A DNA stretch of 63,064 nucleotides, counting the filler, from Asterionella formosa (Eukaryota): assembly GCA_002256025.1 (NCBI GenBank). It is 13 parts of 13 records of this genome, joined end to end, with 100 filler letters (N's around TTAATTAATTAA, not from the genome) between each part and the next. Parts side by side here need not be neighbours in the genome. Positions count along the whole stretch, not along the records: positions 19,461 to 24,230 come from NKIB01013377.1; 12 more parts are not named here. One strand, written 5' to 3'. Every line of letters starts with the position of its first letter. The stretch's first letter is position 1. Shown here one piece after another: positions 1-63,064 of the stretch. The position numbers and the translations under genes were made by a program. Below the pieces are notes generated by a model. It did no database searches and had not been told where the DNA came from. It saw only the letters and a list, made by a program, of their open reading frames with translations.

Positions 1-566
1 CTACCGGTACAAATTTTTTTGTCGTGCTGGGAGAACTACTTGGTAGGAGTACCTGGTATCTGGTATGAAACAACGCGCACTGCCTGGATACCATGCTCTA
101 CCTGGTTGTTACCAGGTATTACATACCGGTGAGTAGGTATCTCAACAGGAACTCGGAGTACCGGTTTATAGTTAGTCTACCGCTATGTACGTTCCTTTTA
201 TGTGCATATAGTTGTACGACCACCACCTCTATCGTTATTTTTGTTAGACAACGCAGCAAGTGTAGACGGACCTTACGAAGACAGAAGCCTCCTACATACC
301 GGTAGTTGTTATTAAATCAGACAAGGACACATGAATTGACCGTCACCTGCTGAGCTAACGACATTCAAAGAGAATCACTGCTGCCTTCGATATTTTGTTC
401 AATCTTTCCCTGCACCTGTCCTGCAGTTCAGCGCCTCTAGCTCTTCAACAAGGCCATTTAGCAATCGATATCGAAAAGTTCCACCAGCGGCGCGAATCGG
501 CATTTGTTAGGATCGTTACGTTTCCCGAGTACTGGATCCTACGGGAACGATCAACTGTGCACAGTC

Positions 567-3500
567 ATGTCCGAAATTGATGTGGCACTCCAACGGCTTC
601 TGTCAGGAGACTTCAATATTGACGTGCTTGACCAGCTGGTCACTGCTGCCTATGATCCTGTTTCGCCTCATCGAGCTGCAGCTAATAAAGCCTTGATGCA
701 GCTGCAGGAAACCCCGGACTTGTGGACCAAGGCTGATTCCATCATTGAAAACTCAAATGTGCCCCAGTGTCGATTCTTTGGACTTCAGATCCTTGATGAC
801 GCCATCAAGTCAAGGTATGTAGTGTTCTCTATGCATGAAGTGCGTTGGTACATTATCTCTCCTTTCACTTGTATGATTCGTAAACTCACGTATTTGCTTT
901 CAGGTGGAGAGTCATCCCATCGGACCAACGTGATGGAATCAAGAACTTTATTGTAGGCAAAGTTATTTGCATGAGCTCGGACGAAGCAACAATGCGACGG
1001 GAAAGGGTATTTATCTCCAAGCTGAACCTTACGCTGATTGAGATCCTAAAGCATGAGTGGCCGCACAATTGGCCGTCGTTTATCAGTGATTTGGTCGGGT
1101 CATCTAAGACGTCGGAAGTACTCTGTGAAAACAATATGATGATTTTGAAGCTCCTTTCGGAAGAAGTTTTTGATTTTTCGAAGGATCAGATGGTCACGGA
1201 GAAAGTCAAGTCGATGAAGGAGTCGCTAAATACTGAATTCCAGTCAATTTATCAGCTTTGCGAATTCATTTTGGCACATTCTCAGCGACCATCACTGTTG
1301 CAGGTCACCTTGGAGACTCTACAGAGATTTTTGACTTGGATTCCGCTGGACTATATATTCCGGACACAGCTGATCGATGCACTTCTCAATAAATTCTTTC
1401 CTGAGCCTGTGTTTCGAAACAATGCCTTGGATTGTTTGACGGAAATTGGAAGCTTGCAAGAAGCGAAGTACGACACTGTTTTTCCACAGCTCTTTGTGAC
1501 GTTCCTTTCAAGATTGTCAGCCGTCTTTTCCCCTGAGACGAACCTTAATCATGCATACGAGATTGGAACCGAAGACGAACGTGTTTTTATTCAGCGTTTG
1601 GCGCTTTTTTTGTCGGGATTCTTCAAGGCTCATTTAAAACTCTTGGAAGCTCCTCAATACCAGCAGTCACTGCTGACTGGTATGCTTTATCTGGTACGTG
1701 TATCCGAGGTGAAGGAAACGGAAATATTTCGTATTTGCCTCGAAACATGGCACATGCTATCAGAAGATCTCTACAAATCGGAACACTCCTTTGGTGAAGC
1801 ACCAACAGTTTTGAGACTAAACGGGGATTCCGGATCGTCTCGAAAATTCATGTATTCTCCGGTTTTAACCGGAGTCAGACAAGTAATGATCGCCGCTATG
1901 GCTAAGCCAGAGGAAGTGTTGATCGTGGAAGATGAGAACGGAGATATTGTACGGGAAACAACTAAGGATACTGATGTAATTGCTCAGTACAAAACCATGC
2001 GTGACACACTTGTATACTTGACACATTTGAACTGTGATGACACTGAAAATATCATGTTAGCTAAGTTGACGGAGCAAGTTGATGGGAGCAATTGGTCGTG
2101 GAACAACCTAAACACACTGTGTTGGGCGATTGGTAGCATCTCGGGTGCCATGTCGGAGGACGATGAAAAGAGATTTCTCGTGACCGTCATTAAGGATTTG
2201 CTAGGACTTTGTGAACAAAAGCGAGGAAAAGATAACAAGGCCGTGATTGCGTCGAATATCATGTACGTGGTAGGCCAATATCCTAGATTTCTGAAAGCTC
2301 ACTGGAAGTTCCTCAAGACGGTTGTAAACAAGCTGTTTGAGTTTATGCACGAGGTTCATCCTGGTGTTCAAGACATGGCTTGTGATACCTTTCTCAAGAT
2401 TTCGATGAAATGCAAGCGGAAGTTTGTAACTTTGCAAGCGGATGAGCCCGCCCCTTTCATTTGCGAACTTGCAGAATCAATGCATACCATCATTAGTGAC
2501 CTGGAAGCTCATCAAATCCAAGCCTTTTATGAGGCTGTTGGGTGCATGCTCAGTGACAAAGGACCAGCTGTTATGATCGATCGACAAGCACTACTTGCTA
2601 AGCTGATGGAAGGCCCCAACATTACTTGGAGAATGATCATGAGTAAAGCGAACAACAACGTCGAGACATTGGTTGATTCTAATACCATCAAGGAGATTGT
2701 GAAAATTCTTAAGATCAACAACCGAGTATGTAGTTCTGTGGGATCTCTTTTTGTTCATCAGTTTGAGGGCTTCTTTCTTGATATGCTTAATGTTTACAAG
2801 GTGTATTCAGAACGCATATCTGCTGCGATTGCTCAACAAGGAGCCATTGCCACCCAAATGAGTCTTGTCCGAACAATGCGTAGCGCAAAAAAGGAAGTCC
2901 TTCGTTTGCTTATCACGTTTATCGACAAGAGCGGACCTCCAGAATCACCTCCACAGGCTGTTGCACAGGGTTTTATTCCTCCCGTCCTGGACCCGATTCT
3001 CGGAGATTATCAGCGGAACATCGCGGGAGCGCGAGACCCAGAGGTGCTCACTGTCTTTGCTACGGTGGTTGAGAAGCTTAAGAGTCACGTTGTAAATGAT
3101 GTACCAAGAATAATGGATGCTGTTTTCGAATGCACACTTCAGATGATAACCAAAAATTTCGAAGACTACCCGGAACACCGTATAAGGTTCTTCGAGTTCT
3201 TGAAGGCCATTAATTCTTATTGTTTCCCTGCCCTGTTCAATATTCCACCTGCACATCAAAAGCTTGTCGTGGATTCCGTTGTTTGGGCAATGAAGCACAC
3301 GGAACGAAACATTTCAGATACGGGGCTCGATATTCTGCATGATCTTCTTGTGAATGTCGGCAAGACTCCCAACGTCGCACAAGGTTTTTATCAACAATTT
3401 CTCCTTTCTTTAATTCAAGATGTTTTCTCGGTCATGACTGATCGACTTCACAAATCGGGTTTTCGTATGCACTCAACGCTTCTTCGAATGATGTTTCATC

Positions 3501-3871
3501 TTGTGCAGACAAACCAGGTAACGGTTCCTCTGTTCGATCCAGCTACTGCCCCTCCCGGCCAAACGAATCCAGTGTTCCTGAGAAATCACATTTCCAACCT
3601 TCTAATTTCAAGTTTTCCTAATTTGACAACATCGCAGGTTCTCAAGTTTGTGGAAGGAATGTTTGACGTGAAGATGGACTTGGCAAACTTCAAACAGCAT
3701 TTGAGGGACTTTTTGATTCAGCTCAAGGAATTCAGCTCCGAAGACAACGCTGGGCTATACAGCGAGGAAGCAGAGAAAGAAGCTCAGAAGCAACAAGAGG
3801 CATTGCGAAACGAAAGGAGTATGGTGCCTGGAATGTTAAAGCCTTCCGAGATTATCGACGATGACTTGTAG
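567..3871 (+). CDS. XPO1: Exportin-1 (CRM1), 2 exons (567-814, 904-3871)
   Basis: Intron GTATGT..TTTCAG at 815-903 joins DDAIKSR to [17 protein letters not shown]. Hallmarks include [30 protein letters not shown] and [16 protein letters not shown] (the leptomycin-B-reactive Cys is retained). Confidence 0.97.
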
Positions 3872-4287
3872 AGGGGAATGGGAACTTAGGTGACATGTAG
3901 GGTTTAACACAATATTTGAGTGTTATTTTACAGCTTGTGGACCAATGACTCTTTTTTCTATGCAGATTGAATTAGTTATTTAAAGTCTATAATGACAACT
4001 TTGTTTTTTCTAATAGAAACGTTTTTTCTGAATGTACTAGTAACACAACAACTCATAGTTGTTGCTTACTGTGACGTTTCTGGGACATGGATTGCATCTC
4101 AACTGGCTGCACTATGCATCAAACAAGTTAATTTATGCTGATTATTGCACAAGAACGTTGGTCATACTATAGGGCTGTAGCTGTGCCTGTCAGGAACAGT
4201 TTGTGTGGAATGGAAAGTTGTTGAACAGAATCTTGCACAGCAGGCAGGAGCATGCTAATCAAGAACATAACCATTGTTTTCTCTGCA

Positions 4288-4314
4288 CCATCCATCCATC
4301 CATCCATCCATCCA
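4288..4314. repeat. (CCAT)n microsatellite
   Basis: About 6.5 perfect CCAT units. Confidence 0.9.
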
Positions 4315-4508
4315 CCCTACTTTTATCTTTGAAAATATCACGGATTTAGACCAAATAACTAGGGTGCACAGCAAGCGAGGAGCATCACATACACCTATCA
4401 CACTCACATTGACATGATGAAGCTTGCCAAGAAATATACAGGGCCATGGCCACAGTGAGAATGTTTCCGAATACAACAACAGACATAGAATGGATTTAGT
4501 TCAATGAT

Positions 4509-4731
4509 AAATTGAAATTAAATCTTACAGTACATTAAAGCTATTCAATAATCGCACGTGTGCCCACATTTTGAATGGAAACTAATACCGTTTTTTTCGT
4601 CTGTATGGTACAACAGGACCTGTCATTTCATCAGCCGCACCCCCCTGGAACCCTAGGGACTACATGAAAAAGACAGATGCTGAAGAATGCAGGAATCGAA
4701 CCTGCCACCACAGAACACTAAGCCATTGCCC
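4509..4731 (-). mobile_element. tRNA-derived SINE, copy 1, with 18-bp TSD
   Basis: Minus strand reads GGGCAATGGCTTAGTG..GGTTCGATTCCTGC (A/B-box like). Homologous to 16503-16714 and 60133-60356. TGGATTTAGTTCAATGAT is duplicated at 4491-4508 and 4732-4749. Confidence 0.85.
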
Positions 4732-4765
4732 TGGATTTAGTTCAATGATTTAATTTTTTTCATTT

Positions 4766-4865
4766 NNNNNNNNNNNNNNNNNNNNNNNNNNNNNNNNNNN
4801 NNNNNNNNNTTAATTAATTAANNNNNNNNNNNNNNNNNNNNNNNNNNNNNNNNNNNNNNNNNNNN
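4766..4865. other. Artificial contig spacer N-TTAATTAATTAA-N (first of 12; others start at 9631, 14496, 19361, 24231, 29094, 33955, 38810, 43665, 48519, 53370, 58220)
   Basis: Identical 100-nt spacer with stop codons in all six frames, separating segments of 4745-4770 bp. Confidence 0.98.
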
Positions 4866-5024
4866 TCAACCCTAAGTGAAAGGTGTACCCCGGTAGGAGT
4901 ACCAGGTATTCACCTGCCCCGCCCTACCGGTAGTAGAGTGTTCTCAAATCATAGTAGCTAACAAAGCCCCACCCAACCTAACCCAACCCTCAATCATCAT
5001 CATCATCATCTCCCTGTCACTGAA

Positions 5025-6275
5025 ATGCTAAAAGGCAAGAGAAGCAAGTTGTCTGCGAAGCGATGGCAAGCCTTTCTTGTGAGCTTCGTCGTCAGCGTCA
5101 CATTCCTGGTGTATCTTATCGTCGTCGCCACCAGGTCACGCATTAAATCGATAGGTCACGTCGCAACGACTTCACAGCAACACAATGATAGTGTCGGTAG
5201 ATTTACTCAACAAGAGCATTATATTTTGACTGCTTCATACTACCTCATAGAGCTTGAGGTCGCTGCGCCATTGCCAGACCAGGGCATTGATTACACGATG
5301 AATGCCATTTTCTGTCCCCTCGATTGGCACCTACAAAAGTCTAGTCCTTCCACTGTGCCCATGTTTAGAGATTTGATCGAAAAGTCCATTCATTGCCAGT
5401 CCAATAAAATTAAGTTGGATCTACAATCCATCGTCACCAAGGCGCGACGTTTTGACATGACCAACACCTTGGGGACTGCTGCTCCTACAACGCTACCGCT
5501 ATCTGGTGTCGTCTTTCATGAAACTCGTTGTGGTAGCACCCTTGTCGCCAATCTATTGGCGGGGAGCAGTGACACTCACCGTGTGTACAGTGAATCGGGA
5601 CCACCCCTAGCGGCTCTGCAATTATGTGAAGGAACTCAACATTGCAACAGCGTCGCACAAGATGCCGTACTACGAGATGTCATATACTTGATGAGTCGAT
5701 CTCATAATCCGAAAGAGCAACATGTGTTTTTTAAGTTTCAATCTGTCGGGGTCCGATCCATTCATGTATTTACACGAGTATTCCCAACCACACCGTGGAT
5801 CTTTGTGTACCGAGACACAATTGAAATTCTCATGTCACACTTGAAATCCAAAGACCAAGAAAAAGCAGTTTGTTTGCGATCTCGATCTCATCCACATGCG
5901 TTACTGCGTCAAGTAGTGGGACATCGTGATGTGGATTCATTGTCCGCAGTCGAATTTTGTGCTGCTCATTTAGCTTCGTTATGTGAGGCTGCCATCCAGG
6001 AGGCATCCGGTATGTTTATACCCTATTCCAGTTTACCAGATCGTATATGGGAGCTGGTACTGCCGAACCATTTCGGAATTAAAAACATTGATATAGATAG
6101 AATGAAAGTGGTGGCAAGTGTTTATAGTAAGGGACGAGGGGAAAAGGCCAATCAAGAATGGCAGGCCGACTCGCAATGGAAACAAGACAAGGCGTGGGAA
6201 GAAATACGGAATGCGGCTGAAATGTTTGTCAAGCGAAAATTTGACAAAATGGAAGAGTTGAGTCATGCAAAGTAA
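5025..6275 (+). CDS. Type II membrane sulfotransferase-like protein
   Basis: N-terminal hydrophobic anchor, VVFHETRCGSTL (5'-PSB-like loop) and FVYRD..EILMS (3'-PB-like). A possible in-frame intron lies at 5197-5250. Confidence 0.65.
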   Translation: MLKGKRSKLSAKRWQAFLVSFVVSVTFLVYLIVVATRSRIKSIGHVATTSQQHNDSVGRFTQQEHYILTASYYLIELEVAAPLPDQGIDYTMNAIFCPLDWHLQKSSPSTVPMFRDLIEKSIHCQSNKIKLDLQSIVTKARRFDMTNTLGTAAPTTLPLSGVVFHETRCGSTLVANLLAGSSDTHRVYSESGPPLAALQLCEGTQHCNSVAQDAVLRDVIYLMSRSHNPKEQHVFFKFQSVGVRSIHVFTRVFPTTPWIFVYRDTIEILMSHLKSKDQEKAVCLRSRSHPHALLRQVVGHRDVDSLSAVEFCAAHLASLCEAAIQEASGMFIPYSSLPDRIWELVLPNHFGIKNIDIDRMKVVASVYSKGRGEKANQEWQADSQWKQDKAWEEIRNAAEMFVKRKFDKMEELSHAK

Positions 6276-6959
6276 TACTCATTCCATGAATGTCCTACAA
6301 CTTTTCAAAAGCGGCACATTTGGGGAATGAAATACTGGTAGTCACTAACTAGGTGTACTTGATCTGTACTCTCTGGTGCCTTTTCACTTTGAATGCCTTC
6401 CAGTTTCTCGCTACATCGACCATCAAGCGTAGGCTTCTGTCGAACCAAGTGGAACACAGCCAATTTCCAGTCGTCACTACCAAGCTTGACAAATAATACA
6501 TGTGGGACCTTCACACCAATCTGTTTCATTTAAAACAGGACACAGTGCATGCTGTGTTGGATCAGAAACTTCCGTGGTCATCTAAGGTTTCCTCTTCAGC
6601 ATGTTCAAGATAACATGTGTGTCAGGGCTCAATATTGATTCTGGGCAGTTTATTAGAATTGATTATAAGGCTAGTGCTTACAATTTGCTCAAATTGTATT
6701 TTTATGCATATACATACACATACTACCTGCAATATCCCATACTGACTTTTCATTCCAAACTCTCTTAAGATTATCATTCATTAAATCCAAGTCATGTTCT
6801 GATTATCAAAATTGTGTTCACCTACTACTACTGGTAATGGTATTCAGCAACTGGATGAAGGTTTTCTAATGGATTTCACCAATCAGTAACTTCCAGTCAT
6901 TGTCAGTAACTTCCAGTCATTGCTGATTGTTCTTGTTGGCAGCAACATCTGGTAACTCT

Positions 6960-7260
6960 CCCTCTTAGTCATTGAATCACTGACAGACTCCTGTGTTTGA
7001 GATTCCATGGGGAGATTATTGTAGACATGTGATTTTCGAGATGTGGAGGGCAACATATTGTGGAGAACATCTGTCGACAGCAGGTAGCCATGCAACAGTG
7101 GAACTGGCAATACCCAGGCAGGTGGCCAGCAAGCAAGGAAAGTGTTGGGGTCTCATCTTCTTAATTGTAGGAGTGCAATCAAATGAATGTTTTGGAATCT
7201 TCGCCTTGATGATCATACAGGATGATGATTGGCAGTAGATTTAACAATGACAACAATGGA
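6960..7260 (+). repeat. Dispersed repeat family D, diverged copy (partner ~28095-28410)
   Basis: Collinear shared blocks TTGAATCxCTGACAG, CATGCAAC, CAGGCAGGTG, GCCAGCAAGCAAGGAA and GATTyAACAAT. Confidence 0.65.
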
Positions 7261-8053
7261 CTGAACAAACGTACTGGATGATGCCATGCAAACCGGGTAT
7301 ATGTACCGGTACCTTAGTCCATAGTTAGTCGTAGCAGCATCCTAAATTCGTTGATTCTACATACGGCTTAATAATATTACCTGGTACCTGGTACCAGACC
7401 CTACCATCGTCCTGTAACGCAATGCAGGCCAGATGCCGGTAAACACGTTCATAATATTATCGAAAATATAGAACACTGCCCTGCTACCGATAAATACATT
7501 ATTCGCACCGTTTTTATGTGCGTATGTACGGGTAGTCCATGTACCACCAATATGAGCGAGTCTAGTCTAGCTATCCCAAGTTCTACACATTCATAGTCGA
7601 ATATATATCAATTGAAAAGAATCTAATATTTTCAATACTTAGAGTTCAATAAGGCTACACGTATCTGATTAAACATTTAGAGATTTTTTTTCGCTGATGC
7701 AATATATTCGACCAAAAGAAATGGTCCTACTATTGATCTTTATGGCAAAATCTATTGTCTAAAGCTGAGACTAGTTCCGAACGATGATCATTAAATTATA
7801 TCAAATCTGTACATCAGCATATACAGATATCGCCGAAAGTGTCCGCGTCGAGCCGACCAACATCCTTTCAAACACAGTTTCGATTTGCTTGTCTCTCGCT
7901 CATTGCAAATGGTACAATTACCATATCGCTTATCTCCTTACATTAGATAATGCCATCACATCTAAAGGAACATTTATACCATAGTGTGGTGCTGGCCATT
8001 CCGTTTAGCAGACGAATTATTTGCTTTTTGGATTTCATCGATACCTGCTCACC

Positions 8054-8950
8054 ATGGCCAGATCATCCAGACACAAATACTCAACCTCGTCGGAATCATT
8101 CTCAACGGAAACATCAGGCACGCCAGATGAATCTGGGACAGTTTCGAACTCTAGTTACGGCTCTTCCACCACTGGAACCAACTCTTCTTCTTCATCCCTC
8201 GAGGAAGCTTATGATGGCTGTATCAACTACACTTGTGGTTTGATTGGCCCATTTCATTCGGAAGAAGCTGTCAAAGCAAAGCCATCCTTGTTGTCCTTTG
8301 CTAAGAAAGATCCCTTCACCAAGAAGAAAAGTCAATATTTGAGTAAATTTGTCAAGGAAAACGATGTGACCATGCCACCTGTTCAATTGGATCGAGAAAA
8401 TGCCAACAAGCTGTTGCAAACTGGTGAGGGCCTCGGCTTGAAGAGGCGTATCCTCAAGAGCATGGCGGAAAAACGATCCATACAGAGAGGGAAGCGATCA
8501 CAAGATGGGTACAGGAACAAAGAGAGAGAAACAAGGGAGCCCTCGAGAAGGCACCATGATGGAATCCCTAGAGGTTTGTCAAGAAGGGGCCATAATGGAG
8601 TCCCAAGGGATTCTGTTAGACTGCACCATGAAGATATGCCACGGCATTCTAGACGACACCACCATGGTATGCCAAGTGATTCTTCTAGGAGTTCTAGAAG
8701 GCATCATGATGGACTGTCAAGGGATTCTAAAAGACGAGATGGAGAGACCAAGGAACGATTTCCAAAAAGGAAGGATGGATTGAGAAGAAAGGATGGTGAT
8801 TTTCGAGGAAAGGACGAAATGTCTACTTCACGAAAGAGTAGAATCAAGAGAGAGAAAGAATCACAAGAGAAAACAGGAAATCTGACAAGAGCTGTTGAGG
8901 ACGATACTCCAAGGGCAGGAAATACGGAACCCAAGAAGCAGGCGAACTGA
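8054..8950 (+). CDS. Orphan low-complexity protein with a Ser/Thr-rich N-terminus and ~12-aa SRRHHDG repeats
   Basis: Open 298-codon frame from ATG 8054, with repeats SRRHHDGIPRGL / SRRGHNGVPRD / VRLHHEDMPRH / SRRHHHGMPSD / SRRHHDGLSRD. Confidence 0.6.
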   Translation: MARSSRHKYSTSSESFSTETSGTPDESGTVSNSSYGSSTTGTNSSSSSLEEAYDGCINYTCGLIGPFHSEEAVKAKPSLLSFAKKDPFTKKKSQYLSKFVKENDVTMPPVQLDRENANKLLQTGEGLGLKRRILKSMAEKRSIQRGKRSQDGYRNKERETREPSRRHHDGIPRGLSRRGHNGVPRDSVRLHHEDMPRHSRRHHHGMPSDSSRSSRRHHDGLSRDSKRRDGETKERFPKRKDGLRRKDGDFRGKDEMSTSRKSRIKREKESQEKTGNLTRAVEDDTPRAGNTEPKKQAN

Positions 8951-9740
8951 AAAATATCTGTCGATGTGGGCAAGGCCTATTACATCTTTTCCTTCCTGGA
9001 AACCTGCTTGCTAGATATTGTGGCCCATCATTGACATCATCTATCAAGAAATCCACCAAAAAACGACGAGAGTGCATCATAAAACGTGCAATTTATTTAG
9101 AAACTAATAACTAGTGAGTGGCATAAAACATTCTAACAAGAAAGGAGTTTGAATGGGTAAATGAAGAGCACTGGAATTGATTAATTATTAAGTTAAGGTA
9201 CCTGCATATATATATTGAAAACTATGGCATTGCTCTGGCCTTGTTCACTGCTATAACTTCCTTAGCAGAAAAAATCGAGTGGCACGCACCTTGATTAGTC
9301 TAAACAACAACACTGCTGTAAGAGCAATCATAAAAATCAGCAGCAACCCACAGTAACAAGACAAAGGAGTTTTTTCAACTAGACTCTAGCTACATTGACA
9401 AACTGGCTGTAGGCAACATGTGGAGTAAGATTAATGCTTGAAGAAGAAAAATGATGGTGCTGGCTGGTACGCAAATGATGTATGAGAAAAGAAAAGGGAT
9501 ATTGTTGTTCTTTGGCTCAGTAGAATGACAGGCAGCTGGCTGCTGCTGATGATGCATTTTAGGAAACATTTTTTGTCCATGCTTTCTATTCCTTGCTTCG
9601 AGTATTGAAAGAATTTATTCATTATTGAGTNNNNNNNNNNNNNNNNNNNNNNNNNNNNNNNNNNNNNNNNNNNNTTAATTAATTAANNNNNNNNNNNNNN
9701 NNNNNNNNNNNNNNNNNNNNNNNNNNNNNNCGGCGGAAAT

Positions 9741-11578
9741 GTGGCAGACAACACTTCAGAAGTAGAAATGGTTGAAAAGTTGCAAAACCAAGAAATATGT
9801 CTCACTATTCGTCCAGAACATCAAGATGAACATCATGAAAGCAGAGAAACTATTGCATTTCTAAAACAAACGCAAGATATTCAAGAAAAAGGCCGAGCTA
9901 GATCAAGACCTCGAATTCAAAAAGATCAATGCAGACAGAGATGTGATGCTGGCTAAGGCAGTTGATGCACTGCGTCGGGAACGAAGTTTGAAGCACAAAA
10001 TTGAATCTTGTTTTTCCAAATCATACATGGAAGAAAAAGAATTTCTTTGTAAAATTATCGAGAACAATCCCGAAGGCAACTACTTTTGTGAAGAGTCGGC
10101 ATGTGAAATGTGTAGAGTTATTATGCCAAAGCAAACTGCATTTTCCTTGAGTTTGCCGAAAACGCATGGACAACTAAAATTGTGGAAAGATTTGTACACT
10201 CGTACCCCACAAGATATGATATGCAATTACGCCTCTGTATTTTATGGAGTCAAAGGTATCAAAAAATCATCTTCAGATTTTAAAGATCTTGCATATTGGG
10301 ATCTTGAAACAATTACCTCTATGATCCATTATATAATTCATGAACTTCATCCAAGTGATGTAAAGGTTATATTTGATCTGGATGAGAACCCAGAAAAGGG
10401 TAATAACAAACCGTATATAGGTCATACCAAGGTGATTGTCATCCACTTCATCACGAAAGTAACTATGTGCTAATTGTGTATTGCAAAAGATCAGATGTGG
10501 AGGGAAACAACTATTTTGTGCATTATCTTTTTGCTATAAATGATGGATTAGCTATGTCAAGTCCGTGATCCAGGAAAAGATGCAAGTCTGGATGAACATT
10601 ATGATCAAGTATTTCACCTTGCCCGTAAGTACTGGTACTACATCATCCCTGGATGTACCAAACAATTGGAATTGTTATGCACCGATACAGGATATCTTCC
10701 ACAAGAATCCCATATACCTGAAGCAATTGGGTTCTCGGAATCTTTCTATACTGGCCTGGCACCAAAGCACCATTGCAGATCATTATGGCCACTGAACATG
10801 ATTCCATGTTATTTCAACCAGAAGATGATAGCGGATGGTCATGTGGACCATTTACTATTGTGAAAAAATTGGAAACTCTATTGCAACTAGAAAGGAATGG
10901 CAAAACCAAATTTCTTGGCAGCCGGGGGCACAATTACGTTTGGAGACGGAGTCCTGGAAAGTTTTAAAACGTCAGGTGGTAGCAACTGATCAAACAGACG
11001 ATTTGTTATCTGTTACATCTGACCCACCAACCAAGTCAACACACTTTCATCTTGGAACAGTTTGGCCTCAGCCAAGTGACAACGACAAACATTCGTGAGG
11101 ATATGTTTCATTTGGAAATAACTGTTCTTCAATTTTGTATCGACAAAATTTTGAGCTCCTATTTAGATTTAAAAATGTTGAACGAAGTATTTGGACGCGT
11201 TCCTTGCAATTCATCTTTCAAGAGGGATGATGTTGTCAACGTGAAATCCATGATCCAACAAATGAATGAAAAAGTTGCTCTATTCAAATGGTATAATCAT
11301 GCACCCCTTGGCCAAATTTCTGGATGCATCAAAATTGACAAAATGTTGAAAAATATTTTGTCACTGATGATAGCCCTTCTGGAATGAAATTGAAAGATTT
11401 TACATACTCATATCAAACTGCAGTTGAAAAGTGGACAATACAACCGATCAAACAACGGAATAGTCGGCGAGTTCAGAATGACACCAACAGCAGGGAGAAA
11501 TGCGCGACATTAAGCACTGCATGGCGCAAGATTCAGAATAGAGGAAGGAAAGGGCGAGACAGTATCAATATACAATAG
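9741..11578 (+). pseudogene. Fragmented ORF series, possibly including a Ulp1/C48-like protease relic; probably transposon-borne
   Basis: Chain of overlapping same-strand ORFs broken by frameshifts. QPEDDSGWSCGPFTI resembles the Q-x-D-G-x-S-C-G catalytic motif. Confidence 0.3.
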
Positions 11579-11699
11579 CCGAGTAGAGAGAGAGAAACGT
11601 TGGGTCGCTGGCCTGTAGAATCATAGATAGCATTGCTAAATTTGTCAATTAAATTAAGATCCGTTCCAATCCTTTTTTAACAATCTTTGTAATTAGAAA

Positions 11700-12060
11700 T
11701 ATTATCATGTTTAAGATAGATATATGATGAAACAATTCAGATGATAGTATATAGTTTAGCTGATTTTAGGATGCGTTGTAGTTATAATTTACATCGGGCG
11801 ATCACGAGAAGTGAAAATAATATGAGAAGGTTTATGATATTGACGAGAAATGTTGTTGATCAGTTTATATACATTGTGTGATGATAATGCTCTTATCATC
11901 ATTATACTTCAAGGTCAGTAACTTATTAATAAATCATCATAGTTACAAGATACCATGATCATATTTTTGATCCAAAAATTATCATATATACGAAAATCCT
12001 GTGCCACTTAGCGTACGATACCCTTGATCCTATATTCATGATACTTTTTATTTGCAGACG
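11700..12060 (+). repeat. Repeat family A, putative DNA-transposon end terminating in TTTGCAGACG
   Basis: Clearly homologous to 48619-48940 and to 53029-53369 (inverted). The terminal part recurs at 12590-12673, and the terminal motif recurs at 62450. Confidence 0.75.
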
Positions 12061-12683
12061 TTGAAAGTGGAAAAGTGAACTGAATCTAGCTATGCTATGT
12101 CAAGAGTACATGCCAAGGTGATCAATTGTTGGGTTCACAAAGACTAATTGATTGCCTCCTTCCCTAGCAATTCAAAACCACATTTCGCATCATTCAGCGG
12201 GATACCACCAATGTCGACCAAAAACTTGTAAATGCTCTTGTTGAATCAATGAACCATTGTTAGGACATCACTGACACATGTTTGTTTTTCAATCTTTCAG
12301 GATAATTTTAATCAAAGAGTTTTGTTGTAGGTTATAAATGACATTGGTGGAACGTTTATTGATTTGTACTTATGTGATCATTGACTGACACATTATTTTA
12401 CTGAATTATGCGAAAGTTCATCGATTTCTGGTAAGTGGAGCATGCTAGCTAAGCAAATGGGACTGCAGTGTTGAGACATAAACAAAACTTGGCTAGTAAC
12501 GAGCAAGTAATTGCTTCTCATTCTCATTATAATTAGGAAATCAAAATGGATAAAACATAATCGGATCAAAAGGAAATGTATAACGAAATATGTATCATGC
12601 ACAGAAAAATTCTGTGCCAGTTATCGTATGATACCCCTGATCTTATAAGTACGATATCTTTTTTTTGCAGACGAACTTCTGAA

Positions 12684-12754
12684 GTGGTGTGCTCCACAAC
12701 CATATTCTTGTACCTTAGCTGGTGTGCTCCACAACCATATTCTTGTACCTTAGC
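12684..12754. repeat. 35-bp tandem duplication
   Basis: TGGTGTGCTCCACAACCATATTCTTGTACCTTAGC x2. Confidence 0.9.
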
Positions 12755-13221
12755 ATTAGAGAAATGAAACTTCATTGCAGACAGAAATGTAGTGATAGCT
12801 TCTTCTTCAGCAATCGTCACCTCATTGTTGTCATCATTAGCCAAATTCTGAAGCTTTAAGAGACCTTGTTCTTGAGTGTCAGCATTCTGCTCATTCATTT
12901 GCCTCTCTGAATGAATTCCAGCAATCTGAGACAGAGTACAATCTTTTCGTCTGGCATGCTCATTCACAAATGGAACATTATGGTTGGAAGGGACATGTGA
13001 AGGATAGAGTCCATTGCTTGCATGCAGTACTTGTTCACCATGCTCATTGCTTCACAATTGTAATTGGATCATTTATCAACCCACCTATGGAAATGGGATC
13101 AGTGGGATTGCTAACGCTTGGTGTTGGCTTTGTTGGGGAAGAAGGATGTGCTGCATTTGTTGTTGCTGTTGAGATTGGCTGAGTGGTGTTGGCTGCTGTT
13201 GATTTGCAGATCTTGTTTGCC

Positions 13222-13590
13222 TTAAGGTTGCGGCCCCGCAGTTACACATTGCGAGATCCGTTTTTTCCCAAACTAATTTTATGATGTACCTTAATCCACA
13301 CATTACGTACAAGTAAATAAAATAGTTAAAGGTAAAATTAGCTTTCACCAATACGACCACTTTGCACATGCTTAGATACAGTCATGGGTCGACTTAGGGG
13401 TATGTTCTATCTTCAGATATGGTATGGACCTCATTTCTGGAAAGAAACTGCAGTTATGTATCGTAGAATCGTAACTATCGCAAAAATACACAAAAAAGAG
13501 GGGCTACGAAGCTTTTCTAAAAATCTACGATACATAACTACTCCTGACGTTACAGGGTACATGGCTATCTACTTTAATCTTGATGAAACC
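13222..13590 (+). repeat. Repeat family B, beginning TTAA-GGTTGCGGCCC
   Basis: Homologous to 53656-53940 (GTTACACATTG, GCTTTCACCrATACGACCACTTTGCACA). The distal part matches 57415-57475. Confidence 0.75.
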
Positions 13591-14049
13591 CTGGAGATGC
13601 AGACCAATCCTCCTCCAAAAAGTCAACCCGATCGGCTTTTTCAACAGTCGCCAAAATATTGGAATCGGAATTTGTATGTGCAAAACGTTCTCTTAGACTT
13701 AGAGTCTTGCGTAGGTATGTTTTGCTGCTTAACTCTCAGTCCGAAAAGACTCCAGGGTACGTTGCCGCGTCATTACTCATATTCTGATTGGTTGAATTGA
13801 ATTTACTCACCTGCTCCAGATTGGCTGAAGTATTCCGGTCTTGTAAAAACACGCCAGCCACACTTGAACCACATGTATTGGATGTACTGTATACCAGCAG
13901 GTAAAATCGGTACCGGTACACCGGTACTGGTACTAGTTTCATCCTGTCTTCCCTCGTCATGAACCAAGATTTAGTACTACGAACGTACCCGAAAATAAAT
14001 CAACTCTCAGCGCAACCTTTTTTGGCCATCCATGTTGTCGTGGTTTTAT

Positions 14050-14323
14050 ACTGCACTGGTAGTTTACTATAGCACCTTCGACAAAGCTCGAGATATGTAC
14101 GTGTATCGACTGGGTACTTGGTAGTCTAGTGGTACCTGGTACACATAGAGTCGTAGCTATTTAGTGCAGTGGTACCAGTACCATAGTTAAGTAGACTAGC
14201 GGTACCAGGTAGCACTTTCGACAAAACTCGAGATGTATGATACTACATACTTGTAAAGGCTGGGTATAATATCTAGCCGTAGCTATGTAGTGCACTGGTA
14301 ACTAGCACCTTCGACAAATCTCG
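14050..14323. repeat. Degenerate tandem repeat with three TAGCACyTTCGACAAAnCTCG cores
   Basis: Cores at 14070, 14210 and 14303. A second shared block is CGTAGCTATkTAGTGCAsTGGTA. Confidence 0.75.
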
Positions 14324-14337
14324 TTGTATACCGTATA

Positions 14338-14419
14338 CTTCATTGTCCTGGACCCCCCAATGTACACTGCCGTGACTGAATTTGACTGATTTTACTTAGG
14401 GGGGCCCAGGACAATGAAG
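14338..14419. repeat. ~23-bp inverted repeat (hairpin)
   Basis: CTTCATTGTCCTGGACCCCCCAA ... TTAGGGGGGCCCAGGACAATGAAG. Confidence 0.85.
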
Positions 14420-14595
14420 AGATTTCCCTTATAATGGACATAAGTAAATTTCTTTAGTTCTACAGGATAGCCCACATTTTTCTAAGATGTATTAANNNNN
14501 NNNNNNNNNNNNNNNNNNNNNNNNNNNNNNNNNNNNNNNTTAATTAATTAANNNNNNNNNNNNNNNNNNNNNNNNNNNNNNNNNNNNNNNNNNNN

Positions 14596-15958
14596 TAGTA
14601 GTCATACTTAATATACCCAAGTCATTCACAGGTGAGAAAGGGCTTGAGCTGGGAATATCATCTGACAATGGACTTGATGATGACATGAATCTACTCTTCT
14701 TTGAGTAATACTCATCCACAATGTTTTCACGTTTTCTGGTTCTCTGAGAAGACAGACTGTCAATCTGATTTGTAATAGATTCCAGTTTTCCATCTAAAAT
14801 ATCAAGCTTGGTTTGGATGTTTGCAAACATTATATGTTCCAATGGGTATCTAGCTTGTTGTTGCAGAAGACCTTTCATCCGATCACGAGTGCATGCAGCA
14901 GATTGACTCAGACCAAACAATGCATTTCCCACAATTGAATTGTTAATCAAATCTTCTGATAAAGCCAGTTTTGCTGCTTCTACTGATGCGTCCTCGACTT
15001 TCAGCTGGCCTCTGCTTCGAATGGAGCAATCAATTGACATATCAGAAGCACGACTGAAACTTCGTTCTTCTGCAACCAATTTTCTAGCTGATGCACGGCC
15101 TGCTGATTCTTTCTTGCCATTCTCAAAGACACAATCCTTTGTTAGCAAGAGAATAGACTTGAACTCATCTCTAGCAAATGGTCCAAACAATTTGAATCCA
15201 ATCCAGCCATGAAAATAATAATCCACAGGCATCCCAACATCATCATTCAATGCCACAGCAGCACCCAAGATTTCCTCATCATCATCATCCTCATCCTCAT
15301 CATTAGCTGGGTCGCTATAGCTGGTTCGACCCTTCAGATATCGAAACATATGGTTTAATACATGGTTGTCATAGTCCTCAACATTGTTCCCGGAAGGCAA
15401 AGTCCCATCAGGGAGTAAAAATTGCGACCCAAATGCTAAGGCCTTCTTCCAATTCAGAAGGGCATGCTGAGCCATCTTCAATAGAGTTCGACCAGTAATT
15501 AAAGTGGACATATTTTTCATTCCAGTGCCTGCAAGAGATCTTGTAGTGAATTGAGAGCCAACAACATATCTGTTTTGATAATCACGGGAATAGCAATCTT
15601 TTAAGACCAAATCAAAGGCAGAAACACGATCTGCATTTCTTTCTGGGAGGTTGGTATTCAGCTCCTCTCTACTCCAAAGGTCTTCGAACTGACCCCTTCC
15701 CCTCAGCAGAGACTCCAAATATCCAATGCTTTCTTTCACGGATGGATCGCCATGATAAAGTAGATATATTTTATTCTGAAGATTTTTGATTGTCATTGTT
15801 GGCCCTCCTGATACCTTGTCCAGAACAGCAACAGCAACAGTTCGTTGCAACTCCTTTTGCCATGCAGAGGGAGAAAGAGAGCTCTTGGCTGGAAGGGGTG
15901 CTGGCACCATGATCGAGGATGCTGATTGTTGGCAATCGACAGATGTTGTTATGTTCAT
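14596..15958 (-). CDS. Harbinger accessory protein, intact copy truncated by contig end
   Basis: Open frame of >450 aa with an acidic tract and a coiled-coil-like C-terminus. Near-identical to 19461-20720. Confidence 0.7.
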
Positions 15959-16325
15959 GTTCTTGTTGTTGTTGTGTACCTGGTAATATCTACTTGGATT
16001 ATATATTTACGACTCTTTATTATATATATACATACTGGTGTGTAGTTGGATGACAACAAGACAGCAGCATCGCTCAAATTGCGGGAAAAACTAACTAATT
16101 CCCAAATAGGAATCATAATATTTCATTTATAAAAGTAGTCTAATAGAAATATTTTACTTTTTTTATAATGGTTTTGTCATCCTACGTCACAGTAGATGGG
16201 TGGTTGACAGCATTTAGGATTTCCCAAAAACCGATAGCATCGTTTTTTCGTCAGTTGACCAAAACCAAAACCAATCCAAAAAAAAGTTTTTGGGTTTTGG
16301 TTTGGGTCAACGGTTAGCAACGGCC
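14596..16325 (-). mobile_element. One end of a PIF/Harbinger DNA transposon
   Basis: Contains a near-identical copy of the ORF that lies beside a Harbinger transposase in the next contig. Ends in ..TTAGCAACGGCC followed by TAA, which fits a GGC terminus with a TAA/TTA target. Confidence 0.7.
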
Positions 16326-16342
16326 TAAACCAGGTACCTACA

Positions 16343-16462
16343 ACTGAAATTGTATAAATTTACGCATAGTTGCGGTCACTATGCTTAAAAATCAACAATT
16401 TAATCTGGGATTAAGATAGCTAAATCTTTAGTTCAGCAAAATTACCGCAATTTGCTGGTACC
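16343..16462 (+). repeat. Short dispersed repeat family C (also ~59745-59925; end only at 50770-50796)
   Basis: Shared TTTAATCyGGGATwAAGATAGCTAAATCyTTAGTT and ACyGCAAyTTGCTGGTAC. Confidence 0.7.
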
Positions 16463-16502
16463 TGGTACCAGGTACCCGGTACCAGTAGCAGTAGCAGTAG
16501 CA

Positions 16503-16714
16503 GGGGTTAGCACACATGTTGCGGTGGTAGGTTCGATTCCTGCATTCTCCAACTGTTTTTTTCATGTAGTCCCTACGGTTCCGGGAGTGCGGCTGACGAA
16601 AAGACAGGTCCCGTTATACCGTACGGACGAATAAAACCGGTACTAATTGTGTCCATTTATTCATTTACTTGGGCACGAGCTCGATTATTGGATAGCTTTA
16701 ACGTACTATAAGAT
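16503..16714 (+). mobile_element. tRNA-derived SINE, copy 2 (5' end eroded, no clear TSD)
   Basis: GGTTAGCAC..GGTTCGATTCCTGC head. Body GACGAAAAGACAGGTCCC..GGACGAATAAAACCGGTACTAATTGTGTCCAT is shared with 60133-60356. Confidence 0.8.
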
Positions 16715-17462
16715 ATGCGTATAAATAAATATCCTTCTATCGTAGACTACTGGTAGTCTACCGTTACTGCCCACTGCCAATGTACATCTTCATACCGTCG
16801 CTCATGTGATGTACCGGCACTTCTAAGTCCAGTACCAGCACAACAACTTCTGCTCGTAGATGTCCCAAGTTCCCAACTTTGAATATGTAAGTGCCCAACA
16901 AGTCCCAGAAGAAGTTTGGATGGTTTCTAACCCTACTTGATTTCATACGTAGGTACTGTGTTACACAATATTGTGGAAGGTACCAGGTACCGGTACTCCT
17001 CACATCAGACATCAAAAGAAGGACAACAGCTACCTGGTACGTGGTCTACCGGTACCTGCATTCTATGTAGGTACCGGTACAACCACTACATACTCATTTA
17101 TGTCGGCATACTGGTATACCGGTACCAGGGTAGTATGAATATTAAAACCCCACGAAGCACACAGTAATGCATATGTATTATGCGGTTCTTACCATCAGGA
17201 ATACCCGGAGAAAATACCAGGTCTACTACCGGTATGTTACCATTGGTGTGCCCTGTTACCTGGTAACGAGAATTTGGCCTTTCCCACAGCCTTCAAGGTG
17301 TGACGATGCAAAAGTGAAACATAAATGTTGCTTCCACCCCACTAAACATACCAGGCACCGTCAGCTTTATCACTCCACTCCACTCTACTTCGCACCCGCC
17401 CTCCGTCGTTCACGCGCTCATAGCAATACTGCAGCAACATGTTGAATTACCATGAATTGACT

Positions 17463-18520
17463 ATGAACGAGCCTCGGGATTCTCCGCAGCGCCGACAGCA
17501 GTTCCTTGTTATTTGCACTGTCATGTTTTGCGCTTTCGTTCATTCGTGTACTGTTGCAGGTGTTTTCTCAAGTATGGACATTAAGGAAGGCGTCTTTCCT
17601 GGTGGGGAATTTGTATACAAGTACGATGTTCGGTACGTGCCAACCTACTTTCTTTCGAACCCTGTCTTTGTTCCGACCGAATTTTCCTCACCCATCGTTC
17701 CTCACGACAGCGACTATGCGACTAGCATGGGACTCGCTGAGTCTATCGGTGAAGACCTGACAGTTTTTGAAAAAGATGAGGATTTGCTCTACAGTGTTTA
17801 CTTGGACGATCCAATGAAGATGGGGGGTACCCGTCAACGATTTGCAACTGGTATACTAATCGATAGATCAGGCCGGGACAAGAAGAAACAGCTGATGGAT
17901 GTCAACAAAGAAATACGAGCCACCGTGAATGTCGACGATGAGGATGCTTCTATCCAAGAAGTTTGGAAGCAATTGGAATATAAATCAACATCGTTGCCTA
18001 GTTTAGATGCAGCTGTTCTCCAATTCCCCTTTACGAATGGCTTTGTCTCGGCGTTGACCTTGTCGTACAAGGTAAGATTTGCGATAGTATCCAGATTAAG
18101 TTTGTGTTGCTTCTTCCAGGGAATCATTTCCATTTTAAGGAACCGCTCATTACATTGACGGATTTTCTCACCACATCTTGTCCTGTGTACAGATCATTCC
18201 TGCCCTTCGCAAATACGCAATCAAAAATGGTGAAAAGGGCAATATTCCTGTAGTTATTTCGTCATGCAACGCTTCGCAGCAAATGTGCACTCATTATGCC
18301 GTACGTTCTCACTTGGTTTGGATATCTATGATATTCTATCTTGCATTATTCTAACATAATTTTTCTGTAGCCTTTGGTTCAGGGAAAGAAGTTTATGTTC
18401 GGAAATCCCCCCACTGACAAATTTCTCGAAGCCCTCGGACCTGAGCAATGGATTGACATCGAAGCGATTACCAGAACCATCACTAGATATATTCCCGCCC
18501 TTAAACGGTTCTTGGGCTAG
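17463..18520 (+). CDS. TEX264-like membrane protein with GyrI-like domain, 4 exons (introns 17633-17710, 18072-18192, 18301-18370)
   Basis: N-terminal TM segment, VYLDDP..RQRFATGILI and FPFTNGFVSALTLSYKIIPAL motifs. The three GT-AG introns give a continuous frame ending at TAG 18520. Confidence 0.65.
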
Positions 18521-19460
18521 AGGCAAAGGCTTTATTCCCAGTCCATTATTTGGTACCTTCCTGACACAATGTCAACATGCAGGTTTGACTACTAGGATTC
18601 CGGCGTACGCACACTCATCGTTCCTGTTCACAGGGACCCATGCAACGATTTCGGATTCTCAACATGAATAAACTGTAGCAGAAAAACCTTACTCATAAAT
18701 GTTGATTAAAAGTAGGAAATACATTTGGTGCCCTGGACTCTGTGCTTTTGATCCTGGCTCTGTAAGAGCTGACTGAGTTGGCGAAAGGACTTTTGATAAA
18801 GTCGACACTCACATGGAAAGTATTGTTCTCGTAGCCTCCATGTGTTGGAGAAATTATTTTATGAGACATACATTCCGGTATTAAAATTACGCTACACATA
18901 TACCAATGCACAAGCAAGTTGAATTAAATGAATCAAAAAAGATACCAGTACCAAGATCAGAATTCAAAAATAAACAGCACTGCAAGTAGAAATAATTACA
19001 ATCAACCGTTGTTCATATATCCAGCCTATTTGGTCCCTGAATTCCATTGTAAGTGCACGCTTCACTATAAATATTTTGATTGGTCAAGTTCAATTACTTA
19101 CCGACAATTGATTGGCCTGGTTTGCACGGTCTTGCAAACCCAAGCTGGCCACACTGGATGCACATGTAACATTTTCTTGGGTGTTGGCCGGTACAATATC
19201 CACAGTAGTAGGTAGCTGATCATCATTAATCATATGCATACCAGTGTGATCAGGCACTTTGCCTGCCGGTACATTGAATGGACAGAGTGCGCTGCTTTTC
19301 CTTTGATGATCATTGCGGCCACAATGATTGCAGACATTTGTTCCTTTCCTTCTTGTTTCCNNNNNNNNNNNNNNNNNNNNNNNNNNNNNNNNNNNNNNNN
19401 NNNNTTAATTAATTAANNNNNNNNNNNNNNNNNNNNNNNNNNNNNNNNNNNNNNNNNNNN

Positions 19461-20720
19461 TACTTTATCATGGCGATCCATCCGTGAAAGGAAGCATTGG
19501 ATATTTGGAGTCTCTGCTGAGGGGAAGGGGTCAGTTCGAAGACCTTTGGAGTAGAGAGGAGCTGAATACCAACATCCCAGAAAGAAATGCAGATCGTGTT
19601 TCTGCCTTTGATTTGGTCTTAAAAGATTGCTATTCCCGTGATTATCAAAACAGATATGTTGTTGGCTCTCAATTCACTACAAGATCTCTTGCAGGCACTG
19701 GAATGAAAAATATGTCCACTTTAATTACTGGTCGAACTCTATTGAAGATGGCTCAGCATGCCCTGCTGAATTGGAAGAAGGCCTTAGCATTTGGGTCGCA
19801 ATTTTTACTCCCTGATGGGACTTTGCCTTCCCGGAACAATGTTGAAGACTATGACCACCATGTATTAAACCATATGTTTCGATATCTGAATGGTCGAACC
19901 AGCTACAGCGACCCAGCTAAGGATGAGGATGAGGATGAGGATGACGATGAGGAGGAAATCTTGGGTGCTGCTGTGGCATTGAATGATGATGTTGGGATGC
20001 CTGTGGATTATTATTTTCATGGCTGGATTGGATTCAAATTGTTTGGACCATTTGCTTGCTAGAGATGAGTTCAAGTCTATTCTCTTGCTAACAAAGGATT
20101 GTGTCTTTGAGAATGGCAAGAAAGAATCAGCAGGCCGTGCATCAGCTAGAAAATTGGTTGCAGAAGAACGAAGTTTCAGTCGTGCTTTTGATATGTCAAT
20201 TGATTGCTCCATTGGAAGCAGAGGCTAGCTGAAAGTCGAGGACGAATCAGCAGAAGCAGCAAAACTGGCTTTATCAGAAGATTTGATTAACAATTCAATT
20301 GTGGGAAATGCATTGTTTGGTCTGAGTCAATCTGCTGCATGCACTTGTGATCGGATGAAAGGTCTTCTGCAACAACAAGCTAGATACCCATTGGAACATA
20401 TAATGTTTGCAAACATCCAAACCAAGCTTGATATTTTAGATGGAAAACTGGAATCTATTACAAATCAGATTGACAGTCTGTCTTCTCAGAGAACCAGAAA
20501 ACGTGAAAACATTGTGGATGAGTATTACTCAAAGAAGAGTAGATTCATGTCATCATCAAGTCCATTGTCAGATGATATTCCCAACTCAAGCCCCTTCTCA
20601 CCTGTGAATGACTTGGGTATATTAAGTATGACTACTAAAAATCAGCAACTAGGTGATAATATCTCGCCTGTTGCAAGGCAAGATCCAATTGGCAATTTGG
20701 ATGACTTCGTCTATGAATGA
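19461..20720 (+). pseudogene. Harbinger accessory ORF, disrupted copy
   Basis: Relative to 14596-15958 it has a 4-bp duplication (TTGC, ~20053-20060) and a CAG>TAG change at 20226. Confidence 0.85.
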
Positions 20721-20829
20721 AAAATGCGTAAGGCCTTCTAACACTTTTGCTTAATTGTCGACTACCCCACTAAATAAATACATATGGAATCCAACATTTA
20801 AAAAAAATTCAATTACATAAATTGTGAAA

Positions 20830-22225
20830 TTAGATTGTAAATTAGACCACCCTGTTCCGTCATGTTGCAATAAGAATGACAAAAGTTTCTGGTTACTACC
20901 GCATATTGATCCATCAGTCGTGTGTATGTTGTTATCTTGTCGTTTCAGTTCGGTGACAGCAGTGTGTCCATTTCTTTGTTTTATAGCTGGCGATAAATAG
21001 AAATGAATCCGTAGAGCACCATTTTTTTACTATTATCCAAAGCTCCTCCATGGACTATATCTCCACGCATGAGAAAGATGAATTTGAATGGTATGGACAA
21101 ATGTAGTGCATGTTTCTCATCTGCACAGTTATCCCATACATTTAAGCAGTTCCCTCCTAAAGACAACAACATTATCATTCCCCAAGGCATAGGTGTTTCC
21201 CTTTTGCATTCTGTTGGTGTATAATCTTGATGTGGTTTCTGAGGTTTTGGGTAGCCATTCTTTCCAGAATTGGTGAACAACAAAGTGGCAGTGTGCGGTT
21301 TAACTCTGTCATTATTGCTGGAGACATCATTGTAACCTGGTAGTAACAAGGACTTTATCATATGCCAAAATGGTTTTACATTTGGCAGATCCAGCTTTGA
21401 ATATTTTGAGCTGTCAGTATAATTCTTGAAAGGAAACACTTGCATGGCTTTTCCTTCCATAGTATTTGCAAGTTCTTTGTATTTTGCAGTTGTTTTGAAT
21501 GTTTGTTTCAACAAACGAACAGGAGGGTGATATATTTTCTTGGAAGTACAAAAAGATTTTGCCACATGTAAAAATGGATTGTCTTTTTCTTCTGTTCCAA
21601 AAAACTCATCTGGAAGGAAAGATAGATTGAGGACAAACACACGTTCTTGTTCAATTCCGTCGATGACATAAAGGAAGTTATCTGTTCTCAGAACTGTTTT
21701 GATTAGCCGTAATGAATCAGTGATGAAACATAGGAAGTCTTCTATCTCTGCTGCATTTGGCGGCATATTGTTGTCTTTCTGATGTAGTCTAAAATCTCAA
21801 GGAAAGTGACTTTCTGATGTAGTCTAAAATCTCGAGGAAAGTGAGTCTTCCATAAAATCATCGCTGGTCCTATATGATTCCGAAATTTCCTTGAAGTTCC
21901 AAATGATGTTTTGTTAAACAAGCCAGACTCTAGGACCACATAGAATTTGTTGTTGAGAACAAAATCCAGGACACTGTCATCTAGCCTCGTCTCCTTGCCT
22001 TTGTCATCATGATCAACGTATCTAACCAGTAAGAGTCGTTCCTTACTTTTCCGTTGTCTCTTGAACAGACATGAAATGCGCCATAGAAACACGTTTTTCC
22101 TGATTGAACAATCTGCAATTCGTACCCCCTTCACAACCATTATCGTTCCATTCCTTGTAGCACTCGGAACATTTGCCATTCCGCCCAGATAACAAATGAT
22201 ATATTGCACTATCGATAGCGTGCAA
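20830..22225 (-). pseudogene. 2OG-Fe(II) dioxygenase-like (PhyH/DSBH-type) cargo gene, frameshifted
   Basis: QKPHQD ... MRGDIVHGG, and after a 1-nt shift in an A7 run (~21022-21028) NGALRIHFYLSP. A 35-bp duplication (21775-21844) splits the two listed ORFs. Confidence 0.65.
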
Positions 22226-22349
22226 ATGTCAAGAGAAACAAGGAAGCAGAAAGGGATAATGGTCTGTCAACAAAGGATTAAACAGTGGGCGAGTGCTGGA
22301 TTGGAAGCGATGCAGCACCAACATACTCAGTAATATACATTAGATTGGT

Positions 22350-22565
22350 AGTGCAAAGCTACAGTTTCATAGTACCAGCGTAGTAATAGGTATAGTTTCT
22401 TAGTACCAGCGTCATGTTCCGACCGGGTATTGAAACAAGAGGAAGAAGGGAATGCTGGTAGGGCAAACCTACAGTCTCACAGTACTAACGTAGCAATAGG
22501 TACAGATTCACAGTAGCCACGTCATGTTCCGACCGGGTATTGAAACAAGGGGATGATAAAAATGC
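22350..22565. repeat. ~110-bp imperfect tandem duplication between the transposase and the cargo gene
   Basis: CGTCATGTTCCGACCGGGTATTGAAACAAG occurs twice, with matching upstream GCAAAsCTACAGT blocks. Confidence 0.85.
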
Positions 22566-22660
22566 GGAAATTTTATTCACAGATGTTGGTGCCCAGTAAT
22601 CTAATTTATTTCATGCTCATACTAATTTTCTTTTAGTTTCTAAATAGATAATTGTATGGT

Positions 22661-24226
22661 TTAGGGATGATCATTTACATTACGATGTGATGGCCAAACA
22701 ATCTTGTTTTGTTTCCATAAAATATCAAAATGTTCAATGAGTTTACTCTTGAAGAACTGTAAACTTAAATGCCGAAGCACTCGAACTGTATCAACATTCT
22801 TTGTTAGCACTTCAATATTGAAGTTGTCATTTGGATCTGGCACTAAATTGCGAGTTGCATCAGGAATTTGTCCATCACCATCATTACCAGGACCCATTCC
22901 AGAGGTATCAATTGTTCGCAAACTGGCTAATCCAAGTACTGCTGGTCTTGCAACTGCATTTAGCCTTTGAATAGCAAAAGGTGCTTCAGCTCCATTTAAT
23001 TGGCCTAATGGTCCTTCCCAGTCACTTAAAAAACCATTTTGCCATTGCAGGTCTAAGCCATCAATATCAAGTAACATGATATGAACTGCACAACATGTTA
23101 GCCAGACTTTGTCAGGTTCTGTTACTCCATGTATTCGGATGCCTGATTTTAAAATCCGCCAGCGTCCCTTGAGTATTCCAAAGGTACATTCCACATCTTT
23201 TCTAAGTGACTCCAGCCATTCAGACCATCTATTTAGATATCCATTGTCAACTATCAAAAAGCATCCACTATACCTTATGGATACAACTGCTCCATTCCGA
23301 TCTTTTTCTTTAAGCTCAAACTCCACATCTTTTAAGGCATCTGCACCATTCTGGATGCCTCGAGCAAAAGTATCAAAGTTGATTAATGTTTTATCATTCC
23401 ATCGACAAGGATGCCCCGTGGTACTAGACAGGATCCTCCGGCAATGATTCACAGTAGCATTATAAGTCCTGGCTGTACAAGGAAGTTTTGATGATATATG
23501 CTGGTCTCGAAGCCGATTGAAGCAGCGCTTTATTGACACATGTGTAGCATCTGTTGACCCAAGACGGCCAGGGAAACCTGCCTGTGTCATTTCAAACATG
23601 TGATGCTCTGCTTCCAATGGGTTTGTTGGAGTTCTAACATATTTTTTGTAAAGGATGGTACTTCCAACTTCAATAAAGGCATGGAAGAATTGCCTGTGGG
23701 TCTCTTGACTGATACCAATATTCTCCTCAATGTCATCAAAAGTCCATCCTCTCCCAAGGTACCTGAATGCTCCTAAAACCATAAGTTCAAGGGGTGATGA
23801 TGCCCTTCCTGTTGCATCAGGTCGAGTCCAGCGAGGAAACCAATTTGAATCTCTAGCATCAACAACAAATTGGAGGAACTGGTTGTGTGGTAGTCGAAAT
23901 CTGCGGCGGAATTTCTTTTGAAATGACAATGATTCAACTGCTGGTCTGGAAATGTATAGTATATACCAGTTTGACATCACAGGAGTTATCATTTGAATTA
24001 GCCCTTTGTCATTGATGTATTCACAGACCTTGTTCTTTCCTCTCACTCTAACTCTTGGGGGTAGAGGCACATTGTTAAGACTTTGTATTTCTGGAGTGGG
24101 CACGAGTAGAGTTCTTCCGAAATCAGACAAAAACTGAAGATACTGGAAGTATTTCTCTGGTTCTACCTCACCATTAGCATCTAGACGTTGTACAATGTTA
24201 TGTGGGCGATGGTCACATGAATCCAT
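22661..24226 (-). CDS. PIF/Harbinger-type DDE transposase (Plant_tran/DDE_Tnp_4-like)
   Basis: FRRRFRLP, LRYLGRGW-like AFRYLGRGWTFDD, GSTDATH, WNDKT, IVDNGY and RKDVECTFGILKGRWRIL. The segment after DNGYL looks shortened, possibly an in-frame deletion. Confidence 0.88.
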   Translation of the reverse strand: MDSCDHRPHNIVQRLDANGEVEPEKYFQYLQFLSDFGRTLLVPTPEIQSLNNVPLPPRVRVRGKNKVCEYINDKGLIQMITPVMSNWYILYISRPAVESLSFQKKFRRRFRLPHNQFLQFVVDARDSNWFPRWTRPDATGRASSPLELMVLGAFRYLGRGWTFDDIEENIGISQETHRQFFHAFIEVGSTILYKKYVRTPTNPLEAEHHMFEMTQAGFPGRLGSTDATHVSIKRCFNRLRDQHISSKLPCTARTYNATVNHCRRILSSTTGHPCRWNDKTLINFDTFARGIQNGADALKDVEFELKEKDRNGAVVSIRYSGCFLIVDNGYLNRWSEWLESLRKDVECTFGILKGRWRILKSGIRIHGVTEPDKVWLTCCAVHIMLLDIDGLDLQWQNGFLSDWEGPLGQLNGAEAPFAIQRLNAVARPAVLGLASLRTIDTSGMGPGNDGDGQIPDATRNLVPDPNDNFNIEVLTKNVDTVRVLRHLSLQFFKSKLIEHFDILWKQNKIVWPSHRNVNDHP

Positions 24227-24332
24227 GTGTNNNNNNNNNNNNNNNNNNNNNNNNNNNNNNNNNNNNNNNNNNNNTTAATTAATTAANNNNNNNNNNNNNN
24301 NNNNNNNNNNNNNNNNNNNNNNNNNNNNNNTC

Positions 24333-25646
24333 TTGAACAACATTGGCCGCATCCACTATCTTCGCACCGAATATGACGATGCTCTCAAGGTTTACAAAGA
24401 AGCACTTTTCATTCGCAGAAGTACCCTTGGAGAGAACCATATTGACGTCGCAGCCACCATTTATAACACCGGCCAGACCCATCACCAACGTGGAGAGCTT
24501 GATGACGCCATGAAATTGTACAAGGAATTCCTTGTCCTTGCCACAATCCGACTTGGAAGTGAGCACAGAGACATGGCTATCATGTACAAGTGTATTGGTC
24601 AAATCCACCAAGAGCGCAGTGAATTCGACGATGCAAAGACTATGTTCGAAAAAGCTTTGACTACCGGCCGCGCGGCTCTCGGAGAACATCATCCTGAGGT
24701 TGCATCCACCTTGAACAAGATCGGTAATTTGTCATATGAGATGGGTGACTTGGAATCTGCTATGAATTACTACAATGAAGGTCTGAAGGTCGAACGCTCG
24801 GTTCTTGACAAAGATCATCCTCACATTATGGTGACATTGACTAACATTGCTCAAATCCACAAGCAACGTGGAGACTTCAGCACTGCTATTAGAACTTACC
24901 GCGAAGTTCATGCTATGCAGCTACGTGCTTATGGGCCCAACCATATTGATGTTGCGGCTACCTTGAGTAGCTTGGGATTAATGCAATACCAGATTAAAAA
25001 TTACCATTCTTCCTTTGAATTATACCAGGACGCTCTTCGTATCCGCAGGGATCTCCTTGGGGAAGATCACACCGATGTTGCTTCCACCCTGAACTCCATC
25101 GGTCTTGTTCTCTTCAAGCAAGAACTTTTTGAGGTGGCTAAGCAGTGCTTCATGGAGAGTCTCCGAATCAGATGTAAGATCCTTGGACCTAACCACCGCG
25201 ATGTCGCCATTTTGTGGTACAATATTGCCACTATCTTCTTGGAAATTGGTGAAGATGAAGAGGCCGTAAAATATTATCGTGAAACCCTTCGTGTCGAACG
25301 TCAGGCACTTGGACGTGATCACCACGACGTCGTCCTCACGTTACAGCACATGGGTCAAGTCCACCAACAACGGGGAGAGCTCGACGAGGCGCTGTCTTAT
25401 TTCCGTGAAGCTCTTACCATCGAAAGAAAGAAGCGAGGTAACGACGATGTAGCTGTCGCTAAGGTCTTGAACCTAATTGGAAACATTCATTTGCAACGAG
25501 CTGAGGTGGAGGAACTTATGGCTTGTTACTCTGAAGCCAGTAGAATATACAAAAAGAACGATCGTCAAGATGATGCGCTTGTTATTGCTGGGTTCAACTT
25601 CTATGCTTTGTCGAAGTTTCATCCTGAATGCGCTTCACTGGCATAA
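24333..25646 (+). CDS. TPR-repeat protein (kinesin-light-chain-like 42-aa TPRs), 5'-truncated
   Basis: Repeated LGxxHxDVAxTLNxIG units. Confidence 0.9.
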   Translation: MNNIGRIHYLRTEYDDALKVYKEALFIRRSTLGENHIDVAATIYNTGQTHHQRGELDDAMKLYKEFLVLATIRLGSEHRDMAIMYKCIGQIHQERSEFDDAKTMFEKALTTGRAALGEHHPEVASTLNKIGNLSYEMGDLESAMNYYNEGLKVERSVLDKDHPHIMVTLTNIAQIHKQRGDFSTAIRTYREVHAMQLRAYGPNHIDVAATLSSLGLMQYQIKNYHSSFELYQDALRIRRDLLGEDHTDVASTLNSIGLVLFKQELFEVAKQCFMESLRIRCKILGPNHRDVAILWYNIATIFLEIGEDEEAVKYYRETLRVERQALGRDHHDVVLTLQHMGQVHQQRGELDEALSYFREALTIERKKRGNDDVAVAKVLNLIGNIHLQRAEVEELMACYSEASRIYKKNDRQDDALVIAGFNFYALSKFHPECASLA

Positions 25647-25785
25647 TAAATTTTTTATCGCAAAAACAAAGACTTGTTGATGTAAACTAGTCGTACCGTA
25701 AGAATAGAGCGACAAGAATAAATTAATTTGTTCATTAGATATCCACAGTCTATCTGATTAGCATTCGACCTCAATCTTATTAAAA

Positions 25786-27042
25786 TCATTCTCCTTCCAG
25801 ATCTCGAACAAGCTCGTCACGATGCATCACTCGCATTCGAGGAGCGAATGCCATTACCAAACCGTCTTCTACCCTTCCTTCGAATAACTTCGAGATACCA
25901 TACTCTGAGTGCTTGCATCGATGATCTGTCACTCGATCTTGGGGATAGTTGTAAGTGCGAATGCGCTCACTCCGATCGCCACCTCCCATTAGACCCTTGC
26001 GTTCTTCACCTCTTTCTTTAATGGCCTCTGCTTGCTGTCTGTCCCTCACCCTAGCTGCGACTAGCTTGAGAGCTTTCTCTCTGTTCCTATGTTGACTTCT
26101 TTCGTCCTGTATGGCTGCAGTAATTCCGGTAGGTATGTGAGTAATCCGAACGGCACTCTCGGTGGTGTTTACACTCTGTCCTCCATTTCCGGATGATCTC
26201 ATAGTTTCAATTCTTAATTCTGAGCTTGGAAGCAGCTCCCCGTGGTTTGTGCTTTCAGGCAAGGATGGCAAAACTGCGACCGAACAGGCGCTTGTCTGTA
26301 ATTTAATATCATTGATGGGGACTCGCTGCACTCGATGCACTCCACTCTCAAATTTGAAGAAACCGTAAGGACCAAAGCCAGCGAGCAAGTTGGTTGAATA
26401 GTCGTCACCGTCATCGTTTATGCCAGATCCATAGGAACCACTGCTAGAAACAGCCAGCGAAGCTTCCTTTAATCCTCCCAATTCAGTCTTTGTTTCGGTC
26501 AGAATTTCTGTCTTGAATCCCAAAGCCCTAGCCGAGTTCGTGTACATTTCCACAATCGCAGCACTGAAAAGAGCTGCTTCGTCGCCTCCAGATCCTGCTC
26601 TAACTTCAATGATTGCATCAGATCCGTAATCTTCTTCGTCCTTAGGTAGGACCGCTTCCAAAATGCGTTTCTCAACTTTCGATCTCACTTCCTCCAGTCT
26701 CTTCATCTCTCCAATGCACTCCTGTTCCAACTCCCGGTCTCCAGTACTTGAAGCCTCAGCTAGCAATTCCTGGAACGATTGCTCTTCCTTGTCTAAAACT
26801 TCAAGCTTATCTCTCAGTCGAGAAACTGGTATCAGCAAACCGAATTCTTTTCCAAGAGAAGATCCCTCGCCCGAGTTCATTAATTCGTTGATTTTGTCAT
26901 GTCGTTCGCAAATTGCATCAACTCGTTTTTTGATGGCGTCGGAAAGTATGTTTCGACGTTGGAAGAATACTCGATCTAGACGCAAGAAACATTGCAATCG
27001 AAGGATGGTGGATGTTGTTGTCTGTCTTGACAGTGATATCAT
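25786..27042 (-). CDS. prfA: Organellar (probably mitochondrial) peptide chain release factor 1
   Basis: IEVRAGSGGDEA, FESGVHRVQRVP, SSGNGGQSVNTTESAVRITHIPTG and RSERIRTYNYPQDRVTDHR. The N-terminus is Arg/Ser/Thr-rich like a presequence. Confidence 0.93.
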   Translation of the reverse strand: MISLSRQTTTSTILRLQCFLRLDRVFFQRRNILSDAIKKRVDAICERHDKINELMNSGEGSSLGKEFGLLIPVSRLRDKLEVLDKEEQSFQELLAEASSTGDRELEQECIGEMKRLEEVRSKVEKRILEAVLPKDEEDYGSDAIIEVRAGSGGDEAALFSAAIVEMYTNSARALGFKTEILTETKTELGGLKEASLAVSSSGSYGSGINDDGDDYSTNLLAGFGPYGFFKFESGVHRVQRVPINDIKLQTSACSVAVLPSLPESTNHGELLPSSELRIETMRSSGNGGQSVNTTESAVRITHIPTGITAAIQDERSQHRNREKALKLVAARVRDRQQAEAIKERGEERKGLMGGGDRSERIRTYNYPQDRVTDHRCKHSEYGISKLFEGRVEDGLVMAFAPRMRVMHRDELVRDLEGE

Positions 27043-28094
27043 TGTTTGGTTTGAGGTCGTGGGATCAACAGATCAGTGCTTCAAAAAATTGTGTACCAGG
27101 TACCTACTCTCCTCTCCCTGCTCTATGTACCGGTATGCATTTTCCTGTGCTGTGGCTCATGATAAATGTGTAAATATCCATTTACCGGTAGTATCAGGTA
27201 CCAGTACCTGGTACCATACTACCGGCATACCGGTACAAGGGTATCAGGTACCGGTACCGGTTGCCTGGTAGTCTACCTGGTACCTGGTATATACATGCGA
27301 CAAACCCGATTTTGTGATCATCAAGGGGCCCGCTGGCTGGTGCGCGGCGGCTCAAGATTTTGTGTGCTGATGGTGTTGATTTTTTTATCCTTTTTTCTTT
27401 TATACTTTTGTCATTTCCAGGTATGTGTATATAGATGCCGGGGCACGTTCATCACATTTCGGCCTTTAGAATCGAGATTTGTATGCTAATCCCCAAAATG
27501 CCCTCCCAATTTTGAGAAAAAGAGAAATTGGGGGGTTCGTTCAGCATACCTTCATTTTGTAACTTCAGTCAAAGGTATAAAATTTCTGGTGAGCATTTCT
27601 TGAGCACCCTCCCTGTAACCACAGGATTCATCCCAGAAAATCCATACATTTGACAAAGTTACATTTTCATCAAAACAAGCTATCACACTGCATATGTCAT
27701 GAATCGAAATTCGGGCTATAGTGGTAGTATAACACTATGCAAATTAGTAAAAAGGCGGTCATCTATAATTTTCTCCTAAATACATTTAGACAATCACAAT
27801 GAAAACTCATAAAAGTTGAACACACCATGACATCATCATGCATTGTCCCCTGATGATGTTTGTACTGGACCAGCACATGGTTCCAACATTGCTTTGATAC
27901 TCCACTTAAGGTAAGTGGAGTATTGGGATCACAGAAAAATATCCTTTCGGCAGAGAAAGCTTGCATTGATTAAAGTCGGACTTTTGTTAGGAATTCACTT
28001 GTCAAGTTGGCAGATGTCAGTTGAAAACTGATTGACTGATTGCTGCCTGCTTGTTCTTGTTGATGCCAGAAACATCCACTAACTCTACACTCCA

Positions 28095-28410
28095 ACTATC
28101 CTTGAATCTCTGACAGGCAGACAGCTGCGTTTAGCTAAGATGCCGTGGAACGAGAATTGTTGAAATTTAAATTTTCGAAATGAGGAAGGGAAAAATATTT
28201 CACAGCCAACAAAAGTGGGCAGTCATGCAACCAGCTGTGTGACTGATGGCAGCTACTCAGGCAGGTGCTGGCTGCCAGCAAGCAAGGAAGCGTTAGGGTC
28301 TCCAGGATCTCCTTCATTTTAGAAGCGTTATAGAATTTATCTACAATATTCAAATGGATAATCAAAGGAGACGACGAGAACTGGCATCAGATTCAACAAT
28401 TGGCTAATCA
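28095..28410 (+). repeat. Dispersed repeat family D, second copy
   Basis: Collinear similarity to 6960-7260. Confidence 0.65.
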
Positions 28411-28959
28411 AACAATAATCAACCTAACAAACTCAGTGGAATGAAAAGCAATACTTAGATCTAATTGTCTAGCACTTGCAGTTACTATCAGAACCTTTTT
28501 CCATTCGTTGTGATAGTCGATCTTTTTGGTGGTGAAACCAACATCGTGGAGGCGATAGATGGGTTACTTTTACTTTTTAGACAAAAATGATGTTGGTCGA
28601 GGGGGGGGGGGCAAGCCTGTCTCATTGTTTCCACTTTTAATAATTTCGAATAATATTTTAGTATAGAAAGCAAGGGATGGATGAGCTAAATTAATTTGCA
28701 TCCTTTCAGAACGAGGCTTCTACTGCGCGTTCCAAGTAAGGAAATACCAGAGCAAATGTTTGTATCTGCACACGACAAGTGCTACATGTGTTAATAAAAT
28801 GCTGATGGCGACAGATATACTTACTGGTACTGCATGAAAGGCACTTCTCCATAATTGTCGAAATAGTATTTCTGTAGTCTTTCTGATGATAAAATAGGAT
28901 AGAACTGGTGATTACTGTATGTATTATATGTTATATGCATTTTTGCTTAGGTACCAGGT

Positions 28960-29075
28960 ACCATATTGATAAAATATATGGAATCCAACGAATCGAGAAT
29001 CAATATTCTTAGTAGTGATTAGAAACCAAGACCCAAAACATCTCGACATTTATTGACAAATGACTGGAGATGTTT
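28960..29075 (+). repeat. Dispersed repeat family E (inverted partner ~62030-62126)
   Basis: CCAyATTGATwAAATAT..AATCCAAC..ATCAATA..TAGTGATTAkAAACCAAGAC..TTATTGACAAA is present in both. Confidence 0.7.
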
Positions 29076-29193
29076 ACTTATTGACAAATGACTNNNNNNN
29101 NNNNNNNNNNNNNNNNNNNNNNNNNNNNNNNNNNNNNTTAATTAATTAANNNNNNNNNNNNNNNNNNNNNNNNNNNNNNNNNNNNNNNNNNNN

Positions 29194-29823
29194 ATATTGG
29201 ACCGAAATCTTCAGCATCAACATCCATTTCTACTTTCTCAATTGAAGTAGATGATGAACCTTTGTTTACCTGTTCCCTCAATCATCCAATTTTGGCAGAC
29301 AATATTCAATATCCTCTGGAATATTACTCAATACATGATAGACAATTGCTGGATATACAATTGATTCTCAATCAAACAACTCATCTCATTCTCAATCAAC
29401 AAACCAAACACATCTGTTAAATTTTCCCTCTATCAATTTTCATCATATACATTTCATGTATTTTGTAAAGAATCCAGGAGATACTTGACGTATTGTTATT
29501 CCTACATCACTATCGAATCCTATGGTACAGTTACTTTTCAACAAACTATGCATACAACGGAACGAATTAATATCCATTACATCAAACCTTTTCAAAGGTA
29601 AAAGGTTTTCCCTTGGTGTGGGAGAGTGAGCGATCTTGCGCATCAATACAGATGTATATAGGGTTAGTGTTATATCATATATGTATCAGAACTCAATAAT
29701 GAGAGAACTCGACTAACCCTCATTGTATACTTTGGTGTCGACTTGGAGAACGAGTTACACACAAGGATTAACAAATAAGCTCATATATTCAACAAATACT
29801 ACTACTTCTAGTTAGATACTTCA
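29194..29823 (+). mobile_element. 3' end of a Ty3/Gypsy element: deleted pol relic, PPT and 3' LTR (29627-29823)
   Basis: Relic peptides CSLNHP..YPLEY..RIVIPTSL and GTVTFQ..ERINIHYIKPF* (integrase C-terminus), then GGGAGAG PPT and a TG..CA LTR followed by CCAGG. Confidence 0.8.
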
Positions 29824-30392
29824 CCAGGTACCGGTAGTGGTAAAAGACCAGGTGACTAAATACCTACTCGGAGTACATAGTACCTCGTACACACCCCGGA
29901 GCACATCAGACGAGCATGCAAGTTCATCATTCCGCACCCCCAGGTACTAACTAGCGCACTTCCATCCTGCCTCGCTCTCCATCAGGCCCACCAGACCATT
30001 TTCAACAAGAATGAAAACCGGTACGGTACATGGGATTCTATCTACCGTACCTTGTACCGTAGTCTGCATACACGTACTAAATATACGGACGTATGGTGTT
30101 CATGCAATGACGTCAGCACATCATGGTCTACGCCAGCAACATCACGTAGACCAACCTGGTACCTGGTACCAGATAGTACAGTATCAGGCAGAGGCCACAT
30201 TTGTTTTTGTTCTTTTTCGAACAAAAAATATACCGGTATATCATGTCGTACCAGAAAAAAGGAATTCTGCATCTCCATCGTCGCAGTGGCTGTCGAAGTT
30301 CACTTCCCCTCTGAGTTGGCTGCTTGTACAAACCATCGCTCGCTTCCATATCTTGACCAATGAATAACTCGGAGAACTTCCAATGTCGAAGG

Positions 30393-32518
30393 ATGATGAG
30401 AATACAGCTAAAATTGCTGTTTTTCATTGCGATATGTACCTCGAATGTTTCGCCTTTCTTCTTGCCATCATTGCCCTTGACAAACCAGGAAAAGCTGTTC
30501 GCTTCATGGCGACTCAACGCGGCATTGAAAGAAAGGGAAGGATCAAACCTTTGGCAGAATTCTCTGTTTCGCTCAGCCTGCTCGTCGCTAGCCATTCTTT
30601 CCCTCGCCTTTTCTCTCGCGGCTCCTCCTGCTTTTGCGGATGAAACATTCGGCTCCACTGCTCGTCGCTATTGGAATATAATGCAGGACGGACCAAGGGA
30701 AGAAAGAATAATTGCCAATGAAGCTCTATTGGATCACGCGATCGGTACTATTAACACCATGTACTATGATAATAGTGGCGGCGTTTCTTTCCAACCACGG
30801 GATTTCTACAACATGTGGCGAGAAGTTCGCGACACCCTTCGTTACGGGCAATCGAAATACACTACTAAAGAGGACATACCATTGGCTATCAACATGGAGA
30901 CTAGGGAAGGTGCTGTGAAGACAATTAAATACATGCTCTCTACCCTAAACGATCCATTTTCGTCCTATCTGACGCGTGAGGAATTGAGGCAAGAATTGCA
31001 CACCGGAAGTGATGGATTCCTTGGACTTGGCATAATTGTCGAAGCTCCAAATCGAGCGCAAGTACCACTACCTATCATGACAACACTACCAGTTCAAAAC
31101 AAGAATTTACTTTCCAACACAAGAGCAGCCAATCTACCGATTGTAAGTGCAGTGGCCCCTGATTCTCCGGCCGAACGAGCTGGACTTACCGTTGGTGATC
31201 GAATCGTTGCTGTTGGAACGGATAACTTTATCGGGTTTACAGTAGAAAGCGTAGCCAAGATCCTAGAAACACGATACTCAGCTGCGAATTATGCTGGGTA
31301 TCCAGACTTGACTGTAGCCAAACCTGTTTGGGCTTCCGTTGTCGATCGGTCGCGAGATGTTGTGGTGGGCTATCGTACGTCCCGCGTGAGATTGCCTACC
31401 ATGTCGTTGGCACCGTTCCGATTACATCATCAAGTCAAAGGCGATTCCATCGTTCATTACGAGCTCCTCACAGCAACTGATTCGATTCTGGATCAGTCTT
31501 CAAGTCGAGTTGGATACATTAGATTGACCAGATTCTCGCGCGCCGCGACTACTGGATTTATAAAGGCGATTCAAGAGTTAGACGAAGCTGGTGCTCAGTC
31601 ATATATTATTGATATCCGAAATAACTACGGTGGCGTCATTCAAGAAGCAATGTTAACAGCATCGACGCTACTGCGGGATCCACATGCAGTTCTTTGCTAC
31701 ACCATGAATTCGAGAGGTGGTTTTACTCCCCACGACGCCGAAGAGTACATTGTAGACTCTCGCTATCCAGGGTATCTCCTGTCCAAAGAACCAATTACTG
31801 CAGCGTGGAATCAAGTAAGACGAGAATCTCCGGGAATGTTTCAAGGTCGCGACACCAATTGGGTTCCGCCCTCGTCATTTGCAAGTCTGCACGAGCAAAG
31901 GACAAAGCGAGGTATCAAAATTGGTGGCGAGATGCGAGAGGTCAGTTATCAAATCAAGTTACAAAAAAAGTTGATTCTCCTTGTAAACGAAGGAACTGCA
32001 TCGTCTGCGGAAGTTTTCGCATCGTCGCTTCATGACAATGGTCGGACTGTCGCCTTAGTCGGAACAAAAACATATGGAAAGGGGTTGATTCAGCACACTT
32101 TTCCGATGCCCGATGGCGGTGGGCTGCGACTGACAGTTGCAGAATATTTAACTCCATCTCTTAAGCATGTGACAAACGTTGGCAGTGCCCGCTTTGATCG
32201 CGAAACTGGCGAGTTTGTTGGTGGGGGCATTCGTCCTGATATCTTGTGCGATAGCAAACAAGGAATTCCCAGCAACGCCGGAGCTGATCTTTGCGTAGGG
32301 GTTGCTTTGGATGCTCTAGAAGGCGCAGATTTTGATGAAGAGTACCGTGCTATATTGAAACGGGAAGGGGGGACTAATGGCGGGTCCGGAACTCGACGAG
32401 CCATCGTTTCAGGCATAGTCAAGGTAAGGTCGGAAATGATGTGTTGATTTTGATGTGAAATTTATGAATAGCTATGCCAGCATAATGCCAACACCTTAAT
32501 TTCCAGGATTCCTTTTAA
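30393..32518 (+). CDS. ctpA: C-terminal processing peptidase (S41, CtpA-like), predicted thylakoid lumen; intron 32424-32506
   Basis: LNDPFSSYL, PDZ (DSPAERAGL..GDRIVAV), GYIRLTRF, DIRNNYGG, NEGTASSAE and TYGKGLIQ. Signal peptide plus a second hydrophobic segment ending in AFA. Confidence 0.9.
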
Positions 32519-34352
32519 ATCGCCAGGCTAAAACGCCTCCTAATACATAATGACAATGAGAGGATAGTAACTGATTGTGGAAAATAGAGAGACAGATGCG
32601 TGATGCAACTATGGCATCTTAAAGTTATACAAGAACTCTCCATAACGACTTCTTTAGATCCATTCCTTTCGGTCATCTATTTTATCCAAAAAAAATCTAC
32701 ACACCTATCCAGGATGCTGGTACCCTGGAAGGCCCCAGGTGCGGAGAATCTGGTTACGCTTCTTTGTGGAGATCTGAACATCAGGGCAAGTGACAAGAAA
32801 AGAATAGGCCACACCAGCTACGAGGCAGACAGCAGTCCCCATGACGACGAACAAGGGATAAGTGGAAGGATCACTGAACCAGACTTTTTTTGCGCTGAAC
32901 TCGGCATTCTTGGTCTGAATAATAGTTGAGTAAGGTATGGATCCATGTTAGCATTTGTGAATAGATGCGATGACAATAACCGCACACGACATTCATTTGC
33001 ATACCAAAAAGGTGGTGGAGACAGTAGAGCTCGTTTGCATGTGACGCTGAGCAACGTTTCTGAAAAATTGCCAAAACGAATTGTCAGTAATTAAAAGATT
33101 GATAATGAACAAGGCGAAGGCACGACGACACGGTCCGAAACTGCTTTTCCAAACTATCAAAAAAACTTACAGCAGGGGGCGTCGGAGCACTGGATTGATC
33201 ATGGTTGGAGCAATAAATCGTTGAAAAACGGCCTGCAAGTGTACCCAACAAAAGTGAAAGAACAATTGTAAAACAATTATCACGATCAACGTGCAGAGTA
33301 TCAATCATCATAAATGGATTTATTTCAAGAGATAGTTTCAACTTGACACCAAAGAACCCCGATATGACGAACCACCATGTGTACCGGTATGTACTTGGTC
33401 CCTTTCACCCTGTTCCTGATGCAATAGGTACCTGCCATAGGACTCTGTACATGTTATACCAACCTTCATAAATCAGCAGATGGCTTTGGTGCAGCTCGTC
33501 ATTTTCTTCGATAACCATTTATGGATATATAAATGCACTTTATTTCACAGAACCACAATTCTGGAAGAACTCCCAGCAATTCCCGCTCCAGCTATCGTCT
33601 TGCCATTCGGGTACTTCTAAGTAATTTTTAGTCTCTAAGTAATTTCTTAAGTAATTTTTATTTAAGGGCAATATGGGGCACATCGAATTTTTCGGCAATA
33701 AAATTGCCGATTTTAGCATGATAACCAAAATAACGGTAATATGCATGGAGATGGTACAACAAGCGTAAAACACACGAGAATGATTGTAACATGCAACATC
33801 AATGAAAATTGAACATGATGTTTGGAGCAACCAAAGTATGAAATGCGATGTAATAAGTAGCATCAAATGAGAAATAGAAAAAATTGTTTTGGGTTAGAAA
33901 TGAAATAAAAAATAAGAGTTCCAATGGAGATGTATGCATTGTGAATCATTGTAGNNNNNNNNNNNNNNNNNNNNNNNNNNNNNNNNNNNNNNNNNNNNTT
34001 AATTAATTAANNNNNNNNNNNNNNNNNNNNNNNNNNNNNNNNNNNNNNNNNNNNGGTAGAACAGGCTGACAGCTTCATACACGAACATTAACCATCAGAA
34101 GCATCGCTCACCATAATACCGGTACGCAAATATCTACAACTCATCATAACCACACATATATTAATAAAACAATGTTATATCATGTATGTTGTAGAATGAC
34201 TATTATTATATATTTTTATTTTATCGTTATTGGTATTTTCTCTTCTCACATCATCTCATCTCAGATTTAATAAATACAGACATATTATTGTCAAGTTGTC
34301 GCTTACCACCAGCATAGCAGCAGTATCATCATAAGCCATCATTGTGTTCAAG

Positions 34353-36787
34353 ATGAGTAATAAGGAAATCTACAATGCCATTGAACATGAAGTAGGAATA
34401 TCTTCTTATTTATCCAAAGAGCATCCAGGTTTTGCGGCTGTGTTGAAGGCAAGAATATCAGATTTTGTTGTTCATGAAGGTGAGCAAAATTTAAGGCGCA
34501 TGATGCAGATACAGAAACAGATGCTGATGCTTTACACTATGAATGTCCTTATTGTGTTGGTACAATACAAGGAGTGCTATGGCATAGACACCGTTAATAT
34601 GTAACACTCTCGCTCACAACTGTATCTCTCCCTCTCCATATAAATAAATAAAATACACACACACACATTTGAATGAATTAGTCAACCGCAGCGGACAAAT
34701 TGCCCGATTAGAACATCTATCCCCACCTCCACAAGAAACCAAACAACATCCATCGTCATCATCTCCTCCTATTGATGAACCAGAATACAAAAAGAGAAAA
34801 AGAGATCCCAACGAAGATCCTTGGGAGGTGACTGAATCTCAATTGATGCAATGGGTACCTCAAGATGTTGCCAAACAAGTTATGGAAATGTTGAAAGGAT
34901 GGGAAACGAATAGTAGTGCCACTACTATTACAGATGATACTACAATCAGTACTCTTAAACAAAATGTGACATTGCCACAATTGGCCGACAAGGATACAAG
35001 ACGTGCGGTACATGAATTTATTAAATCGGAATTAAGTCATGTGGCATTGGCCGATACACACAATGGGTGCATTCGAATTTGGCATAAAAAATTTGAACGA
35101 CACATGCCCACTTTTGGAAAATTTGATCGTGGACGTAATTCCGACAATACTGGTAAGAAACAGGGTCAAGATTCAAGACCCCTCCACAAATTGCCATGGC
35201 CCCCGGGACGACCAGACTTTCTTCAGTTTGTGTTATATAAGGAAAATATTGATACAGGAACAGCTACCAAGGATATACTACATCGCATTCATGGGAAGCA
35301 AGTTAGATTGGGATATGCAGGGATGAAAGACAAACGCGGAGTTACGACACAATTTTGTACCTTGTTCAAACGACACGCGGAAGAGATTATTTCCTTCAAT
35401 AATTCCCAAAAGAATAGAGGCGGGGGCAACTCGAACTACGGCAATGTTTCAGTGATACGAGTTGGAAATTTTGAATATGTGGACAAGGAACTCCATTTAG
35501 GATCCTTGACCGGAAATCGATTTGACGTTGTTCTTAGGAACGTTTGTGTCGATGGCATTACTACTACTTCCAACACTATGGAAGNNNNNNNNNNNNNNNN
35601 NNNNNNNNNNNNNNNNNNNNNNNNNNNNNNNNNNNNNNNNNNNNNNNNNNNNNNNNNNNNNNNNNNNNNNNNNNNNNNNNNNNNNNNNNNNNNNNNNNNN
35701 NNNNNNNNNNNNNNNNNNNNNNNNNNNNNNNNNNNNNNNNNNNNNNNNNNNNNNNNNNNNNNNNNNNNNNNNNNNNNNNNNNNNNNNNNNNNNNNNNNNN
35801 NNNNNNNNNNNNNNNNNNNNNNNNNNNNNNNNNNNNNNNNNNNNNNNNNNNNNNNNNNNNNNNNNNNNNNNNNNNNNNNNNNNNNNNNNNNNNNNNNNNN
35901 NNNNNNNNNNNNNNNNNNNNNNNNNNNNNNNNNNNNNNNNNNNNNNNNNNNNNNNNNNNNNNNNNNNNNNNNNNNNNNNNGCATCGTCTGTCGTTAGAGA
36001 TATGGGACGATTCATGACGTGTGAGGTTGCTATTCTGAACAGTCTCAAGCACAGGCCATTGGATTACAAACGTGCCTTTGGGACCATCCCCAAACATGTA
36101 CGCTCCATGTTTTTACATGCGATACAATCTCTTGTTTTCAACCGAGTAGCGTCTCATCGGATTGAGAAATTAGGACGAGATGTACTGGTGGGTGATCTTG
36201 TGTTAGTTCAAGACAAGGACGAACAAAACGGCGGTTCGGGAACTTCTGGTCGGCAAGGAAAGGAGGTACATGTGGTAACCAACGACGATAAGGACAAGTA
36301 TGCATTGAAAGACGTAGTCCTTCCATTGGTGGGATCCAAGGTTCAATATCCAGAAAATGAAACTGGGGAACTCTTTGTTAGCATCTTGGCAGAGATTGGA
36401 CTCAAGAAGGAGGATTTTTCGAACATTCAGGATCGCGACATTTCTTTGGGAGGAGATTATCGCAAACTAATCTGTAAGCCTACTGACGTTGATTTCCAGG
36501 TGGTGGAGTATACGGACCCACTACAGCCACTGCTTCAAACAGATTTGATGAAATTGGACGGAAGTGAAATCAAACTAAAGGAAAAAGACGACACACATGA
36601 AAATGTCCATGTTGGTTTGGTGGTTGGCTTCACACTACCACCGTCGTCGTATGCTACCATTTGCCTTCGTGAGCTCATGAAACGTCCAACATCTGTGGAT
36701 TATCAACGAGCATTACAACTGTCAGGACAATGTGAAGGCAAATTCGAAACAGTACCAGCTGTCGAAAATGTATTGCACATGGTATAA
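34353..36787 (+). CDS. PUS7: TruD-family pseudouridine synthase; intron 34480-34681; N-gap 35585-35980
   Basis: KARISDFVVHE|V, FVLYKEN, GYAGMKDKRGVTTQ, LGSLTGNRFDVVLR, GGDYRKL and FTLPPSSYATICLRELMK. Confidence 0.93.
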
Positions 36788-36832
36788 GTTATCACAGTAC
36801 AGTTTCTTAAATGAAGACTCCATTATAATCTT

Positions 36833-38752
36833 TCAATTATCTAGCATACGATCAAATTCGTCCAACATGGCTTCCTGCTTTTTTCGCTCGTTTTCGGTCA
36901 GTGGTATAGAGGTGTCAAAAATGGCATCGCTGCTTTTCAATTGCTTCATTTTAGTCCCAAGTCGACTTGCAGCATTGAGCTTTCGAGTGATGTTGCTCAC
37001 TCCCGAGGCGAGAACTGTCCTCCACATGCGTCGTTTCTGGTTTCGCTGTTGAATTTTGGCATTTTCTGTTTTAATCCACAATGATCGAACCAAAGGAATG
37101 ACATTAAAGAGGATGGCATAGGACAAGAGCAACGGGAAACCCGCCTGGACAATGCCGAAAAACGATGGCAATGTAACACCGTACAGGGCGTAACTTTGAA
37201 ACATTTGTCCAAGGTACAGTGCACCTGCCAGATTCACAACACCAAGACCACCAGCCAAAACTTTGTTGCCATCTGAAGCCAAACTAAATTTGTATTCTTG
37301 TTCCAAGAGCATGGATGGGTCTTCGTCTCCAAAGAGTTCTTCATCTTTATCTGTGATGGGTGGTATGGCATTCCGAAGAATAGTCAAAAAGTCTTTCTTT
37401 TCCAAAGCTCCACGAGTACTAATCCCACTTCGTTCCAACAAATTCTTGATGTCTCTAGCACTAGCATCTGGCTCGAGTCCCACCTTTTTAAGGACAATGG
37501 CACTTTGATCCAAACGTTGAACTGGACGAGATGACGCAGATAATTGGAGCTCGGGGAAGACATAAACAATATCCCCTTCATCTGTGACCCGAGGTTCTCC
37601 TGCCAACGCAGTAACAATGGGCAAAACAAAGGCCTGAAAATATTTTGGAATTTTCCAACCAAAAAGAGGGTGAGAGTTTCCTAGTCAATTGCTATGAACA
37701 AGCGCATTTGGGGCCCGTACCTCATTGACATATGCCGTGTTAGTTGTTGTGGCGTCAAAATCTGGAGTGGGTGCATCATCACAAAAGGGAGCTAACTCTT
37801 CTGCTGTTACAGCTCCATTTTTGGTTCGAATATAGTTGCTTGCCAATTGCAATCGCTTTTCTTCCAGGGCTTGATTTGGATTCCCATCTCCAAAGATGTA
37901 ACTAAATACAGATTCTAAAAAGCCCATATCTTCTGGATCACGTGGTCTTTCTCCGGGCGCGGTTGCATAGTATCCATAATAGGGTCGGTAATAAAAGAAA
38001 TCCAAAGGAGATGGTCCCCACATGGATCCCCCCAAGGACATTCCTCCACCACCCCGATCGCCTCGTCGTCGATCATCATCATTCGAAGATCCTTGAGAAA
38101 TAAAGAAAATAGTACTAAAAATAGCCAAGAGTGATGCTACCAAAACAAGCCCAAAGGACACTCTAATTCCATAGAAAATGGCCGGCCACGCCTTCCGGAG
38201 TGCTTGCATGGCTTTGAATTTGGCAGATTTGGAGGCCAGTGTAGCACTTAGATTGTTGGGAAAGGTGTACAACAAGTCCCCATCACTGGATACAGCAATA
38301 TCCCCTTGTGCCAAGGATGCCAATGTGGTCAATTCGCGACGAGCTTGACGCAGTGAGACTCCTGCCATGACGGCCACATCAGATGCCACTACGGTGTTTC
38401 CGCTGTTGGCTTCGACCGCTTGAAGGACAGCTGGAGAAGGCAATTGCTCCACCAAGCTTTCATAAGAGACGCCCATATAGAGTGAAGACGATTTCGTGAC
38501 TGATGGCAGCGTCGTGCGGAACAGTCCTGTTGCAGCAGCTGACTGCTGGTTGCTCTTGTTCTGTCCAACAGGAGGGAAACGGATTCTATCCTTGTGCGAA
38601 CCACCAGCATAGTTTCTAGTTCTAGTTGCAACAATAGCGTTAGGCTTCACGTAAGGAGCGAAGGCAAGCGACTGAGAAGACAACGAGAGCAGTAGTACTG
38701 CTATAGTTGTCAGCGTTAAGCGCCGTTGTTGTTGAGTCAGCATCATAGTCAT
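36833..38752 (-). CDS. Conserved plastid membrane protein (At5g03900-like), 2 exons; intron 37634-37720
   Basis: SLA-FAP bipartite presequence, plus FLESVFSYIFGDGNPN, GAVTAEELAPF and GEPRVTDEGDIVYVFPELQ. Confidence 0.85.
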
Positions 38753-38909
38753 GGTGGGCGGGCATTCGTAGAAAGAGGAGCGAAGATTTAATTTATTTTC
38801 TCTATTCAANNNNNNNNNNNNNNNNNNNNNNNNNNNNNNNNNNNNNNNNNNNNTTAATTAATTAANNNNNNNNNNNNNNNNNNNNNNNNNNNNNNNNNNN
38901 NNNNNNNNN

Positions 38910-40140
38910 AGTTCACGACATGCATTCGCGCATATTGGTCCAACTTTCTTCACAAAATACAACAATTTTCCAACCATTGAACGATATTCTTTGTGGAGAA
39001 TCACTTTGTCTGGATTCATTCTGAGAACAATTCCTGGAAATGCTGGGGTTGATGCATCTCTTGGATACTTTCCAAAAATATCATGATAATCTTGTAGCAT
39101 AACATGCACAAAATCCTCCATGCTCGACTCCAAGTAGCGTCCCACTTTATCTTGGCCCCAATCGTACCACACTCCCAAATGCTTCTTCAAAGGGCCAAGC
39201 TCCTTAATTGTGAAGTGTTTCTTGATTTCATTTTTGAACCATTTAATATCATTTGGCTTTCCAGCAATTGCACAATCATCGACATGTGTGGCAATTATTA
39301 GGATTAGTGCATTGTTTTCCTTGATGAAGAATACACATGGATCGACCTTGCTCTGCCTCAATCCAACTTTGGTTAAGTTTTGAACCATCTTCTTGAAAAA
39401 TTGTAGCGCTGCTTGAACTGTGCCATACATGGCCTTCTCCAACTTAATGCATTTGTTTTTCATTGTTTCTTGTGTTTCGAAACCGAAGTCTAAAACCCCA
39501 TCTGGCCATTCAATATAGATTTGCTCTTCCATGTCTCCTTCAAGAAAAGCAGCTTCAACATCAATGATTTCACAAACCCATCGTATTTCTTCAGACTTAT
39601 CCCATTTGTATAACGAGAGAGCGAATATCATACGCATTGAAGCATCTGTTGCAACTGGAGCAAATGAATCAGTGAAATCCAGTCCCGGGATCTGAACGTA
39701 GCCTTTCACTACAATATGTCCTTTGTATCGAATACTTTTATCCTGCTCGGATTTCTTCTTGAATACCTAGCGTGTGCCTAACGGTTTTCTGCCCTTGAGA
39801 TTGTCACGAGGAACCATTTTCCAAACATTTCGCTTGTAGAAATTGTTGATTTCATTTTTAATAGCAACGGTCCACTGCTTGCTCTCGTCTCCTTTCATAG
39901 CCTCCTTGTAATGCTTTCGCTCCCCAGGATCGGAAGCAAGAGTTGTAGAATATGCATAGAACCTCTCTACTCCTTCTTCACTTTGAAATAGTTCATCATC
40001 ATCTTGATAGGCCGCTTCAGCATAATCTATTTCTTCAATTGATCCTTTGTCCTTGTCATCTAGTTGTAAGCTGCGCCGAGCACTGCGTTTGCCAGTAACT
40101 TCTTTCCAACCATCAAGGCGTTTCAATTCTCGTTCCAGTG
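38910..40140 (-). mobile_element. Ty1/Copia pol fragment (linker + RVT_2 reverse transcriptase), with one in-frame stop
   Basis: SDPGE..YKEAM, KGYVQIPGLDFTDSFAPV, DVEAAFL, KAMYGTVQAA and HVDDC. Confidence 0.92.
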
Positions 40141-41438
40141 TCAGTATGATAGTAGCTTTCCGTAGGATTGCTGTGTGAACCGTCTCCACGACCACCAACA
40201 TGTCCTCGTCTACCGAAACTGGAACGGCCATGTCCATTATGACGACCAGCCATGCGACCTGCTCGACCACCTTGAGTACGAGGATTCTGGAAACAATTGC
40301 CCCAAGTATGTGCACCATCAGGATGTATCGGGCAAGGACCACCTTGTAGAGCTTGATGACGAACAGTCGCCTGACGATCCCATGCGCGTCCGGCTGCATT
40401 GACAATAGCACGCGCTCTTCAACGACCACTTGGAGTAAAATTATCGTTGTAGAATTGACGACTGACACGCTCGTTTTCTTGACGCATCACACGATTGCCT
40501 TCAGCAATGCGAAGACGGTTTTGTGTGGTTGTTTGAAAACTGTTCTTGGGAAGATGCTTGTTTCGGTCCTTTAAACGATTGTTGACTCTCGAAGTAAGCG
40601 AGAACCGAGCGAATCGATTGGTCTGAAGTTTTCGCATGATTTAATTCAAACTCTTGTTGCCACTCATCGGGCATAGAACGGATAATGATAATCCGCATAT
40701 CTTCTTTTGACAATCCGTTTTGATCTTCTGGATGAGGCATTAGTTGAAGTAGCCTGTTTAAAGTTTTAATACGAGCTCCGAAATCCATTACCAACATAGA
40801 AAAGGGTTTAGATAAATAACGTAGCATTCATTGTCGTTGACGTTGAAAACTCTCGTTTGGTAAACGATCGTCTAACCCTAAAACCATCGCTTCATCGAAA
40901 CTATCGTAAGATTGATCTTCTGGGTGTACTTCCACATTCAACCAATCCGATAAGGCAATGTCGGTCAAACACCTTTTAAAGTAGGAAAAGGTATCTGCAG
41001 GGCTTAAGGCACAGTGTTAGCCATGTCACGAAATTGACTCACTCCAATTAACAATGCTTCCACCGAGCTTCCATTGATCATATCTTGATCAAACGATTCA
41101 AACCTTCCACCGGTTAAAGCAACTCTGAATGTTTTAGTTTTGATAGGCAATACATTGTAGTCTTTGATCAAAGGAATCACAGGAACCCTTGAATACATTG
41201 CCATGTTTGTTGTCTTCTAATTCGACTCTTTTTGAATTCAAAGTGAAGTATCAAACTAGAAGTAGTAGTATTTGTTGAATATATGAGCTTATTAATTAAT
41301 CCTTATGTACAACTCATTTCCTGAACTGACATCAAAGTATAGAATGGGTGTTAGTTGAGTTCTCTCATTATTGAATTCCGATATATTTAACATAACCCTG
41401 ACCCTATATACATCTGTATCGATGTGCAGGATTGCTCA
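40141..41438 (-). mobile_element. 5' end of a Ty3/Gypsy element: LTR (41244-41438) and decayed gag
   Basis: LTR is homologous to 29627-29823. Gag motifs LSKPFSM..ARIKTLN..MPDEWQ and CPIHPDGAHTWGNC, with internal stops. Confidence 0.8.
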
Positions 41439-41814
41439 CCAGGTACTTTACTGGTACCTGGTACCTGGTACCTGGTACCATTAATTTCAAAACTTCGACC
41501 CCAATCCTGAGCATGTACGCTTTGAGGCTATGCCATTAGATATAAGTTTGTAGCAATTGGTTTCTCCTAAAATATTAGTTGAAAAGTGCGATCGACGAAA
41601 ATATTGCCAGAACACGGATTATCCCGGCTTAATACAAAAATATCGCCTTCGATTTATTTGTTGTCTGATTCTTGTCCTATCCTTATCCCTGTCACTTGAT
41701 AGTGCCTAAGAAACTTGAGCATCATAAGCGCCCTTTCACCCATACACTACTTGAAAGGAAATGTGTACATACCAGTATAGAATTTTTAGCTCATAATATG
41801 CATCCAAACTATGG

Positions 41815-43454
41815 CATAAAAGAAATCGACTGTGCCTTCGGGCAAGGCGTCTCAGTCTATTAGCAGCACAAACAAAGCCAGGATGATTGAACATTGCCTA
41901 TTAAACATCTCTACAAATATGGAAGTGTTGAAAGCGAACAATAATGGAAAACTACCATATGGCGCAATTTCTCGTGCTGTGCACGATGTACAAGAACTTG
42001 TCTCATGGGCAACTACACAGAAAGTGAAATACTTTTTAAGGAAAATGAGGTTATCTGGTGGCACCAGTAGCTACCAGCACGGACAAACAGCCTGCTGAGG
42101 AGGATGTGCAGGAAGAATCACAAGAAAGCGAAATATCTATGCTGACTATGACATGGAATGTGTAGAAAATTACAGCTATAGCAGAAAAATTCATTATCAT
42201 TCTTCCGTTAATACTATGATTATGTCTACAAGTTCTAGTTTGCCTCCTGCCAGCACTGCTACTGCATCAACTGAAAGCAGCAGCACCATTTCTGCCACTA
42301 CAACCCTGCCCTACTATGGTGGTCGTCCAAAGGGAACAACCGCAGTAGCCAGCTCCATCATGGCAGAAAAAGTGAAAGAACGTATTTCCAATTCGGCAGC
42401 AGAATATATGAGGGTGAGAGAAGAGGAAAAAGAAAAAGGAGGAAGAGAATCACGAGTGAAGAGAAATACACTTGCCTGTATGATATTGAGAGAAAAGGAG
42501 GCGCTTGGTATTCCTCCTGCTGTCAATATTAATTTCGAAACAGTTAGAACACGTGCAAAAAGAAAAAGCAATCAAGGAACAAACACAGCTCGCATCTCAC
42601 CTATGCTTGAAGTGGAACCTTACATTGTGGAGCTCATTGATCAGTTGGGTAAAATGCGTCCGCCCATCACATGCCAAGAGGGAGCCACTGCAACTTGCAA
42701 ATTCACTTCTTGGGAAAAACGATTTGCGAGATTACGCACAAACAAAAAAGCGGTAGCAGAGCAAGGCTGGGGACCTTTGAACTATAATTGTTTGTTGAAT
42801 CCTGAAAAATAGCTGACGAAATTTGGTTTTGTCCCATTGAATTGAATCTCACACAGCAACAGAACCTCTATTACACCTGACCAGCTCAACCTGTGAGAAG
42901 GACTTTCAGGAACTCTTACAAATCATATTGTTGAATACATAAACAGAGAAGATGTGCGAAATGGTAATGATGCAGCAGAACATGCCAGGAAAAGAAAGCA
43001 AACAGCACAAGCAGCAATCGACACACACAAACGAATGACCGCAGGACTGCACTTTGCTGTTGGAAAGACTTGTCTAGGACCACCGCTTTTTGAGCGGATG
43101 CTGGAAATCAAACACCGGCATGAAATCCAGGAACAAAACAAGGAGCAGAAATTGAATCAACGGTTTTTTGAATTGTCGCAGAAGCTACAGGCCATCAGAG
43201 AGACTGGAAAGGAAGCTGGAAGCTACAACATAGCTGAACTGAAAACAGTGGTGACATGGTACAAGCGCAACGGCGATGCGCCGCTTCCAATAACCAGACA
43301 GAACTTGTTGGCAAGATATTTGGAGACTTGCTGCCATGGAGGCAAGGATTCTCCATATTCAATTCGACCTCTTGATGTTGTGCTTGTGGGAGAGCAGGAG
43401 CTTAGTCGGAATGAGGGCGATAGTGTAGTTGTGTTGATAGGCGCAAGGATATAA
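41815..43454 (+). pseudogene. Internally deleted pogo/Tc1-mariner-like transposase relic
   Basis: GGRPKGTT and SPMLEVEPYIVELI are joined directly to NKKAVAEQGWGPLNYNCL. The catalytic core appears deleted near 42700. Confidence 0.6.
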
Positions 43455-43773
43455 TGTGGCTGAATGCATTTGCGTGTGATTGTGATGTAAATACTGGATG
43501 CGAAATTTCTTAAAAATAATTTTGCGAAAACCAAACAGGGTAATCCGTGATCATAATGGTATATAAAATTATATACAATTATAGATAAAAATTTAAGTAC
43601 TGCTGTGACCCATTACCGGCAAATTTTGTCCACATAAAAGGGTTCGTATCTCAGTACCTCGACCNNNNNNNNNNNNNNNNNNNNNNNNNNNNNNNNNNNN
43701 NNNNNNNNTTAATTAATTAANNNNNNNNNNNNNNNNNNNNNNNNNNNNNNNNNNNNNNNNNNNNAACGAAACA

Positions 43774-44736
43774 ATGGCAGCCAATCCTGAAATCAAAAAC
43801 GAAGATCTCCTTGCCGTGCGTTCCTACGTGACAGCCAATGACCCGTATCAATACAATCATTTGCATCCCTCGACGTTGTTATTGGACTTGACACATTCCA
43901 ATCTAGTGCAACAACACATTGAAATTCGCTTCGATGCACACGACACGCTATGGGATTTGCGTCATGTCATTCATCGAAAGACCGGGACTCCTCCGTGCTT
44001 TCAACATTTGCAAATTCAAGCTCACGGCCATGTCATTGGAGAGATAGCACCAGACATGCCAGATACATTGCAGTTGGGATACTTCTCACTACAACATGGT
44101 ATGACCATCCATTGTATGGACTTGGATCCATACTCGGGAAGCAAGGGAGGGCTCTACGAAGATACGAGTCTGGTGCAGAAGTACAGCATGTCAGAAACAG
44201 ATTACGATGCTCGGAAAGGGACCTTGAGAGATTGGGAACGGAATAAGAAACTGCAAGATCCTCATTTCACGTTAGCCAAACATGCCAAGGAACATGCAGC
44301 TTGGGTAGAAGCGAGACGACAAGGGAAACTGGGATTGGAATTGCCCCGAGGCTTTGAATACGATGAATGTGGAGAAGTTGTGCGAATTATTGAACAATCA
44401 CCATCCAAAGTCGAAAATGAAGTGACAAACGCAAACGATGATGCTCCAGGTACAGAGTCAGTACAAGGCATACAATTGAATATGAGATGTCAAGTACAAC
44501 CTGGGGGAAGGAGAGGTCGTGTGGCATTCGTTGGAGAGGTACCGGAACTAACAGGATGGTGGGTTGGTATTATCTTTGATGAACCTGTCGGCAAAACGAA
44601 CGGATGCACACCACAAGGGACTAGATACTTTGATGCACTTGCTGGATATGGAGGTTTTGTGAGAGGCAAGAATTGTCATGTGGGGGATTATCCAGAGAGA
44701 GACATTATGGATGACGATAGTGACGATGAATTGTAG
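43774..44736 (+). CDS. TBCB: Tubulin-folding cofactor B
   Basis: Ubiquitin-like N-domain, VQKYSMSETDYDARKGT, CAP-Gly (RGRVAFVG..WVGIIFDEPVGKTNG..YGGFVR) and an acidic GDYPE..DEL tail. Confidence 0.93.
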   Translation: MAANPEIKNEDLLAVRSYVTANDPYQYNHLHPSTLLLDLTHSNLVQQHIEIRFDAHDTLWDLRHVIHRKTGTPPCFQHLQIQAHGHVIGEIAPDMPDTLQLGYFSLQHGMTIHCMDLDPYSGSKGGLYEDTSLVQKYSMSETDYDARKGTLRDWERNKKLQDPHFTLAKHAKEHAAWVEARRQGKLGLELPRGFEYDECGEVVRIIEQSPSKVENEVTNANDDAPGTESVQGIQLNMRCQVQPGGRRGRVAFVGEVPELTGWWVGIIFDEPVGKTNGCTPQGTRYFDALAGYGGFVRGKNCHVGDYPERDIMDDDSDDEL

Positions 44737-45314
44737 TAGAAATAGGACTCTTTTCAAAATCTAGCAATTTTACACCAAAACTTTTCACTCACTGGTTTAT
44801 TCAACGCGTCCAACCAAGATTCTATTGAATCGGGGATACCCCCGCTATGTATGTTGTTCTTGCAGGAACTTATGACAAAAGCAGTGAACTGAAGTTTAGC
44901 CACATTCTTTCACTTTGTCCTTCTTTATGGAGTGATTGTCTTCATCGTACCAACAACTACATTCAATTGATGTGGGACACACCTCATGCGATCCTAATCT
45001 TTAAAAATTCTATATAAAGCCTTGTCCGAATCCAGAGAACATTTCGAATCGACTATAGTATCTCGCGTTGAATGCTATAAATCTGAGAATGAAATATTAA
45101 AGAAGGATCCATTTCCTCAACCTCTGGATTCCAACTTTGTATTCAGGAGCAATCGATTCTTTTCTTTGGGAAATGGCGGGGTCGCATACTCTCTAATTGT
45201 TGTAACCGAATCGTCGTGCACTATCTTTGCATGCAGAAACTAGGAGCATTGAACATAGGAAAAATATGATTTTCCTCTTCGTTTTGGTTGAGTTACTTGG
45301 TCAATTCGAATCAC

Positions 45315-47064
45315 CTATGTCATTCTGTCGCTTTCAATAGTTGCAGTTGAATGGTAGGAAAAGTCACTTGATTGGATACAGTCGAAAGAAGTATGGGCAT
45401 CTTTCTCCCCTTCTCCATGCGCCAAGTCCATTTCTTCGCCCTCCACATTCGCATCACGTTGCAACGTATCTTCCAATGGTCGCATTGACATGTCTCCTGG
45501 TGGTAGCAAGCACGGAGTAATGGCCCCAATCACCAATGACATTGACGCCACCAACAAGAGCCGAACTGGATTCCCCACCAAAGCTCCATTGACAAACTGC
45601 GCCACCATGGCACCCACTCTCCCACTGGCAGCACAGACACCCATGCCAGTAGAACGAACAGCCGTCGGAAAGAGCTCTGATGTCATGCAATCAATGGTGT
45701 TCCAGGCAGCAATGGTAAACGCTTGGAACATGCAAGCGCTTGCGACAATCCCACTCGCGTTGAGGGTGTTATTACTCTCCGATGCAAAATACGCAAAACT
45801 GACGAGTGACAATGCCGCGGCAAGTGAAGAGACAACTAGCATGCTCTTGCGGCCCGTCCTATCCATGAAGAAAGCACTCAAGAGATTTCCCGGGAGATTG
45901 GAAAAAGCAAAAAGCAAAGCATTGAAGTAAACATTTTCCAGATGAACAGCAACAAACAACGAATTGATCCAAGTCAAAATGCCTTGATGAGGGAGATTGG
46001 ATTAGATTCCTTAGATATATGGAGATTACACAAACACTAGCCAGATCTATTGACGTACCATAGGAACCAAACGAAAGACTGAACCAAACCGTCTGCAGTG
46101 GCCACGTAATAGGACGTAGTTGAGGCTGGTAAAGCTTAGAGGTGGAATTCAAAAAATCAAGCATCGCCAGTCGAAGGATCCCAAATACCCATGCACAACC
46201 AGTTGCCGTTTGAACCGGCCGTTGATTGCCGTGACTAGATCTAGGGTAGAAATGCAGAATATCCAACATGGACAACAAGGTTCCGTGGTATCTCATTTGC
46301 CGTGCGAGTCTATTCGCAACCATCAATGCTTCTTCTTGCTTCCCTTGCAAGGCCAGAAATCTAGGTGATTCATGAACAAGCGACGAAACCATAATGGCCC
46401 CCACGGCGGATGGAATCGCACAGACAATGGCAAAGATCCTCCAGGATAGTTTAAAGTAATCCAAAAATACCAAGGCAGCTAATGCCACAAATATAGACCC
46501 TACCATCCAAAAACTGGCGCAAAAAGTGACAAAGAACCCTCGTCGCGATGGTGGTGCCAGCTCTGTCACGAGCGTAAACAAGGGTGGGACCGTCGCTCCA
46601 ATTCCAACCCCTGCTATGCACCTGACGAACGACAATTGGATAGAATTCTGGGCCGCTGCTGATAGGACACCAGCTACGGAATTGCATATTAATCCCACCA
46701 TTAATGTCGGGTGCCTCCCGACCCAATCACCAATAGTCCCGATGAACAAACCGCCGAGGAGCATCCCTAGAAACACAGCGGCTGCCAAAACACCGGCTCG
46801 CCAGGCCTCATCGCGCAATATCTCCTCTTGGAAGGCACTATCGCTCAAAATGTAACTGAGGCAAAGAATTTCGCTGGCATCACTGCTATTAGCCACACCG
46901 AGACTAAACATAGTGATCCAGTAGGACCACGGAAATCCTCCTTCTGCTCCGCGGTAGGCTTGTTCCAGAAACTCATCCAAACTTCGAGGGTCTTCCTCAG
47001 GTGAGGGAGAAGCAAAGGCTGCATGAGATGCAGATTGAGGTGCTTTGCGCATTGTAGGAGGCAT
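45315..47064 (-). CDS. MFS transporter, SV2/SVOP-like, 2 exons; intron 45983-46058
   Basis: IGDWVGR and MDRTGRK loops, ELAPPSRRG, HESPRFL and SELFPTAVRSTGMG. Splicing gives SFGSYG|ILTW. Confidence 0.9.
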
Positions 47065-48618
47065 GCAGTGAAGCAAGCAGAGCAATAGAGAATCAGATTC
47101 TACTTCAAAATGCGAGGGAAAGCAAAGGTACTGCGTACCGGTCGTTAACAGTGCCTGAAGTCATCTCATAATCTTCGACTGTTTGTTCTGTATTATATTT
47201 GGGGGGAGTACAATATAATACAAGAACTACCGGTAGGCTGTGACTGCTATGTAGGACGTATCGTTGTGTTGGTTCTACGTATACTTTTAATCGTTGCAGT
47301 CTACGTACAGACGTACCGTCTATTTGTATGAGTCTACTAAATGACTGGCAGATGCAAGCGAGAAGTAAAACACTCGTGAATTGCTGAATTGCTATGACTG
47401 CAGTCTGTTGCAGATTGTATGTGCCATCCTGCATTGGCTTCCCATTGAAAATTTCCACAGGTACTATATTTTGCTGCAGTTTGACGAGTTTGTGGACTTT
47501 AAGAGGACAATAAGCACCAGGAGATCGATCGACAGCTGAAATCCAGATTAATTGGCTACAATGTCTGCAAGCATCAGGATTAAGTATTTGTAATATCAAC
47601 CCTGGATTGCTATTTCATCACACAAACGTATGTCGACTAAGAGGTCAGTGTCAAAAATGCCAACTCCACTTTGTTTTCTGCTTTTTACTTTTGAAGGAGC
47701 AGGGCGATCAACTGAATAAACAGATTTAAAAGCAGAAGTATGATGATGGGAAATAAACCGTTTCAGATTTTGCTTTACTGTTTTGTGAGCACTAGCTATT
47801 GGATGTGTATGACGGTATATTCACATATTGACTACCAGGTACGGTATATTGGTACAAGAAGTACCTGGTACCTGGTACCCACAGAACACTATCGGTATCT
47901 AATAAGTAAGAAACACTCCATGACATGTTAGACCCTACAGGTACTTTCTTTTGTTCCGACTTCACTTGTTTTACTGGTATAAATAAATAGAATGACGATA
48001 AAATAGGAAATTGTATCATCTTCCTCGTGGTGTCTAGCATGCTTGCCTGAATTGCTGCAACATTTACATAGCTAAATGCAATTTATGTATTAGTGTCTTG
48101 AAATCAAACTTTTATAGTTGTTAAAGGACGACAATTGTAGACCCGCGATGAGGATTTGTTTCTTTTGTTTTCGTTCACTATAAGATTCTATGAAGAATTC
48201 TGCTACTTGCTAAATAAATAACTATGAAAGATAAAGACACAAGACACCAATGCGACCACAATCAAGTCCTTGAAAAATATCAATACTAGGAGTCGACAAA
48301 TATATACACGGTTACAGTCGGAGTTGACTTACCTCATTATCACTTTTGCTGCACACACTTATATCGGTAATGAGATCACAAAAATGACACTAGATTCCAA
48401 GGATACAATCGAAGTAAAAGGAAATCATAAGTATGCGTCAATTAAGTATTGCTGTTGTATTATACCTATTGGCGGCAGTATCAGCCGGTGGGATTCGAGG
48501 ATTGGAGAGCGTTGATGGNNNNNNNNNNNNNNNNNNNNNNNNNNNNNNNNNNNNNNNNNNNNTTAATTAATTAANNNNNNNNNNNNNNNNNNNNNNNNNN
48601 NNNNNNNNNNNNNNNNNN

Positions 48619-48940
48619 AGAATTATGCTCGTGTTTAAGAAAGATTTATGATGAAATAATTCATTTGATAGCATAGAGGTTGAGCTGATTTTAGGATGCA
48701 TTGTAGTATTAATTTACATTGGGCAATCGAGAGAAGTGAAAATAACATGAGAAGGTTTATGATATTGATGAGAAATGTTGTTGATCAGTTGATATACATT
48801 GTGTGATGATGATGTTCTTGTTATCCTTATACTTCAAGGTTGGTAAAATATTAATAAATCATCACAGTTATAGGATACCTTGATTGTAGTTTTGATCCAA
48901 AATATACGAAAATCCTGTGCCACTTAGAATACGATACCCT
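48619..48940 (+). repeat. Repeat family A copy at contig start
   Basis: 48619-48932 is the near-exact reverse complement of 53056-53369. Confidence 0.9.
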
Positions 48941-48950
48941 TACTTGAAAG

Positions 48951-49590
48951 TGTTATGGGACACCACAGTCCTGGCAGGACTGTTAAGAGACAGGAAGTTA
49001 GTATAGTGGTGGAGTATCCACGATGGGCAGAGAGGTATAAGTTGGTATTTAACTCTCCCTCTCAGCTGAGCAAGGGAGGCAAATGTCACCAACCACAGAC
49101 GAGTTTGCGAATAGCTCTTAATTTCTCAGCAACAAGACCTTTGGTAAAAATGTCGGTGGGGTTGACTGCAGTGACAATTTTTAGGATGCGTAGCACGCCA
49201 GATAGGACGTATTCACGGAACCAATGGTAAGAAACAGCAATGTACTTGGTATGGGGAGTCATTTTTGGAAGATAGGCTTGGGAAAGACATGCACTGTTGT
49301 CTTCATAAAAGGTAGAGTAAGAAGTAACAGCAAGAGGGCCGGCCATGTGAAGTGCAGTGGAAGCCTCAGTAATGATGTGGCGAAGGGGAATGAGGTCACG
49401 GCAGCTAGTAGAGAGCGCCTGGTATTCAGCCTGCATGTTACAAAGGGCGATTGTTGTTTGTAGTTTAGAAACCCATAAAACGGCACAGCCAGCAAGAGCA
49501 ATGACATAACCAGTGCGGGATTTGGCGCAAACGGGATCATTCGAGTTTTCGGTTCCAAAAAGACCAGCAAAGTCACTATCGATGCTCTTT
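48951..49590 (-). mobile_element. Ty1/Copia 3' end: RNase H, PPT and possible short LTR
   Basis: DSDFAGLF..SRTGYV..WVSKLQ..EY.ALS..YEDN..DIFTKGL, followed by GAGAGGGAGAG and ~100 bp ending ..AACA. Confidence 0.85.
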
Positions 49591-50899
49591 GATGTGATGA
49601 GGTACCACATTAATCTGTAGCTCATCCACGAGTTTCATTGTTATTTGAAGAAGATATTAATCAGTGAAAAGCGTACTGGATGGGCCGCCATGTCTCCATT
49701 ATTTATCTGGGACATTAGTGCAAAATTGTCTATATAAACCAGGAGAGATCCAATTCGATCCCAGAGCAGTGTGGTCAAGTTGTGACATATGTGAAATGGT
49801 GGCCATCCCTCCTCGTCCCCAAAGTACTCCCCCCATCTTGGGTCGAAGTGATGACATTTCTTGCGCTCAACCTTGCTTGATGCTGCATTTCCTTACTTGG
49901 CACCAGCTGGCACCTGGAATTTATTTCAGCTGATCCATTCCTGGATTTATCAAGCAAGATTTTGGTATGAACTGAAGCACTTGATTTGACGAGGGAAGAA
50001 ATCTTACTCTTTCTCCTTCCCATGAGCAATAGTACAATATGCTCAATTTTCCAGCATGCCTGAAGTTGTAGCAATGTCAACACTAAGCCTTGCAGCATAG
50101 CCTTTACCAAAGTACAAAGGTAGTCTCCCTTCTTGTTTCCTGCCTCATATGTTAGCCCCAGCTTGCGTCAGCTCTTAGTATTAGGTATGCAAGAAAAGAC
50201 ACACATGACTTAGACCATTAGTATCCATATTGTTACAAAAGAATACTATTTTTGCACAAAAGTATCTGAAAATGCACAAACTGTTGGGGGAATTAGTTTT
50301 TACATTTAAGGATCGACATTTTTGGTCACCTAAAGAACAGGCAGTGTATTCTTGCATGTCTATATGTATTTCAATATGCAACTTTAAAAATGACCTTATC
50401 AAGATTCCATAAGAATATGAACCACAACATGAAGTACTACATACATGAAAGTCAGTAAAAAATACATTGAGGTATTTTCTTGCCTTTTGAGCTGTTGCAC
50501 CCTTTCCGAGATTTCATTTTCTTAATGTTTCTGATTAATTTTCACAGTAGATGGAGATAATCATCTATCACAAGCTATCAAGCTAGCTACTACGGTTTCA
50601 ATGGTGTTTTTACTATGGCTATATCTTCAAAATTGAGCAAACGACGACCAAAACTAATTCTAGCGGCGATTTCAGCTTTTAATAATGAATAAATTATTGT
50701 ATGTAATGAATGATTCCCCTGTCTATGTTAGGCTAGATTTATTCGCGATATAGGAATGATTTACTGGTAGCAAAATTACTGCAACTTGCTGGTACCAGCT
50801 ACCTGGTAAAACAGTAGACTGGGAAGGCAAGGATGGTACCAGGAGGTATGTACAAACAGCCTGTGGCACAAACCACCGGTGAGCATGTCACCTCCGAAA

Positions 50900-51947
50900 T
50901 TCTGCAATTCTGCTGGTTGTTGAATCGGAACCCTCATACTTCGTTGAATCGCAATCCTGCCATTCAACTGGTGAGACCAAAACGGAGACCCCACAGCAGT
51001 CTCCCCCTCCTTGGATACAGTGATCAGGCCATCCCACTGGATGCACTGATCAACGAAACATCCTCACCAGATCACACGCTGTGATTTTGTTGGCAACCTC
51101 AACGAACTTGGCACCGAGCTCACCCCTTTCCTCGTCACCTAGTATGTGTCCCAGGCCCAAATTCTCAACCACTGCCACCCTCGTTAGCGAAACCTCGTCC
51201 ATCACGGGACCACCAGCTACAATAGCTTTCACCGCTACCCCTCGCCCCACCAAAATTGTGAACCCGGCCATCAACCCCGCCCTCATCGCCCTTTGTCTTG
51301 CTTTCAACGCTACTGGCGGTCGCATTGGTGATGCCAAACAAAAAGCCCGACCACCAACCAGCGCAGCAGGAAAACCCATGTGCATCTCTTTTCACTCCAA
51401 AGGTGACTTTGTCTCCCATTGCCGCTGCGCTCCGGATCATGCCCCCCATTCGCTGGCGGAGGACGCCAAACTCCAAACCTGGATTGAAAAACACATGGCG
51501 GTCCCCCTCCAAACCTGACACTTCGGCCGGGCCCTCACAAATGAGGTCCTGTTGCCACCGCACCAACCCCCACACCCATCCCTCTCCAGCACGCGTCCGG
51601 ACTCTACCACCTTGCCCCCGCCCCCCGCACCATACAAATTTCCAACTGGGGTTGGAGAACTTTTATCCACTCCTGCCGCAGCACCAGTAACACAACCCCG
51701 CCGCTGTTGCCACCCTGGCACATCTGGGCGCCCGCCTCCTTAACCACCTCCGCCTGCGAGGAGCCCCGGTAGTCCTACACACAATTGTTTATGCGGACCC
51801 CCATCATGGCCCCCTTTCCTTTATTAAAATTGACTTTGCTGATGGTTTCTACTTTGTCTGGCTTGCTGAGTTGGATGAGCAAAACTGGGGGTCGCCTACC
51901 CCACACTGCTTGGCGAGCCCCCCCGGGGGGGGGGGGGGGGCGGCGGG

Positions 51948-51980
<33 letters not shown>

Positions 51981-53028
51981 NNNNCCCCCCCCCTCCCTCC
52001 CCCCCCCCCCCCTCCCCGCCCCCCCCCCCCCCCCCCCCCCTCGTACTCCCTATGCTGGGATGCATGGGTGGAATCCCCTCCTTATTTCACCGCGGTTACC
52101 AAAACTATATGCGACCTAGCCAACACCACCCTGTCCCTCCCACACCCTAGTAACCGTCCCAGCAAACACACGACCCCTGTTTCCCCTGCCTGGCGCACCC
52201 AACAACCCGCCCACCACCCATCCAAAACGTCGACGACTTCATTGGTTTAGCCCAAACTCGCCGCAGCCAACGCCATATCTGTGTGGAGCAAGTGGTCCTG
52301 CGCTCGCTTATGCCTAGGGATAACGCGGCGGGGGGGGGGGGGGGGGGGCCGGGGCGCGGGGGGCCGCGGGGGGGGGGGGCGGCGGCGGGGGGCGGNNNNN
52401 NNNNNCCCCCCCCCAAAGGAGCCCAGCCACCTCTGTCAAAAAAACTCCTCCAAGGCGATGGATACTGGACTAGTAGACAAAAACCCTTCCTGGGCTTGAA
52501 CATCAACAGTGTTGCACACACCCTCACCCTACCCCTCACCAGTGCAAGAAACTCCATGCCCTCCTTACCAACGCCTTCGGCGCTTGGCGCCTTACCCAGC
52601 ACCAACGCTGGCAAATACTCTTGGGAGAACTCCGTGGCATGCTACCGGCCCTTCCCGGCAGCAGGGGTTTATTTAGCTTGCTACAACACGCCTTGGCCAC
52701 TGCTTCCGCAAACCATGTCCGGGCAACCCAGGCGGTCAAAGCTTTCCTCCTTGATTTCCAACATCTCACCACAAGCCTTACCATGCGCCCCACCCGCCTT
52801 TCCTGACCACCCCTACCTATGTTGGTGCCTTGGACGCGTGCGCCGCTGGCATAGGCGGTGCTTGGTTCCAGACCACCCACCACGCCCACATCCTTTGGCA
52901 CACCACTTTTCCACCCATAGTGGCTGCAAACCTGGTGTCCGCTGCCAACCCTCATGGCACCATCACCAACAGTGACCTCAATCTCCTGGTAACTATGATT
53001 GCCCACCAAGATGTCCTCTCCCAACATT
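50900..53028 (+). mobile_element. Decayed DIRS/Ngaro-like retrotransposon (ORF1, RT, RNase H); recombinase not present in this contig
   Basis: ORF1 with CISFHSKG..HCRCAPDH. RT fragments KIDFADGF, ESPPYFTAVT and VDDFIGLAQ. RNase H DACAAGIGGAWF..GTITNSDL. Locally GC-rich. Confidence 0.75.
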
Positions 53029-53369
53029 CATCTGCAAATAAAAGATATCATGCATGTATTCTAAGTGGCACAGGATTTTCGTATATTTTGGATCAAAACT
53101 ACAATCAAGGTATCCTATAACTATGATGATTTATTAATATTTTACCAACCTTGAAGTATAAGGATAACAAGAACATCATCATCACACAATGTATATCAAC
53201 TGATCAACAACATTTCTCATCAATATCATAAACCTTCTCATATTATTTTCACTTCTCTCGATTGCCCAATGTAAATTAATACTACAATGCATCCTAAAAT
53301 CAGCTCAACCTCTATGCTATCAAATGAATTATTTCATCATAAATCTTTCTTAAACACGAGCATAATTCT
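53029..53369 (-). repeat. Repeat family A copy at contig end
   Basis: Inverted copy of 48619-48932, extending to the (C)ATCTGCAAATA terminus that interrupts the DIRS/Ngaro relic. Confidence 0.9.
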
Positions 53370-53655
53370 NNNNNNNNNNNNNNNNNNNNNNNNNNNNNNN
53401 NNNNNNNNNNNNNTTAATTAATTAANNNNNNNNNNNNNNNNNNNNNNNNNNNNNNNNNNNNNNNNNNNNGTCCGTTGATTCTTGCGAGCGCCATTGATGC
53501 GATCGGAGCGTTATTCCGGTTGCGCATGTTGGGTGGCAAGGGGTATGATTGTAGAAATCTCGGTAAGAGGATAGATGGGCAAGGGCGTCAATCGACGAGT
53601 AGATGATGACAAAGGTAAGAGCGTGAGTTGAAGAAAACTGACCCTAAGATGTACA

Positions 53656-53940
53656 TTAAAAGGTTGCGGCCCCAAAGTTACACATTGTGAGGTCGACTTT
53701 TTTCCAAAATATATTTATAATGTACTTCAATCTACATAGTACGTAAAACTATATCAAATTGTTAAAGGTACAATTTGCTTTCACCGATACGACCACTTTG
53801 CACACCGTATAAGCTTACCGTTAGATAGAGTCATTGCTCGACTTACGGGAATGATCTGTATACAGATACGTATGATACGGAACTTATTTCTGATGAAGAG
53901 AAGTGGCAGTATTCCCCCAGGAATTGTAACCATCTGAAAA
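53656..53940 (+). repeat. Repeat family B, second copy
   Basis: Homologous to 13222-13480. Confidence 0.75.
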
Positions 53941-54187
53941 ACGTTTAGAAACCCGTATGGCTGGGCGCACGCTTGGACTTGATTGGGTAGCCACCGTAGA
54001 TCTAGTATGCGTCGTTTTTAGTCTAAATGAAATTTCTACATAACGATATTCAGCCATGTAGTAGGTAAAAGGATTGATGCAACAGCAAACTCAAGACCAT
54101 CAACCATCATCAATCACACTCCGAACGAACTTGTGGTCAAAGTCGAAAAGGCACATAGATGTGTCTTGATTTCATTGATGAGCCATG

Positions 54188-56002
54188 TCAAGGCAACAGG
54201 GCCATATTTGGTATAGCCTTGTTGAGTCTGTTCAACTTGACCAGAATGAATGACATGCGAACTTTCGTATTCTTCGAACTGTGATGATCTGCTCTGAAAG
54301 ACAATGGCAAACACTTGCATTGAAGTTTTCCTTCCCCTTCTTCTCTTTCAAGCTCGAATTTCGGTATGCACCTTTGGAACAAGCCCACATGTACTAATCC
54401 CTTCCCCTGAAAGTTCACCAATTCGTTGTTCAGAGTGACCAGCATTGTGATCAAATAGAAAGACAAAGTCAAATGTGGGGTAGAGCACCTGCAGGACATC
54501 AACAGCATCTTCGAACTGGAGCACCATGTGGGCATAGTTCCAGTATCCCTCTCGGTTTCTCCATATTCAAACACAACAAGAAATGGAGACTTTTCTGCTG
54601 TTAACGGTGTTTTTTGTCTTCCACCATACACTTCAATTGCAGCTTCCTTGTCTCCATAGTTCTTCCCAAGGCAACGGAGGTTTATTTCAGCAAGGATATT
54701 CATGGGAATCTGTTGGAATAGCCCATGCTCATGACAGACAAATGCAAAAATCATTGAGCCTGTACCTTTGTCCTTAGGAAGTAGTGGTTGCTCTGCCTCC
54801 CTTAGGACCAACCTACATCTTGGATAAAAATAGAAACTTTTTTTATATAGCCTCATCTTTTCCAATGAAACATTGCAGGTCTAGATTCCAAATTTTTCCT
54901 CACACTTAGGTTGCCTCAAAATGGGAGCTCATCAATCTTGTCTTGAAATTTGTAGCTTGTATCAACAGGGTACTCAACCATCTCAACTCCATCATCAGTG
55001 TTATAGTAATAGCCACAATTCTCTGCAATATCACCATTGCGTTCTAATAGCTTAGAATCTACCTTTGTAATTTTAATGCATCTGTGTATGCGCAACTCAA
55101 ACGAAATGTATTTGTTTGTAAAGATAGGCCTGCTGAATACTATTGTTTCAGGTCTCTCATGACCATCCACAAAGTAATGCTTCTCACGTTTTTTGTATCT
55201 AAATCCAACAGCATGCATCCATCTAGATATAGTAGTAATGCTAAGAGTTGTTTGACCATGTGATGATAAAAAGGCAACTATATCTTCATTTGTCAAAGTT
55301 GTAGTTACCCCATCATCAACTTCAATCTTAAGCCTTGAAAGTAATTCTGGGACAAGTTGATCCACAACAAACTCATGCATTAATTCAACCCGCAAATCTT
55401 TAATATTCTGGGTGCCATGAGACTTGAATCTTTCCATTGCATCTGGGTTGTCAGGAAAGAAGCGACATAGCCTAGAGTCCTTTGGATTTGGTGGCTTGCT
55501 GTATAATGTTCTATTCAATGCAAATTTGCGATGCCATCGGGGAAAGTCTCAGAGTTAGAGTAAATCTCAGCAATTCCCTTGTCATTCATGTGATGTATGG
55601 CATTTATCAGTGACTGCTTCCATGTCAATTGTCTTGCGATGTGTCCTGCAACATTTTCCACAAAATTCTTCATTGCATGTGCCAAATACAGACTTCGAAA
55701 TTTAATTGTGAGTCACCACCATACACCACCTTTCTCCAGTTGTCCCAATGAGTGTTCACATCCTCCATAATGCCTATTCTCTCGACAACATTTTTCCGGA
55801 TATCTGCACTATTCCCATATAAATTTGTTGGAGCTAAGAATTTTCGAGCATCTCCAGAATGCCACCATATATCAGCATCTGTTTTCATCTGATGATGTTC
55901 AGCAGGCGGACTAATTATAATTGGTTCTGATTCATTGCTCTTCTGTTGCTTTTTTGGTTGTTCCAATCCATCTCCATTGCCATTGCTTGTTGATAGCATC
56001 AT
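54188..56002 (-). pseudogene. Decayed IS630/Tc1/mariner-like DDE transposase
   Basis: TISRWMHAVGFRY..YFVDGHERPE and LLPKDKGTGSM, plus GYWNYAHMVLQFEDAVD..FVFLFDHNAGH in a shifted frame. Confidence 0.7.
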
Positions 56003-59000
56003 CCATCACTAAATTTTCATTGATAATGCCTTACTCTGACTGCCTGCTAAAAGCCTTGACAATACACAATCTTGCTCCCATGATGACGCTTTCAACTGTG
56101 AAGGGAGGGCAGGAAAGAATTTCAATTTGGTGGTGACAAAGAAGAAATAGCGATGTTTCCGATTTTGGAAGGAATGCCTGAATACTTGCACTTGTTGGCC
56201 ACCTTGAATCTCTAGAGTTTTCGTTGCAGAACTCATGAGAGGAAGCACCTTGTTGACCACCCTTTTTATCATCGAAGCTAAATTAAACTGTGCTGCATCC
56301 TCAATTGAGTATTTCTGGAGCATGTATAACCGCAATTGGTCTGCTGGTAGCCAGCAATCATGAAGTGCATATAACCTGGGTTGTCAATGCCAGGAAGCGC
56401 CATGCTGGCTACCCTATTAACACTTAAGTTGTCTGAGGGCGCTTAATAAATGAGGTAAATAATGCCCAAATAGTTGTCTGATAAATTCTGTATACCATAG
56501 TATCATAGACCAGTCTGCATTTTGTTTTCGTCTTCAATTCTGCCAAATTCGAGTCCAATTGATTGCCAGCAATCATCGAATAACCACCCTGTTCTCCTTT
56601 CTATAACCTTCCTTCGAATGTGGCTGTTCGTCTAATAATATTCAATATAAATGTTTGGATCTCCAGGAAAATTTTGATTGTTGCATGGAAACGACTGAGC
56701 CTCGCTCTGTCACCCTGTCACGATGTATATTTGTAATCGGGAGTCCAGCATTTGTTGGAAGCTGATAAATCAGTTTGGTTGGATATACATGGATACAAAA
56801 CAACAAAGAACATGATTGTTTGAATTGTTTAAGTGATGATTGAAGTCTATGAGGTTGTTATTAATTAACTCCTCAACAAAGGGCTTCATGATGCATGGAC
56901 ATATAGCTAAGCTCTCATTGTGCAAGATTGGTCTTATCAGCTATTATTATGAACAGATTTACATAAGACTCTAATGCTATGATCGAAGTTCTGATTTTGA
57001 AACTTTGATTCAAATGAATTGATAGTTATTGAAAGAATGAATGAGGGAATTTGGTTCAAGTAGCCGCCAGAAGAAACAATAATGATGCCATGATTATTGA
57101 ATGTAGTGAAACAATTGTTGGCAGAACTAGTAGGACTGAGACTACCAATAGCTAGCTATTAAATATTCATGAATTGTTTCATTTACATCCTATCATTTGA
57201 TTGAGGTTGAAATGAAGTGATAGTGAGTCGAAATTTACATATTGTGTTTATACTACTAGAGTTACAATATTTTCTGTCATCTGCTCCGACTTGCATCAGT
57301 TCTTTCTGTATTAGGTATGGATGGGGGTGGGGGGAGAAGTCATTGTATGTACATTTTGTACTGACCTTTTTTAGGTGTCGGTTTGACCTAAAATTCAGGG
57401 CGTGAATACTAAGAAGTTAACTCCTGATGTTATTGGGTACACGGCTATTGGAAATGTAAATTTTCACCTTGATGCTAATGCCATCACATACGACGACATA
57501 ATTCAAGGTGTTTATGAGTAGTTAACCATTTGGTTAGAACATCAGAAAAAATATATTGAGATGTTCGTTGCTGGCCTGTCACCGCTAACAATCCATGTTA
57601 CACCATGAAAAACTATGATACAAATTAGTGATACATTGTCCAAAAACAACAAAGGGGCCACAGCCATAATCATCAATGATATGTACCTTCAGTATCCAGG
57701 GACATCATTTTGACAGAAACAATTTTCTCCGTTTTTATTGTCCTCAACACTATTGATTGGTTTAATATTCGGGGTTTGATATGCATATATAAAATAAAAA
57801 TTTGCATAACTTCATTCGAACAAGGTCTTCATATTCCACCTATTTGATAATGTATATTTTTGATCATTTATGGTTCATCTACATATATTGTACCGGTATA
57901 CTATATAGTCTAGGACATCATTCATTGATAGACTATTTTATTATCTAGGTATATTCCAAAGGAAAATTAGCAAACCACCGTGGATCCTCTAGAGTATTTT
58001 GGATCTCTCGAGTTTTCATCGCAGATATCACTGACATGGCTTGAACCTGAGCTATGTTTTGATATGTTTTGATGGGGTTATGGACATCACTGCTCAAGGG
58101 CTCAAAATATTCCTTTGCGTATGTCATGTCAAAGACTGGAATAATGCCATCCACTAGTGGACCGAGGCGCTGAGAAATAGAGGCTGAAAAAGATTCAATG
58201 TTGAAATTGTGTATTGCTCNNNNNNNNNNNNNNNNNNNNNNNNNNNNNNNNNNNNNNNNNNNNTTAATTAATTAANNNNNNNNNNNNNNNNNNNNNNNNN
58301 NNNNNNNNNNNNNNNNNNNTTGCATTTGTAGGTTTGGTACTTCTTCAACTCCATAGGCTGTAACGTGCAATCAAGGTTTCGGAAACAGGGAAACGATGTG
58401 AGTTGAATTATCACTAGAAACACATCAAACCCCTTACCACAATTTAGATTGCCTGCTGTAGGATCAGTAGCTCCAGAGCTCTCCAGTCAATGACTTACAG
58501 CTCCAGTATCAACTTCAGACATTTTAATAGTGTTTATTAGTGTCTCCAACAAAGAAAATGTGAGACTATAACATCCAAGATTTATTATTACACACTATTC
58601 ACCACTTCGGGGCAAATTTCTCCTGGATTCTTATTCTGGATGCCGGTAATTTCATGCATAAACATAAACCGGTTGGAATATATAAATATGGATTTTATGC
58701 TTACGTATAGATGTGAAAACAGCAGTCATTGTGTGTTTGTGTTCACACAACAATTCATTCCAGATGCGTGTGACCTTCCCAACTTCCCAGATCCTTCCGA
58801 AAACGCACAAGGCTAATAATAATTTATGTAGGGACCTTGTAGCACGTATCGGCGTACATAAATTTGATTCTTATACATCTGCCTATTGCCATCAAGAATG
58901 TGACGAAAGGCGCGGCATCATACTCCGGGACATATCCTTGTAGGGGGCAGATTAGTTACCGTGAGCGTGTGCTGGAGTCTAAATAAATAAACAAATGCAT

Positions 59001-59964
59001 ATACCAGTATGTTGAAAAATCCATACCCGTTAAACATAGCACTGCGTAGTGAGCATCGGTATCATTAACTTCGGGAACCAAGAAAAGCACTGCCGGTATG
59101 TGTGAGAATCGCGAAGGTACATACCGGTACATATGAAGTACGCCTAAACTGTACTTAGCCGCTACCGGCAGTTCCCTTATAGTGCAGATACCGTAGAATA
59201 CTCGACCCATTCGATTGTAATGTTACTTAAACGAACAATACCGTATACTGTACTTGGTAATCCTCGATCACATGAGAACGCATACCGGTTTACCGGTAGG
59301 TAATACGTCTTTTTGTGTACGTCGTCCTCGTACGTCTACATATTTCTTTGGGCTGTTCCGAGGCGCCAGGAGAAAACCCATCCGGCCGCTTTGCCTTCCT
59401 GCCTGCCTCATCGATGTTGGGTGCTTGGGGGGCATCATGGGAGAATTCGAACTCCTCACACCAGTGCACATAATCAGGAATGGTTTTTAAGCACCCCATC
59501 ATCCATTTATGTCGCTCCTGGTGTCCAGTGAGGCACCCCACCCCTTCACCTGGGCAAGGTAGTAAGAGACTTTCACTCAGTAAAAACCTGTGTGCAGCCC
59601 CAGTCTTGACCAGTATGCGGTCTGCCCTACCTGTTGGGGCATTGGCCCATGGTCATATATCTACATTTCAATACATCCTCAATAGCTATGTAGACTGCCA
59701 GTACAGCATTACTAGCTAGGAAACAAAAGACTACCGGTATATGTAATGAAAGTATAGAAATTTACACAACTTGTCCCTTCACGCGCATTGTGAAAAACAA
59801 AAGAAATTTGCTTCTCCGGTGTACCTGCAAGTTGTGGCCATTTTGCTTCAACTACCATTTTAATCCGGGATAAAGATAGCTAAATCCTTAGTTTCAGGAA
59901 GTTAGCTACTGCAACTTGCTGGTACTCCTATGTACTAGAGCCACCCAGTGTACCTGGTACCTGA

Positions 59965-60407
59965 TGAGCGATCCTGCACATCAATACAGATGTTCATAGG
60001 GTTAGAGTTATATCATATACATCAGAACTCAATAATAATGAGAGAACTCGACCAGTACCTGCTATTGTATTCTTTGGTGTCAACTTAGAGAATGAGTTGC
60101 ACACAAGGATTAACTAATAAGCTCATCTATTCGGGGGAATGCCGCTTAGTGGTTAGCACACCCACTGTGGTGGCGGGTTCGATTCCTGCGTTCTCCCTAG
60201 GGTTCCGGGGTGTGTGGCAGACGAAAAGACAGGTCCCATTGTACTGTATGGACGAATAAAACCGGTACTAATTGTGTCCATCTGCTCTTATTCTTTGGTG
60301 GGCCCAAGTGCAATTATTGGATAGCTTCAATCTATTATAAAATTTCATTGACATTTTAATAAGCTCATCTATTCAACAAATGCAACTGCTTCTAGTTAGA
60401 TACTTCA
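59965..60407 (+). mobile_element. Solo Gypsy LTR with an imperfect 5-bp TSD (CCTGA/CCTGG), interrupted by a SINE
   Basis: TGAGCGATC..GATACTTCA, collinear with 29627-29823 once the SINE and one TSD copy are removed. Confidence 0.85.
60133..60356 (+). mobile_element. tRNA-derived SINE, copy 3, with 18-bp TSD
   Basis: GCTTAGTGGTTAGCA (A box/D-arm like) and GGTTCGATTCC (B box). TAATAAGCTCATCTATTC is present at 60115-60132 and 60357-60374. Confidence 0.9.
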
Positions 60408-63064
60408 CCTGGTACCCCCAGCACCAGTGTAGCTATTTGCTCGACTCCCAGTATGTAAATGCAAATGTATGATTGTGCTGGCTGAGTCACGCCACTGTGG
60501 GAGGGCTCTAAAAAGTATTCCAAACTAATGGTGTGGTATGTGATTTTTGACTGGCATAGAAGGAGATACCAGGTAGAGTAGTAGCAACATGCAAACATGA
60601 AAGACTTCCCTATCATTGAAAAAGATTTCCCTGGTAGTTGCATGCAATCAGTAATAACATCTGATGAAGCTACTGGTTCAGCATGATGCATTGTAGATAT
60701 GGATCAAATGTAGTGGGTATGACCGTCCAAGACCAGGAGAATCCAGACAATCTGGAGAAGGTAAGTAAAATCAATTCAACCAGCCAATCATATTACAAAT
60801 GATGAAAATGCCACTTAATATTTTTGAGTTTTTCGGACAGCAAATTATTCAGGGAAATATTTGAAAACAAGATTTACTATGCTGATGATGTATCTGTAAT
60901 CTGTACATGCACATTCCAATCCTAGTATTTTGGCGACGATGGCTACAAAACCCGATCAGGTCAATAATTGGATACTCCACTCATGCCTTGCATCTGGATA
61001 AAATGATTTCTTGGTTTTCAGGATTCTACACATTATCACTCAATGAGAAATTAAACATCTATATTTCAGTTTTCATAGAAGATATGATTGATGAGTGTAA
61101 AAAAAGAACTAAGAAATCACTCGGGAAAAAATATTTTGATTTTCAATTCTTGGTTTGGAATATTAAGGTAAGAATCAAGACTGATTTTCAACTCTTCATC
61201 AATATTAACCTTGATCCCATCAACGCAGTTCACTGAGCTAAAATTGTGAGCAATCAGCAAGTTTTATAGGGGCTCGCCCTGCATCAGCCATCATATCTGC
61301 TGGTAGGAGGTAATTCACAGGAAAGATTTGCTGTTTGCTTCAGAAGGAGTCTTAGCCAATTTGTAGTGGCAAAAGGTTTCGCATGATTCAGGCCCGCCCC
61401 AGGATGGATGCACAGTACTTTGCAAAGGATTATCATGATTTTTATGATGCAAATGGCTACTGCGTCGAACAAGGATCACAGCAAGCGCCACATCGTGGCC
61501 TTCAATCTGCTGCCGCTACTAGATGTAATCACTCAGTAGAAGCCTGGAACAAGGAAACCAGTGACACATTTTGCTACGTAAATGTACCGGTGCCAATGCC
61601 AGAGACTGAAACTAGGGAGCAACAATGATCAAATCGGAACATATTTGCTAATTTGCCATAATTATCGCAATCAATTATGCAAAGCGAACAGCGATCGATA
61701 TGGGAGAATTTGACCATTCACGAACTCTTATCATTCAAGGCTAAAATGGAGATATCCAACACATCACCGCCGCCTCTGTGAATCATTTTGTGAAAGTCCA
61801 ACCAGGAATCAGCACTACTGGTGGAAATTTTAATAGTGTCATTACTTTAAACCGACAACAATCAGGTATGACAAAATGTATTAGTAACCATTCCAGGAAA
61901 TGATTTAGTGGCTGGTTTATGAGGTTCGATTCCTGCAATTTTTTGAGAAGCAATTGTTGTGTTTGGTCTAACACTTTCCTTGATATTGTCGCCATGATCT
62001 TGCTTGATTATACAAGAAGTGCATCTTATTCATTCTTTGTCAATAAGTGTCATATGTCTTGGTTTATAATCACTAAAAGTATTGATCCTTGACTTGTTGG
62101 ATTTCCTATATTTAATCAATGTGGTGCCTGAAGTGGTCAGTGCTGATGAAGATTCTACAATGGTCCCTTATTTTGCCAAGCTAGTTGTTCTATCAAAAGA
62201 AAGCAGTGATACACAGGTGCACCTTCATGGAAGTGGGTTTCGATAGCTTGAAATTGTCTGGGATGATGGGGTCTATCTGAATACATGAGTCCATGGGAAG
62301 GAAGCCTCTGGGATCGAATATACGAAGTTCCCGAACCACCTAAACTCAGCCATCATGAGAAGCGACTTATTTTCACAGGCTTGGAAAAGGCTGAGCACTC
62401 CCTGACCGTCAAGCAGAAGTATCTATCACTATATCTTTGGTAGTCAGTACGTCTGCAAATAGAAAACATCTAATTCGTGTGATGCATCTTATAATGGCGA
62501 TCATATGATCATATTAATTCGATTTATCATCTAATGTGAATAATATTTATCGTTTTGTAGAATATTGTATGTCTATATATATATTGATACATGAATTTTT
62601 GTATGTATATGAGTAGGACAGTCGTACATGGGTATGTGTACATATCTGCTTTAGCAATCTATTGTTTAGAAGACATGATAGATATATTCATATATGAATA
62701 TGCATGTTCGAGTGTACTTGTGTGTGAGCACTGGTACCAGGTACCAGGTACTACAGTCTATTGTATCATCTATTGTACTACCTGGTACCTGGTACCCTGG
62801 TACTGGTAGTACCAATATGTCGCACAGATATTTTTGTATGTAAACGTATGTACACGATTGATTTGAATTTTAATCATGCCCATCCTCGGGATACCTACCG
62901 GTATATATGTGTTAAATTGTCTTGTTGAAATATCACTGATCTTACTTTTAAGATCTCTAAAGCTGAAAACGTATTTTCACTTTACACTTTGTAATATTGT
63001 GAGCTTTCTGTTAATAGTCTATCTAGGTCTTGTTCTTGCCTGATTACTCATGTAATCCCGAACA

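Follow-up and report, generated by a model that had tools for sequence, protein, structure and literature searches.

Transposons that carry a chromatin- or DNA-modifying enzyme of their own are rare, and the known cases (VANC, TET/JBP, SET and PAG), among them VANC in the VANDAL elements, bear on how mobile DNA escapes silencing. The locus described here raises the question of whether a PIF/Harbinger transposon of Asterionella formosa carries such an enzyme. An earlier note on this DNA had read a minus-strand gene, lying beside a transposase, as the 2-oxoglutarate (2OG)-Fe(II) dioxygenase-like third gene of a three-gene Harbinger. The reading that we prefer, to which we assign a probability of roughly 0.55, is that the locus is a decayed copy of a multi-copy freshwater-algal element, combining a Harbinger transposase, an oxygenase carried as cargo that aids the element, and a convergent protein that is not of the Myb type.

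The window, by which we mean the whole stretch of 63,064 nucleotides analysed, consists of 13 unplaced contigs joined by N44-TTAATTAATTAA-N44 linkers, and the sole stretch contiguous with the finding is a 4770-nt contig (19461..24230) with linkers on both sides. The ORF list and Pfam matches bear out the arrangement that had been described: the accessory ORF on the plus strand, then the third gene and the transposase, both on the minus strand, with the third gene in the middle and the accessory ORF convergent with it. The transposase is an open 521-aa ORF of the PIF/Harbinger DDE type (22661..24226, minus strand), matching DDE_Tnp_4 at E 2.1e-11 and Plant_tran at E 7.5e-10, in each case above the family cut-off. 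Compared with it, an RNA contig has 51 extra letters at 23231/23232, and the window transposase is probably without 51 nt that are found at this point in other copies.

The third gene is present as two minus-strand ORFs. The first (21742..22209), from the ORF list and covered by RNA contigs, encodes an N-terminal part of 155 aa whose first ATG is at 22179, and for which BLASTP and phmmer against the family proteins found no relative, even inside the family. The second (20981..21766) encodes the 261-aa core, delimited by phmmer and by alignments A3 and A4, with an LNLSFLPDEFF strand motif, PQKPHQDY and RGDIVHGG. The earlier note had attributed the split to a 35-bp tandem duplication. Tandem Repeats Finder does report such a repeat at 21775..21844 (2.0 copies, 97% matches), breaking the reading frame, and when one unit was deleted in a script a 397-codon frame opened from 22209 with the same junction as the note had given. 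Duplication-free forms also exist elsewhere: a DNA contig of run X1 has a joint from 21777 to 21813 that skips the 35 nt, and an RNA contig of run X16 with a loose end at 21810 continues without a break into the beginning of the 261-aa ORF.

A second correction, of 1 nt in an A7 run (21022..21028, minus strand), turns out to repair a real loss. Metagenome locus L001, 93% identical at the amino acid level, carries an additional base there, between 21025 and 21024, and stays open in a single frame, and 20 of the 43 family proteins (9 distinct clusters) switch frame at this run, each aligning in two frames. The A7 is retained in an RNA contig whose sample is also the source of the best-matching DNA, which places the missing base in the window copy itself, and a sequencing error is not the obvious explanation. 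Beyond it, translations and alignment A4 place the C-terminal 61 codons in the shifted frame (20838..21020, minus strand), which reads GALRIHFYLSP and runs to GWSNL. The next codon is TAA in L001 and CAA in the window, where the copy continues to 20751; the relatives P0009, P0019 and P0040 terminate at the GWSNL position in alignment A4. Counted from its first ATG the repaired protein is about 437 aa, in keeping with the more than 400 aa that had been proposed.

The accessory ORF (19461..20720, plus strand) was delimited from ORF fragments and from tblastn matches in two frames, and the contig edge truncates it on the 5' side. It is broken by a 4-nt insertion near 20052, absent from contigs of runs X6, X15 and X16, and by a stop codon at 20226-20228. 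Together with the duplication, frameshift and lost stop codon of the third gene, these lesions mean that the copy is dead, as the earlier note had held. A second, intact copy of the accessory ORF, found by blastn (14597..15958, minus strand; 454 codons), runs off its neighbouring unplaced contig and is 97.5% identical over 1177 nt. A Pfam scan of this intact 454-aa ORF found no family at E ≤ 1 and no Myb/SANT match, and a comparison with PDB sequences found no match. The accessory protein appears to be about 500 aa long and to have no Myb domain.

What kind of protein does the third gene encode? A phmmer search of 1.84 billion representative proteins found 26 relatives at E ≤ 1e-3, 10 of them at E ≤ 1e-10; intact relatives are 284-553 aa long, and many database fragments, 60-93% identical and many of them frameshifted, accompany them. 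Word-index protein searches are near-blind to this family (0 matches, 3 with the A1 profile and 4 with region 235-375 of P0019). The motifs H-x-D-Y, R-G-D-x-V-H-G-G and R-x-H-x-Y are common to the whole family, so that the H-x-D...H triad and arginine first noticed in the repaired protein prove to be family-wide. Among the rows of alignment A4 that cover each column, the first histidine is present in 22/23, the aspartate in 23/23, the distal histidine in 22/23 and the arginine in 23/25, and the rows missing a histidine or the arginine are broken copies or a wrong-frame read. In the window protein HQD and VHGG are 60 residues apart. The arginine stands 13-15 residues past the distal histidine (23/25 rows), on a predicted strand, and, read from position alone, would be the residue that binds the C5 carboxylate of 2OG. 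Fe(II) is accordingly predicted to be bound through H-x-D and H, and 2OG through the arginine.

Pfam gives nothing above cut-off on the third-gene ORFs or their relatives. The PhyH family (PF05721) matches one of the 23 members of alignment A2, the fragment P0020 (E 0.023, 15.4 bits against a cut-off of 22), and matches neither the window ORFs nor 10 further relatives; TET_JBP (PF12851) is matched by none of these 23 members at E ≤ 10, nor does it turn up in the other Pfam scans. Against PDB sequences the alignment A3 profile returned noise only (Nup93/Rab, E 0.29-0.47). Scans with alignments A3 and A5 found no relatives in prokaryote genomes, and none were found by scan in viral contigs. In the ESM Atlas a giant-virus cluster was retrieved (scores 0.95 and 0.94), with PhyH on 51% of its members. 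The third gene is thus a member of a small, unnamed, Pfam-less family of Fe/2OG oxygenase-like proteins.

The earlier note had proposed a structure prediction as a check, with the double-stranded β-helix (DSBH) fold as the expected outcome. In place of the window protein we modelled its closest intact relative, P0033 (37-42% identical), for which AlphaFold2 with 37 alignment rows gave a mean pLDDT of 51.4 and a pTM of 0.50, the core blocks reaching 64-85. A first AlphaFold model, of P0019 with 23 rows, had a pLDDT of 38 and was discarded. Foldseek comparison of the P0033 model with the PDB gave 113 matches at E ≤ 1e-3, the best being PHD2 (8.1e-05), and all 36 of the matches listed are non-haem Fe/2OG-type oxygenases. 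VIA-align places Fe/2OG oxygenases overall at Z 8.2-9.4 over 160-181 residues, where a Z of 8-9.6 is middling on the tool's own scale: AndA scores 9.4 (rmsd 3.9, 166 aligned), OkaE 8.9 (176), FtmOx1 8.8 (178) and AsqJ 8.6 (174). A wide fold search had only cupin/DSBH folds at the top, and no TET/JBP chains are among the fold-search matches listed. With nothing but Fe(II)/2OG oxygenases and cupins among its matches, the P0033 model supports a dioxygenase-like fold, and we conclude with moderate confidence that the C-terminal 300 residues form a predicted DSBH Fe(II)/2OG oxygenase-like domain, nearest in fold to the PhyH-like enzymes.

It is also conceivable that the fold is a cupin/DSBH without 2OG oxygenase character, that is, a non-enzymatic or differently liganded cupin serving, for example, as a dimerisation or binding module. 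The highest VIA Z in the wide search (9.6) does belong to small cupins, including the CENP-C/Mif2 dimerisation cupins, and no 2OG-oxygenase Pfam family rises above its cut-off. However, those cupins align over only 82-93 residues, whereas the matches spanning 160-180 residues, N-terminal strand included, are all Fe/2OG oxygenases, as is every one of the listed Foldseek matches, and H-x-D, H and R are retained across clades that are only 19-30% identical. We therefore consider the cupin explanation quite improbable. Which oxygenase the domain most resembles has a bearing on its substrate, for which the earlier note had suggested chromatin or nucleic acid. Oxygenases of the PhyH-like, small-molecule kind score within 1 Z unit of prolyl hydroxylases, AlkB and JmjC, so that the data favour neither nucleic acid nor chromatin as the substrate; most of the enzymes nearest in fold work on small molecules or proteins, which gives no preference to DNA or chromatin either.

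We now turn to whether the third gene is cargo of the transposon. The hallmarks of PIF/Harbinger elements are terminal inverted repeats (TIRs), a 3-bp (TWA) target-site duplication (TSD) and a second protein with a Myb/SANT-like DNA-binding domain. The contig flanks show neither TIRs nor a TSD, with only 4 nt of contig lying upstream of the transposase ATG, and a comparison of the available flanks by k-mers for inverted termini yielded 10-mers only. The transposase is seen beside the third gene in this one contig only. L001 has the third gene and the convergent accessory tail together, with frameshifts unlike those of the window, and several copies in all have diverged and been broken independently of one another. 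In run X6, where 97 contigs match the element at 90-100% identity, contig depth is 15.6 for the accessory ORF, 12.6-33.7 for the third gene and 10-14 for the transposase, and k-mer depth is similar across all three. Contigs of polyA RNA from two studies extend over the accessory ORF and the third gene and leave out 22482-22640, a stretch of the spacer between third gene and transposase where DNA depth is greatest. Run X1 gave 32,295 matching contigs with an implausibly high summed depth, and no copy-number estimate is drawn from it. The claim of a three-gene Harbinger is supported by adjacency, the pair at L001 and the similar depth of the genes, whereas no TIR or TSD can be seen, the accessory protein has no Myb/SANT match, and the more distant loci L002-L004 show no transposase in up to 6.1 kb; the cargo status of the third gene is only partly shown.

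There is a second way to read this arrangement, namely that two unrelated repeats adjoin. The Harbinger would end within the spacer (22210-22660), and the oxygenase-like gene with its convergent ORF would be another repeat, or a multi-copy host gene pair, next to or into which the Harbinger inserted. Loci L002-L004, which are 83-93% alike among themselves, fit this arrangement in that they hold a distant homologue and a convergent ORF with no transposase match in up to 6.1 kb, as does the want of a Myb/SANT domain in the accessory protein; the L002 convergent ORF itself has only a coiled-coil-like match to our accessory ORF (E 0.064). The spacer points the same way. Between the transposase stop and the third-gene start lies a 110-nt tandem repeat of about 2 units, 82-85% alike (22346..22565; TRF period 110, 1.9 copies; D1 family), whose depth in X6 is 137 and 93 against about 11-25 for the genes, or about 6-9x, and which is flanked by small inverted repeats in the manner of a subterminal region or a MITE. 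The X16 RNA contigs cover the accessory ORF and the third gene and little of the transposase body, a gap from which we draw no conclusion. No tandem arrays adjoin the L002 homologue.

Several observations count against two adjoining repeats. The three genes have similar depth in X6, and a contig of run X1 joins 20615 to 24098, the pattern expected of an internal deletion, tying the accessory side to the 5' side of the transposase. The spacer has no inverted match to the other flank, and a tandem array of variable length would alone account for the depth peak, one X1 joint in the 110-nt repeat stepping back 109 nt. Furthermore, the fungal PHISTA Harbingers are described with the same three-gene make-up and a non-Myb third protein (PMC12730594). 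On balance we regard the adjoining of two repeats as possible, though rather unlikely.

Even if the gene travels with the element, it may be a passenger, a host gene captured once by the element family, of no use to the transposon, and now decaying. Over 299 codons, 3 synonymous and 23 non-synonymous changes separate the window copy from L001, a divergence that amounts to neutral decay, and selection is therefore argued for solely from deep conservation; the many frameshifted fragments among the database copies also suit a passenger. However, neutral decay after insertion is expected of any dead transposon copy, and the polyA RNA contigs include unbroken forms. Homologues of the L002 type, too, exist in multiple copies, some of them decayed, such as the frameshifted L004, 83% identical to L002 over 4 kb, so the family as a whole behaves like mobile DNA. 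A one-off capture thus seems to us very unlikely.

Under the preferred reading, an oxygenase carried as transposon cargo, the protein would help the element. Its most plausible target would be a mark on a macromolecule located at the element or close by, for instance a methyl group or other modification of a protein or nucleic acid, which it would oxidise. Such a helper role is suggested by analogy with TET/JBP in fungal Harbingers and PAG3 in red-algal transposons. What is new here is an uncharacterised, Pfam-less oxygenase-like family with conserved predicted catalytic residues, found beside an algal PIF/Harbinger transposase and in polyA RNA. If both linkage and activity are true, it would be a second type of Harbinger-borne oxygenase, distinct from TET, and a candidate anti-silencing factor in algae, where transposon control is poorly understood. 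If linkage fails, there remains a small new family of genes resembling 2OG oxygenases, located in repetitive DNA of algae.

In the literature searched, no paper links Harbinger or other transposons of diatoms to an oxygenase of the PhyH or 2OG type. The KDZ elements that the earlier note had offered for comparison are superseded by two closer precedents, the fungal PHISTA Harbingers and the red-algal gene PAG3. In rust fungi the PHISTA lineage of Harbinger transposons carries TET/JBP, for which an anti-silencing role has been proposed (Kojima 2025, PMC12730594). The likeness lies in three components, a DDE transposase of the Harbinger superfamily, a dioxygenase gene of the 2OG type and a further protein that has no Myb/SANT domain. 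The PHISTA enzyme is TET/JBP, whereas ours has no TET_JBP Pfam match and has PhyH-like, prolyl-hydroxylase, AlkB and JmjC neighbours; their host is a fungus and their ends are defined by TIRs and TA target-site duplications, whereas here the host is an alga and the ends lie outside our view (PMC12730594). HarbingerS of Phytophthora, as cited in the same source, is likewise a stramenopile Harbinger lineage with a chromatin-modifier cargo gene, but that cargo is a SET-domain gene, a histone methyltransferase and not an oxygenase (via PMC12730594).

In fold, the longest structural alignments (166-181 residues, Z 8.2-9.4) are with AndA, AsqJ, FtmOx1, OkaE and EasH, which we take to be PhyH (PF05721) members and which have the same H-x-D...H...R order. 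They differ in that identity is 9-16% and Pfam PhyH falls below cut-off, and in that theirs are small-molecule substrates and biosynthetic clusters, and they are not known to be carried on transposons. A further PhyH-type protein is presumably PHYHD1, the chain 2OPW_A. This chain is the best HHpred match of PAG3, an accessory gene of Plavaka, Mutator, Zisupton and Fanzor-encoding elements in the red alga Bostrychia moritziana (bioRxiv 10.1101/2025.02.11.637652). PAG3 is reported to have a ParB-like N-terminal domain, whereas a Pfam scan of our 155-aa N-terminal ORF found no ParB match; our carrier is PIF/Harbinger, and the contig holds no gene like the PAG2 methylase/SET gene. Compared by description, the two are otherwise alike in having no InterPro/Pfam domain, a remote C-terminal 2OG oxygenase and an N-terminal extension, and also in an adjoining tandem repeat array, mostly degenerate copies and mobility between transposon families (bioRxiv 10.1101/2025.02.11.637652). 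A bolder reading, which we consider doubtful, is that our family is the stramenopile or freshwater-algal counterpart of PAG3, a mobile self-targeting cassette passing across transposon superfamilies, in which a lineage-specific N-terminal domain would bind the 110-nt array and the PhyH-like domain would oxidise a silencing mark, on DNA or histones, in the element's own chromatin. Were this true, algal DNA transposons would have turned repeatedly to non-TET oxygenases as a weapon against silencing.

The stretch analysed comprises 13 contigs of about 4.77 kb each (4751-4770 nt), not one locus, separated by 12 linkers of the form N44-TTAATTAATTAA-N44 (e.g. 19361-19460 and 24231-24330). The contigs are unplaced, and any feature crossing a linker is an artefact of concatenation. 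In contig 19461-24230, a minus-strand open reading frame (ORF) of 521 aa (22661-24226) encodes a PIF/Harbinger-type transposase (DDE_Tnp_4, E 2.1e-11; Plant_tran, E 7.5e-10). Downstream on the same strand lie the two ORFs of the third gene, N-terminal (155 aa, 21742-22209) and core (261 aa, 20981-21766), on which a plus-strand accessory ORF in three fragments (19461-20720) converges. The earlier note had claimed this gene order and two repairs to the third gene, all observed parts of which we confirmed on the window sequence. Removing one unit of a 35-nt tandem duplication (21775-21844; Tandem Repeats Finder, 2.0 copies, 97% matches) fuses the two ORFs into a 397-codon open frame with the junction as proposed, and the frame is corrected within an A7 run (21022-21028), after which the shifted frame reads GALRIHFYLSP.

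Elsewhere in the window, the first 1167 nt of contig 14596-19360 match 19461-20637 in reverse orientation at 97.5%; that contig is not a true neighbour but another copy, or an allele, of the accessory gene from the same element. GGTACC-rich short repeats (CTGGTAC and GGTACCNGGTACC runs) stand upstream of unrelated ORFs in two different contigs (16455-17140 and 27090-27290), and may be a genome-wide microsatellite or small repeat family. Another contig bears two ordinary host-like ORFs, judged by eye from translation to be a 437-aa TPR-repeat protein (24333-25646) and a 418-aa peptide chain release factor-like protein (25786-27042).

Both repairs have independent support. A 1258-nt JGI metagenome contig, L001, carries a 93%-identical third gene with the tail of the convergent accessory ORF. 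It has one base more exactly within the A-run, its single frame reading on to GWSNL-stop, and bears two other frameshifts of its own. Aligned to the window, 20 of the 43 family proteins (9 distinct 90% clusters) switch between two frames at the A-run. Within 20960-21111, contigs of sequencing runs X6 and X16 are longer by one letter; A7 is retained in an RNA contig from the sample that is probably the window's source. As to the duplication, a Logan DNA contig of run X1 jumps from 21777 to 21813, skipping 35 nt, and in a Logan RNA contig of X16 just one repeat unit links the N-terminal ORF to the start of the 261-aa ORF.

The copy in the window had been called dead, a description that holds. 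The natural stop of the third gene is gone, CAA replacing the TAA of L001 at the point where relatives end, and the 3 synonymous and 23 non-synonymous changes that separate it from L001 in 299 codons amount to neutral decay. Four inserted nucleotides near 20052 and a nonsense codon at 20226-20228 break the accessory ORF, which in the neighbouring contig's copy stays open over 454 codons. Although its frame is open, the transposase ORF is 51 nt short at 23231/23232 relative to an RNA contig (X15, record 14). Given this difference, and since X6 DNA contigs break at the same site (transposase codon about 331), the window transposase has probably lost 17 codons in frame, directly after the DNGY motif. 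An X16 metatranscriptome contig departs from the transposase at 23285 and continues into telomere-like CCCTAA repeats; this contig may be chimeric, or it may come from a truncated copy at the end of a chromosome.

Both the third gene and the accessory ORF are matched at 95-100% identity by polyA RNA-seq contigs of two studies (X15 and X16), from which strand, transcript ends and levels cannot be read. The spacer at 22482-22640 is uncovered by RNA contigs, yet is the deepest stretch in DNA, which argues against DNA carry-over. Window sequence occurs in runs from freshwater and lake metagenomes and from one organism (A).

Searching 1.84 billion representatives with phmmer gave 26 relatives of the third gene at E <= 1e-3 (10 at <= 1e-10 and 3 at <= 1e-30), from ENA, JGI, Logan and one NCBI record; on none was a name or precomputed Pfam domain found. 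Many are 60-93% identical fragments of 50-140 aa, the expected remains of broken copies, while intact relatives have 284-455 aa, with a 553-aa member on metagenome locus L002. That member (~30% identical) sits in a multi-copy block of its own of at least 4-5 kb (L002 640-5509; also L003 and L004), alongside a coiled-coil ORF of 338 aa that converges on it and two more ORFs to which Pfam gives no match; across 4 kb L002 and L004 share 83% identity and then diverge abruptly, L004 being frameshifted. Pattern scans of prokaryote genomes and viral contigs found no family relative, and none was found for the N-terminal 155 aa, even among the family proteins. Conserved blocks comprise an N-terminal strand motif (LNLSFLPDEFF), PQxPHxDY, PW, RGDxVHGG and NGALRxHxY. 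The HxD..H triad and Arg proposed from the window are kept family-wide (H in 22/23 rows covering the column, D 23/23, distal H 22/23, R 23/25); rows that deviate are degenerate copies or the frameshifted read.

Pfam gave nothing above cut-off on the family, the sole hint being PhyH (E 0.023) on one fragment, and a profile search against PDB sequences returned noise only. AlphaFold2 produced no usable model of family protein P0019 (pLDDT 38). For P0033, the closest intact relative (37-42% identity; 37 rows), mean pLDDT was 51.4 and pTM 0.50, with a core of eight strands at residues 150-280 (pLDDT 64-85). Foldseek gave this model 113 PDB matches at E <= 1e-3, and all 36 of those listed are Fe(II)/2OG-type oxygenases, including PHD2, AviO1, SptF, FtmOx1, SnoN, AndA, WelO5, OkaE, TlxI and ThoJ. 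VIA-align against 48,161 representatives gave cupin/DSBH proteins alone as its top matches (Z up to 9.6), short alignments being to small cupins and those of 150-176 residues to 2OG oxygenases. A second look gave AndA (Z 9.4, rmsd 3.9, 166 aligned), OkaE (8.9, 176), FtmOx1 (8.8, 178), AlkB (8.7, 138), AsqJ (8.6, 174) and JMJD5 (8.2, 112), values that the tool considers middling and in which rows within 1 Z unit are tied. The anticipated DSBH fold is thus supported, with moderate confidence and at the level of the fold class rather than of subfamily or substrate. ESM Atlas pointed twice (0.95 and 0.94) to a giant-virus cluster in which 51% of members carry PhyH; this counts as no more than a lead.

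Do these genes form the three-gene Harbinger that the earlier note proposed? We put the probability that transposase, third gene and accessory ORF are a single element at roughly 0.55-0.6. In favour, the three are adjacent, the third gene and accessory tail occur together again in L001, and X6 contigs (organism A, 95-99% identity) are similarly deep over each of the three (about 10-34). In one X1 contig 20615 is joined to 24098, the pattern expected of an internal deletion, and fungal PHISTA Harbingers (PMC12730594) likewise combine a transposase, a dioxygenase and a non-Myb third protein. Against a single element, no inverted termini were found among the flanks present in the window, and with only 4 nt of contig upstream of the transposase ATG, no TIR or TSD is visible. 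In X6, a 110-nt tandem repeat in the transposase/third-gene spacer (22315-22609) is 6-9x deeper than are the genes; two short inverted repeats that cross each other (10 nt, 100%, and 12 nt, 92% complementary) flank it. It could mark an element end, could be a MITE, a subterminal array or a protein-binding array, or could be no more than an array of variable length. The distant homologue of L002-L004, too, exists in several copies (83-93% identity, one of them frameshifted) and has its convergent coiled-coil ORF, but no transposase shows in the stretches of these loci that were covered.

A conserved DSBH oxygenase-like domain with an H-x-D/H/R pattern, in a repeated and partly transcribed element, suggests a protein that would bind Fe(II) and 2OG, would act as a hydroxylase or demethylase, and may benefit its element. 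If the third gene is Harbinger cargo, an anti-silencing role for it, proposed by analogy, seems rather doubtful, since the nearest folds act on small molecules or proteins as often as on nucleic acids.

Oxygenase genes on transposons have precedents. Kojima 2025 (PMC12730594) describes TET/JBP genes in 11 fungal transposon lineages, including the three-gene PHISTA Harbingers, and cites SET-carrying HarbingerS in Phytophthora. Such precedents establish the concept; since our literature search turned up no account of a Harbinger element with such a gene in diatoms or other non-red algae, the protein family, carrier and host group appear undescribed. As the Bostrychia preprint (10.1101/2025.02.11.637652) describes it, PAG3 is an accessory protein without annotated domains, found in Plavaka, Mutator, Zisupton and Fanzor-encoding elements of red algae; tandem repeats lie next to its gene, its N-terminus is weakly ParB-like, and it has a remote 2OG-oxygenase domain (best HHpred hit 2OPW_A, E 0.016). 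Compared by that description rather than by sequence, PAG3 closely resembles the third gene.
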